From Raillietiella orientalis (lineage: Eukaryota), in the NCBI GenBank assembly GCA_036172245.1, contig JAYWIR010000064.1:1-64000 (forward strand): a stretch of 64,000 bases of DNA, written 5' to 3'. Position numbers and translations under genes: made by a program. The first letter of the stretch is position 1, and every line of letters starts with the position of its first letter. Shown one piece after another: positions 1-64,000 of the stretch. The notes beneath the pieces were generated by a model, which saw only the letters and a program-made list of their open reading frames with translations, ran no database searches and was not told the origin of the DNA.

Positions 1-840
1 AAACCAACCAAGATGAACATCAAAATTACAAACTTGGAGATGTTTGAGATATGGTCAACATATCAGAGTAAAAGCTTCAGATTACCAGAATGAAGGGGGT
101 GGGAAGAAAAACTAATAAAACCACTTTGCAGCACGCATTAAAAAAAATAAATACAGGTGAGAGCAAGCACCTGGTGAAGTGTGAAAACCTCAAAAGTATT
201 CTCACACCTATCACATAAGCAAAGCTGTTTTTGAGATGAGTATAAGGGAACCGTCGGAAAAAATTCGGATCAGAGATCATACCGTTTCACTGATCACTGA
301 TCTCTTAGCACTCTCGTATAATCAAATGTACAGATAATCAACATGTGCATTCTTGGTAATGTACATTTAAATGCACGCAAACATACTTTTAACAATCCCT
401 TTTCTATCACAAAGTTGACGTTAAATCATCCTCCAATCACGAATGTGCATAGGAAAAAGTTTTGCGCTTAACTCGTGCACTTTTGCACGTGCATATTAAC
501 TTGAGCCAAACTTTTTTTTATTACAATGCATACCACTTTGGAAGGTTAACCTAAAACTGCGACATTTTACTAACATTCTGTACAAACAAAAAACAAACCG
601 TAAGGGCTGTCATATAGCTATACAACATATTAGCATATGAATTATGTAATGCTCAATAATGGAGTTATTTTCGATAGATGGCGTGTACTATAAATCATGA
701 AAGTTGGAAATTTTCATAGAAACTTCACAGGACCATCACTACATGGCGCAGTGTCATAAACACAGAAATTAACAAATGTTAAATGCAGCTGTTCTTAAAT
801 CACATAAATAAGTATTTCTTTATTTACACACTTTTTGCTA

Positions 841-2579
841 TCAATAGTTACCATAAGAACGTAATCGAACAAGATGGGCTATTCCTTTGTTATTGGCCAC
901 TGTTATATAGCCACTATTAGGGGAAAATCCCACAGACTGTGCTTTGTTAAACTGAAAACCAAATGCAGGGAAGTTTGAGAACACAGAAGAACTAGGCACA
1001 TGAATGATACGCAGAGCATTGTCTTTGATATTAGAGGCAGCTAAAAGGAGCTCAGAAGTTCCATTGAAAGAAAGAGAAGTAATACTGGTCACCAGATTCA
1101 TAAATGTTTTCCTAAGAATAGGATCTCCATTAACTAAATGATAAGTATTAATCACACCCATTGCTGATCCTGTTGCTAAATATTTCTGACAAGGAGATAA
1201 AGCTAAGCTAGTACACTTAAAGCAGCTTTCATCATGGAACTTTCTGCAACAAATGCGTTTCCGCATGTCCCAAACAAAAACTCCACCTTCTATACCAGAA
1301 CTATAAAGGTTCTGACCATCTGCACTAAAAGTCAAATCACTAATTTCACCACCAATCTGCAAAGAATCCAACAACTCATAGCTGTGTCCAGATAAGAGAT
1401 GAATATGACCAAATCTCCCCTGCACAGCAAGCATGTCACCAGCTGGAGAAAAGCAGAATTTCTGCAAAGATAAGTCTTATGCATTCTGTAAAGGCATCAC
1501 ACATACTTACTTTCATGTTAGTGAAATCAGGATCATGGCAACCACGGATTTGAATAGACTTGGAAGTTGGCAAATCAAAATAGTAAAAATGGCGTGTAAC
1601 ATTGGAACCCAACACAATACGAGAACCTTCAGGAGAGAAATGGGCACACCGAATAGGAAATTTGTCAAACATGACACTTTGCACTAGATTATTATGTTTC
1701 CCATCAACCTACATACAGTGATCAGTGAAATCAAGATCAACAAAAACTTTGAAAATCTGAAATATACCTGATATATTGACAACACTCCAGAGAGTCCTGC
1801 AACTAGAGCCACAGGGTTGTTGGCATGGAACTCAACTGCAGTGAGTTGCATACCTTCTTTTCGACTTTTTCCATTGATAGGATAGCAATTGTTAAACCGG
1901 AGAAGTCCATGACCTACTGCTTGAATTGGAGCAGCATTTGTTGTTGCAATCTAAATCACTCTTTGACTTTAAGGCTTTGCATATGTGGGCAATACTTTCA
2001 GAAGTTCATCCTCTGAATCGTCACTAGATGCTTCCTTGGGCATTGCCCATTTAGGAGTGCCATAAATGGACTCAAACTTTCTCCTCATGGTTTCAGGATG
2101 GTTTTCTACTTTGACTCCATGTTTTTGATCTCCGCATGGTCTGTAAAACAATTTCTGAGGAGAAAGACATTGTACAAATGGCCTACATGTTGCTCTCATC
2201 TTCATCTATCCAAGCTGGGCGCCTAACTTTCGTGGAACCTTTTTGCCCAGAGACAGATTCATCTCCCACAGCATCATAACTCTTTTTCTTGAGATTAGCT
2301 AGCACAAGTGTCTCTCTTCGAAAAATAAGTTTTTCGAGTTCCCTGAGAGTGAGAGAAAACATTAAACAAATGAAGCCGCAACAGATGCTGAAAATAAGCA
2401 CATTACAAAAGCAATAAATCAAATATGGATACATATAGTTCTGCCATTATTTTATCCAAACCTATACAGCACGATACTAACCTTTCTTCTTCATCCTTCT
2501 CGACCTCCTCCACACGTGCCTTTTTACGTTTTAATTTATTATTCTTTGACTTGATATGACAATCCTTCAAGTTAATCAT
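841..2579 (-). CDS. UTP18: U3 snoRNA-associated protein 18 homolog (WD40, SSU processome), 6 exons, ~466 aa
   Basis: Exons 2579-2482, 2342-2187, 2140-1996, 1950-1768, 1708-1511 and 1461-841 join in frame through GT-AG introns. Family motifs: EEERELEKLIF, PAWIDEDE, GTPKWA, YQVDGKHN, FPIRCAHF, WD40 repeats, and C-terminal LRIIHVPSSSVFSNFP...FSPNSGY...RLRSYGNY. AATAAA on the - strand at 819-824. Confidence 0.93.
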
Positions 2580-5500
2580 TTCGTTCCCTAAATGTTTCGT
2601 CAATGCAAAACAGATTGAGGATCAAAATAATCATATACTCGGAATCAGGTCTAATGAATACGATGTGCCGTATTGTTAAGATAATGCATTTTCTCGGGAA
2701 CCAAGAGTCTTGCTCATCAAAATCCCACTTGGGAAGTATCGACTTAACAATCTTTACAAAATTCTCAAATTTTTTTTCCGAATAAACTGCGCTCGCACTC
2801 CAAACGTGAGAAACATGGTTGCCATGCATCATGGTAAGTACAGACTTTTCCACTAGGGTTAGCGAGATTTTATAAGAACAGCTATGTACAAACTGAAAAT
2901 ATTCGTGAAAGACCATTTTTTTAATATATCGTTGATTGTATGGTATATTTATGACTTTTACCGAGTACGTACAATACATTAAATTTAAAAATCAACCTAT
3001 AAAAATGTCTTTGAAAACGTGGAAATTTTCATAAATACCTTTGGATTTCGGAAACACGATGAAACAAACGCTTTTTACTTGCTGAGAAGCAAAGTGTTGT
3101 TAAAGTAAAGTCAGCATTGATACAGAGAATCAGCGTGGAATAATTATCCTTTGGAACAAGGATTTCGAAATTTCACTAGTGCCATAGTTATAAAGTGAGA
3201 AGCATTAGGAAAAAGCAAAGATGGAAAGGAAGCTGTATTTTGCTGTTTTAACTCTAGTTCTGCTTAATTTTCAAAGAACGTTAAGAGTTCATTAGGGTGG
3301 TATTATAACTATGTTTCAATGAAAAAGCATAAGAATCGCTATTAATGACCAGATAGCACATGCAGTGTCACTATAAATTAGGTGAAGTACATAACCAGTG
3401 TTATAAATTTCCACTGTCATCTAACAATTCTCACTGCTTTCTTGATTTCGTGCCAATTGTCCATGTTTTCACATGATTGAAAATTCAATATCACTTACAA
3501 TACTCTGAGCTGTTTTATTTTGAAAATATTCCTTATTTTTTTCTTCCACAAAATATCTGTATGCCTTACATTTGTATCAGTATTAAAAAAATTGTCGGTT
3601 GAACAGTTTTGCTTTCCCAAAGAGCCGTACTGCACACAAAGAGAGTTGTCTTCTTTTAAGATTAAGGGCGCATTTTGCATCTTATCCAATTCTCTTTTTT
3701 CTAAGATTTTCATATTCGATCAGTCCCCGAACCGAAAATTTTCATTAACTCTAGCTATATTATTCGTGATATGGGTGGCTAAAATATCATTGAAATAAGC
3801 ATGTTGGAGAGTATCAGTATCTGATGGTTACTTCAACTTAATCTTTGATGGTCATTTTGGCTTCTACTCATAAAATAGTTGGAACCAGTTGAAGCAAAAA
3901 ATTTTCTTCATTGTTTTGTAAGCACGGGAATCGCGTCAGAAAAAAACCTGATCGATTCGCTTGATGTACGCTGCACATTCTCCTTGAATGAACTTCAACC
4001 ATTATCGTGATTATCTTTTCTTCCTCATCTCCCTCTTCCCTAGTATTATCATATGATTCTCTCCCACGTTGGTATACTTAGCTCTTCCATGCAGTGAAGG
4101 ATTTGAGTGGAAATGTATCGGAAAAAATACTCCAGATAAGCTATTTGGACAGAGGTACGTGCTCATAACAAACCCTCATTCATTTCTTAAAAAAGTTCAT
4201 TACTTAAAGTTGATTTCTTTAAAAAGTCTAAAACCCTTCACAGATTACTGGTTATTTTTTCTATGAGCAGCTATTTTCATTCATACTCTTTAGGACAGTA
4301 TACACTCATTCTTATTCGTTTCTACAGGAATTGCATTTAACTGCTTTCCTTCACTTTTCAAATATAAAGATAATTGTTTGATTTTTCTATGCAAATGGAG
4401 TGTTCGGGTCTACCACTGTTTGACTGTTTGGTCTGCTAGAGTTATCTAAACCTATCGTGTCAGGATTCAAACTTTATTCTGTAGATTCTTACGTACACAC
4501 TATAAAAGTTTCTTTTTTGTGTGTACTTAGTATGTATATAGTATGTATACTCTTGACTTTACGACAATTACATTTCTTTATCGCCGTCTGGTTGAGCAGC
4601 CATTTGTCGGCTCATTTACTCAATTACCGAATTGCGCGATTCGACTTCTCAGTATAACAGCATTTATAGCTCTAAAATGTCAAACCGAATTAATTAGCCT
4701 GGACATCTGGAAATTTTCTTTACGGTTTCCTTTTTCTAACAGCATCGTAATTCTTTTGTCTACAATAAAGAATTCTTGTTTTACTATTTTCTTTTTAACA
4801 ATCTAGAAGGGAGTGAATCAAAATCAGTCTTGAGACACGGAAATTTCGTGTCAATATACTTGGATAGCATATCATAAATTTTTTTAGACATGTTTGGGAA
4901 AATTATCGTTCATTAACACATAGCTCCCCCATAATTTTGATTGCACGACGTCGACCACGAAGATTTGAGAATTAGCTGCAGCTGTTTTGTTCACCATCGC
5001 TAAGACGCAAACGAGTAGCGAAGCTTTTCAAGATGATCAAAGTGTCACTGTTGAAGAAACACTATTCATAACCTCTCTGATCAGAGTCCATCCTCTCGAA
5101 AGAATGTTGTCGATCTGGATTCAGTGTGTTACTCTCTTCTCCACTGGAGACTGGTTCAGGCTAACAAAAGGTGTCGGTTAAAAGAGGGAAAAATTTTGAA
5201 ATCGTTAAAAGAAATCCACTCTGAAATTTGCTTCACTATTTTTATATCGACAAAATATACGGAAGTCATAAATATCATGGAATTCAGTGCATTTGCAGTT
5301 TGCCGCAGACTAAGGGACTCATCATTCTTCCATTTTTATAGTGATGGAATATTCTCAATATCTAAATATTTTTCATCAAACTCCGGATGATGGAACCCGA
5401 AGACGTAAAACTAACAAGATGAAAAGTTTGAACAATGCTTTTTACTTTTAGTAAATATTTACCTTTCCACTCCGGCTACTTGCATTAAAATATTGATAAG

Positions 5501-8500
5501 CATTAAGTAAGTCAACATTCCTATCTATGAAATTAAGCCGTGTCATGTATCTTTGTTAGATGAAACTGCGGTTTAATGCCGGTGTGCTGTCTTTGTTTCA
5601 AAGAAACCATATGCGTGTCTTGTCAGTTACATCAGAAATATGGTTTCAGATGGCAATACGTATTGAGTTGTGCAAGATGCACGATGCTTTAAATTGCAGA
5701 TCAAAAATTTAAGTAATATATGTCATAAAAGCAGAAGGTTTTTCGAATGGAGATTGAATAAGTTATTCATAGTTGATTATAGGATTGAAGATGAACTTTT
5801 AAAAATTCAAGGAACTGATCCACTATATTATTTCCATGAATCTAAATATATCGCCTGCATTCCTGTGCTGAATCTAGAAAAGAAGCGCCAAAACCAAAGT
5901 TCCTTGCCCCCACCCTTTCTTTTCGTTTTGTTTATTAATCGTCCCTTCACTTCAGCTCCTGATTTCTCATGAAACCAGCCTGGGTGATTCCTTTCCACGA
6001 ACTTGCTTGCCCTGGGAATGCGTTTCCCGAATTCTTTGTGTGTTTATTTTCATTAAATTGACTATTCGAAAGCATGATCAGTGGTCAAGGGTTAAAAGGT
6101 AATAAGGCAGTTTTAAATTGGGTATTTTATATAACATGAACTGAACCACTGACACACTGAATGGTCTTGAAGAACCTTGCGAACTATTTGAAAGCAACAC
6201 AAGGTTTTCAATTGTGGAAAGAAAAATTTTAGGGGTTTAAAGAATGACCCGAAAATTCCCGGAAACAAAGATTTAAAGATGAATGCAAATGCATTAGGAA
6301 GTTTATCCTAGGATCTCAAGCAACAAATCGGTATCATAGATAAATAATGGCGATACAATATTCAGTAATTGAACTCTTAAGATTCGCATGAATGCAGAAG
6401 GATGATAAAGTTTAAGGGGAAACGGAAAAGCATTTTTTTGTTCTTATAATGTAGAGTGTGGCACAGTTTGTAATTCAAGCGGTAAATTAATTTTCGAAGA
6501 CTTTGAAATCCATTTTGATGAAGATTTCGTATAAGTAAGCTTTCGTAAGAATAAGATGCTCTTCAGACCAAAAATTGTTTCAAAGATTACTTTTTACACT
6601 TTTCTGTAGTCAGATGTATACTAACTTAGTGTTCGTAGGATTCTTCACGCATTACTTTTAAAACGTCTCGAAAATCTTAAAATCAGTATTGTAAATTCAC
6701 ATTAAGCGGGGAATAGAATTTTTCTTTATATGTTAATATTTTCTTGATGATTTCATTCCGAATCACTCTGTGATCAGTTTAATCAATGCGATACTTTAAA
6801 ACAATCTTTGTAGAATGGTGCAGTTTATAAGAAAAACGAGTAGTTAATGTGAAAAACACGCAATTTGCAGTTTAAGTGGAAATCATGGATGGGAAATCGG
6901 AAAACTTCGTACAAAGAATAAAAACAAAGAAGGAATAAAAAAAAAAAAAAGAAAGCTGTTTCCAAAAGCATGCATCCATTTTGCGTACACTAAGTAGCTT
7001 CAAGCATGAACATGTTCATTCATTAACTAAATTTTCAAAAGTATTCGTGAATCCCCTCAGCTTGTGCGGGACTGAAATTCGTAACCATTTATTTTATTAT
7101 TGTAAACTTATTATCACGTGATGATGTTCTTGGATTTTGATTTAAATTTATTCCTACCTTGACACCAATATTAATAATGTGGTAGTAATTTTTATAACAT
7201 AATGCATACATATATATAATCATTATTTCGCACAAGGATGATGACAAAGCGGGCAATAATTTATCCCCAGTTGAAATTCTCACATTAAATCTTCCCTTTC
7301 AATCAGCCCATTTTCTGCAAGCACCCTCTCAGTGCTATACACACACACACACACAGGACAAAAAGTGCATGAATAGTGTTTTTCTTTTTCATTTCCGTAC
7401 GGGGGCTTTCAAGTGTTTAATAATGAATGGATTTTTTCAACCTAGAGTGCCCCTTCAGATTGAAAGAAAATTCATTCCAAAATTTATTGTTAAAAAATTT
7501 TTTTTCCGTCGGATGCGGATTATACCATAATGCAAAAAGGTTTCCTTTCTCTTTATCCAAACAGCTGACATCGAAAGAGGGATGTGTTTCCGTTGAATGA
7601 AAATTCATTATATGTAATGTAAATATATGTGTGTGTTCTAGCTTCCCTAACGTGCTCATGTGTGTTGCTTATAAAACAACAGCAGTCATTGTTTCTTGTA
7701 ATTGCTTGCGGTTTTCGGAGGTTAAGGATTTGTAAAATTTGAATAATCAGTGATGGCCTATGTGATTAGATAAATCTGAGGATTCCTTGGGAAAGAAATG
7801 TATTCTCTTTATGTATGGAACAATGATTTCCTGCACTATATGTCTAGGAATTTTGCTTAGGATTTATTCGACCTTCGTTTATAACGTACAATTTGCATTT
7901 TTATTGAAGTAAAATTGTTGCCAGTTTTTTTCCAAAAAGCAAGAAGAAGAAAAGGTTAGTAAATGAAATTCTCATTCCTTTTTTTTTTCTTTCTTTCTTT
8001 CCGATGAGGCCAGAGACTATAGCTGTTGTGCTAATTTCTACTTCATTCATTGTTAATTTTAATCTTAAAAAGGTAATCAGAATGCTCAGTGAGTGTATGC
8101 CTTTGTATCATGTTAAAGTGCATTTTTTTCTCTCGCTCTCTCTCTTTACGTTTGATAGAGACCATCGTGATGAGTTCAAAATAATTTACCCCCTAGTTGG
8201 GATAATTTTCAATCAAAAGTCGTGCAAAAAACTGGTTTCCTTATTAGAGGTTAAACGTATTTCGTATTTATAGCGAAAGTTGTGTAGGTAAAATTGAGCA
8301 GAGCTATAATGCTGAAAGGCTTTGAAATGTGTCTGACAGTCGATCTGAACAAGTAAAATAACTTTACGTGCAATGTGTATCACAAATTAGCATTCTTTTA
8401 TAAGTATACGCAAGCATCTTTCTTCCTGTGATCAGTTTGATCTTTTTCAGTATTGCAGAAAGTGATGCACGTGTTCGGAGAAAAATATAATCAACTTCGG

Positions 8501-8862
8501 TGTATGTTTTCATAATTCAAACAAAATCAGCAGTTTAGCTGCTAATTTTTAGCTTAAATGATTGTAAACAATTGCGTGCATGACTGCCCCCTTCAGCAAT
8601 CTGAGAAACACCATGAATGTGGATATCAGGCCTACATCACTGTTTTTGAAGGAATAATACAATGAATAAGAAATATTGAATTTTGCTGTAAATTTTTTTT
8701 TTAATTCTCGAAGTAAATAATCTCTATAATGCTCTTGTAAAGAATGTATTATGTATCATTTTGTATTTTGATGATTGTTTTGAACATTGAAGATGTGCAA
8801 ATGTACGTTATTGTTTTGTACAAAATTTGTGTTACAGTTCCGTTGATTTCCTTCTTTCTAGT

Positions 8863-9777
8863 ATGATACGCTTGTTTTCTTTAAAGCAACAAAAAAAAGA
8901 TGGTGAGGCACTTCAGAAAGTTGGAAATCACAAGAAAGCATCAGCTGCTCAATTAAGAATCACCAAAGGTAAAAAATATATATTTATGGGAGCATTAAAT
9001 AGTAGTAGTATTTAACCAAGGTAGCCACTTTGCTTCAAAATACTTTTGTGCATGATCTGTCATGTTTGCCTGCAGTATGCATTTTATACAGAGTCCATTT
9101 ACTGCATTTAATTTGAAAAAGCAATTGTCCCATTCCAGGGAATCATAGCATAGTAATTGTAAACATTATTTTCAATGACATTAATTTTTCCAGTTTTTTG
9201 ATTTCATTTTTAATGTGATTTTGTGTAAAAAAAAAAATAAGATTGAGAATTAAAAAACTGATACTGATAACCTTTTGTGTCCTCATAGATATAAGTGAGC
9301 TTAATCTCCCCCGTACATGTTCAACTGAATTTCCAGATCCTGATGATCTCCTAAATTTCAAATTGGTCATTTGCCCAGATGAGGTTTGTTATATTTGAAT
9401 TTTTGTTCCTTCAAATACGTGTTTTGTAGGGATTTTATAAAGGTGGCAAATTTACATTCAGCTTCAAAGTTGGACCTAGTTATCCACATGAACCCCCTAA
9501 AGTCAAGTGTGAAACACGTGTTTATCATCCCAATATTGATCTTCAAGGAAATGTGTGCTTAAATATTTTAAGGGAAGACTGGAAACCGGTGCTTACAATC
9601 AATTCCATAGTCTATGGATTGCAGTATCTTTTTTTGGAACCTAATCCAGATGATCCACTGAACAAAGAAGCTGCAGAATTGTTGCAGAACAACAAGCGGT
9701 TATTTGACCAAAATGTGCAAAAGTCACTTCGTGGGGGTTGCTTGGGTTCTGTGTATTTTGAGCGTGCACTTAAATGA
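8863..9777 (+). CDS. UBE2M: NEDD8-conjugating enzyme Ubc12, 3 exons, 182 aa
   Basis: Exons 8863-8968, 9289-9383 and 9430-9777. N-terminus [12 protein letters not shown]...[13 protein letters not shown], catalytic region [23 protein letters not shown]-terminus YFERALK. AATAAA at 10124-10129. Confidence 0.97.
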
Positions 9778-12700
9778 AATATGGGTCAACTCATGTTCTG
9801 GGATATAGGAATTCAACAGGTTTTCCCAGAGCTCATTAAGAAATAGATGTTGCTTCTTATTCCACATGATGGCCACATCTTCATAACAATGCACATCCTG
9901 AAGAAAGTTCATACAATATCCATGTGTCAAATTGCAAATCTGGTATCTCCTTTGTTCCAGTTAATTAGAACTTTCCTTATGGATGTGTTGTTCCTTTATC
10001 TTTTTCTTCCTAGGTTCATTTCTTCATCATAATTTACCAGATTACGATTGTATTAAATGTAAAACAAAGCGTATGAGAATTGATATGTTGATAGATGGTT
10101 GATCACAGAAAAACACAGATGGAAATAAAGAAGCAGATCCTTAGTAAATCATGCATTTGTGTGTACAACTTTTAATGCGTTGTTTTCTTTTACTGTATTT
10201 TCTGAATGGTTCAAAATGAGATAACTTTGAGTATTTCTTTATTAACGCATTGGAGTAACATGTAGTACTTTTTATGGCGCCTGTAAATTACCTGCACTTT
10301 TCTTAAAACGTATCAAGGGGGCTGTCAGCCCGCTGATTATTTTTCCAGCCATTTGCAAGAGCAATGGATCCACGGTATTCATTAAAAACACTAAAATCGT
10401 GCGTGCATTCTTCCCCAAACACGGAAAACAAGCATCGAAATTCAACAATCCGTTTTCTTACACATGCTCCATGCTGCTGATGGAAAATGAGATTGAAGCA
10501 GGAACATATATCAAAATGCTGCTATGCATCGTGTGTTTATTTCGCATCAGCTAAACGTGGCAGGTCCCTCAGGAACACCATGACCACCAGGATTGCCTCG
10601 CGCTGTCGTATCGCACCACATGCAAGCTTGTGTGTATGTGCCGTAAAATTTTCCAGTGAATCCGTGTGAAGCGATTGCAGCTCCAGGCAGTTGCCAAAAA
10701 GAAAAAAAAAACTGAGAAACCGGGAACTCCCTGAAACTCTAAGATGCGTATTTTGATGTGTACCAAGTGGGTCCTGACTTGAGACAGTAGTTACCTTTAA
10801 ACGAACTACTAGCAGGAAGCGACGGCGAGTAGTAGTGAACCATAAAGGCTTTTTTACTTAAGACTTCCAAATGCCAAATAGAGCACAACCTGTAAGGAAA
10901 GTCGATATCTGTGGATGGAGTCTCCTGAAGTCACATTAAGTCGTTATAAGATCTGAAGGATGTTTGAAGACAAAGACGGCAGTGTGCGTTCCTGCCCTTT
11001 GCTGTTCACTAAACTTTGTAACGGCTTAATTACATATCAAAACAAAAGGATTCACCTTGATTTTACAGTGGTGGATCCTTCCTGATTCTTTCTGCAGGAT
11101 GTTGTATTTGATTTTATTTTCCCGATTCTTTCTTCTCGGCTCAATCATCTAGATCCTCTCAAAATACGATTTCAAGCTTAAAGAGTATTTCATTAATTTC
11201 TTTGTCATGAAGAACTGTCCATGTTATATCCTTTACGTCATATTTTTATTTTGTGTTGGCAATTATCTTTACAAGATCATATTTTTATCATTCTGAAACT
11301 TTCCATGTCATTAGCCTTCTGATATTTGTGCGTATAAAAGATGAGTGCACATAAAATCTCAACACTCCTGAAATTGTAATCATGATAAACATGAGATAGA
11401 GGCACAGTCCATCTAATTTAATACAATTTCCTCTGAATAACAACATGAAGTCCTGAGAAACTTAGTGCACTGTCATACGAAGTAGATAAGTATAAGCAGG
11501 AGTTTTGGGGAAGATAATTAGGAGTCGTGGTGTAGGTAATTCTCACTAAGAAGCTCGCTATCTCAGATAGTTGCTATTTCACCCATAACTCAGAATGGAA
11601 GATCTGCATGTACTCGTTCTTTATTGGAACTCTTAACTATTCTTGGTCTACGGAGTCACTGTATAATTAGCATTCCGAGTTATCAAGTAAAAACTATAAT
11701 ATGTTACCATTATCATATATGAATACTTTGTCAGCAATCACATCAGTACCACTGTCATTCAGCAATGATAAAAAGACAAAGATGTATTGAACTGAAAATC
11801 CATCTTCATTAGTGAAGTAAAGAAGTGTTTCTGACCCAAAGAAAGAGATACATTCTTCGTGTCACAATTTTATACAGAGACGGTCGTTGCCTCATCAGAG
11901 TTTACTAATAATATTTGATTCAGAAGAATGATCATTTCATAATACAGAAACGGATTACCTACATGAAGCCACTCCAGCATATCCTTATTACCAAGAAGTA
12001 TACCTCATCTTTCAGTTAATTACTTTGAATGCGCAGGATAGTTCGAGGTAAAGAACCTTGCATTTATTTGGGACACAACTTGAACATTCACTTTGCAGAA
12101 CTGTCAGATCTCTTGTCAGATGTTATTTCATTTATGAGAACATATATTCTCGAGTCTCGCACCGATGATCATGAACTTTTAGAAACATGATACAAATTGA
12201 GCATGAATTTGTTTCGAAATCTTCTAACACGTGTTGAAACTACCGGCACATTCAAAATAAAAAATTAGTTTCAGTATGCATTTTTTTTTTTTTAATATAT
12301 ATGGCTGGTGCTTCGTTAAGTAGTTTTTAACTGAATGGCTGTGTAAAGAAGAAATAGGATTTGTTATTGGAAAAGTTGCAGGGAGAATGGATTACACATC
12401 AGAACTTTTGGTTGGGAACGATTTGCAAGCAACTGGAAAAATATGCAAAGATTCAGAAGAAAACATTCTTTTCTAAGAGGGATTTGAATCTGCACTAACA
12501 AAACAAAATGAACGGCAAGACTTGTGGTATGGAAGTTCATTAGCAATCTTCAGTGAACAGATGATAAGCCCCTCTAAGATGTGCACTTGTGCTTTTGTTT
12601 AAAAGAAACACTTCAGCAATCTATCTCTTACAGTAAAGCTAATAAGCATCTGTAGGCGTAATACACAGCTTTCAATGATTCGAAATGCATCAATCCAAAA

Positions 12701-14198
12701 GTTCATTTAGAAGTGAAGTCTGCTTTTTGCTGATAAGGACTCGTAATAACTTTTCACCCTAATTGGCTTCAAATCAAATGATGGAGACAATTTCAACAAT
12801 AAGCCAACAACTCTCGATTAGTGAATCTAAAAAGCAGTGATCGTTTTTCTTCTTTCCGAAATGCTGCAGAACATCATCTGTCAAAATAGCCAGCACAGCC
12901 ACAGAAGAAAAAGCTCTGAAAAGCTGGGTGAATGCATCAGCGTGAAATACAAAGCGCTGCTTCTTGCCGCTTTCATTTGCTTGAGTTGAGTGAAACTTCC
13001 AGTGAAACTCGCAATATGATGACCTGTTTCCATAATGCGATCATCTCTTGTATTGCTGGCGTACACTTACTCTGCTGCATACTTAGCATTTGAGAGCGAA
13101 TCTGTCACAGAACACTTTAAGCAGCCTATTCAACGAACTTTTTTTGTTCACTGGTGCTGTTTCCTTCACCGGGTAATCTGATAATGAGTCGGTTAAAGTT
13201 TTCGTTGCTACCTTAGTAGATGTGGACTTTTGATTGTGATTGTGTTGTGAAAGTGATCCTATGAGGTAATTGACAAGCAACTGCGTCAAAGACGACTCAT
13301 CCGGACAAAGCAAGGCATCCAAAGCCACTGTCATGCGAGGGTACAGCATTCGGAATATTTTCAGTCCACGGGGTTCGTTCCCTTTACCCCTCAAATCCTA
13401 GCCGTTCGTAGGATAAGTGAAATTGTTAAAGTGGTCACTGAGGCATCAAGCAAACATGCTTATTATTGCACGCTGGCTTGTATATCGCAAAAGCCAAATA
13501 CAATTGAATTTTTCAAAATACGGCAATGTAGAAGCGGAACGGCTCCTGCAGAACGATAGCAGCGCCACATCCGCTGCAGGCGGAGGTAACGATCATCGTG
13601 AGGGACAGTCCGGTTCAGATTCGACGACTTCATCGCGATAAAGACATGCACTACTAAACAGATTAATTACTCGTACTTGGTTATTTGCATCGGTGAAGAG
13701 CATTGCCTTGCGTGCCACTTTCAAATTACGTACACTGTAATTACGTTGTTAATGTAATCACGTGGATACAGTGAAAATACTTTGGGGACAGGTGGTTTGT
13801 GAATTTGCGGATTCAGAGTGGCAATCCGAGTACTACTTTCCCTTACACAAATCTAGTATAGCAAGTGAAACTCAAAAGTGTCGATATTTTTACACTTTTT
13901 ATGACAAGATATGAAATCGAAAGGTTAATCACGCCAGCATTGCGAATAAAAGGTGAAAAGAATTTTTATCGTAGAATCACTACGGAACGATTAATATTCG
14001 AAACATAGTTATATTATAACTAGTAAATTTTTTTTTATGCAATTTACTTATGCCACTCGGCTATTTCCTATTCTTAATGTTATTTTTGAGTGCACCTTAA
14101 TAACTTCGAATAATCTGAATCTACATAGACATAATCTACAAAACATTTGTTCTCTTTCTGTTGTGTTTGTAGCTAGTAAAATTGAAAGGAAACACCAA

Positions 14199-15632
14199 TC
14201 AATCCTCATTATAGCATTTTCTGATACTTTCACAGTTGCGGCGCCTGGGCCACATCCACTGTAATGCTTGAATAATATTAACAGTATCAAGTTCTAGAGG
14301 AGAGGATTCTTCATTATCCAAACGCACCAAATGATCCACACCATTAAGCTGGGCCAGAACTTGTGGTCTATAGTCTGTTAAAGACTGTGTCAAAGGATTG
14401 CCCAGTAACTCAAGTTCTTCCAAGTTCCACAGATTCCTAAGATGATATGATTCGGTGAAGCGTGCAATCTGATTATAGCTGAGATCCAATTTAACAAGAA
14501 GCTCCAACTGTTCAAAGCCTTCCAAATGCTGAATCTCATTCTGCGATAAGTTCAATACAGGAACATGGCCTACCAACAAGTGCACATCTTTTTGATCTCG
14601 GATTTTATTCTGTGATAGATTAAGATATTTGAGATTTGGCAGAGCTTTCATTGACTCAATTTCAGTTAGCAAATTATTGCTAAGATCCAAATAGGTTAGT
14701 TTGGGCATCAAGCATATGTAATGACCTAATCTCTGTAACTGACACCCTTCAATTACCAGATAATCTAGTGCACTCCATTCATATTCCTTGGATGGAGCTA
14801 AATCATCTCGATGAACATAATCACACAGTAACAGGTCACGAAGATAGGGAACATGACAATTGAGCACTTCTAAGCATTGCACAGTAGACCTCTGCACTGA
14901 TATACTGCTTATGTTATCAAGGCACACCGACTCCAGACGGAGATGCTTCAATTGCTTAAACATGATGAAGTCAAAGGTTAATTTATTTGGAACAATGTTA
15001 GTTCCAGGCAACTGCTGATCACTCCCAATCAAGTGCAAAGAACGTTCTTGACACACAAAATCCAAAATATGACAAAAATCTTCAGGACCTGTAGCACTCA
15101 TGCAGGATGCAATGGGACAATGCAACCTCACTGTCATGGCATACACCTAAGTAATAACACTCAACATCAAGCTTGAATTGATTAGTTTTACCTCTAGTGG
15201 TGTCATTGTCTTCATAGTATTAGACAGAAGTAAGCTCTCACCATTTGTATACAGATCACAAGCTATCGTGCGCAATATTGTGAAAGCCTCATAGCGATCA
15301 AAACCCAGAAACACCAGCAAATCCATTGGAAATGATTTATGTAGGAATTCACTGAGGTATCTCAAATATTTTTCTAACTGACTGCACCGTTCTTCCAAAA
15401 ACTTTATTGAATGTATGCCAATTTTTTTTGGAGGAAGTACATGTTTAGGGATTTTGTACAATGCAACTAAATTTTTGTGCAGTGTAGAAAACTCAGTATA
15501 TCTTCTCTCCACCTTCCAATAAAATCCTGTAACTTTTACTTGGATTTCATAAAATGTGCAAGAATCACGGGTGTAGAAACTTGGAATACTAATTATTGGT
15601 GGTCCATCAGTATCAGGCTGATAAACAGCCAT
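14199..15632 (-). CDS. NISCH: Nischarin-like protein (PX domain + leucine-rich repeats), 2 exons, ~462 aa
   Basis: Exons 15632-15192 and 15146-14199 (phase 0). PX motif VERRYTEFSTLH...LPPKKIG, then DFCHILDF, GTNIVPNKLTFD, LRRs (LDLSNN, LNLSQN, LDLSYN) and LRR cap GNPLT...DYRPQVLAQL...ELDTV, collinear with the N-terminal third of vertebrate nischarin. Confidence 0.85.
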
Positions 15633-16672
15633 CGAAAAGCCTACACCTTTTTACTTAAACTTCAAAAAAAAAAAAAGGAACAATCAATGGATATAGGTAA
15701 ATGAATAAAGGTAACAATCAATTTATTTAGGTATTATCAATGCTTAAATATTTTCAAGTATAAAAACGACAAAACTTAAAAAATGAGCATTTGCAACCAA
15801 ATCTTACACTCACATAAATAAATACCTAAGCCACAGATTCAACACAAAATTATGAAACAATTATTATATTTTCAATAATCCTTCAAAAATAGTAAACTCA
15901 CTATTTGTTACGACGCATGCATGCATCTGCTTTATTGAAGTACATTTTAAGAAAAAAAAAAGAAAATGCTTTCCTCCAGCATTACTTTTATTTGATCCAT
16001 GTACATTGCCAGAACTATCATGCGATACCCTGTCATTATAAATTAAGCATGTGTGGCATGGACTAACATGAAAAATTACATTTTGATAAAATTTCATGCT
16101 ATATAATTAAACAATGCCTGTGAATGTGGTCTCGAAACGGAAACACTTATAGCTTGCTAGGAGATTTAGTTATGAGCACTTCACTTTACTGACCTCATTT
16201 TACTGTTGACTATCATATTTTGTATCATTACGTAATTTCGAAACCTTTGTTTAGAGACAATTAAACGGTATGAAACTTGCTAGCATAATCGCGAAAGCAC
16301 ATACAGGCATTTGGAACGATAACAAAGTTGCTTAATTAATAAGAATCCAAGTGAACGGCAATATTTCATAACTCAACGAGACGAGGGGGGGGGGGGGGAT
16401 GAAATTTCGGAAACCTTATATCCATGAATGGACCCAAGGCCACACCACCTTGCCTCCCGTAACCAACACTTTGAGCTAACGGATAAATGGAATTCACAAA
16501 GATAAACAACAGGTTGAATAGATTCACAAAGATAACAGGACACAGAATCGGCACAAAAGGGATGAAGAGATTCCTAAGCATTATCGTTCCACTGACTTTA
16601 TGCATCTTCCTTGGCAAACGTTACAAAGTCGGATTTCGATTTTACTTGGGTAACATACACGAACATTTCTTT

Positions 16673-16694
16673 TTATTATTATTATTATTATTAT
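16673..16694. repeat. (TTA)n microsatellite
   Basis: About 7 copies of tta. Confidence 0.75.
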
Positions 16695-17541
16695 CACGGA
16701 GCATTAACTCTTCCGAGAGTGTCCTAATTGCAGTGTCCGGCTCTCAACGTCTGTCTTCACACACCAAAATCAAGAGGGGAACACGGCAAACTTTGCAACC
16801 CGATTTCTCGCGTGAAAGTTGAAAAGTAGTACGAGTCCTTCATGAAAGCAGGGAAAGTTATCTTCGTTCAGCAAGTAGATAATTTATAGAATGAAAAATG
16901 TGGATGGTTGTGGCAACGCGCATCCAAGCCGTGCTTACGCCCATTCTTATGGAGAACTTTCTTCCCGGCAGCTGCTCAGGAAGCACGGGAACCAAAGCAA
17001 TCAGGAGGTCTGCAAGCCGAGTCGATGAAGCTGAAATCTGAAGCCGTTTTGTCCTGCATTTATGAAAAAAAAACAAAACATGTCTCCGAAAACCACGTAA
17101 TTTAATTCCCATTCAGATTTCTGAATGTTTTTTTTTTTTTATAGCGAAGCGCTACATTTTGAGGTAGAAGAATACTTTTCGTTCGAATAATTTAGTATAA
17201 TGTAGACTGATACTTGATACAACCATATATGTGCAGAATTTTCAACTGGTATAAAAAATTGAGAAAATTTCTAAATAATAGGTAATACGATGGGATAATA
17301 GGTATGGACAGAAGGCAGTTCAAACTTTTGGAACCAGTTCGGATTAGTTCGGAACTAATTTCCACGTGGCTCACATGGAGACTGTTTCAAAGACGAATCA
17401 TCAAATCTGGGAAATATGCAATGATGAAATCAAATCAAATTAATACATTCGACAAACTATCTGTGTTAGTAACTGAGGATGGAGAACTGAGGTATGTATG
17501 GAAGGATGGAGGATCAAAGCTCCACAATAGACTCGTTTATG

Positions 17542-17606
17542 CTTCCATCTCTTTTCTAAACTCATCAGAATGCAGCATTCTGGTGAATTTAGAAAAGAGA
17601 TGGAAG
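17542..17606. repeat. Near-perfect 32-bp inverted repeat (hairpin) with 1-nt spacer
   Basis: Left arm cttccatctcttttctaaactcatcagaatgc (17542-17573); right arm gcattctggtgaatttagaaaagagatggaag (17575-17606); 30/32 positions complementary. Confidence 0.9.
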
Positions 17607-17699
17607 AAATGTCGTTGGAGCGATAACTTTTAATAAATCCATGTTTTTCAGCTGTCATAACAGTGCTTCACCCAGATAAATTAAGCACGATGATCGCGT

Positions 17700-18520
17700 G
17701 GAGAAAAGACGATTCGATTTTCACCCGGGTTTCGCCGGGACGTTTATTATAAAAACAAACTTTAACAAAAACGCACGAAGAAACAAAACAGAGCCTGCCA
17801 GGTCACCGGTTCGCAGACCGGTACGGTCCACCACGCAGCAGGGGGAAGGGGGAAAAACAAAAAAAACAAAACAAAAAGAAAAAAAAGAGGGGGAGGGTAA
17901 GGGAAGGGATCACTGTTGCTGCCGGGGCCGTTGCATCCTTCGCAGGATGCCGGCAAGCTCTTTCTGTATTCCTGGATCCAGGTAGGGCCATCACGACGCC
18001 CTCTTCAAAAATTCGGCGGCGTGCTGGATGGCACCCTTATCGCGAGGTCCTCCCTCAGCCTTGCTCCAAGCGGCGACGATCCCGGGAAGGCAGCACAGGG
18101 CTGCTAACGAGGCCGCAGGCCGAAGGGCGTCGGCAACGAAGAGGACTTTTAAAGCGTCCCTGGGGTTGCCGCAGGGGATGCCGATGGCCGCGGCAAAGCG
18201 TAGCCAAAGGGGTCGAAGTGCCCTTCCACAATCCACAAGTAGGTGGGGGAGGGGACTCCCGTTCCCCACACCTAATACAATTGGGGTTCACCGCTCCCCA
18301 GGTCCAATGGTGTCGGCAGGCGTTGCAGGGGAGTCCCCAGTGCTGCAACCGTAGAGCCGACTCCTGCCATTTTAAGGGGAGGGTGGAAGTGTTCATAAGC
18401 ACCGGGGGCCACTTCAGATGTTCAATCGGAACATCGAGCAGCGCGCCCCCATTCGAAACCGAAAAAGAAAGGCCGGGTAGTAACTACGTGGATTGGGTTT
18501 ACCTGGTGTAATGATATTGG
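17700..18520 (-). mobile_element. 5'-truncated non-LTR retrotransposon remnant (L1/Tx1-like ORF2 C-terminus + 3' UTR)
   Basis: GC-rich island. Joining two - strand frames across a 1-nt frameshift near 18250 gives KWQESALRLQHWGLPCNACRHHW...NPNCIRCGERES/LPHLLVDCGRALRPLW, a zf-RVT-type CxxC...H...C motif. It is followed by a pyrimidine-rich 3' UTR (about 17840-17910) and AATAAA (17743-17748). Boundaries are approximate. Confidence 0.7.
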
Positions 18521-19544
18521 ATTTTAAGATAGGGGGATCGAAATGAGGAAATGAAACGAAATTGTTGCAACTGTAGACAAAAAGAGAAAAACAAACGGCA
18601 AAATGAATGTAAATACTTCACCCCTTTATGCAAAGGCTTGCACCCCGTTTAGGCATTAATAACTTACACCTCATGACTATTTCATGAGATTCGAAATCAA
18701 GGTTGCATTAATGTGATCGTAAGTATGGTGTGGTTTGAAAACGAAAGAATGCAATCAAATATTTAATTGCTTTAGACCATTCGGTGAGGGACTTGATCCA
18801 TCAGAAATGGAGTGCTTGTTCAGAAGGCAACGAGAACGGTTTATGGTGAGGCACAGAACAAGTGAATGGAAGAGCTAAACAAGTGCAAAAGACCCAAACA
18901 TGGTTTCTCTAAGTAACTGATTTCCCAGTTGTGATTTATTTACCGTCTTCAAAGTAGTGTTGGCATTGACTGGAGCAAGGATAAGTTAATGGATTTCTCT
19001 TCGAAATAGCTGTGCTCTTAGATTTGAAAACTGGTTAATATTTAAGCAGGCTTCTTTTGACTTTCTTTCCTTCGTCACGAATGTGCTTTCGTCGTTATCA
19101 TTTAATGAAGACAGTATCCAAAATATGAATACTGCTCTTTAAAGTACCACATAAGAAACAAAACAAATTAAGAAAACATATGTAAGTCAAAGACTTAATA
19201 GAAAATTTGGGCAAACACACAGCAAAAATACGTGAAATTTCAATTTTTCATTTGTCATCTGCAGTTATAATTATAAATGACTGCGATGAATTAATTGTTA
19301 ATTACAAGATAGTTTGCAGTTTGCTTCACTCGAGACTGCAATCATTCAATCGTAACTATCAGACTAGCTTCAAATCGGCACTCTTAGTTTGATTTCATCT
19401 CCTTCTTTGAAAATGCAAAACTTTTATGAAGTTCTGACGATAAAGACACCGAAATAATCGCTTATGTGATGACAACATCTCAAGGTTACCACATTTACAT
19501 TTGAAGCTGTTACACATTTAAAAAAAGAAATGGAAGATTACTTT

Positions 19545-21417
19545 TTATTCTCTTATGTCGAACGGAGCAACAGCGACAACTCCATCAGAAACTTGTATCA
19601 AATCAACAGCATGGGCTTCATACAAATCTGGAAAACGATATAAAAATACTATTAGAATGCGGTGATCACCTAAGAGTTGACGGAAAATGTCCCAAGCTTC
19701 TTTTCGTAAATTTAGGTTGAGGTAGATTAGCAAATCGTTAAGCGAGATTCTATCTGTGGTATTCCATACTCTGAGCAGAACATCTAATAAACTCTCCTGT
19801 TGCATTTCTGGTAAAGCATGATTCGGTATTTCCATCGGAGGCATTGTAATTTCTGGCAAAATGCATGCCATTGTTCAGATACAGTAACAGAATTTCATCA
19901 CTTTACCAAATCTACTGATTAAGGAACTTCCCCCTGCTGCTGGTTCTAGGAGCAAAGCCGATTCCTGGCGGCTTGTCATCTGTGAGGATCCTCTTTCTCG
20001 AAGGGATTCTGTCGGAGGTAGCGTTGGTTCATCGATTCTTCCGGCATGGATTACCAAATGTCGGGTGAACAGTTTCTCCAAAGATTTTTGGGCCAAAGGA
20101 TGCCCAGGAAGTTTTAAAATGATTTGGGTGAGGGTCGCATGTTGACGTTGCGTATGATTCTGACGCCTAACTCACACTTGCTCAAGTCTCCACTTACTAT
20201 TCTCTGCAGAGTGTCGCCGTAATCACGCAGTTGTTTTTTCATGACGCTATCGGAGAGCTCCGTGGTCGGATCTCTAATTATCCTCCGCTTTTTCCTCGTT
20301 CGGAGAATGTTTCCTCCAGGTAGTTCCGGAAATGTGAGAAGTGAACCCACTGATTCAGGGACACGTTCTTGTTCTAAGGGAGGTACATTAATTTCAACAG
20401 GAACATGCGCTGATGTAGACTGAACACCAGTAAGTGCCGCTCTAAGCAGTTTTCATTGATTCGAATTCATTGAAACGAATGCAGCACTTACTGATTATTT
20501 ATTTCGGAGGCTTCTGAACCAGATTGCGGAAAAGGTATTCCATCTGGATGCAAAAAGCCTTCTTCTGGTGGGAAAAGGTCTGTCGGTTCATTTTCTCCTT
20601 CCAAAATCTAATATTTGCGTCCTGGCAATTTCCAAGGGGTGTGAAATATGAACGTACGAAAGAAGAATCAAGATCCTCGATATGATCAGGCTGCTCCTCG
20701 GTCATGGTGATGTCGCCTTCGTTCGCCAAGTGTGGCAACGACTGGAGAATTTGGAAAGGATATGATGATCTTTCAAGTGTTCGTGATATACCTTATTTAG
20801 GGATGCCACACTCTCAAAAATCTGGTTTGGAGATAAAGGAGGGAACATATCCATCTCCTCGATAACGATCAAATTTTTCCTCACTGGTGTGCTATATAAG
20901 AATGTACAGTTATGGATTCATCGGAGAAGCAAAACTCACTTCTTCAGATCAAGTCCATCCTCCTCCCATATTTCCGTATTTGTCATTGACTTTAAAAGTT
21001 TTTCTACCGACTCTAAATGTCCATAGAAGGTGCGTGCATGCAATTTTTTACTTACTTAATAAATATGACATCTGGATTTCATATATGCGCACCATCCCGT
21101 ACAATAAATGAGATTTCAACGGTAGTGACGAGCGCCCTTGGTTGCTATGTTTTAGTCCCTTTATCTTTGTACTGTGTGTGAATTTGAAATCCAAGTTGGG
21201 AATGCTATTCTCGGTTATTACCAGAATGACACGACGTCAACTTTCAATGCAGTTTCTCGAAATTTGCGCGCTGACGGGGCTGCAAACGAAGAAGAAATTT
21301 GCCAAATTATCGATATGTCTTCCTGGTCTGGTGCCACATCCAGTGGGAACCTTATCCTTCCTGATAACGTACATTTGTAAGAAGAGAAACAAATGAAAAC
21401 TTACTGGAGTAATTCAT
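19545..21417 (-). CDS. Diverged Rad21/Rec8-family alpha-kleisin (probably meiotic, Rec8-like), 11 exons, ~467 aa
   Basis: Exons 21417-21405, 21360-21222, 21171-21056, 21012-20940, 20891-20792, 20741-20658, 20607-20492, 20441-20198, 20159-19907, 19852-19670 and 19627-19545 total 1404 nt, all phase-consistent. N-domain DISIIWQ...VDVVSFC...SLPLKSHLLYGMVRIYEIQMSYLL; DITMTEE; SA/Scc3-binding segment RKKRRIIRDPTTELSDSVMKKQLRDY...LPGHPLAQKSLEKLFTRHL; winged-helix end RKEAWDIFRQLLDLYEAHAVDLIQ. Confidence 0.85.
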
Positions 21418-24400
21418 GTCTTTGTTTTCGAAGCAAAGGATAATTCGTGCAGTCGGTGATTCCTTTTTCTCTGAAAAGGAAAATCTGTTGCTGAATTTTC
21501 TCGAAAAAGGATTTTTTTTTCCTTCTCATTAATATGCACCCTTTCTGTGCACGAAATTGCTGTACGAAAGTGATCTTATTGTCGTTTCCTAGATTACCAG
21601 AGATCTTAAAACTGTTTCAGAGATTTCACAGTTTAATACTCTTTGGTACGCTCTTTTTGGGAACGGAATCATCACAGCGATTCAAACATCAGTCATCATT
21701 TAGAAATTCATTTAGAAAATATGGCATTTATGAATATTTTCATATAAATATAAACTCTTACCTTTAAACGATGTCTATCGTGAATTGTGAGATCATCTGG
21801 AGCAAAGTCAAAAATGATCGAACCTTTGTACTCAGACCATATTTATTTTATTTTATTTAGTATGAATTTGAACTTTGTTTTTGGAATCTCCGTATTCCCT
21901 TGGAACCAAATACCGTGGAGTCGATATGCCTCTTAGGATTCCTTATACCAGAATGATTTCCGCAACTCGATCTAATACATCATCTAATTTGGGAAGTGCT
22001 CATCCGAAATGGTTGAATACAGAAACAAGGACCAAATATGCTTTGGAATTTAAATCGCCTCATATATTAGCTCCAAGACACCTGGCAAACACATGTTTTG
22101 ACGAGACCTAATTTTAAACCCGAGTCCTATATATAAGCTTCTATGGGCTGAACTAAAAATCGATCTCAAAATAAGGCTAATGGCACTCTGGAAAGTCTTT
22201 CGGACCACCAAACGCTTATGATAACTAACATAAATCTGTGAAAAGAAAAGAAGAAGAAAAAAAAAAAATCTTTCATAAGAAAGTCACAATGATGAAAAGA
22301 TGCTTTCCTAGATCACTCGAAGTTTCTCTCCTCGTAAATCAAGGTAGTACGGATTCCTTTGATTCTCAAATTTGCGTGGTAGCATCTTTGGGAAGAACAG
22401 CAATTCTCTTCTCATTAACTTGATTCTCATCAAACGTAGACTATGAAATGAAATCGTTCGTCTCAAGAATAAAATAAAAGGAACGTTACTTGACACCATT
22501 TAATCTATGCACATGTATGTTTCCCTTATTGCTGCACCTGGAAAGTTGATAGGAAGCATCAGTAGAAAAGGTAATTTTGGTCCAGAAGTGATCAGTGCGT
22601 GACTATGCTGCAGGCAGTGCGAGTGACGACAAACTGATCCTTTACCGAGGGGATGCAGACGAATCAATGATTAAGGAAGAATGAAACACTGCAGTGTCCA
22701 GGGGTGTTCACGTACACTGTCTTTGTTCTTCAATTACGGGAGCAAGTGGAGTTTTTTTTAGAGAAGGGTTTATTTTCGTGCGGTTTCCTTTCTAGGAAAT
22801 GCCCAGAACTTGATGGCTCTGAAACCAGCAAATGATGCGATCCACAGAAGGCTTAGAGGAATCCGATGTTCAGGAAAGAATGGTTTGCTAGAATCAAGCG
22901 AAGGCGTGAGAGTGGGTTACCAAAAGTAAGGAGACGCTGGTTCCTCCATTGCAATGTCAATCAAAGAAATTTACGGGCGCGTCACGAATCCCCTACGTAG
23001 GAGCTTGGTCGAGGCATCAGCATTCTCAAAGCTATTTAAAAAGCACAGTCCGGGATATCAAATGTATATGCAGTTTTCAGCCAAGCCGGAAAAAAAAGTG
23101 CCATTCGGCTTCGAACTGTTTGAAAGACAATGAGAGACGAGGAGTGAAATGCTGAGTGGTGCTTTGAAGTCACACTGGAACAAGCTATGTGTGCTTGTGC
23201 TGAAGAACGGCAGACTAGAATGCAAAACCAGCAACAGAAAATAAATAAGCAAATAAGACTGAAGCAGAAGCCGAATATGCTTCGAGGTTTGAGAGTATTT
23301 TCATTCCCAATGAAAGTCTGCTTGAGGTTTGACGAAAGTGCATCATGTCAGGTCAATAGATCTCAAACGATGGATCTATTCCGGATAACCAGGGAATTCG
23401 GGAGGAACCAGGACAGAATTCTTCAGATACGTTTTGTTGAGTCCGAGCAAAGATGATCGCCCTGAGCGATCGGACAAAAAGAATTCAAAGAATTCAGAGA
23501 AAGCACATGCAACAGTGTCTTCGTTATGCCAGGATCTGAATTACAGGATAAATCAGACGATAGTATGGGAAGGGAATGCAGTTATAACCACTTTGAAGTT
23601 CTTTTCTGTTCTATAACGAAAACAAGTCCTCTCATAAAGGAATATGATTTTCAAAAATCAGATAGAAACCCTCTAAAATTCATTACTATATATAATGTCG
23701 ACTTTTCTAATGAAGCATGCAGAAAAGGAAACTGAAACAGACTGACATTTGTTCTGAGAACTAAAAAATAATTATCAAACCGCAACGCACATTTCTCAGG
23801 TCTGGATGCCTTTACTCTGATTTTTCGTAAGTTTCTAGGCTCGAGATTTCATGAAATTGCAATCATCAAGGAAAAATATTCCTAATGGACTCATGGATAA
23901 AACATATGGATCATATTCGAATCAGTCTCTTTTTTTAAAAAAAAAAAAAATGATAACTTTTAGTTATTTTTATCATTGAGATTTGACTGTTTCTTTTTTT
24001 TTCCCCCCCCCCGAGACTGAGGACTGCTGGATGCAGACTATCAACTAGTCAACATCCACTAGAAGTTCTTGAGGATTCTGTTGTGGAGGAAAGAGATGTG
24101 AAAATAACGGAAGGTGATTTTAGATAATAGATGCAGAACGTTGTTTGATAGTTATTTCATTCCTTCTACACTGTCTTTTTTTTTTTTTTTTGAATGCACT
24201 TTCGTAATCTGGTAGTACATAAACACTTTGAAATCTCTTCGCGACGTTCTCCATCAGAAGGCCGTATGGATACTGAGAGATCAACTGAGATCATATATAC
24301 AGTCTGCCGACTGGCAAGAGCGAATATTCCACTGGAAAGCCGAAAAGGTTTTGTTCTGGAATTGCTAAATTCCTCCCCAGGAAAAATGACAGAAGATAAT

Positions 24401-27400
24401 CTTAGTTTTCGCGAATTTTATGTCTTCAGTTCCAGATTTTCGGAGATTGTGATTCAGATGTGCCAATCCTACAACTTTTATAGATGTCCGCGTTTTTATA
24501 ATAGAGCTGGCAGCAGCAAAGTAACAACTGATTCCAACTTTCGTGTATTCTCAAGTAAAATGCATTAAAAAAAAAAAACAGAGATAAACCTGAATAGCGC
24601 CTGAGGACAAGTTTCTTGAATACTATGTCATTTATTAAATAATGGTAGAACCATATACTTTTCAAAATTGTTGATTTGTATTTTGAGTTTATTCAGCTTT
24701 CTACACAATTGAGCCAATTTCAATTTCAGCAGAAAACTTAAGAACTAAACTCTAAAGTTTCTATGTATCTCCTATACGTATGTTTGGAGGCAGAAGAGGT
24801 AATGACCCTCCCAGACTTAAATAACGAAGAGCGTTGATGGGAGTTTATGGAAGGACTTATCTAGGGTGTCATCCATAGGGATCGTTCTTGAAATGTATTT
24901 GATGCCTTCAACATTCAGTGCAATATTCCAATACTTCATTTAGATTCATTGTCTGTGTGTATTGGTGAATTTCTCCCTAAAATGCAGATGCTTCAAGATA
25001 CAGCTGAATGAACGTGGATCTTGAAATATATATTTAGAAGAGAACTCTTATAAGCAGTTATTTTTAAGTTCCAAATGCGTCATTTTTAAAACGGAATCGG
25101 CTATTAAGACTTCAAAACAACGACTATGGCCTTCGATTAATAGTTGTAGGTAAAAGTGAGCTGCAACGGTGAAAACACTCTTCTTTAAAACATGAATGCT
25201 CTTTACATGCCTTGGCTCACAGGCTCATACTTGAGGAGATTCAGAAAACATAGTCCACCGATAAAAATTATAATTCATTCATTTATTCAGCCACTTTATA
25301 ATTTGAATAGAAAGTAAATTGTAAATGCAAATGATGAATAATTCAAAAGCAACTGAAAAGAATTCAAAAATAAACACGATGCTCCCTTGATTCAGAGAAT
25401 TACAAAATACAAAAAATACATTTTTAATTCTCTGAACTTTTGATTTGTTGAAAAATTATTTTTCGTTTTAAATGGGTATAAGAATTTCTTTAAACCATTA
25501 CCATCAGGGATTCATTCAAAGGCATCCATTAATTGTATCCATCAGTTAGTACATCAATCCTTATCAGTGTGTAAATAAAAGCTGTTATCTCCAAACTGTC
25601 ACAGGGAGATTTTTCGAAGGATCCTTTCTCACATATGAATTTACATTTGAAAGTTTTTTTATTCATAAACATAATGGTTGATTTACAGTGATATGAAATG
25701 GTTGCTGCTGATAAAATCAAAAAGTAATTGAGACCATTTATGAACTTTTTGATCCAACGAAGCGATCGATCCCTAAACTTTTACCAAAGTGTTATAATTA
25801 GCTCTAAACTTTTCAATGTATTAATTTCTAAATGTCAGAAAAGTTTTACGAATGTGCTTATAATTAGTTCTTTGTGTGACAGATGTTTGAAGCGCTGCTT
25901 CTATAAAAATAAACGTCCGCTTTATTTCTTGATATTCCCAAACCTCTATTTCAATATTCAGCTAAAACCACAAACAAGCACTGAATACTTATGATGTAAG
26001 ATCGTATTTAAAAATGTACTAAGGAGCGAATTTAAAAAAATCACAATGCCCTTCTTTTTTTTGGTACATTGGACGAATGATCCTCTTAATATTCAGGATA
26101 AGTACTAAGTAAGCATTTTGTTTTTAGAATTAAACAAGGTCTAATTCATGATATCTTCGATTTCACTTTATGCTATATATGGTTTTCCCAAGGGAAAAGC
26201 TCGTTTAAGTTTCGAATTCTCAAAAGTCTGTATATTAACTGATTGTATAATCATAGTAAACTCCACACAGTGGAAATGAAAGAGAAAAAAAAAAAAATGC
26301 TTTCTTGTTGAGATGACTTCTATATACCAAACTAGATCACATCTGTTTTCTAATGCCTTCAAAAAGCATCGCAATATTAGATTTATTTTGTTAAGAAAAA
26401 GGACATGAATTCCTTCACTGAATATAAGTAACCTTTTCGACTTTGAAAATAATGTAAACAGTAGTGGACATAGAATTTAATATTTGTAAAACCGATACGA
26501 AATTTTTAGAAACTTCATATTGGCTTTACAGATGTTTACTTCATTATTTCATAGAATTCAAATTTCATGAAAAACTTGCCGATAAGCCTATAGAATGTAA
26601 GTTTACTTCTGAGGCTCAGTGTGAATTATGTGCATGTTACGTGAATTTCATGCAATTATGAATTCCAATTTGTAGAAAGTAGTTTCCGTATTTCATTGAT
26701 ATTGCAGTAAGAGCAAGAAAGTTCTATTTTAATCGTTATGGATAGCTCTACAAATGGTAAAACAGTCAAAGACACAAAGTCACTCAATTCCAAGAAAATA
26801 ATTACGTTGTTAAGATTCGTTTTGGAAAAAATTGTTACTGAGGTATTTAATTTCTCATTACTTATGAACCGCATATGCATTGAAAGCACTGGGTACTTCA
26901 TTTACAGCTGGTAATTAGACCAAATCTGTTTCAGTTTTGTTTGTTTATGAACATTGAGAATATACAATCAATTTTACGTTCTATTTATTATGGTACGGCA
27001 ATTTTCATCGTGCTTTGTATTTTGTATATGCCGAATGATGAAAAAATCTATAAGTATTTCCATTGTTTTCTGTGTTAATTGCTTAAGGGTCAAAATAATT
27101 TCTTGAGCTTTTTGGTTGCACAGAAATTTATTAAGTTTCAGATCTTTGTACTGTCATTTATGTTGCTGATACTCAATCATGAAACAGTGTACATGCTTTG
27201 TCCTGAGGATTGAACTTTCCCGGAATGTCTCGTTAAGAATAGCTATAAGATGACCAAATATTCTCTATTAAAGTTGGATCTTTTTATATTGAAGATATTA
27301 GCTTTTCATACACAGTATGTGAAAATGTTTTGCCTAAATATGAATTGGTTGAGAGTTTAGAAACTTTTCACACTTAAAAGATTGACATACGAAGAATTGA

Positions 27401-30400
27401 AATTCATAGTAAAGACCGTAAAATCACAGATCTGGCAGCATGAAAAATTTGAAATCAGTGTATATAGGTTTTCATCCCCAGAATCTAGTATTCTGTTAAC
27501 GAAAGAAACAGTAAATTTCTTTATAAGTTTTAGTAGACACATTTCATTGCTCATAATTTTTTATTATAATTTTCATTGGTATTCTAATCGTCTTTTATGG
27601 TTTTTTAGAAGATGAAATTATTATCAGCAGGAAGTATCAATACCATGCACCAATCCAAAAGCTTACCTATGTGGAAGCATGATTGTACTCTACACTGTGC
27701 TAATCAACATTGTAATCAGGATGATGGCAGTGTATCCAGTGAATTTAACAAGTACTGAATTTCACTATCATATTTTTTACATTCAAGTTCCTTAATGTTT
27801 TCTAATTGTTTTGGTGCAAACCTGAGCCGTGAAAGAATAGTTTCATCACAGCTCAGGTTTACATTTTTATCAATTTTGGTTTGGAGTAAAATATTTAAAC
27901 CTTCACTATATCTGAATGTGAATATTTCATCAATAAATTTTCTCGTTTAAGTATTATTTTGGCAACAGCGCTTTTTGTGATAAGTTTCGTGATAATTTCT
28001 TAATATTATGAAGAGATCTCAACGAACCTCTTACTGAACAAGGATGATAACGAAGAAAAAGTATTTGAAGTTTTCTCTTTTTCCAAATCATAAGCTCTTT
28101 ATAAAAATGGTATAATTAGACAGTACTGTCTTCTTTATACACATTAACTGTGAATTCAATCATACTGCAGTAAAGTTCTATTTATTCAGTAATTATGTTT
28201 AATCAAAGGCTGCATATAGAGCTTAGACGAATGTTGAGAATGCAAATAAAGGAACTAGATTTCAGATTCCATTAGTATAAGATTTTTATCAAGAAGATAG
28301 ATATGATATAAACAAATTAAAGAACTATTTTAGAGAACTATTAAAATGTGTGATTCACAAATGAACAATTTTGGGGACCTTTCCTTTTAAACGAGTACGA
28401 TCGCCATGTCTTCAAGTTTTACCAACAAAACCCTCCTGCATTATTTTAAATAGCTGCCATGGAGCTACAAAATCAGCAAAAGCTGGCTGATTGCAATATA
28501 ACGATTACTAAAATATGGAATAAATGAAAAATTGATTTAAAATTAAATATTCATTAACATTAAATACATTCTTCATTATTATTCATTCTTGGGTTATGAT
28601 AAAATGTATGAACAAAATGGGAACACTGAGTCCCACAACATGGATATTGATCTTGTAAAGCACAAAAAGAAGACACATTAATAAAAAAAATATTGAACAA
28701 ATACATGCAAAATGAAATTTCCTAATCGTCGCAACTAAAAAGAAAAACGAAGGAAAACGAAATAAGATCTGAATTCTGCTATTCAATGAACTGAAGCCAA
28801 ACCAGTTTCAAAGAAAACAATTTTGTATGGATTGTAGTCTATGTGAGGGGATGTTATGAGAAAGTTAAATAGCAAAGAGATATCTATGGTCATAATTTGA
28901 TGACCAGTTCTGTAGAATATATATTTATTAGGTCACAAAGTCATGTGTGCACTGCATTTACATACAAACCTCGTAATAACAAGAGTACTAGACCGACTGA
29001 TATAAATGGCTGAGTCGAAAACCGTTTTCAATTGCGAATACTCTTTGCAGAGCATCACATATTTCACAGAATTTTGGTTTATTGTATGGGGATGAAAAAT
29101 ATGTTATCAATTCCAATAAAGTCGTATTTAGAATAAACCATTTGTATAAGCAATTCGTGGCCTGAAAAGAAAATGCTATCGCGCTGGTAGAGAATACATG
29201 TTCATACTTATCTTGGGAATCGATAGAAATACATATGGCTTTACAGAGATTTAGAATTGAAGTCGGAAGAGCAGCACTTTCAAACTAGTTAGACTTTTTG
29301 TTACGAATTTATTCTTTACTTGGATGAAGGCATTGCATTCTTGTGCTCATCCATATCAGCACTATGGATTTCATTTTTATTTTTTGAAATCACAATTACA
29401 ACAAGTATTTTCAGAAATTTGGAGTTGATATATCTTTGCTTATTTTTTTTCAATATACGAAAATATGAAATGCGTATGTTCAGAAGAAAATGTGGAGCTA
29501 TCTTTCCCTCTATTCAATTTACTAAAACACCCAAACAATTTGCGCATTCAAATGTTTATCACATGACAATCGTTACTCTATTGACGAAAATTAGGACATT
29601 CATAGGTATCTCATAAGCTTTCAAGAAACAAAAATGTACACTCCAAATACAGTATCAAATGAGCAAATCAAACTTCAGAAAATATTTGAAACATTACCAC
29701 TGATAGAAAATCAGCTCGTATATCTCATTATGTTTACCATCTGATAGAAAGCATGGCATGAGACAAAATTTTAATTAGAGATATCTAGTTTCAGGTGAAC
29801 GATAATTAGAAAGTCTAAATCTCTTCTAATGCTCTTAAGAAACGAAGCTTCTCAGAGATCATTCAGGAAATGCACGATTAATCAAGGAATTTAACATCTG
29901 AAGGTAGACTTGAACCTCTGAACCCTTCATTTCATTTCCTTCACAAGAAAGACTAGTTCTTCACATAATACAATCTTCCAGAAAAAGAACATGAGATATG
30001 AACTTGGATTAATAAGCACTCTTATATTCAGAGAGGGCAAAGAATCCAAAGAGATACGAGGGCATTTATACAAGAACACACATCGGTCGGTCATGGAATT
30101 CAGTATAGTGCTACAACAAAAACTTTCCTATTTGCAAACGTGAATTCTGGAAAGGATCTTTAAATGATAACGCCTTATATTGGCACTTTTTAAAACAATC
30201 AGATGAATACTGTAAGGTATATCTAAGAAGATATCTGACCGTTTCCAGCTATCTTTACAAATCCTTACCAGCTCGTAGTCTCAATTTCTAAGCACAAATG
30301 GTTTCAACAGTGAGAAGTTTCATGTACTTTGAAAATGCGTTCAATTTACCTCATAAAGTGCTTTTTTGTTTTTCAATGGTTTCTTGGAAGTATTAAAAAT

Positions 30401-33400
30401 AAAATATAATTTTACATTAAGTGACTTGCTGTTTGAAAAAAATGATTCAGTTCCAAGTCTCATGATCTTATTCCCAGCGTCTGAAGGAATGTGTAAATCA
30501 TCGATTGGCTAGTGAATACATGTTGTTGCATATTGAAAATGAATGTTGAAATCCATTTCAAGTGGTTCAAATTTTAGGAATTTACGTGGCCTGCTGGTAA
30601 TGCTCGAAGAACTGCAAGTCACCTGTAAAGAAATGCAAAGAACCCTATCTTTCTTGAATGACAAAGTAAAGGTCCAAACTATAATTGCTGACAGAATGGA
30701 AATCAAGTGAGAAAGATTTCCTTGGCAGTTTCGAGATCAACTGTATTCTTAAATGATCAGTCAAAAAATGCTGTATATGCATCTCTATTCGCAAACTTAT
30801 ACAGAGGTGTCTTTCGGGAATGAGGAAGAATTACGGAAAATTTCTTGTCAGCGTATTTTCGACGCTAACATTTGATTTAGCTCTGGGTCTCGATCCAATG
30901 TGGTTTCAAATTTATCGATTCTTAGACCTGTGTCATGTTGTGCTACTGCTAAGCCCTTGGTAAAATATTTTTGCATCTGGCTTTACTTTTATTAAAAACA
31001 GTAAGAATCTGCGATGAATGGATGGTAATTTCGAACTTATTCGATAACTTATTTAGGATTATCGAGATTCCATTTCACTTATAATAACCACTATGTGCTA
31101 ATAAGTCAAGCGTGTAAGCAACAGTGTTGTTTTCTTTCCAACCACGTGACAAAACAGCCACAATTATTCCCAACTTTGTTGTTCATTTCAGCTAATTTTG
31201 CCACTTTCCGGGATTCTTTTGCTATGTGGTTTAATAAAAGTGCAAGCCGATTTTCTGCGCTGCACTGACAATCTTCGCAGGTGTCCTTTTAAATACCGCT
31301 TTGCAATCGACCCTTGCTGCTATTTTAACTACCTTTATTTCCGGGGAAACCAATCTTCATCGAGCAGATCGTATCTGTCATTCTCTCTAGGTTCCATAAA
31401 CTTAGGCTTTCGACAACCCATGACAGGAAAAACTAATTTCGTATGGATTGCCTTAAAGGCAGTTTCCTATCGAGGACTGCACAGAAAACGTTCAGCGTGC
31501 AATGCTTAGTAACGGAAGATGAGAGTTTTCAAACTGCAGCACATGAATTCTGACTATGGTTCTGCACGATTTTAAATGACTTTTTGAACATAAGACGAAA
31601 CGAAGCTTTTCGAATCTTTCGGCGTGGTACGTCATCAACATATTGTCAATGACTCTGTGACACAGTTCTCTTAATGAATAATCCGCAGTTATTACCGACA
31701 AATATGGTGCTTCTCCTCATTGAATTCTCCCGTCTTATTACGTCGTTTTCACGGATGTTCCCTACACAATAAGGAAATCAGTTGGTAGTCAAAGTAAAGC
31801 GCTATTTGCAATGCAATTTTGAGGAGTCCACTCATTGAAATTACTCGGTAATAAAAAATTCAAACAAAGAGCTTGAACAACGCTTTTCGAGCATTCAGAA
31901 TTTTTAACGATAAAAAACTTTGTTGGCATTTTTTTTTTTTAAAAAAAAAAAAAATGGAAACTCGTAGACAATCCAGATAAAGGCTTTATGTACTTAAAAT
32001 TGTAAGCATTATTAATAAAATGTCTTGTTTTATTTCATTTACTTATTTCTGTTTTAAGAATTTAATCGTCTTGGTAAACCAGGGCCAGATGTTTAATTCA
32101 AAAGGTATTAACGGACTGAGCTTCAGAGTAAACAAAATTTGATCATAAGGATGCTGTGATTCTTCTAGCATCCTTCCATGATTAGCGGTTTTAATCCAAA
32201 ATCTTCCATCACAAGTACCTAAGAAATTTACGATTCTACTGGTTATGTGCTGCTAAATCATTCTGCTTTTAAGACCAAAATTTAAATCTGTTAGTACAAT
32301 CTGTAATTCGAAATTCAAATCCTAAAGGTCTTAAGCAACAAATTCATCTTGATTTATTTCTGTTAAAACATTCTTCTGATTTTTGATCTCAAATGCATTT
32401 CCCAGTTGCTTCCTTCATTATTTCGCTTCAAAATTTGTCATCCCTATCTGGTGTTAATTAGCATTCATTTCTGTATTCTTTTTGCAACTTCATATGCCTG
32501 TATACAGACATGTTGAACTTAAATGAAAGAGAACGCTTACATGGCAGCGTCTTACTGATGCCGTGCGATTGATGTGTGTGAAAACTGAAACAGATAAAAT
32601 AAATTATAAAAGAAAGTGAGAAATCAAAAAATAAGCGTACTGAATACTGCCAGGTGCAGTTGCAAATGTTCTCCATCGTTTTGATTCTGTGAATTCCAAA
32701 CCATCATTTCGGTACTGTTTACAGTTTGTACCAAAATTTTGCATACACAAGATAGACTAATCAATTGCCATAATTAAAGAATGATGCGATCGTTTCACTT
32801 GGTATATATAAATCGGGTTAAGCTCACTTCTTTGATGGAATTGCATGTTGTGCATACACATTAGTGCTACTTCTTTTCACAAATGTATTATGTGTACAAA
32901 ATTTTTCTCTCTCCCCTAGATAATGTAATTTTTTTTATTCTTGTTGAGCGTGTTTCACCTTGACGTAACCTTTGCACAAATATTTTGGTCTTATAGCAAT
33001 CCGTTGAAACTGAAACTACATAAAAAAAAAAAAGTTTGGAGACTGAAAACCTATGTAGATATATGAAAGCATTGCTTCAGCGAGCCACTCCAAAACAAAC
33101 AGAATATTCTTTGTGATGAAGCACCATAGATCCATATGCTGATAATCTTTGTGATTCATAGACTTTGAAAAATGAAGTGTGAATGCCTTGATAATTCTGC
33201 CGAAATCGTTCAAGTTTAAGTACATGCTAAAAATGCTCCCTGGCGGCTACTCGTCGAATTAATCAAGGTCATTCGTGCGGCCTGATGCATCAGTTGTAAT
33301 AAAGCAAACGAATTTGCACATAGTTTCGAAAAAAGAATCAAGAGTAAATCAATGTACTTTCCGAATATCCAGGTGCACCTTTTAAGGAGGCCTCAACGTT

Positions 33401-34864
33401 CGCCTGCCTTTTCTGTGCAAATAGGAAAATACGAAATATATGTACTGAAATAGAGTTCTCAAACGTACTCCCTTTCAAATCTGCGGCCTTCTTAAAGTGT
33501 GGTACATATTGTCATCATAACAAGGAAAACCTGATTCGGGTATTTTGCATACATTCTCCAAATTTTGTATATCTTTTGATACAATAGGTTTCGTGATAGT
33601 TACAATCTTTCGATTTATAATGACATTCTTAAGATCTTTTCCATGTGCTTTCAAAAAAAAATTTCTCCGCGCAAGTAATGTGCTGAATTCTTCCATGTTC
33701 AGATGTTGAACTAGACATGCTTTCTAACATCATCTTAACGTAAGAGAATCAATAGCCAAGTATATGTGGAGTATAATTTATCAAATTTGCGCAGAATCAT
33801 CAGGTAAGTATTCATTCATGAATCCTCAAGATGCACTCTAAGTCAAGATTACGAAAAGTTCCCCATATGCAATGAGACTATAACATGTGTAAATCTGCAA
33901 GTATCTCAGTTGCTTGGAAACATTTTTTTGCCTATAAATTTTTCAGTCGTTTGACGAAAAAATGAGTACGAAGCAACGCGTTTTTTTGCGTCTGTGAGAC
34001 CCTCAACACAGCAATTTTCACTTATTGGCAACTTCGTACCGATTGTGGTTGCATTCTACAAGTACGAGTGTGTGAGCGTAAGCTACACTGGTCTACAGAT
34101 CACGGTTTCCTTTCTTAGAATGACTTACTTTCAGTGATCCCTTCTGCTATGGAATCATGAAAAAACTGCTTTTCTTTCTGTTCACTGAGTGCATCTATTA
34201 ATACCAGTAAAAGCCCTAATTGGCGTCCATGATGGAATCTGCTTCGTATCCTCACCTGTTAAATGTCTCTGTTAAATTTTAGCGGAGTAACAAATGAACG
34301 ACTTCTATTTCCAGATACAATAGAACAACCTTAAAATCTATGAGCACCAGCGTTGCTAACTTTTCGGAACCGATCGCCACCATATCCAGACCATCATCAT
34401 TAAGTTTATTAAAAAACACGCGCACACAGCCTCAAATCGTTGGTTTTCATTGACGCTAAATTAATTCAGATGGTTACTTTAGCTTTCAATCACTAATTTG
34501 TTTCCTATGATATTCTGGCTGCATTTATATACTGAACGGTTTCGTGACCTTCGTTTTCTTTAGCTGGAAACGCTGTTTTTCTACAACCTATTTCTATCGT
34601 TGCACGCCAGCGACTCATTTTAATTTTACCGTTCCAAAGTCCCCATTGCAATAAAGTCAAACTTCCTTTATTTCTAAAGAACCAATAGTCATTTCATAAG
34701 TGTAAGTACGTGAGGGACAAAGGCTGTCGATAGCATCCAAGCGGTCACAGTAGCATTTTACTTCAATGGAATTTAATTCCAAGGTAATGAACAAATTACA
34801 GAAGGCAAAAAACACGATCGCAAGCTTGGCTTTTGCCACACATCTTGCCTATCTCGAAAATCAC

Positions 34865-34901
<37 letters not shown>

Positions 34902-35259
34902 AAGTAAGCTCCCAACCTTACAAGATATGCAGAGTGAATCGTTATTTCATGTGTATTCACTTAAACGTCATCCGTGGTTACGTTTTTTTAACTGTATATA
35001 TTTCCATAAAGCTGTAAGCTACTAAGAATATACACGCAACTTGGCAAACTGCTTGGCTGCTTTTATGTCCATTAAATTCTGTCACATCATGAAATGTTAT
35101 AGTAGTACAAAAACCTTTTGCTTACAATAGCTTTCAGTTTTCATATACGGACCGTTCTGGCGACGGTTCCACTTGTTTCCCGCATGGCTCTTTGTCCAGC
35201 AAAGTTTCCTGGTCTGGTCGCGAGTTTCGGAACCTTCTCAGGAACAAATATATATTCCC

Positions 35260-36006
35260 ATGTCCGACTGCGCTTCCTACGATACCAGAGACCGAATTTC
35301 TTCACGTACGAAGTTGCATATACGAACAGTCATCCAAATAAGCAGCGGGAAAATACATCTTAGTCGCTACAAGCATACTTATTGAGTAAAAATTTCGCAT
35401 GAATTTGTTGTAATTAAAGATGGATGATAACACGTGAAATATGGAACACGAATTAAAATATGCAAATAATTGCTTGTTGAACCGTTAGGAACCTTTGATT
35501 CCAATGTTTAAACAGTTTGACTTTTGCTCAATTCAAAATACGCTGTAAATTCTAAGCATAAGTACATTTGATTTTTTTCTAGGATAGGAACAATAAGTCG
35601 ATTACAATCGAAAATTAAAAACTTGGAAAGAACACAGGGACAACTTTTGAGAAGATACAATAATGGTGAGACTCAAATAAACAGACTGTTTTCTGTGTTA
35701 AGTACAATGTATTCAAATCTTGAGGATCAAATGAATGCTATGCTGAAGAAACAAACTTCTATTGAGAACCTCATGAAAGCAATAAAACCTGAGAACCCAA
35801 GGGAATCTATTGCAACTCAAACGAGTATGAAAGCTACAGGCAAAAAATCAAATCCAACAAACTGCTCATTCAGTAAATCAATAACCTGTGCAGATGACAG
35901 TAGCTTTCATGCACAGAACTCAAGAATGCTCCACCTGTTACAAACCAAACTTTTCCTTGCAGCACAGTATATTAAATACATGCAGAACAGTCAACAACTC
36001 CATTAA
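35260..36006 (+). CDS. Candidate orphan coiled-coil protein, 3 exons, ~169 aa
   Basis: Exons 35260-35305, 35346-35385 and 35583-36006 join in frame. There is a strong polypyrimidine acceptor at 35582. The terminal exon is a 140-codon open frame with heptad-like SRLQSKIKNLERTQGQLL...LEDQMNAMLKKQTSIENLMK. The 5' exons are tentative and the family is not recognised. Confidence 0.45.
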
Positions 36007-36329
36007 CAGACATGAGAAGACACACATATAAATAATTTCCAATGTTTCAATCCATGAAGAAATACAATTTATTTCCATAGAATATTAAATATTTATCAAG
36101 TTATATTTATCAATATTTATCAGTATCAAGATAGTGCATACTATTGCACAATATTTGTTAAAAAGTACTGAAATGGTATCAAAAGTAATGATCAAATGAT
36201 CAAAACATCCTTCCATAAATGTTATTTTGCATTAAAGTTTAAAAATCATGAAAAATACAGGTCAATTGCCAGATACTATCACAGTTTCTCTATTTCATAT
36301 TTATCTACTGATAACCTTCAGCATGGTTT

Positions 36330-37217
36330 CTATGACTGCATCAAATTTTGGTACATGCGTAATCCCCACCATGCTTCAAGATCGAATGGAATGAAATCTA
36401 AAAATTCAGTTAGTTTCCTTAAAAGAGAAAGTGAAAAAAAAACACCTTCCATTTGGGGATTTTTTCCATCCTCTTGATAATAGACCACTTTGTTTGCTAA
36501 AACACTTGGAAGTTTCATGCATATTCTGAAATTTTCTTACCAGAGCTTACATTATCAATATGGTTCAAGACATTATCCTCATTTACGACTCTCCTCCAAG
36601 CTGATATACAGAATTTTTTCTCTTAATTGTCTCTTGAATTGGTACTCACAATCATAAACGTATTTTATGATTTCCTCATGCTGTGGTGACAAAGGTTCTG
36701 GAGGATTCACATTTTGCTGGACTTTTTTGATTTGCGAAGAATGGAATACTGGCTTTGGAGAACTGGGGAGGTCATAAGGTCTGCTTAAATTACGAATTCA
36801 AAATTAAAGACCAACAAAAAACTTCAAAAATGAGAATGAAATTTTGAAAATCGCATTTTTTAAAAAATCAATATTACTAACATACACTAAGTAAGTCTCA
36901 ACAATTACATGCCTTTCTGACAAACGTTTACCTAATTTCCTTTATATCGTGTTTAACTCCATTTCGTTTGGGATGTAACGGAAAGCTTTTTGTCGAATCA
37001 AAGTTATCCAATTTCTGACACAGGCCTGCAATCAAATTTATGAAACGAATAAACTTTCGCGTTCTATGCAACACAGCATGGAGCTCTGAGATCATTTGAA
37101 ACAAAATATTTTATCTTTAGCAGTCATGTTCCAAGCAAATGAAAACATTAGTCTTAACTCAATACCTCTTCTTGCTTTCGTAACTACTTTCGTTGGGCCT
37201 TTAGAAATGCAGTACAT
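36330..37217 (-). CDS. MCRIP2: MAPK-regulated corepressor-interacting protein (MCRIP2/FAM195 family), 6 exons, 151 aa
   Basis: Exons 37217-37166, 37025-36932, 36780-36650, 36600-36541, 36496-36446 and 36397-36330 (456 nt). Motifs MYCISKGPTKVV, SSPKPVF, PQHEEIIKYVYDSW and DFIPFDLEAWWG match the FAM195/MCRIP family. Confidence 0.9.
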
Positions 37218-40145
37218 GCTCAATAACACTTCTATTCCTCAAAAGTTTAATCACCTGGTAACAACGAGCACCTCACTCGCACTCACTTCCACGCATTACT
37301 ACCGGTGTTTAAAAAAATTATGCACGGTCTCACGTGCATACGAATTCCACATTCACACCAAAGATGACCTTGTGCACGAATTATTGGTTTTAAATGTTTC
37401 ATTGTTTAAAGTTCGAAACAAATTTTTACATGCATGCTGACGATAGAGCAAATAAAAAACAGCGGGAAACTTTACACAAACTCCTTTATTTTTTCGTACT
37501 GAAATTTCATTTTTCCTTTTTTAGGAAATCCGCGACATTTTATGAAGGTATTTTTCAAAGAATAGGACACATCATCCGACTATTAATAAAGATCTCATTA
37601 ACTGAATATTAAATTAATTCATAACACACTAAGTACACAAACTTAGATAAAGCACTGTCCTCAAAGACTCTTTAAGTTAAAGAAAAATAAAATTTGAAAC
37701 TAGTTCCAAATATTATTGTACATGTTTCCTTGGATATAGGGTAAAGACGGATTATATTGTAAACAAGGCTGAAAGCTCTTGATGCTGAAAAGAAACAGCT
37801 TACTTGGGGGAAAAGGCATCCCTCCTCAGCATAGATTTCGAAAAAATCAGAAGCTTTCCTAATTTCCAAGTTCAATGAATACTGACTTTTGTAAATAGAG
37901 TAATCAGTATTGTAAAATAGGAAAAGCGGAAATGAAAAAACCCTTGATTTACATACATCCGAAAAAACGCAAACAGCTTCGAAGTGATAGGTATTATTCG
38001 ATAGCATACTTTACACCTTTAACGACACTTAAAGAAGTGACATGCAAGAGAACGAATTTCGACACCCTCATGACAGATGCAAGAGGGCTTAGTATCCAAG
38101 GATCGTACAACAAATCAGCAAAAATTGTTTCCTCAGAATGAAAAGCTTCAAAGAAGACAAAGAAGCAATCTATTGTTAATTTGTTTGGTATGATAATGTA
38201 CAGTACATTGAAGCAATTTTTCAGTCGAAAAATAAGTGAATTTCCACAGTGACAGGATATCATCATCAGGGGAAAAACGAATGTAAAGAAAAAGTCAATT
38301 AGGAGCATACTGAGGTATATTAAGTGCAGTCAAAGAAACTACTAATTGAAATCATACTTCATCAGCATCAATGAGTAGAAGTTTACCAAAATGCCCCGAA
38401 AACTGAAAAGACATTTTACTATCTATAAAAAACAGAAGACAAGAAAAAAATGCATAATATAAATGCGAATAGACATGCAGAGAATGGAGAAATGAGGAAA
38501 TCAACACCAACAGGTATTGAAATTACTCCATTTCATTAACAACTAAAGTCTAAAGACAACGTTAAGAATATCCCTACCTAGACTGAAAAGGGAATCACCG
38601 ACATTGGAAACGGTTGTTTGAAATAATTTGAACATTTCTTGCACAGGAATTTAAGGAATAGCACGTGCAAATTAAAATGGATCATGTTAATACCAAAATT
38701 TAAACACAGTAACATATAACGAGTGGCAAACTAGTTAGCAAAACAAGAATTAATTATAAAAATTGAAAGTTTTCACGGTTCGTAGTTAAATGTCCTAACC
38801 GCAAAATCGGTATTTTGCCACATTTCAATTACTTTATTATTTTAATTAAAACACATTTTTGACTATGAAGCATTTTTGAATACTTGTATTGTGTGTCGCC
38901 TTTCAGTTGCTTTTAAGGAGAATAAACCTTTCTGGTTCAAAAAGTAGAATGCTGATATGCAAGTTATATATCCTGCGTTTCAATTGTAATCTACGAAGAG
39001 AAAGAGGTGAGCCCTGATTTTTTTACTACCCCATAAATTTTAGAACGCGAGCTGGTGAAGTAAGTCAGCTGCTATAAAGAGCTGAATTGATAAACTTTTC
39101 TTTAGTTGTTATGATTGCACAACATAAAAGCATTTTATTATAGCAAGTAGGAGAAATGAGAATCAATTTTTCTGTCTTTTATTCAATTAAGCATCACTCT
39201 TCCAGGATAATACGCAAAATGCCACTTTTGTTATTCTACTTTGTGCCTAACCGGAAAAGGAAAAGAAGTATAATATTTTTTTTATTATCTAGTGAATGAT
39301 TCCAATCAGCTTCCAAAGAAGAATTTCGATTGAAAATCCATTATCCATGCACTTTAATTTTACTGCAGCAAATTATTTTTATTGCTTGATATGATAAACA
39401 TATGAATGGATTTTTTGAATAGCCACTGATTATTTTAGAACTTAGTACCAAAACAAAACGGAAATCGTCGCAGAAATTCGGTCTCTTGTTCCTACTCACT
39501 TAATGTCTTAGGACAATCCATGATACAGTATTTAGATGTTTATTTGAAAGATGCTCTATAGGAGTCCGGGACTTTTATTTTAAGAATAAGCATGAAAAAT
39601 CTTTAATCAATTGTTCTCAATTGATTTCATCAGTAACAAGAATTTTGGAAAAATTATAATAATAGGCATTTCATTTCTTTTCTAATTTTCTCAGGAAGCA
39701 AGCTGAAGCTGTATGTTCTGAGTACTATTTGAAAATTTCAAACTTCATGTCCACAACTGGATTTAAGTCGGTAAGAGCGATTTGAAACCGAAGAATTCTT
39801 AATATTTAACTGTGAAATGCCTTAGGAAAAAGCTCATTATTTGAAGATGTATCACTGATTTCATCTATCACCTATAGTTTATTACATTTCATCATTCATG
39901 TCCTACTAGATATCCGATAATTTTTTAAGCTATGCATGTATTACTGTTTTAGTTATGCAGCGAATATATGTACCTCATTGAATACCGGTAGATTTTGCTT
40001 GGATTAATTGCATGTTTATGGTATGAATTTCAATTCTTTATGCAGCGAATCTCAGTTGAGAAGTTATTGGTGGATCATTTTTTCATATACACATGTGAGA
40101 TTTTTATTCGCATACTGGGTAATAATAAATAGTAAAAAAACTTAC

Positions 40146-40499
40146 CAGTTCATCGGACAACCATCTGAGATTCCATTCAACTGTACGGAAGAATTTCATT
40201 GTGTTCCAGATGATTGATATCCAGTATATAATTTTATCTAATTACACGGATATTCAAATTTTACGTTAAAAATAGCCATTTTTATCATTGAAGTACACAA
40301 GGAAAATTCAATATAACATTACCATGATTGAAATGAAATGCGAGTGTAACCCTGTCATATTCATCCGTTTCCGCCTTTTGAATGTAATGTTGTGTGCGGT
40401 GAGGCCTTGCAATGGGATTTGATAAATCTGAGGGAATATTGTTTTGTTTTTCCTGGTGTTTAGGTTCTTATTCATGAAAGTGTTGATTTTGCCTTGTTT
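40146..40499. promoter_or_regulatory. Candidate bidirectional promoter / divergent non-coding first exons of MCRIP (-) and SF3B3 (+)
   Basis: Outward-facing consensus splice donors: ctg|GTAAGT on the - strand at 40145 and ttt|GTAAGT on the + strand at 40500. A + strand polypyrimidine acceptor at about 41131 lies just upstream of the SF3B3 ATG. Confidence 0.4.
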
Positions 40500-41219
40500 G
40501 TAAGTGTGTACGGTAGCATGCATGAAGTTTGCCGATTTTTAGCGCTTCTTTCAGAAACCTATGTAAAGATCTCTAAAGTTTCAATTTTTCTTTTTTTAAA
40601 AGTTTTGTGAAGAATTGATTCAATCTACTAAATTTGTGAAAATTACCCGTTTCTTTTGAATGAAATGAATATGATTTTTAAAATTGGTTTTCTTTTTTAA
40701 ACATCAAGTTGTATATTGTGACATAAATTCCGGAGTGTTTGTAAACTTCGTTATCGTTGGTCTGCTTTATAGCTCCAGTAATGATTTGTATTAAAAACAT
40801 GTGTTAACGTTTAGTTGGTGACGTTAACTGTAGTATTTCGTTATGAAGCTATACATTTAATTTGGTTTTATCGCAAGGGAATCTCTGTAAAAACAGGGCA
40901 TCAAAAGCTACAGTTTTTCATGGGAGATTATTGTTACGTAATTTTCCACCAGTAATGACTAATGAAATAAAATCGCTGTTTTATCTATTAAAGTGTTCGA
41001 TAAGCTTCTCTTTAAACCGTTGTTTACGTTGTTTGATGTAGAATTTTCTTGGTATAATATGTTTAATGCTGCAATCGTTCTTTTCTTGTAGTTTTTTTCT
41101 TTACTTCTTTTGAAGCTTTTTCTGTTTTTAGATAAGTTTTAAAAGATCATACGACTTTTGAGGTATCTAATGTTGATTTTGTACCCCAAGTTTGTATTGT
41201 GTTCTACTCTAATATTAAA

Positions 41220-44200
41220 ATGTACCTATATAATTTAACACTGCAACGTGCAACAGGAATAACTCATGCAGTTCATGGAAATTTTTCGGGTACAAAATTG
41301 CAAGAAGTTGTGGTTTCAAGAGGAAAATTATTAGAGCTGTTGAGGCCAGATCCAAACACTGGAAAAGTACACACTGTTCTTTCAACAGAAGTATTCGGAA
41401 TTATCAGGTCTTTACTTGTCTTTCGCCTAACAGGCGGTACAAAAGGTATCGTATTTATAAAATATTTTTATACATGTGAAGCAATGTGTTCTTTAGATTA
41501 CATTGTAGTTGGATCTGATTCTGGTAGAATAGTAATTTTGGAGTATAATGCATCAAAAAATGAATTTGAAAAAATTCATCAAGAGACATTTGGGAAAAGT
41601 GGATGTCGGAGGATTGTTCCTGGTCAATATTTAGCATTTGACCCTAAAGGTCGGGCAGTTATGATAGGTATGAGTGATTAAAAAGTGGGATGTTTATTGA
41701 CTTCAGGTTTTTTTCCACAGGTGCAGTAGAAAAACAAAAACTGGTTTACATTCTAAATCGTGATGCACAGGCTAGATTGACTATTTCATCACCTTTAGAA
41801 GCACACAAGAGTAGTACTCTTGTTTACCATATGGTTGGTGTGGATGTAGGATTTGAAAATCCCATGTTTGCATGTTTGGAAATTGATTATGAGGTTTGTT
41901 TAACCTGGTGTGTTTGTGCCTAATTTTTCGCAATTAGGATGCTGATCAGGATCCTACAGGAGAAATAGCTCAAAAAACTCAGCAGACTTTGACTTTTTAT
42001 GAACTTGACTTAGGTCTCAATCATGTTGTACGCAAGTATAGTGAGCCACTTGAGGAGCATGCCAATTTCCTGATATCTGTTCCTGGTGGTTCTGATGGTC
42101 CTAGTGGAGTTCTCATTTGTTCGGAGAATTACATTACTTATAAAAACTTAGGCGATCAACATGATATTCGATGCCCTATTCCAAGAAGACGAGTAAGTCA
42201 CTTGGTTATTTGCACCTGGATCACACATTTGCAGAATTTCTGCATTTGATCTATGGTTCTATAAAATTGCAAAGCTATCGTTGAAAGGCAGGCACTAATG
42301 CTCCCTTTCTGGTTTTGTTTGCAACATTTATGTAATTTAGTAGATGAATGGTAATACAACTGGTTTTTTGTAGAATGATTTGGATGACCCAGAGCGGGGT
42401 ATGATTTTTGTTTGCTCTGCTACTCACAAGACGAAATCAATGTTTTTTTTTCTGGCACAGACAGAGCAAGGAGATATTTTCAAAATAACTTTAGAAACAG
42501 ATGAAGACATGGTCACAGAAATAAAATTAAAATATTTTGATACTGTGCCTGTGGCTGTTGCCATCTGTGTTTTGAAGACAGGATTTCTGTTTGTTGCATC
42601 AGAATTTGGCAACCAGTAAGCACATTTATGCATGATATTAATTATTTCTGTAGTTATCTGTATCAGATTGCTCATCTGGGAGATGATGATGATGAGCCTG
42701 AATTCAGTTCAGCTATGCCATTGGAAGAAGGGGATACGTTTTTTTTCGCCCCTCGACAATTGAAAAATTTAGTGATGGTAGACGAGATGGAATCATTATC
42801 TCCAATTATGCATTGTCAGATTGCTGATCTAGGTAAGTTCTGTGTGTTTTCAGTTTAAGAAAAAATTTTGTTCTGTCCCCAGCTAATGAAGACACTCCTC
42901 AGCTCTATGTAGCCTGTGGTAGAGGGTCTCGATCTTCCCTCAGGGTTTTGCGTCATGGTTTGGAGGTGAGCGAAATGGCGGTTTCTGAGCTGCCAGGTAA
43001 TCCTAATGCAGTATGGACAGTGAAGAAACGGTCTGATGGTCAGTTGGTCGATGTTCATTTGCCTGTGATGGCTGACTTCAGGTGACTTCTGCTGCAAACA
43101 TCAGATGAATATGATGCGTATATCATAGTTTCATTTGTAAATGCTACCCTGGTGTTATCTATTGGTGAAACTGTAGAGGAAGTAACGGATTCAGGTTTTC
43201 TGGGAACCACTCCAACGTTATCTTGTTCTCAGTTGGGAGATGAGGCTTTGGTGCAGGTGGGTGTACAAGAAGTTCTGTAGTTGATTGGGTCTTACTATGA
43301 TGTTTTCCGTGTTTCAGCTGATTTTTGAGATGTATTCATTTGCTACTGAGTGATGTTTGCTTGAGACTGCAATGAATTTCTTTTCAGTGTAATTGCTTTA
43401 TTTTTTGTTTTTGCTTTTCTGTAGGTCTATCCTGATGGAATTCGCCACATTAGAGCAGATAAACGAGTCAATGAATGGAAAGCCCCTGGGAAGAAGATGA
43501 TTCTCAAGTGTGCCATTAATCAACGTCAAGTAGTTATTGCTTTGAGTGGTGGTGTTTTAGTTTACTTTGAAATGGATATGGTAAGATCTGCTCAGATAAT
43601 TCCATTGACATTGTTTATAGACTGGGCAACTTAATGAGTACACAGAACGTAAAGAGATGTCAACAGATGTAATTTGCATGGCACTTGCTAATGTACCAGT
43701 AGGAGAACAACGCTCTCGATTTCTAGCTGTAGGTCTAGAAGATAATACAGTCCGAATTATTTCTCTGAATCCTACTGTAAGTTCATTTGATGCTTTTCTC
43801 CATAATCCACATCACTTTTAGGATTGCTTGGCTCCTCTCAGTATGCAGGCTTTGCCAGCTCCTCCAGAATCATTATGCATTGCTGATATGGGAGGTTCTG
43901 AAGGAAGGGAAGGAGAACCTGGAACTCCAGGCACATTGTATTTGTATATTGGTTTGCAGAATGGTGTGCTTCTTCGCACTGTATTAGACCAAGTGAGTTA
44001 AGCAAAGAAAGTTTGTTGAGGGATGCTTGTGATGCTTTTAGATAACTGGTGATTTGTCTGATACCCGCACACGTTATTTGGGATCAAGAGGTGTCAAACT
44101 GTTCAAAGTACATATGCAGGGCAGTGAAGCAGTAAGTTAGTTTTGTGAACTATGAAACCGAAAAAAATGTGCGAACATCTGAGCATATTTGTTTTTTAGG

Positions 44201-45899
44201 TATTGGCAATGTCAAGCCGCTCTTGGCTTAGCTATTATTATCAAAATCGTTTTCATTTGACTCCACTTTCCTATGATACTTTGGAATACGCCAGTGGGTT
44301 TGCATCTGAACAGTGCCCTGAGGGCATTGTAGCTATATCTACAAATACTCTTCGTATTTTGGCTCTGGAAAAACTAGGTGCCATTTTCAATCAAGTGTCT
44401 TATCCACTGGAATACACACCACGGAAATTCATCATCCATCCAGAATCTGGCCATCTTGTCATGATTGAAACTGATCATAATGCATATACTGAAGAGACCA
44501 AACAGCAGCGTAAACTTCAGATGGCAGAGGAAATGAAGGAAGCTGCAGGCGAGGATGAGATGGAGTTGGCGCAAGAAATGGCAGAGGCCTTTTTGAATGA
44601 ATCTTTGCCTGAAACTGTGTTTGGGGCTCCAAAAGCTGGTCCTGGAATGTGGGCTTCTCTTATACGCATTCTGAATCCCATCGATGGTCGCACACTTAAG
44701 TTAGTGCGTTTGGAACAGAATGAAGCAGCTCTCAGGTAACATTAGGCAACAGTGGATGCATGGTGTTCTTTTAGCTTATGCTTTGTGAAGTTTGCCAACC
44801 AGAGGCACGATGACACTCATCTCATCATTGGAGTAGCTCGTGACTATCAGCTGAATCCTAGACAAGTTCCAGGAGGTTTTCTTTATACGTTCCGGTATGT
44901 ATGTTTTCAAAGATGGTGAAGTACACTAGTTAATTTAGGGTAAACTACGAGTGTTCTGATATGGAGTTAGTGCATAAGACACCTACGGATGAGATTCCTA
45001 TTGCCATGGCTCCGTTTGCTGGGCGTGTTTTGGTTGGAGTTGGTCGTATGCTGAGAATTTATGAGAAAGGGAAGCGCAAATTGTTGAGGAAGTGTGAGAA
45101 CAAACATGTACCTAACATGGTAGTGAGCATTCATACCATGGGTCATCGTGCATATGTGGCTGATGTACAAGAAAGTATTCTGTTTGTTCGATATCGCCGT
45201 CCTGAGAATCAGCTTAATGTCTTTGCTGATGATACATATCCTCGATTTGTCACTTGTTGTTGTCTTTTAGACTATGACACTTTGGCAATTGCTGACAAGT
45301 TTGGCAATATCTCTGTGGTAAGACTTTCTTCTGGTAGCTGGAAGTTTTTGAAAATACTCTCTGCAGATTCGGTTGCCATCAGGAGTTAATGATGATGTAG
45401 AAGAAGATCCTACAGGCACCAAATCTTTATGGGATCGTGGTTTATTAAGTGGTGCATCTCAGAAAGCTGATACTCTTACTAATTTTTATGTTGGAGAAAC
45501 TGTGTTATCCCTTCAAAAGGCCACATTAATTCCTGGTGGTAGTGAGTCCCTTGTGTACACAACCTTGAGTGGTACCATCGGAATTTTGGTTCCTTTCACT
45601 TCACACGAGGATCACGACTTTTTTCAACATTTGGAAATGCATATGCGAGCAGAGCATCCTCCACTTTGTGGGCGAGAACATGTAGCTTTTCGATCAAATT
45701 ACTTTCCTGTTAAGGTATGTATCTGTTTGTTATGGTCACAATTTGAGAGTGTTCTTAGAATGTCATCGATGGTGACCTTTGTGAACAGTATAATTCCATA
45801 GATTCAGCTAAACAAAAAAGTATTGCAGAAGATTTGGATAGAACTCCAAATGAAGTATCCAAAAAACTTGAAGATATACGAACACGCTATGCATTCTAG
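41220..45899 (+). CDS. SF3B3: Splicing factor 3B subunit 3 (SAP130), 17 coding exons
   Basis: Starts [26 protein letters not shown] and ends [13 protein letters not shown]. Near-continuous similarity to SF3B3 ([61 protein letters not shown]). There are 16 GT-AG introns: 14 of 38-68 nt and two long ones (42193-42373, 43257-43424). Confidence 0.98.
42210..42329 (+). ncRNA. Intronic box H/ACA snoRNA candidate (predicted 18S rRNA pseudouridylation guide)
   Basis: Hairpin 1 (acctggatca/tgatctatggt; upper stem tgcaga/tctgca), H box ATAAAA at 42261-42266, hairpin 2 (ttgcaaa/tttgcaa; upper stem gaaagg/cctttc), and ACA at 42324-42326 followed by ttt. Pocket-to-ACA distance is 14 nt. Pocket strands tatcgtt and tggtt are complementary to the conserved 18S sequence ACCA-UA-AACGAUG. 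Confidence 0.8.
43292..43353 (+). ncRNA. Intronic box C/D snoRNA candidate (predicted 28S rRNA 2'-O-methylation guide)
   Basis: Box C ATGATGT at 43297-43303, D' CTGA at 43318-43321, D CTGA at 43346-43349, terminal stem ttac/gtga. The guide tccgtgtttcag upstream of D' is complementary to the conserved 28S sequence UUGAAACACGGA. Box D lies 75 nt upstream of the 3' splice site. Confidence 0.75.
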
Positions 45900-47699
45900 T
45901 CTGTTATAAACATTACTTGGGATACAGTTTGATGTTCAGGGACAGTTGAGTCAGCCATAAGTGCTTTGACAGTCATGCACAATTTTAATAACCATTCGAA
46001 TTTAAGGTGTAATCAGAAATTTTCACAGTTGCCTTTTCCTGCATTATGTGTTTAATACTTGAAGCATTAAGAAGTTAGATGTTGACTGAACTGATTTTGA
46101 GAACCCAGTTTGCAAGTTACTTCTATGTTTAACTTAATTATAAGATTATCCTTAAGTGAAGCATATGTGAAAGATGTGAGTGAACAATAATGATGTGACA
46201 GTGAAGTACTGAAAAAAGACAGTGCTGATCAGTGACAAACAGTAAATCAGGATTAGTTGGCAATAAAATTTTTCTGTAAGTTAAGTGATTTGCACAAATA
46301 GTCATGCAGTATTAAAATGACAATGCAACAACTGTTCCTAAGGTTTCATTTCATTTTTTCGTTTTTTTTTTTTGATTTCTGCAGAAAGCTTTTATTCTGT
46401 ATAGTGTGGGCAGCTGTTAAGCAAGAAGTGTGCGTGCTTTGCTTTTAGTCCACCACTGCCTAAATTTAAGTGTTCTATTGAGGCAAGCTCGTGGTTGGAG
46501 AATTGATTTTAACAAATTTCAAAGTAATTTGTACGATTGAATCATTGCTTGAGCAAAGTTTTAAATAAAAAAATCGGATGCAACCTGCTATATGCATTGA
46601 TTGCTTTTCAGTTTTGTGTTGCTGTTTAGAGACAGACCATTACCCTTGTTTGAGCAAGTGATGGCGATTTTTGACATTCGACCCACTATCATGCTCAAAA
46701 AATGTGTTCCGACTTTCCAAGGTTTGATTGAGTCTGTGTTAATTTTACTTTATCTTAAGCACATGCTGCAAAGAATTTTTTCATTTACTTTCGTTTTTAT
46801 GCATTTTGAAAATGAAATCGCATCCGATGCTTTCGATTTCCGACCAGGTGTCTCTTCATGCTGCTTTTCTTCCGCTGATTTCTATGGCTTCGATTATAAT
46901 CTTCCGAACTGTGAGTGGGATCCCTGTCAACGTCATGTGGGTCAGAAGGTCAGTACTACTAGCAGAAATAGCGGCAAACAGTTTGATCCGATCGCTAAAA
47001 ATTTCGAATTCAGTTTTAGCCCCCTTTATAATTCTAGCAGCCATAATAAGCGTTTCTTAAACGGGAATGTGCGATATCGCAGACGTGCGGGTAATTTCAA
47101 GTTGAGAGCAAAATGCAAACAGTAAGAACGATCATGTTCTTCTAATACGTAATCACGTCGGAAAACTTGTAGAACCTTTTTTGTCATTCAGTGGTTTTCT
47201 TTTGAAGTGGCATGAAAAACGATAGCGATTCGTCTCCTCCTTATAAAGGAGAAGCGAGCAGACCGAAGTTTGGGTAAAAGACGTGGGGAAACCTTGTATC
47301 AAGGTGATCAGTTGATCGGTGATCCGAAGTTTTAAGGGCCTGCAGAGTGCAGGTTCGAGGCTTCCAAAGTCTCAGGTTTGAAACGTACAGGCAGCTCCCG
47401 ATGTACGACCGAGTTCCGTTCGCTATGCGTAAAAACACCCAGGTATGCACTTTTTGCCCACATCCTGTATGTTGGAGGTCGTTCTCACATATGAAAAGCA
47501 TTGCATCAAACATCGAGCATGTACGATTTATTACGACGACACGCCACGGACGTCGAATAAAGTTGAGACAGTACCAAGAGAAAACGGAATACGACAGCGA
47601 ATGGTTGATTTCCATTAAAAACATAAACAAAGTTATATGTTGTGTACGTACATGAAATATGCATCAGTCCATATTTTCACGGGCGTTGGTCGGTGTCCC

Positions 47700-49400
47700 T
47701 TTGCACACACACGAGGTAGATGGTCGACCTTTTTTCTCCAGACGGCTGCGGCTGGCTCGTCCACTCTTTTAAAACGGGATTTGACAGGAGTTTGGAACGG
47801 TTCGTTTCTTTCTTTCTTTTCTTTTTTTTTCTTCGTAAAAAACCTCATCGTAACGTTTCGGTGAAAAAACGCCTCTTTTCGCCTTCTCCACATTCTCTCC
47901 ATCTTCGAGTGCTGCCCTTCAAACATTTCCAGCGCAGCTCAGAAGTGAGCCGAAGAGCCGCAGCCATCTTGTGCGTCGTGGATGTTCTGGAAGAACGTGC
48001 AGCATCAAGTTCTTCTGCCACTTCTTCTGCGTTTCGATTCGCTTCTTTTGCTATCGATTGTTCGTTCCTTCTCAGAATGCGAGTCGAGCGGCTCCCTTGC
48101 GTATGAGCCGAGTCGAGGTTGGGTTCCATTCGATTGCCCACTTCAGCAAACTCCACAGTCGCAGATTCCACTGGTGCCTAGAATCCACTGAAACTGCTCA
48201 CAAGGGTCGAGGACACAAGTTTTTCCACACGCCATTCCAGTTCACATCCTATGGTATTGAGTAACTTCAGGGTGTCAGCAAGCAATCTTCCAATTATGTC
48301 GCTCGCTATTGCGGGCTTTGCGCAAATAAAGAAAAAATCATAAAATCGATGACGTGCGTTATAGCAAACGTTCGTACATCGAGAGCTGTCTGTACACCCT
48401 TTCCAAAGTGAAAGCGCCACCCTTCATTTACTTGTGGCATCGCTGTTTGCCAGGCACCAAAGTGTTCGTTTGGCGAATCGAATTTGGCGCTGTTTGTCGC
48501 CGGTAGTCATTCCAAGCCCCGACTTGAGCACCTTAGGTCTCCTCGGTAAGTAGGTCCTCTAGGAAGATATGCTATGGCCTCCCCGAGTTGCGAGCAGCGA
48601 TGTGCAGTGTTGCCAAACGATTTCTTCCTGCCATACTATGAGTGCTGTTCCTGGAGTGTGTGAAACATGGGTAAGCCGTGCAACCAGAACTTTGCAGGAT
48701 CACGTGTCTTCCTGGTTGAAACTTGGCCGTCGAAACTAGTCATATGAAGTCTCGAAGATAAGTCCAAGATCGCCACGTGCTATATGGAAAGATCGGGAAA
48801 TCTTTGTTTATTATTATCTGGTAAATTGCTTTACTTTGAATATGCATTCGTATATGCTGCACCCTCTGGCTGTGCGGAGCTCCACTGTGGTGAGGCACAT
48901 GAAACATGGAAAATAAGTTAAGTGCAATCTCTAAGCGTGGGTCTCGCTTCGATTGCCATGGTGACGGTGGTAGACAGGTCGTACTTCAGCTCCTCTGCTG
49001 GATGTAGAGATGTGATCTTGAATTCGTCTGTTAGTTGCCGGAGGTTTCGGTAAACATAAAGGTACATGATCCCCCTCCTCCCGAAAGGTAGAAAGAAGTA
49101 CACAGGCAACAAAAGCTGTCTGTATTGAGCGTACCTGCTCAAGACAAGCCTTGGAATTTTTATTGTGCGAGCAAGCCCCACGATCGGAAGAGCATTTCTC
49201 TAACCTCAGTGCTGGTGTCCCGTTGCCGTGGTGCGTGTTGAGAATACCGTTTTACGAGTTGGCACGTTCCTGACAAACAGCTGCGTTCGAATAGATGTGA
49301 ATTGATTTCAACTGGACCATCGGACATAGCTTTCAACGCTGCTGCGGTTGCCGGCAAAATTGGGTACAATTCCATGAGAACAGCCTCAACGGACGGGGAG
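47700..49400 (-). mobile_element. Degenerate Mutator (MULE)-like DNA transposase relic
   Basis: The - strand translation at about 49120-48890, LLPVYFFLPFGRRGIMYLYVYRNLRQL...SLHPAEELKYDLSTTVTMAIEARPTLRDCT*LIFHVS, follows the MULE pattern P-x-x-Y-x-L-L-P...Y...L-x-P...D-F-E-x-A...C-x-F-H. The frame has many stops. No TIRs were identified and boundaries are approximate. Confidence 0.4.
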
Positions 49401-52400
49401 GTGTTGCGATACGCAAGACATGGCTGTGAGACTTTTGGTGTTTCTGTTGCCCTCCATTTCTATATTTGTTGACATCAGGGGCTCGTCTAGAATATCAACA
49501 GTCTGCACGCTTTCAGATAGATTACGTAGAAACTCATTTTGTCGATCCCAAAGGCTCAAAGTTGTTTGCTTTAGTGTATGAGTTGTATCGAATCAGTGTG
49601 ACAACATGATGTCGAAGAAATGGGTGTCGTTTCCGTGAAGTCCATGGTGTCAGCTTTGCGAATTTTCATCGAAAATTTCCGTCTCCATCGAACATGCTGT
49701 TTTCCATCAGTTGTTCTTCCAAGTCACTCTAAATAATCTCGTGACTTCATTGAATTCATCAACATTTGTTGACATCAAAAACGGATTGAAGTATGTAAGT
49801 ATTGCACAATGAAAGGTTTGCTTCCATAGACAAAAGATGGAAAGCTTCGCGACGGGCGGATGGTGTCGAGCAACAGGTAACCTAGGAAGCGAGCTGTCAT
49901 CCTTTTCTTCCTGCAACAAAGCAGGAATATCAGAGTTTTCGCTAAAAGGTGATCATACCCACGATCGTTCATTTTGTTTTCGATTTCGAAATGTATAACA
50001 ACCACGATCATTAGACTGCATCTGCCACTGGTCCATATCTGCTTCGAAATGGTTGCAGGGATACAAAGTCCTTCCTAGCCTCATGGAGCCTGGGTGAGGA
50101 ACGCAGTCAGTTGCTTTTGAATTCCCAAAGTCACCCCAAAGAATTCCCTGCTCAAGCAGCCAGGAATCATGCAGAAGGGCTTTTTCGCCTGTGGGGAAGG
50201 TTGCTTTCTACATGCAGCATTTCCCATTTTTTTTTCCCTCGCAAAAACCCCGGCATCACTGAATTAACAACCACAGAAATGAAAGCACAGAAATGCGAAA
50301 GCTTCCTAAATAGTGTATATACAAACTCTTCTCAGGGTCCATCAGAAATCTATAGACATGATTGCCGTCGTAGTTTTTCATGTTAAAGTAAATCTGCGAT
50401 GCATTTGATATAGCTGGAATATGTAGTAGTTGTATATGTTTTGGGGAACAAATGCTAATTCTAAAACGTCTGTTTCATTCTCTCAAATCCCCTCAAATGG
50501 GGACAATCGAAATAACCCAAAATACTCGAACTCTCGGTCCGAAATTCCATTTGGCGAGCGGCTTTCTCATTCCTTGGCAAAGGAATTTCACTTTTTCGTA
50601 AAGTTGGGAGAGGCAGCATCCCATGGTTACGGAAGGGCGTTGGTACAAAAGTGCTAACCACATCTTTCCAACTACTCAGAGAGCAAATTTATGCAGCTTA
50701 GTCGTTTCTCCACGTGATGGTTCCTTAGGCAAGAGGTTGCGATTCCTTATCAAGATTCAATTCTCTTGGAATCCATCACACGGTTTCTTCACACGTACAC
50801 CAAAACTGTAACCAACCCAAGACTTTGGAGAGGAAGATTGAAGTTGTTTTGTTTCAATCATTCTTGGAGTTTTAGATGGAAAGCTTTCATTAATAATCTG
50901 TCCAAACAGACACACGGCAAGACCTCGTACAAGGCTCATATTCCGTCAGTCGTATAAGAGGATTCTTAAAAAAGAGCAGAAGATCACCAGAGGTGTGTCG
51001 CAATATAATATTATTCAACCCCAAAGGCGTTCGTTCAAATGTCGAAAAGTATCGAAAATTACTGTTTAAAGAAGAGTAACAAAAGAAAGCATCAAGAAAC
51101 GCAAGCGTGAGTTAGGATATCAGGACGGATATGAGGCCATTTGTTTTTGCACTGATTTTTCAAAAAAAAAAATTGGTTTCTTTTCCATAATACTGAAATC
51201 CATTGCTAGCTTGATGCTGGAAAAGTTGCTTTGCTACAAGTAAACTCAGCAGCATGAAGAAAAGTCGGTGTAATGCTACTATCATAATGAAGTTGAAGGC
51301 TTGATCTCAAATCTAGATAGAATGCAACGTTGGAAGTGAGCAATAGTAATAGAAAAGCCAAATAGACCGGCAATATTCAGTCATTTTTCTGTTCCTGAGA
51401 CTTGAAAGGCTATTGCCAGCATAGATAGAAAATTAGAAAACTCATTGCTTCTTTTGCTTTCTTACATTTTGATCTGACTTGAGAAATCTTGCAAGGTCGA
51501 GGATGGAGGCCACTGGCCAGAAAGCGAGTTGCGAATCGCTTAATTTTTGCAGACTTTGAGCAGAAAACCACATCTGTCCACGATGTCATTATTTTTCGAT
51601 GGTTTTTATGCAAACCATGGTTGCAGGCAGCAGCATCTGACCATAAGCTCACAATCCTTGAAAGAATATCTCCAGCTAAGCACTGAAATCCAACTTATCA
51701 TAGCTATTTCAAAAGGGCCGGGAAAAAAAAAACAATTGCATATGGGGGTCTCAATAGCTATCACTAAAGTAGCAAAGAGTATCTCTACAATTCCTTCCTA
51801 AGTAATACCCTTGGCATAGAGGACATGTGATGCCAGCCTGCCTGCTTGTCAATCTGCAGTACTCTGGAGATTGCCAGTGGCCGTACGATCCCACGAAAGG
51901 AATAGAAGTCGACAGAGAGTTTGCCTAGTAGGAAACAGTGGTACCAAAACCAAATTTTCCCACTTCCGTTACCTTTACGAAGAAGCCTTAGAACGCGTGG
52001 AAAGAAGATGGTGTCCATACATTTTTTGTAATTTGTGAACGTATACAAAGCATACACGTTATAAGCATATTGAATGAACACGCATTGCTGCGAAAGGTGG
52101 ATTAAGGTACGGTACTCGACGGGGAAAAGTATTTAAGTCTGGGTTTGGAGTATTGACCTGAGCAATTTTCGTACCTCAAGCTGATACTCAATAGTTCTCA
52201 ATTTTGCCAACATCACTTTAAAAGGTGAGAGGGGCACAAACAAAAATGTGCGTTCTTCTTTCCCTTTCAAGGAAGAGACTAGCAACAAGGCTTTCAGCTC
52301 CTTCGTGTGCCCTATCTTGCATTCTATCTTGATTTGCCCAATATTCAAAGTCCACCATTCAGATTATGTTTTCTACTCATTACACACGAACCAACAGCAG

Positions 52401-54167
52401 TTACACTCAAAAGTACTCTCGGGCGGAGTCTGAAAGGATTAGGAGCTCAAGTGCGAGGTAATTAATTAGCTGCATTCCAAAGAGTTAGAACAACTGCTCT
52501 CATCCCCCTTCCCCATCCATTCAGGAGGCAGCCACTTGTGATAGTTGATCGTGTGATTATCGGTTGTCTGAATCTGTTTCTCAATTCTGGGTTGTGCAAC
52601 CGCGTGTTTCAGCTGCAAACAGCGTGATCGATAACTGCAGTGAGGGGGATGAGCATCTCGAGAGTACCGAATTTTCCCCTATCACTGTGCATGAATAAGG
52701 AGCTGGAAGATCTCTTTTTTTTTTTTTTCTTTTAGTGACAGCATGTGGAAAATTTATTAGGTGACAGAACTTCTAGTTTCTACATTTTCGTTTCCATGCC
52801 CCTTTCGTTTAACTGGAATGAGGGGGTGGACACGAAGTGTTTATTTGTTCCTCTTTTTTTTGCCTCGTTTCATTTTCACCTTTAGCCCTCCTGCCATTTT
52901 GACACGGCAGGATGGTTGGAAATCCGCCGGGCAGTCCCACTCATGACCGTGGATGGCGGATTTGTTTGCTGCCTGCCCTCATCCTACTTCAGAAAGGCTC
53001 ATTACTGAGATGGTGTTTTCTCGTGCACTGTGAACGTGCCTTCTAAAATGCTTGGGGCGAAGGAGGGTTGGAACTTTGCATCCTGTTTGGAGATGGGAGA
53101 GCTTCGGGAAAGAAAGAACCGCAAACGCACAATTCTGTCATTCCGTGTATGGCATAGAATAGTGCACTTCAAAAATTGTACTTAGACTTCATTGAGATCA
53201 AGATCGTTCCCAGAGAAACTGCACGCATTTTTCCCATCGGCAATCTCGTTTTCGCATCTGTCTCATGTCAGTTTTTTTTTTTTTACTACTACTGTTTTTG
53301 CGAAAACACTCTTTGTGTCATTTTCCGTTTGCTCCATAGCTGTGTCCCAGTGAACAGGAACACATGCCTCTCATTCCTCTCATCCTTTATCGTGTTCATC
53401 TATGAACTGGATAGAATTACATCAAATACATCCGGCACGAGTCCCGGAACCCTTGCTTCTTCTTTGGTTTAGTTTGCTTTGAACCCGAAAACACAACCCT
53501 ACGCGGACGAGGCTAGAAATTTGTCTCTCTATCGGAAGTCCTAACTTATGTTAAGAATCCCCACACGATGCTGCCAAACAGCCACCTATGGTGTTTTTCC
53601 CTCGGGGGAAAGAGATTCTCAACCCATAATAGAAATAACACTGTTGATCTGGCTGAACGAAAGATGGGGTGTAGGTGGGGCGGTCGCTGGAAGGATCGTA
53701 TTTGGAGCAAACTAAAAATACAAATCTTTAGGAGGGAGTCCGCTGAAAATTACGGAAAAGAAGAGCCAAGACCAGGGAAATGGTTGCTGCTGTGGTTTCT
53801 CCATGCAAGGTGCTGACTCCCTTACATCTTTTGTGCCTCCGGGTATGCCCATGCTTCCTGATGGCTACTTCGTGAACTGGCGCTGTCCATCATGTTTCCA
53901 ATTTATACAGCATTTATGGATTGGTAGCATGGATACGCTTCCGTTTGATATCCTGGAAAGTCCAGGTGAACTTTCTTATCGTCAGAGTCTTTTTCAACTA
54001 TGTCGAACTCAGTTTTAGGTGTCAACATTTCTTGGTTCCTCATCTGCCTCTGCGGAAAGAAATTGAAGGGAGAGCAATCTAAATGGCCACTTGATGAGAT
54101 GGGCCGTCATAAATCTTGGCGAGGTGAATTTGGTCCAATGACACACCACTTGATGGAATCATAACTG

Positions 54168-54196
54168 TCACACACACACACACACATATATATATA
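54168..54196. repeat. Compound (CA)n(TA)n microsatellite
   Basis: Run of CA dinucleotides followed directly by TA dinucleotides. Confidence 0.8.
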
Positions 54197-55091
54197 TTCG
54201 ATGATTTCCCTGCTTTTCCTCTAATTCGTGTCTCTTGCTGATTATTTTCTCATCTGCCGTTCATATGCAATTCCTTGTTTCCTGCTTCCAAAGAGCCAGA
54301 ACCGAGAGCGCGTTTATCCCCATCATCGTGAGTGAATTCTGGGAGCCCTGTTCCAGAAGCACCTGCATGGGACCTGTCTGCTACTCCAGCACTTGCGGAT
54401 GTCGAACTGGGAGCTGCAGAGACGGGATTCGTCTGCTGGACCTGATGTGCCTCTTGCGCAGCAATGGAATGCCTCGGTGCGGTTGGAAATTTGAAGGAAT
54501 CGAGAGAGAGATGAAGATGAAAAAACACGTATCTTCTCTATCTCAATGAGTTGCACGATGTCCTGAAGATGAAATGCAACTGCTCTTACTCTTCCCCTCC
54601 CCCCCGCAACCGAGTTTTGGCTCGCTACGCGGTCGTACGCGGTGCTAAGGTTCCCGTAAGTCCCATTTGGGCCAAACGGGAGGCGTTTGACCTTGCTATC
54701 TTCTGGCTTTCGCTTTTGGTAGAAACTTCCGCATAAAACAGCGAGGGTCCTCCTGCATCACTGCGAAAACTGGATGTGCAAAGAACACAGAGGGGATGCA
54801 TTGGAACTGCTAAGTTGATCTGGGAATGTTCATGCAATTCATAGTTAAGACCGGAGAGGTATAAACTTCCAATCTTTGATTTACATTCTACCTAAAAGCT
54901 GAATGCAAAAATGATTTAAGAGATTGCTTCTGATGAAGTGACCTAAGACGAAAATGATTTTAGAGGCTACACGTGAAGAAGTAACAGGGGGATGGCAAAC
55001 GTTTCTCATAGAGAAATAGCTGAAATGATTCGTCTCGATTCTTAATACAAAGACGTGGAAATGTTCAAGCATCTTCAATTCCATCACGAGT

Positions 55092-58000
55092 CTAATCTTT
55101 TATTGTATTTGGTTCTGATATTTCGCATTCCTGTTTCTCTTTTCTGAAGAGTAAACATAAGATGGATGCGGCAGCCAGCGGTGGACATCCAGCCAACAGA
55201 AATGGAAGCGTGTAGTTCCCTACTGCATCGTAAATAAGCCCTGGAAATAAGGCTTTTTTTCTCCCCCCTTCTTGTTGGAATTAAGTCCTTACCGGCAATT
55301 GCGGGACCAGACATTAATGGTGTTGCACACAACATATACAAAAAACCAATGGCTTGAGATGCACCTTCGGTTCCAACTATATCGAAAGCTATTGGACCAA
55401 TCACAGAAACGAAGCAACCGTCAAAAAATCCAAACACTATGCAAAGCAGTGTCAGTTGCCAGAACTGCGGCACCAACGTCATCAGGATTGTGGAAATTCC
55501 GAAAACACAGAAGGCTACCTAGAATCAGCAAAAATGCGTGTGTGTGGGCGTGTTTTTTTTTTTTTTTCATTCAGTGCTTAATGCACTAGAAGAGGAGAAG
55601 GAAAATTTTTGCTTCCATTCTACTCCAACACTTATTCGTGAGCTGACAATCACTTCTACTTCAGCTGCTGTGTACTGCTCTATGTTCAACAAGAATCTCA
55701 GCTATAAATGTGGATGCAAGAAGGTCGAACAAGATGAGCACCTTAACGAACCCTACACAACAGATGCAAGAATGTAGAATGAGAAGCAGAGTTCTACACC
55801 ATCCTGTAGAACGCTTATGAGCACCTTTATCTGGATTTCCGTGACTTCTCATAGTTTCCGTTTATCGAAAATGCTTAGGATACGCTTCCTAAGAGATGTG
55901 TCTTCTTATCTTCAATGGACTTCTGGATTGCACGACTCTGCGTTCCTCATACTTCCGTTGTACCATGGATACATACGTTTTTTCTTTTTTCTTTCCCTGC
56001 TGTGACTTCATAAATTCAGGGCATCAACAGAGGTTTTCCGTTCTTCAGTGAGGGACCGAAAGGCGTGAAGATTTGCCCCCTAACTCTCTTCAGACTGCCG
56101 ACTTTCAAGTCTCAACCTCATCCCAAACCCTGTGATGCTGCGTAAACGGCAAGCGAGATGGTCGCGAGAGCAACCGTTGTAGCAAAGACTGATCACCACT
56201 TTAGCGTAACTGTGGAATGACGTGCACACGAATGCAACAACCCAACAACGATGACCACCACCATTTGGCACAGAACCGTCCCTCAAAGCATCCGCTCTGC
56301 GGAAAGTCGCGTTCCAGTGCTCATCTGAAGCGTCTGCAAACCACTGCCTGCCATCATTCTGCTATCCTCAAACAAGTCATCCTGTCATCAACTTTGAAAG
56401 TGTGGGCAGCGACGAATTCCGAGCTACAAGACGCGTCGGGCAGTACACGGATGCTTCCCGATTTCGAAGAAATGCGGAAATGGGGAAAAGAAAATGACTT
56501 TATGCAAAGAAATCGAAAGGAAGTCGAAAAGAGACTGACTTTGAAATCAAAGCAAGGAAGCCATTTAGACTTTAGGGAGGGGAAGACTGTGCGTAGGTCC
56601 TTTTTTTCTTTTCTTTTTTTTCATCAACGTCACCATCACAATGTGCTTCTTCTGAGATCAACCGAGGCAGGGGAGCACGCAGTGCGTAAGAAGCCATGTG
56701 GGAGCGGTTGACATTAGCCATACAAAGATTCGATCACTCAGTGAAATCCTGCGGTTACGATGGAGTGATGATAATCAGATGTGAAGATGAAATTCTTGGA
56801 AAGATAATCGCAAAAGACAAGGGAGGGAAAGATTCAGGAAGAAAAAAAGGAAATTACAAAAGTGAGATCTTTGCCATTTTCATAGTGATAGTCGATGAAA
56901 GTAGATGCAAACATGTTGTGGCGTTTAGATGAACTCCAAAAGAAATAGCTTATAATAGGATATTTTACTAATGTAGCTCGATCATGACGTGCTGTTTCGT
57001 TCCTTCAAATCTGCAGCAATGTATCAAAAAAAAAAAAAAAAAGATCAGCTCGAAATGAACTGAACGCGACCATTAGTCACCAGCGAGCAGCACATGACCA
57101 TGAGCCACCAGCGTCTGTTGAGTAAAGGCAGAGCAGTCCACCAGCTGGAAGTTTGGTGGCTCCTAACAGCGGATGCATTTCATTTAATTTCCAGCGGAGG
57201 AACAGCAGCCGAAGCAATAATCGTTTCAGTGATCATTCCAGATCAAATTTCTTCGAAGCATCTTATGGATACAACGGGACAGGGCATATTGAAAGTCAGC
57301 AAGTAGAAGAAAGCCGCAACAAATAAGCCATTCTAACGACAGTACCATGGGAATGATGAATGCAGAGATAAGGGTGGGTGTCCTAAGAGAGTTAAGAGTA
57401 ACCATTATAAATTAGTCTTGCCAGTTAACCAATTAAAAGATGAAGGCCTTCTTATGTCGCGAACCTCGGCAACAACCATCGGAAATTATGAAGAAAAGCA
57501 ACGCTTCTCAGTCGTATTTCGTTAAGGACCTCTCATTTACTGGTTCATCTAATCTTTGAGATCCTTATTCTCTTCTGGCGACTACACTGAGGAACGGCTA
57601 TCGAAGATGTCCCCAAAGAGATAAAGTAGCAAAAACAGCTACTAAGAATAATGACAAAAACATTTGATCAAAGCGAAAGTGGTCACTTCGCAACCAATGA
57701 AGGAATGTTGTTCGTGAAGAGGATTCTGCAGACTTTTTCCCTCCCACTCATAACGAGAGTAGAAGTTGGATGCGGAGATGAGAGAGATCATAAGAAAGTG
57801 GTGGTAACAAAGAGGTTAAAATGACCGTGCTTCTGAGAATGTTTCGAGAAAACTGGCGGCATCCACTGCTTGTAGGAATTCAAAACTTCTTCTGGAAGTG
57901 CAATTTCTGAAGTGAAGCACATATGAGTTGATTTTCGAGGACGAAGGCGATCAGTCGGACGGATAACAGCCGTAGACGCAGATTCTTCGGAAAGCGTGCC

Positions 58001-61000
58001 CAGAAATGACCATTACAAGAACTCGAGCGAATGGCTCGCGTACCGATGGAGATCCTTTTCTGTCTTCGCAGTTCTTCGACACGGTTCCACGCCACCCGAG
58101 GGTGGGTAGTCTTCCAGATAGGGGGTACCCCAAGAGGGGTCCGCCCTATGAATCCAGGAAGGACTCTGAGTCTGTTCCTCTCACGCCTGGGGACGGATCC
58201 CCGGAAATGGGGATCAACTCCACCCTGGTTTTCTCCGAAGGGGAATCCCGAAGAAAAATCTCCTTCCTTATACTGTCTGAAGAGACCCTTGGAGGGATCC
58301 GCTCCGATTTTTCTTCTCTGAGGGGAATCCGGAATGGATACGATCCTGTTTTTACTCCTTTGAAGAGAACCCAGAAGGTGACGCTTCCGAAATTCAAAGG
58401 GTGCAGCTTCCCCGAAGGGATCGGCTCACGTCTCTGCACTCCTTGGAGAGGTGGTGGCGACACACCTATTCCATCAGTCCGACGCGGAGGGGTCCTCCCC
58501 GGAATGGGGGGTTCGCTCCTTCACAACCGGAGGGGTAATTCCCCATTCCGTGATTCCTGGAAGTACCCGGAGGTCGACTCCCATTTGTCCCGGCCCTCAT
58601 CGGGTGGCATCCGGTTTCAACCGCTACCAGTGCCGCACCCGGATGAATGTAGGCGTCATCTTGTGGGGTGAACTCGGGACCCACGACGCACTGTGTCTAT
58701 TCCTTCGAAGTACTCGAACCCACGACGTATGGTGCCACGCTCGAAGACCACCATAACCCTACGGCCTCCGACGCGGGCCATTCGTAACCGGTACGAAGAT
58801 CCAAACTACTGGGAAGAACGGCCGATGATTCCAGCATGTACCAGATCCGATCCAGTGGGCTGCATTTCAATGCACGGAATTGGAAAGGTACCTTTCGTCA
58901 CCAGGCACCGATCCATTCTCAGGAGATGTAAGTGGTGGATGTAAGCTGTGGATGAACTGCGATTAAGCGATCAGATAAACTGCTCTGATCACTTTAGCGA
59001 TGGAATTTCATCGTTCTCTTCAAGATGGCTCATTCCGTTCGTATTTGAGCACGGGATAAACGGTCACTTTCGATCTCATAGCATACATAGCAGCATTCCC
59101 TAACTACGGAGGAAGTGTTTCTCCCGCGCTCCTGGAAGGCAAGAGGAAGTGGAGGACTTTGACTGTAAGAAACAAGGGAATGTGAAAGAACGCTGACTGT
59201 CGGTGGCTCTAGGAATTCCTGCATCAAATCTCACACTGAATGCTCTTCTTTGCGACCCAGAGGGGAGGAAACCTAAATCCCTCTCACGAAACAAACTTGA
59301 GCAGCAAGCAAATGCACGGTTTCGACCACCCATTTTTTCTTTTTTTAAATCAGTTTCCGTGCACCGGAAGCGCTTAGTCTCAGGCAGGTCTTCTTGCATG
59401 CCTGCGTGTGATTTCGTACTACGCTTTCCTTTTACTTTGAAAATCTTCTCTAACTGATCGAGAGAAAAGGACAGTACTATTTCCAAGAGGAAACACTATT
59501 TGTGAGACTTCAAGGATCTCTAATACTACGGTGAAGATGCCGTAGAGCTCGTAACACCTCATCAAGAAGTAGAGCCGGTCGATGCAGATTCTGTTTCTAC
59601 CGTCTTTGAAAGGGAGGCAGGGGGGGTTGAGAGTTTGCAGAAAAAGAACCGTGAGAAGGGCAAAAGAAAATTCCAATTCCTAAAGATGCTGTTCGCTCTT
59701 GGCTCATGAAACTCGTAACTTTGTAACTTCGGATCTTTTTGATTCGCGACCCTTTGTCAAATCTCACTGGCGCTGCGGTGCTCAGCGCTGCCAGTGAAAG
59801 CGTTCTCCAAACTCCGCCCAGGCACGAGAGGTTAAAAAGGAAAATCGAGTTCATCCGAGTCAGAGCTACGAAAGAAAAGCATGTACCTGCTGCAAGAAGA
59901 TTCTGTTTATCTTTGGGGAGTCGGCAAGCCTGCCACAGAACAACTTCCCCAAAGTCGCGCTCGCGGCCAGAAACGCAATCAACTTACCATCTTGGCGGAA
60001 TTTCAGTTTCCCGTACTCAACCTAAAAATGCGCGCTGGTCCATGTTCGGAGCGAGGACCCAACCCTCTTTACCAGGTGAACGAAGGGCACGGAATATCCA
60101 AAGAGGCCGCACGGGATGGCCAAAGCCCAGACGACGTATTTCCTGTTTCGCCACATTTTCGAGCTGCAGAGCGAGGCGAGGCGCTCTTTGAGCCCACGCG
60201 GGGGTGCGCGCGGACGTTCCTCCTGAGGCTTCCATCTCGACGTGGACTCTGCTGGTTTCCGGGTCTTCACGGGAGGCTTGAAGCTCATCCCGCAAGGCAC
60301 GGTCACGCTCGTCATTGCGGCAAGGATTCTGAACGTGCTCGCCAAGCCGAAGTTTGTGAGCGAATAACTCATTAAGAAGGGCATCCCGATGGAAAACACG
60401 GAGCTCCCGCACGTCACAATTCCATTCACCATCCCCAGGTGCTTCTTGAAATAATGCCCCAGTATGATCAGAGAGGGAATGTAAGCTAATGATGTCCCTG
60501 TTCCGAATAAGATTCCGTAGCAAAAGTACAAAGCTGTCACCTGAAATGATAGGCAATGATTTTCGATCTCGGTGTGCCGCAATACGTCCAAGCAGCCAAC
60601 GAAAACACACACTCACGTGACTTGTGAAGAAGGAAGACAGGAGTATCGCTAGCGTAACAGTGATGCCACCTAATGCTGCAGTCTTTTGGGTCCCCAGTCG
60701 ATCCGTCAGTATCCCGCTGATGTACGATGTCAGGAAAGTGAATCCCACGGTGAGTGAGCCGACCAAAGCTGAAATGATGACGCTGGATCGATGCGTGTTT
60801 GGTGCTCACATTTTATTCGTGCATTCCAATTTGTTCACGCGTTCGGCCCTCTCGATTGAGCAAGAAAAAAAAAAAAAATGGAAAGGAAGTACTTGCCGTG
60901 AAGATTCATCAGTCATACCCAGAATTATTCTGATATTTTCTTTCACTTCCAGGTATTCAGAATCGGAGATATTCGGAGCTCGTCGCATCCAGGCTCCGGA

Positions 61001-63688
61001 TGAACTGAATGAGCGTTTTCTACTCTTTCCCGCAGCCACTTTCCTGCTCGCTTTGACCGTGGGCCTTTCCATGACATGATGGCATCCGCGCGCTGCCAAC
61101 AGAATCCTCCGCCAACATCTAAAATCGACGTATGGCGAAGCGAAACCCATCCTCTTGAACGCATCTTGGGCTAGCGGCAGTGGGTCGCTCCGATGATCGA
61201 GTCCTGCTTATGTTCCGGCGGTGATCCAGAACACCTCGAGGACGTCGGCACGATTCCTGGCAGCGCGGAGGAAGATAGACGGTCGAGCACGTACGATGGG
61301 ATAATGCGCTTCGTGGTTCAAAGCTCTTCTCTCATAATCATCCCGCTTTCCTTTCGAATCTCGGATGTGTTGAGGTATCGGTGAGATGCATACGAGCGTG
61401 TCTACCTTTTTTTTTCTTCTCAACAACTCGAGTCCGACATATCGCGAGGTGCCACGCGTAAACTCTTCTGTTCAACTGGAAGCGTACACAAAGAATACAC
61501 AGAGGAAGTATATATATATATATATATATCGAAACAAAAATCTTTTGTGTGCACAGACACGAAGGTTTTTTGCGCCGACACACAAGTTCAGTCTCCCACG
61601 GTCTCTGCTTCCCTGGAGCATTTTTCAACTGCCGTGAGTTCGGAACGATTTCGAAAAGAGTCAGAGAAGAGAATCTTCGCTCGCTGGCTGGTCCATCGCT
61701 TGTCAAGTGATCCCTCCTGTTCAAGGATGAAACGACTTCTTTCCGGGGGGAAAAGTCGAAGTCTGGCATCACTCCAGTCTTCGCTTTGGTTTCCGGCCCG
61801 CTGCAGCGCAGCTCTTACAGTTGGGTTCTTCCTTCGGTGTTGTCGGCCTTGAAGCTTATGATGCTTCCACTCACTCAGGAATAGTTTTCGCCCCCTTCTC
61901 GGAGGACACTTTCGCTCTTGTCCCGAACGGAACGGGAGGCAGATGAGGACCGAGAAAGGAATGGGTACGGTGAGGGTGATAGTGACGTAGGGATGAGCAG
62001 GAGAGGAGGCGGGGAAGAGACTCAGGTCACTTAGGAACAGTTGCTGCCGACAGAAATCGTCGTATCCGAGGAAGGAAGAGCTGCGCCTATCTTCGTGTCT
62101 CTGCGGACTCCGTAGGAAGATTTGAATGCAAAAATGCACAAGTTTTTCGGTACGCAGATTGCTGTGCAATGGTAGTACGAAAAAAAAAAAAAAAAAAAAA
62201 AAACGCGTGACGTGTGAGATGGATCATAAGACCCCGGACCAACGTTTTCCGGTTTGCAAAACAACACCCTGTGCTTCTTGTGCTCTCCCCATTCTCAGTC
62301 GGTGTCGTTCACTGAGACACGAGAGCGCGTAAGCGAGATGTGAACACGGAAGGGTTTATTCGCATATTAGTGAGAGTCACTTGCAAACCGAGACGGAAGA
62401 ATCCCAGACTGCCACTCTGCTCAGAGGCGAAAGGGACTTTGGAAGCACATTCCAAGCAGGCACATCAGGACCTCTAGGGGTGGAAGAAGGAACGGGTCGT
62501 GATCATAGGGATCACAGAAGTGAACAGGTGTTCCTGAGAAAGGTTTCGGAAAAACGGGTGAACTCCGTTAGGACAGTCAATTGATGTGTGCTCGACTGGG
62601 AGGTGGTTCGAAACCACGAACGCCGAAATCCCGAAAAGGTCGTAAAAAATAAACATATTCTACATCGATCAATATACAAATGTGTGTGAACACAATTAGT
62701 TACTCAAGTTTATTAACGTACACATTATCAACAGTAATATTAATTAAGATTCAGTCACACACATTTTATTTATAAAATAAATACGTTCTTGATTATTTTA
62801 TTGATATACGTATGAAAGATTAGAAAAAGTACATGCTTATTATATGCATCGATATGTAGATTAATATATGGATTAACGTATATTACAAAAATTATAAAAA
62901 AAAATCATGCATGTTTATTATATGTATTCATATATATATTGGTACACATATTTATAAATATGTACACATTTATATTTATATGTTTGCGGGTTTATTTATA
63001 TTTACACATATACATTTATGTTATCTATAGATACTGCAATAAGCACATGCATCTGTTTTTTATAATCTTCATAATACATATTAATTTATATATGCAACTA
63101 TATCTAAAAATATTTAAGAATCATATGTTTATTTACTATCATCTTTCTAATGTACATCAATGCAAATATTAATCCTTACATAACTTATGTATGTATGTTT
63201 ACTTTTTTATGACGGTTCGGGCCTCCGATCGGCACCGTGGTCGGCTAACAGGCTGGGCGCACCTCCGAGTGGCGGCGAGCCATCTCCAGTGGCCCGGTGG
63301 CGGTGGAGACTTCCCGGTGGCTCGTGAGGAGCCGACGGGTTCTGCGGACGCGAGCCGGACGCAATGACGTGAGGCCGGACGCACAACCCGGAAGGACTCA
63401 GCTCCAGCAGCTGGAACCGAACGAGCGCGCATCGGATGAACGCAAGCGACGTAAGGACGGACGACATCCGTGGACTGCATTCCGTGAAATATCCATTGGG
63501 AAAGGTGGCCCACCCGTCTTGGTCGCGACATTCTCTGTGTCTTCGATACTCAAATCCTCTTTCAGCTTGACGTAAAGAACACCATAAGAGTTCATTATTC
63601 CTATTAGAATTCCATTTATAAGGAAGGAACTCACGCAAACCAAGTAGGCTCTAGGACCCGTGTCAGGCGGGATGTGCTGATCAGGATC
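55092..63688 (-). CDS. Monocarboxylate/aromatic amino-acid transporter, SLC16A10 (MCT10)/SLC16A2 (MCT8)-like; 5'-partial
   Basis: Exons 63688-63514, 60768-60617, 60540-60073, 60021-59887, 55518-55293 and 55240-55092 are phase-consistent. Motifs PPDTGPRAYLV...FLINGILIGIMNSYGVLY, SLAYIPSLIILGHYFKKHLGMVNGIVTCGSSVF, LFGYSVPFVHL, DGCFVSVIGPIAFDIVG...ASQAIGFL and GPAIAGLIYD. An in-frame stop precedes 63709, so further upstream exon(s) are needed (candidate about 63920-63812, then beyond the window). Confidence 0.92.
61509..61529. repeat. (TA)n microsatellite
   Basis: Uninterrupted TA run inside the SLC16 intron. Confidence 0.8.
62680..63210. repeat. Extremely AT-rich low-complexity tract (degenerate TATA/TACA/TGCA units)
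   Basis: About 500 nt almost devoid of G/C runs, abruptly abutting a GC-rich block at about 63210. Confidence 0.6.
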
Positions 63689-64000
63689 CTGAAATATTTT
63701 AGGATTCACTTAGTCATATTCAGCGGTCAGGACGAAGGGACTTCCGTTTTTAACTACTCCGAAACTTCAAATAAAGAAAAAAGATCCGACGTCCATGCAG
63801 CCAAAGACATACATTCCTGCATCTCGTCTTTTTGTCACGAATCTCTTTGTCTTTAGGAAATTCAAGAGATGCAGCAAGGTGCTGCAGGATGCATTCATCA
63901 GCAAGAAGACTGCGGCACGTGGTCTTGTTAATTCATGGGGAAAAGGGATGGAGAGTCAAAGGATAAAAATTGAAAGGGATGTGATGCCAAGATTCTGACA

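Follow-up and report, generated by a model that had tools for sequence, protein, structure and literature searches.

Intron 4 of the SF3B3 gene of Raillietiella orientalis appears to harbor a genuine box H/ACA snoRNA gene at 42210-42329 (+), which would work like the 3' half of SNORA8; the probability of this reading is put at roughly 0.87. All positions refer to the window, that is, the whole 64,000-nt stretch of DNA that was analysed (GCA_036172245.1, JAYWIR010000064.1:1-64000). The strongest support for the H/ACA reading is comparative: the same 3' guide occurs in the orthologous intron of other organisms. The most likely task of the RNA is to guide the formation of a single conserved 18S rRNA pseudouridine, at the Psi1081 site. 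As a gene, the candidate is of an ordinary kind and involves no new mechanism, and H/ACA cargo in SF3B3 is already known.

Host gene and host intron

A full-length SF3B3 protein was placed on the window by ungapped tblastn, and refinement of the splice sites then gave the SF3B3 gene model (Table 1). The spliced open reading frame is complete, and its product is 80-84% identical to animal SF3B3 proteins. In a quick SF3B3 tree, the window protein falls among arthropod-like rows, in a loose grouping whose branching was not resolved. The exons that flank the candidate match human SF3B3 (E around 1e-47), and in the gene model the candidate lies in the fourth of 16 coding introns, as an earlier note on this DNA had proposed.

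Introns 1-16 measure 51, 53, 44, 181, 38, 50, 66, 168, 40, 45, 49, 68, 39, 44, 49, and 44 nt. Only two are long, introns 4 and 8 (181 and 168 nt); the remaining 14 of the 16 span 38-68 nt, with a median of 47. The classic layout is a housekeeping gene whose oversized introns each carry one snoRNA in sense orientation. A C/D-box-like element was seen inside intron 8 of the window SF3B3. For SNORD111 (HBII-82), there was no Rfam match in the window.

Architecture of the candidate RNA

The candidate consists of two hairpins joined by a hinge that holds the H box and followed by a tail with the ACA box, the arrangement by which the H/ACA class is recognized (Table 1). The top of the 3' pocket, at the upper stem, lies 14 nt from the ACA box, and the upper stem of the 5' hairpin, in the MFE fold, lies 16 nt from the H box; both distances lie within the 14-16 nt range of H/ACA RNAs. 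The hairpin-H(ATAAAA)-hairpin-ACA+3 layout and the 14-nt spacing between pocket and ACA that had been described for this segment were recovered at the same positions. The plus strand folds with -33.8 kcal/mol (z = -3.07), a stability that none of 200 shuffles equalled; the minus strand reaches z = -1.76, with 10 of 200 shuffles equally stable.

Table 1. Coordinates of the host gene and of the candidate snoRNA in the window
Feature	Position	Strand	Remarks
SF3B3 gene	41220..45899	+	17 coding exons, 16 GT-AG introns, 1216-aa ORF, ATG to stop
SF3B3 exon 4	41938..42192	+	85 aa; human SF3B3 residues 191-275, E 7e-48; 5' of host intron
Host intron 4 (GTAAGT...TAG)	42193..42373	+	181 nt
SF3B3 exon 5	42374..42615	+	human SF3B3 residues 276-355, E 3e-47; 3' of host intron
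H/ACA snoRNA candidate	42210..42329	+	about 120 nt; ends inferred; intron 4 of SF3B3, sense strand
5' hairpin	42214..42257	+	10-bp lower stem with one bulge, 6 x 2 nt internal loop, 6-bp upper stem, loop AUU; MFE fold
5' hairpin, lower stem	42214-42223 / 42247-42257	+	one bulge
5' hairpin, internal loop	42224-42229 / 42245-42246	+	
5' hairpin, upper stem	42230-42235 / 42239-42244	+	
H box AUAAAA (DNA ATAAAA)	42261..42266	+	fits ANANNA
3' hairpin, lower stem, 5' strand TGCAAA	42268..42273	+	pairs with 42318-42323
3' hairpin, 5' pocket strand	42274-42282	+	includes guide element UAUCGUU
Guide element UAUCGUU	42276..42282	+	pairs with 18S AACGAUG: 6 Watson-Crick + 1 G-U
3' hairpin, upper stem region	42283..42309	+	GAAAGG/CCUUUC, apical 4-bp stem, loop CUAA
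3' hairpin, upper stem strands	GAAAGG 42283-42288 / CCTTTC 42304-42309	+	
3' hairpin, 3' pocket strand	42310-42317	+	includes guide element UGGUU
Guide element UGGUU	42310..42314	+	pairs with 18S (G/A)ACCA immediately 5' of target U
3' hairpin, lower stem, 3' strand TTTGCA	42318..42323	+	
ACA box	42324..42326	+	adjoins 3' stem, then TTT; expected mature 3' end 42329

The 18S target and the predicted mode of action

The 3' pocket can pair with 18S rRNA to either side of one uridine, in ACCA[U]AAACGAUG; U-A then stays free at the foot of the upper stem. Complementarity was assessed on the human 18S segment around Psi1081, with which the two guide elements form 7 + 5 = 12 contiguous pairs, G-U allowed; on this segment the pocket strands bracket the unpaired UA just as the earlier note had described. 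Human 18S Psi1081 is the U in the RNase T1 fragment ACCA-Psi-AAACG, is about 94% modified, and aligns with the unmodified yeast U1024 and E. coli U813, while human Psi1056 (GA-Psi-CAG) aligns with yeast Psi999 (excerpts of Taoka 2018, PMC6182160). SNORA8 is reported to guide 18S-1056 with hairpin 1 and 18S-1081 with hairpin 2; it is listed as RF00393 with TAF1D as host, and its conservation is given as 'Vertebrates' (excerpts of Jorjani 2016, PMC4914119). Both sources agree with the target that the earlier note had named, human Psi1081 as served by SNORA8 (ACA8).

Following established H/ACA biology, the candidate RNA would be transcribed within the SF3B3 pre-mRNA, and its two hairpins and H/ACA boxes would be bound co-transcriptionally by dyskerin, Nop10, Nhp2, and Naf1/Gar1. 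Splicing and debranching would free the intron, which exonucleases would trim to about 120 nt, with an end 3 nt past the ACA. Pairing of UAUCGUU with AACGAUG and of UGGUU with (G/A)ACCA would present the U equivalent to human 18S Psi1081, and dyskerin would isomerise this unpaired U. The scheme would require the 18S segment ...ACCAUAAACGAUG... in the host species.

Relatives in SF3B3 introns of other organisms

Metagenome contigs were scanned with the exon-5 peptide, and 80 loci were kept. An intron lies exactly at the junction of residues 275 and 276 (275/276 junction) in 14 of these loci, 13 with both exons visible plus L036, which is cut upstream. In half of them (L020, L021, L022, L032, L035, L036, and L041) this intron contains an H/ACA RNA; in L006, L007, L010, L012, L042, L050, and L051, where the intron measures 52-1109 nt, this RNA is absent. 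The window candidate likewise lies on the sense strand at the SF3B3 275/276 junction.

The RNAs of the seven loci are 134-156 nt long, with two hairpins and a hinge that carries an H box. Their 5' pocket (GGUAUCU...UCG) fits CGA-U-C-AGAUACC, the Psi1056 site, and their 3' pocket ((G/U)CAUCGUU...UGG) forms 7-8 + 3-4 pairs at the Psi1081 site. The terminal box lies 15-17 nt past the upper stem and reads ACA in L020, L032, and L041 and AUA in L021, L022, L035, and L036. Two further loci, L004 and L005, have no 275/276 intron; the same 5' hairpin and hinge occur there in the SF3B3 intron after residue 519, where the locus ends before the element is complete. In the 275/276 intron of L009, a weak match of degenerate appearance (15 bits, E 0.26) was set aside as chance, as was a model match on the minus strand of L011. 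By this comparison, the SNORA8 guide pair can apparently pass from one intron to another within its host gene and can lose one of its two guides.

Covariation and covariance models

In MAFFT alignments of the whole RNAs and of the 3' domains the boxes did not line up, and the structure for the covariance model was therefore set by hand. Model R1 was built from five members with this hand-set structure and with the window excluded; a second model, R2, was also built without the window. R1 recovers the two members left out of it (L022 with 48.1 bits, L036 with 83.7 bits). In the seven-member alignment, which was made by the model and fitted to the structure, a procedure that favours pairing, 92.4% of cells are paired and both partners vary in 15 of the 21 pairs, a result reached by none of 500 shuffles; when the partners are slid as a control, pairing falls to 27-43%. 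Fixed guide strands beside covarying stems, as they occur in the relatives, are the pattern that selection on a guide RNA would leave.

In a search of both window strands, the best match of either model is the 3' domain of the candidate (42246-42329), with 14.0 bits and a rough E-value of 0.11 for R1, and 14.7 bits and a rough E-value of 0.19 for R2. These matches are not significant window-wide, and the candidate match vanishes when the window is searched with the default filters of the covariance-model search. When the search is limited to the intron alone, the E-value of the candidate is 3.1e-4. A model match at window positions 1-41 (-) was set aside as chance, with only 4 guide pairs. Of the 11 pairs that make up the 3' hairpin in the joint, model-fitted alignment, 10 are present in the window copy, several of them via double changes, and the window copy carries the shared 3' guide (...AUCGUU / UGG...) adjoining the covarying upper stem.

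Under plain local alignment, scores between the window intron and the six orthologous introns with a full family member were no higher than those of shuffles. An exception in the plain local alignments was L012 (9 of 500 shuffles), whose intron has no visible H/ACA features. Position, architecture, and guide are shared by the window copy and the relatives. Common descent is likely rather than proven, with position, architecture, and guide as the whole of the argument.

Comparison with known families and with other SF3B3 cargo

No Rfam family reached the gathering score in the window, so that the Rfam search by which the earlier note had wished its candidate checked gave no assignment; in 16 metagenome loci no family reached it either. 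At E-values up to 10, the region 42195-42345 yields weak H/ACA matches only (ceN100, 15.1 bits; TtnuHACA22, 15.9 bits). Within the same limit of E 10, SNORA8 (RF00393) does not appear among the matches of this window region, L021, or L032, and the L032 element has no Rfam H/ACA match at all. A weak SNORD15 match at 42673-42778 lies within a coding exon and was set aside, as was a weak mir-263 match on the minus strand, regarded as chance.

SNORA8/ACA8 (RF00393) resembles the candidate in being a two-hairpin H/ACA RNA whose 3' hairpin addresses 18S Psi1081; with the relatives it also has in common the 5' target, Psi1056, and the order of the hairpins. It differs in its host (TAF1D instead of SF3B3), in that its model is unmatched, and in its Psi1056 guide, which the window copy does not have. 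By the RF00393 model, the candidate does not qualify as SNORA8, although its relatives carry the two guides of SNORA8. The plant snoF1/F2/snoR5a family (RF00482) matches L021 with 37.9 bits (E 2.6e-6), below its gathering score of 60, on the basis of a consensus shared with the 5' guide of the relatives, GGUAUCU...UCGAAA. In contrast, the plant 3' hairpin has another pocket, and the window copy is without the GGUAUCU...UCGAAA guide. Yeast snR31 is presumably the guide for Psi999.

The same host gene also carries H/ACA cargo in an arthropod: Drosophila CG13900 (Sf3b3) is given as host of nine snoRNAs, including Psi18S-1086 and Psi28S-3308 (excerpts of PMC9074282). A literature search for the name 'Psi18S-1086' found no paper. 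Position 1086 of fly 18S is taken here, from numbering offsets, to be the human Psi1056 site. Among vertebrates, introns 3 and 6 of chicken SF3B3 host HBII-82/SNORD111B (excerpts of PMC2653536), which supports, for chicken, the statement that vertebrate SF3B3 hosts C/D snoRNAs of the SNORD111 family. SNORD111/HBII-82 shares the host gene with the candidate but is a C/D box RNA for 2'-O-methylation of 28S, whereas the candidate is of the H/ACA type. The suggestion of a different cargo in the same host gene is therefore sound relative to vertebrates, but it loses its novelty, since Drosophila Sf3b3 already hosts H/ACA RNAs (PMC9074282, same excerpts).

The 5' hairpin and the missing Psi1056 guide

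The candidate is likely the counterpart of the two-guide (Psi1056 + Psi1081) H/ACA RNAs in the same intron, with only the 3' guide kept. The Psi1056 5' guide is present in all six full-length relatives and absent from the window copy: no pocket geometry within the 5' hairpin of the candidate pairs with the Psi1056 segment. Models R1 and R2, moreover, skip the 5' domain of the candidate. Because of this lack of a pairing geometry and the skipping of the 5' hairpin by the models, the window lineage would seem to be without the first of the two guides, through loss or replacement. The 5' hairpin, which is stable and in the MFE fold has an internal loop of only 6 x 2 nt, probably serves either as a structural half for RNP assembly only or as a guide for another site.

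The same two observations would also fit a decaying relic, that is, a former two-guide H/ACA gene which has lost its 5' guide and from which no stable or active RNP is assembled; the chicken ACA8 homologue, reported as orphaned by nucleotide changes (excerpts of PMC2653536), and the degenerate-looking L009 match provide parallels. The rest of the candidate fits decay poorly. The H box, the ACA, both stems, the 14-nt spacing, and the 12-pair guide are all intact, and the 3' strand of the guide forms more pairs than its equivalent in the relatives (5 vs. 3-4). With -15.7 kcal/mol for the 62 nt that precede the H box, the 5' hairpin is the most stable among 16 sites found in the window with the descriptor described below, and an inert insert of 120 nt would be expected to shrink among introns of 38-68 nt. 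Decay is thus judged quite unlikely, and a gene that still guides through its 3' half is preferred.

Chance expectation for the architecture and for the guide fit

A descriptor for the 3' half of an H/ACA RNA required an H box, an ACA, and a lower and an upper stem, each of at least 5 bp, with a pocket between them and with the upper stem ending 14-16 nt from the ACA; it was applied to the window, plus and minus strand, and to 100 dinucleotide shuffles. The count is 16 sites for the window, against 12.4 +/- 3.8 for the shuffles (n = 100). When a 5' hairpin of -15 kcal/mol or lower is added, one site is left, the candidate, against 0.44 expected, and at least one such site occurs in 36 of the 100 shuffles. 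The two-hairpin architecture alone is no rarer than chance, and about one in three 64-kb windows is expected to show one.

These counts leave room for a chance look-alike, in which an AT-rich intron forms two hairpins with ANANNA and ACA motifs and the 18S complementarity is fortuitous. Such a reading also gains from the 18S target having been picked by the earlier note after the pocket was seen and from the zero Rfam families at gathering score. The guide fit argues otherwise. Elsewhere the number of guide pairs is at most 3 in the other 15 window sites and at most 8 in 1242 shuffle sites; the 12-pair fit is beyond chance. Furthermore, seven other loci point to this target independently, through the RNAs in their orthologous intron; of the 16 introns, only the host intron and one other are long; and the candidate is the top covariance-model match in the window. 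A look-alike is very unlikely against this evidence.

The CAB box, with a consensus close to UGAG, is a terminal-loop motif of scaRNAs. That the candidate is a real H/ACA-class RNA with another main role (an orphan, a Cajal-body RNA, a guide for another RNA via its 5' pocket, or a small-RNA precursor), the 18S fit being secondary, is extremely unlikely: its 5' pocket, compared with short 18S motifs only, has no assigned target, but no CAB box or UGAG-like motif was found by eye in the terminal loops AUU and CUAA, and the feature conserved with the relatives is precisely the 18S guide.

Implications

Read as an H/ACA snoRNA gene, the candidate adds a well-supported member of this class to an animal genome that lacks annotation, with one pseudouridine predicted in the 18S rRNA. 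The comparison extends the SNORA8 guide pair beyond vertebrates, to SF3B3 introns of several eukaryotes, and the Rfam models miss this conserved SF3B3-intron group at gathering score on the members tested. The group may be of use to snoRNA annotation pipelines and for following the co-evolution of rRNA modification sites and their guides.

A wider history is offered tentatively, at somewhat short of even odds: SF3B3 may be an old, conserved invertebrate snoRNA host, carrying a SNORA8-type double guide and a C/D RNA; SNORA8 may be older than annotated and have changed its host to TAF1D toward vertebrates; and the window lineage may have lost or replaced the Psi1056 guide. If this is true, Psi1056, which is found in yeast and human, would be gone in Raillietiella orientalis or another RNA would have taken it over, and the lineage would offer a case of a two-guide RNA splitting its functions.

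The H/ACA RNA and its host intron in other SF3B3 loci

Among the seven metagenome loci that carry a SNORA8-like H/ACA RNA in the intron orthologous to SF3B3 intron 4, AUA replaces ACA as the 3′ box in four (L021, L022, L035, and L036), and the spacing between the upper stem and the 3′ box is 15–17 nt, compared with 14 nt in the window (box and spacing were read by hand in L022 and L041). In loci L004 and L005, the junction between SF3B3 residues 275 and 276, where this intron is otherwise located, is without an intron, and the 5′ hairpin and hinge of a SNORA8-like RNA occur in the intron after residue 519; both loci end before the 3′ half, leaving only the 5′ hairpin and hinge in view. In these two loci the same RNA thus occupies another intron of SF3B3. 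The covariance model built from the relatives' RNAs, with the window copy excluded, also finds a weak match in the orthologous intron of locus L009, upstream of exon 5 (15 bits, E = 0.26). This match includes GGUAUCA and a tail of the form ...CUGGAAC...ACA, lacks the AUCGUU guide, and may be a degenerate copy.

A C/D-like element in SF3B3 intron 8

The SF3B3 gene of the window (41220–45899) is very compact, with 14 of its 16 introns measuring 38–68 nt, which suggests a genome of small introns. Its protein shares about 80–84% identity with SF3B3 proteins from many animal phyla, and no close relative is present among the 120 proteins compared. Besides intron 4, the only long intron is intron 8, which contains a C/D-box snoRNA-like element; about 70 nt separate the 3′ end of this element from the 3′ splice site. 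The element's matches to C/D families in Rfam (sR9, SNORD51, SNORD126, and SNORD18) are all sub-threshold, that to sR9 scoring 21 bits (E = 0.033). The guide is presumably complementary to the conserved stretch of LSU rRNA close to the U18/snR18 methylation site.

Positions of the snoRNA-like features in the window and in the metagenome loci
Feature	Sequence	Position	Strand
SF3B3 intron 8	window	43257–43424	
C/D-box snoRNA-like element	window	about 43291–43354	+
Terminal stem	window	43292–43295 / 43350–43353	
C box (AUGAUGU)	window	43297–43303	
Guide, upstream of D′	window	43306–43317	
D′ box (CUGA)	window	43318–43321	
D box (CUGA)	window	43346–43349	
SNORA8-like 5′ hairpin and hinge	L004	5290–5366	
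SNORA8-like 5′ hairpin and hinge	L005	6167–6243	
Weak model match	L009	367–483	+

In 16 of the 80 metagenome loci kept after the scan with the SF3B3 exon-5 peptide, the sense strand of SF3B3 contains the 9-nt core of this C/D guide, with 22 occurrences in all and five of them in L066. A C-box-like motif precedes the core and a D′-like box follows it in 15 of the matching loci (L004, L005, L021, L031, L032, L033, L035, L036, L037, L041, L053, L055, L063, L066, and L079); the match in L038 is without boxes. The copy in L021 lies at the position equivalent to intron 8 of the window. SF3B3 thus seems to be widely conserved as a host gene for this C/D RNA as well as for the H/ACA RNA.

Follow-up and report, generated by a model that had tools for sequence, protein, structure and literature searches.

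Results

SF3B3 locus and its introns

The window analyzed here, a stretch of 64,000 nucleotides of Raillietiella orientalis DNA (contig JAYWIR010000064.1, positions 1 to 64,000), carries on its + strand, from about position 41220 to 45899, a gene in pieces of which the CPSF_A domain and the RSE1/DDB1/CPSF1 propeller are recognized. A comparison of one of its exon pieces gave E-values of 1e-53 for human SF3B3 chains and of 1e-6 for DDB1, and the gene is therefore SF3B3. It has 16 introns. While 14 of them are only about 38-68 nt long, intron 4 has 181 nt and intron 8 has 168 nt; these sizes come from a heuristic gene model in which the splice options retaining all homologous coding sequence were chosen, rather than from an alignment to a reference protein. 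The box C/D snoRNA candidate studied here lies in intron 8 (Table 1), where an earlier reading of the DNA, made from the sequence only, had already placed it. The gene is now identified by the match at 1e-53, and the intron number by the exon count. Removal of intron 8 joins ...EALVQ to VYPDGIRH... in frame. In addition, a spliced mRNA contig of a relative (less than 90% alike; run with a 0.05 share) matches only positions 43423-43549, in the downstream exon, and 5' of 43423 has loose letters that resemble the upstream exon, in agreement with the 3' splice site.

Table 1. Features of the box C/D snoRNA candidate and of its host intron
Feature	Position	Strand	Basis or remark
SF3B3 intron 8, host intron, 168 nt	43257..43424	+	GT 43257-58, AG 43423-24
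Box C/D snoRNA candidate, 62 nt	43292..43353	+	sequence read directly
5' half of terminal stem, TTAC	43292..43295	+	pairs with GTGA 43350-43353
C box ATGATGT	43297..43303	+	consensus RUGAUGA, final letter U
D' antisense element TCCGTGTTTCAG, 12 nt	43306..43317	+	aimed at LSU rRNA UUGAAACACGGA
D' box CTGA	43318..43321	+	sequence
Loop TTTTT	43322..43326	+	sequence
C'-like box GAGATGT, degenerate	43327..43333	+	GATGT in common with the element's own C box
Spacer ATTCATTTGCTA, 12 nt, doubtful second guide	43334..43345	+	precedes box D
D box CTGA	43346..43349	+	sequence
3' half of terminal stem, GTGA	43350..43353	+	pairs with TTAC 43292-43295

Anatomy of the element

The C and D boxes lie near the ends of the element and are closed off by a short terminal stem of four base pairs (U-A, U-G, A-U and C-G, hence with one G-U), and the single deviation of the C box from its consensus is in the last letter. 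A C'-like box is found 5 nt 3' of the D' box and 12 nt 5' of the D box. The C, D' and D boxes and the terminal stem of the sequence-only reading are thus all present, and the C' box comes in addition. The 3' splice site follows 75 nt past the end of the D box and 71 nt past the end of the stem, distances that are common among intronic C/D snoRNAs and bear out the spacing that had been called typical.

Part of this anatomy would also fit a decaying or silent snoRNA copy, that is, a pseudogene that descends from a real guide but forms no stable snoRNP, with the methylation being guided from another locus. The C box ATGATGT is non-canonical, the C' box is degenerate, the stem has 4 bp with a G-U pair among them, and the expression of the element is something that we infer. 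SnoBIRD, moreover, predicts snoRNA pseudogenes in SF3B3 introns of a macaque (PMC12309372). However, the guide, the D' box and the D box are intact, the guide being exactly that of the SNORD126 consensus (see below), and the distance to the 3' splice site is suitable for processing. The supplement of PMC11014333 records AUGAUGU as the C box of several expressed fly snoRNAs. Finally, intron 8 still exceeds 14 of its 15 neighbors by about 100 nt in a gene of minimal introns, and that it has been kept at this length argues for selection. We consider a pseudogene unlikely, and the element very probably a functional snoRNA.

The D' guide and its predicted target in LSU rRNA

The pairing of the guide was examined on five rDNA loci of other eukaryotes; rDNA loci were retrieved by the LR3R LSU primer motif and annotated with Rfam, and a scan of viral contigs for the LSU primer motif gave no match. 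In all five rDNA loci, the 12 nt in front of the D' box can pair with TTGAAACACGGA over 12 bp, 11 of them Watson-Crick and one G-U, which agrees with the antisense element of 11-12 nt to 28S rRNA that had been proposed earlier. Opposite the second A of GAAAC stands T 43313, the fifth nucleotide 5' of the D' box. Antisense stretches of box C/D snoRNAs have at least 10 nt, adjoin a D or D' box and have their target at the fifth position; the stretch in the element agrees with this, and its fifth position points to a mapped Nm site.

This site is well described in other organisms. Among the Nm sites of fly 28S rRNA, Table 1 of PMC11014333 includes Gm789, Am796, Am799 and Cm813, and the same source gives Am796 a MethScore of about 0.97-0.98 in four control samples. 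Its Table S4 equates fly Am796 (old number 771) with human 1323/1310 and SNORD126, with Xenopus position 960 (entered as '126, 2 different copies') and with Dictyostelium Am841 (CD12), and gives the equivalent positions of yeast and Arabidopsis as unmodified. Likewise, PMC9941101 assigns human 28S Am1323 (Am1310) to SNORD126. Fly position 799, in turn, appears in Table S4 as the equivalent of human 1326/1313 (SNORD18A-C) and of yeast A649 (snR18).

The sequence-only reading had put the target at the second A of GAAAC. Its offset from the U18 site, three nt in the upstream direction, is the one seen in Table S4 between 796 and 799 and between 1323 and 1326. U18/SNORD18 and yeast snR18 have in common with the element that they pair to the same conserved LSU helix stretch (…GAAACACGG…), but their target lies 3 nt downstream (human Am1326/1313, fly Am799, yeast Am649), at a site that the register of the element disallows. 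Given that the D' guide selects the A three nt upstream of the U18 site, the element is not U18, as had been suspected. Both the target site and its guides have already been described, and no new modification site or mechanism is involved.

Relation to SNORD126

When the whole window was scanned with Rfam at gathering scores, no match was found. In an E-value scan of 351 nt, six of the seven matches were to box C/D families that overlap the element on the + strand, all of them below threshold, with scores such as 21 bits for sR9, 19.7 for SNORD51 and 15.9 for SNORD126. In the last case (RF01168; E 1.9 on the 351 nt) the gathering score is 55 bits, and by sequence the element falls outside the SNORD126 family. 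Nevertheless, the Rfam consensus of SNORD126 is identical to the element at 17 of 17 positions of the guide and the D' box (UCCGUGUUUCAGCUGAU), which means that the two have the same guide at the same distance from D'. Vertebrate SNORD126 and the element agree in guide, D' box, register and target (28S Am1323/Am1310) and differ in size, the model having about 77 nt and the element 62 nt. The element would thus be the functional equivalent of vertebrate SNORD126. SNORD126 itself lies in CCNB1IP1 and was originally published as an orphan, reportedly restricted to thymus and spleen in the rat (PMC1636440). Elsewhere in the SF3B3 locus, Rfam matches at E-values up to 5 came down to a CRISPR-DR4 look-alike within an exon, which at 22 bits is below threshold and was set aside as a chance match.

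Comparison with chance expectation

Short motifs may also come together by chance in an AT-rich intron, and some of the evidence, taken by itself, would allow for this. We scanned both strands of the window for TGATG with a CTGA 35-120 nt downstream and a flanking stem of at least 4 bp, and obtained 14 candidates compared with 9.7 +/- 3.0 in 30 first-order Markov simulations; box architecture alone is at chance level. Complementarity to rRNA alone is weak evidence as well: among the 566 CTGA sites of the window, the candidate included, at least 11 Watson-Crick pairs within 2 nt of the box occur at six with the rRNA of locus L153 and at four with that of locus L145. A more flexible scoring of guides, with wobble and mismatch, was dropped as non-discriminating, as 41 of the 566 sites reach the score of the true D' guide. 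The minimum-free-energy fold of the element, too, is unstable (z +1.16), but stable folding is not expected of box C/D RNAs.

In contrast, architecture and long complementarity to rRNA are combined only in the element at 43292-43353. We inspected another 14 CTGA sites whose complementarity to rRNA extends over 10-12 nt and rejected them, as none of them is among the 14 architecture candidates. The 16-mer formed by guide and D' box occurs once in the window, where 0.02 occurrences would be expected (up to 2 mismatches), and 2 of 100 shuffles had a match to it. The target, furthermore, is a mapped and conserved methylation site, for which the fly guide is found in the same host gene (PMC11014333), and a homologue with a compensated stem is present in another SF3B3 gene (L053, see below). 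A chance constellation is extremely improbable in the face of this agreement, and a true box C/D snoRNA is the reading that we retain.

The stretch before box D

The sequence-only reading had tentatively suggested a double guide, with a second target near the U24/U76 cluster of 28S rRNA. If the stretch before box D also directed methylation, there or in another RNA, its spacing of exactly 12 nt would be suitable, and it can form 8 contiguous bp with LSU TAGCAAAT that begin right beside box D. However, the pairing is limited to these 8 bp, and anchored matches of 8 nt or longer are found at 160 (L153) or 90 (L145) of the 566 CTGA sites in the window, while 193 of the 566 score as well as this stretch once wobble and one mismatch are allowed. 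The best flexible partners differ among the five rDNA sets, and the stretch itself differs in every homologue group that was aligned. The A after UAGC, which would be the second target, is absent from the fly sites in Table 1 of PMC11014333. With a pairing at chance level and without conservation, this part of the earlier proposal is not supported; the sequence between the C' and D boxes probably does not act as a guide, and a double guide is very unlikely.

Homologues in metagenome contigs

Homologues were picked from metagenome contigs by an exact match to the 16-mer of guide and D' box, and a covariance model built from them would be circular. The scan gave at least 119 loci. Among the 119 listed, 14 have a TGATG at most 25 nt upstream, compared with about 2.4 expected by simple arithmetic, and in 10 of these 14 listed matches a CTGA follows as D box; stems of 5-11 bp directly flank the boxes in six of the 10 (L030, L038, L053, L074, L104 and L115). 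L061 repeats L001 over the stretch compared. In an alignment of eight homologues with the window, guide and D' box are the only invariant part. The terminal stems differ but are compensated, with TTAC/GTGA in the window and GCGA/TCGC, GACTGC/GCAGTC, TTTGGA/TCCAGA and GCGCGC/GCGCGC in homologues. The C-box variant ATGATGT recurs in L053, L030 and L074, the C' position is occupied by TGATT, TGATG or TGCTGA, and L001, L003 and L005 have in common a second guide to another LSU site. L053, L030, L074 and L104 resemble the window in their 16-mer, their C/D architecture, their compact size (68-83 nt) and their compensated stems.

With the SF3B3 pieces of the window as tblastn queries, L053 was the only match among the 119 loci listed, with a flanking exon of 85% identity over 73 aa (E 9e-40). 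This contig has a snoRNA of 68 nt within an SF3B3 intron, and an exon that starts with VLAMSSRSW follows about 90 nt further downstream. The snoRNA and the window agree in 18 nt of guide and box and in their C box, ATGATGT; the stem of L053 is GCGA/TCGC instead of TTAC/GTGA, and the remainder has diverged. In the window, the exon equivalent to VLAMSSRSW is preceded by intron 12, which is empty and 68 nt long. The two organisms therefore carry the snoRNA in different SF3B3 introns, so simple positional orthology fails. As for the other loci, a search up to 1.2 kb away from L030, L074 and L104 detected no SF3B3 exon; L003 and L005 are located within a CFAP96-like gene, and L038 lies beside an RPL28-like exon (28.5 bits, below the Pfam cut-off).

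Intron 4

Besides intron 8, only intron 4 (42193-42373) is long, and it folds into a structure of its own, with a hairpin, the sequence AUAAAA, a second hairpin and an ACA (42324-42326) followed by 3 nt. Its minimum free energy is -34 kcal/mol (z -2.71), and weak Rfam matches to H/ACA RNAs end at that ACA (ceN100 with 15.1 bits, TtnuHACA22 with 15.9 bits). Around a U in the SSU sequence AAACCA-UA-AACGAUG of L145, 6 + 7 bp can form with the pocket of the second hairpin, and the predicted pseudouridine target would be the U of 18S CCAUAAACGAUG. By this modeled structure, intron 4 probably encodes an H/ACA snoRNA, with a predicted length of roughly 120 nt.

Discussion

Box C/D snoRNAs are stable, processed RNAs that are bound by fibrillarin, Nop56, Nop58 and Snu13. 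With its observed anatomy, the identity of its guide, its host gene and its homologue in another SF3B3 gene, the element in intron 8 is very probably an intron-encoded member of this class, about 62 nt in length, that would direct its D' guide to the second A of GAAAC and would be the counterpart of fly snoRNA:CD43. Its expression, processing, assembly into a snoRNP, pairing with rRNA and methylation activity are predicted from the sequence. In this scheme, the snoRNA would be transcribed together with SF3B3, be released from intron 8 by splicing and exonucleolytic trimming down to the stem, and assemble with the core proteins of C/D snoRNPs, among them fibrillarin, the methyltransferase. The D' guide TCCGTGTTTCAG would then pair with the universally conserved LSU rRNA stretch UUGAAACACGGA; with the fifth position from D' opposite the second A of GAAAC, this nucleotide would receive the 2'-O-methyl group. 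It corresponds to human Am1323 (old Am1310) and fly Am796.

The closest known parallel comes from Drosophila. According to the supplement of PMC11014333, the fly guide for Am796 is FBgn0086067, that is, snoRNA:CD43 or Me28S-A771 (Huang et al. 2005), which has 73 nt and the C box AUGAUGC and is hosted by Sf3b3; its expression is recorded for heads, ovaries and S2R+ cells. In the fly genome it is located at 3L:830438-830511. The snoscan scores given there are 27.13 for Am796 and 12.35 for Am799. Both the fly snoRNA and the element are thus aimed at the same adenosine, lie in an intron of Sf3b3/SF3B3, are compact, and have a non-canonical last letter in the C box. In contrast to the element, snoRNA:CD43 is 11 nt longer and is also weakly predicted by snoscan for Am799. 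Because target and host gene Sf3b3 are the same, the element is most likely the counterpart of fly snoRNA:CD43, an assignment by these two properties and not by an alignment of the sequences. The supplement also places the C/D snoRNAs CD26a, CD26b, CD32b and CD34 in fly Sf3b3, and SnoBIRD reports six C/D and three H/ACA snoRNAs for this gene, describing SF3B3 as a recurrent snoRNA host across animals (PMC12309372). While the fly gene holds six C/D and three H/ACA snoRNAs, the gene in the window apparently holds one of each.

The analysis adds to the window a well-supported snoRNA annotation and a probable H/ACA RNA in intron 4, where the Rfam scan at gathering scores finds nothing. It indicates that guide identity and host-gene context can recover short snoRNAs of the arthropod type that covariance models miss. 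SF3B3 has repeatedly served as a snoRNA host, and the element is a further data point for this. More tentatively, the link between the Am1310/Am796 guide and SF3B3 may be old, being found in this animal, in Drosophila and in the organism of L053, and the snoRNA may have moved between introns of the gene, being in intron 8 here and in the equivalent of intron 12 in L053; we regard this as possible but somewhat less likely than not. If it is true, SF3B3 would be a tractable case of a snoRNA that moves within one gene while its tie to the host is kept.

A candidate H/ACA RNA in a compact SF3B3 gene

The SF3B3 gene in the window is very compact. In our heuristic gene model, 14 of its 16 introns span just about 38-68 nt, and the two snoRNA-bearing introns are therefore flagged by length alone. 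One of them, intron 8, holds the candidate box C/D snoRNA; the predicted fold of the other, intron 4, is that of a textbook H/ACA snoRNA, with a hairpin, an H-box-like AUAAAA, a second hairpin and an ACA followed by 3 nt (MFE -34 kcal/mol, z -2.71). Matches of intron 4 to Rfam H/ACA families are weak, ceN100 and TtnuHACA22 both being sub-threshold. In its second hairpin, the pocket can base-pair with the SSU rRNA stretch AAACCA-UA-AACGAUG of the rDNA locus L145, with 6 + 7 bp enclosing a U. H/ACA snoRNAs are also encoded in fly Sf3b3 (PMC12309372).

Features of the window SF3B3 gene and of same-guide metagenome loci
Feature	Location	Strand	Remarks
SF3B3 gene	window 41220-45899		17 exons, 16 introns; heuristic gene model
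SF3B3 intron 4	window 42193-42373	+	181 nt; sole long intron besides intron 8
Candidate H/ACA RNA	window ~42212-42329	+	from fold of intron 4
ACA of the candidate	window 42324-42326		
Same-guide C/D snoRNA	L053:717-784	-	metagenome eukaryote, inside SF3B3
SF3B3 exon flanking it	L053:412-630		
Longer variant of same guide family	L001:1184-1264		also in metagenome loci L003 and L005

Loci outside the window

Eukaryotic LSU rDNA was found in at least 48 genome contigs (L120-L167) that belong to assemblies filed as bacterial or archaeal, in which they are presumably contaminants. All five annotated contigs (L126, L133, L145, L153 and L162) carry eukaryotic SSU, 5.8S and LSU rRNA, and L126 group I introns as well.

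The longer variant of the guide family has a conserved second guide ahead of box D (…AGTCTTCTTTCCCTGT, then CTGA), which we take to be complementary to the LSU stretch GGGAAAGAAGAC. Both L003 and L005 lie inside a CFAP96-like gene.

In L053, the same-guide C/D snoRNA lies in the SF3B3 intron preceding the VLAMSSRSW exon. This gene has an extra intron after ...FNQ that the window SF3B3 lacks. The snoRNA-bearing intron of L053 is the counterpart of intron 12 in the window gene, an empty intron of 68 nt, so the intron position of the same-guide snoRNA inside SF3B3 is not conserved.
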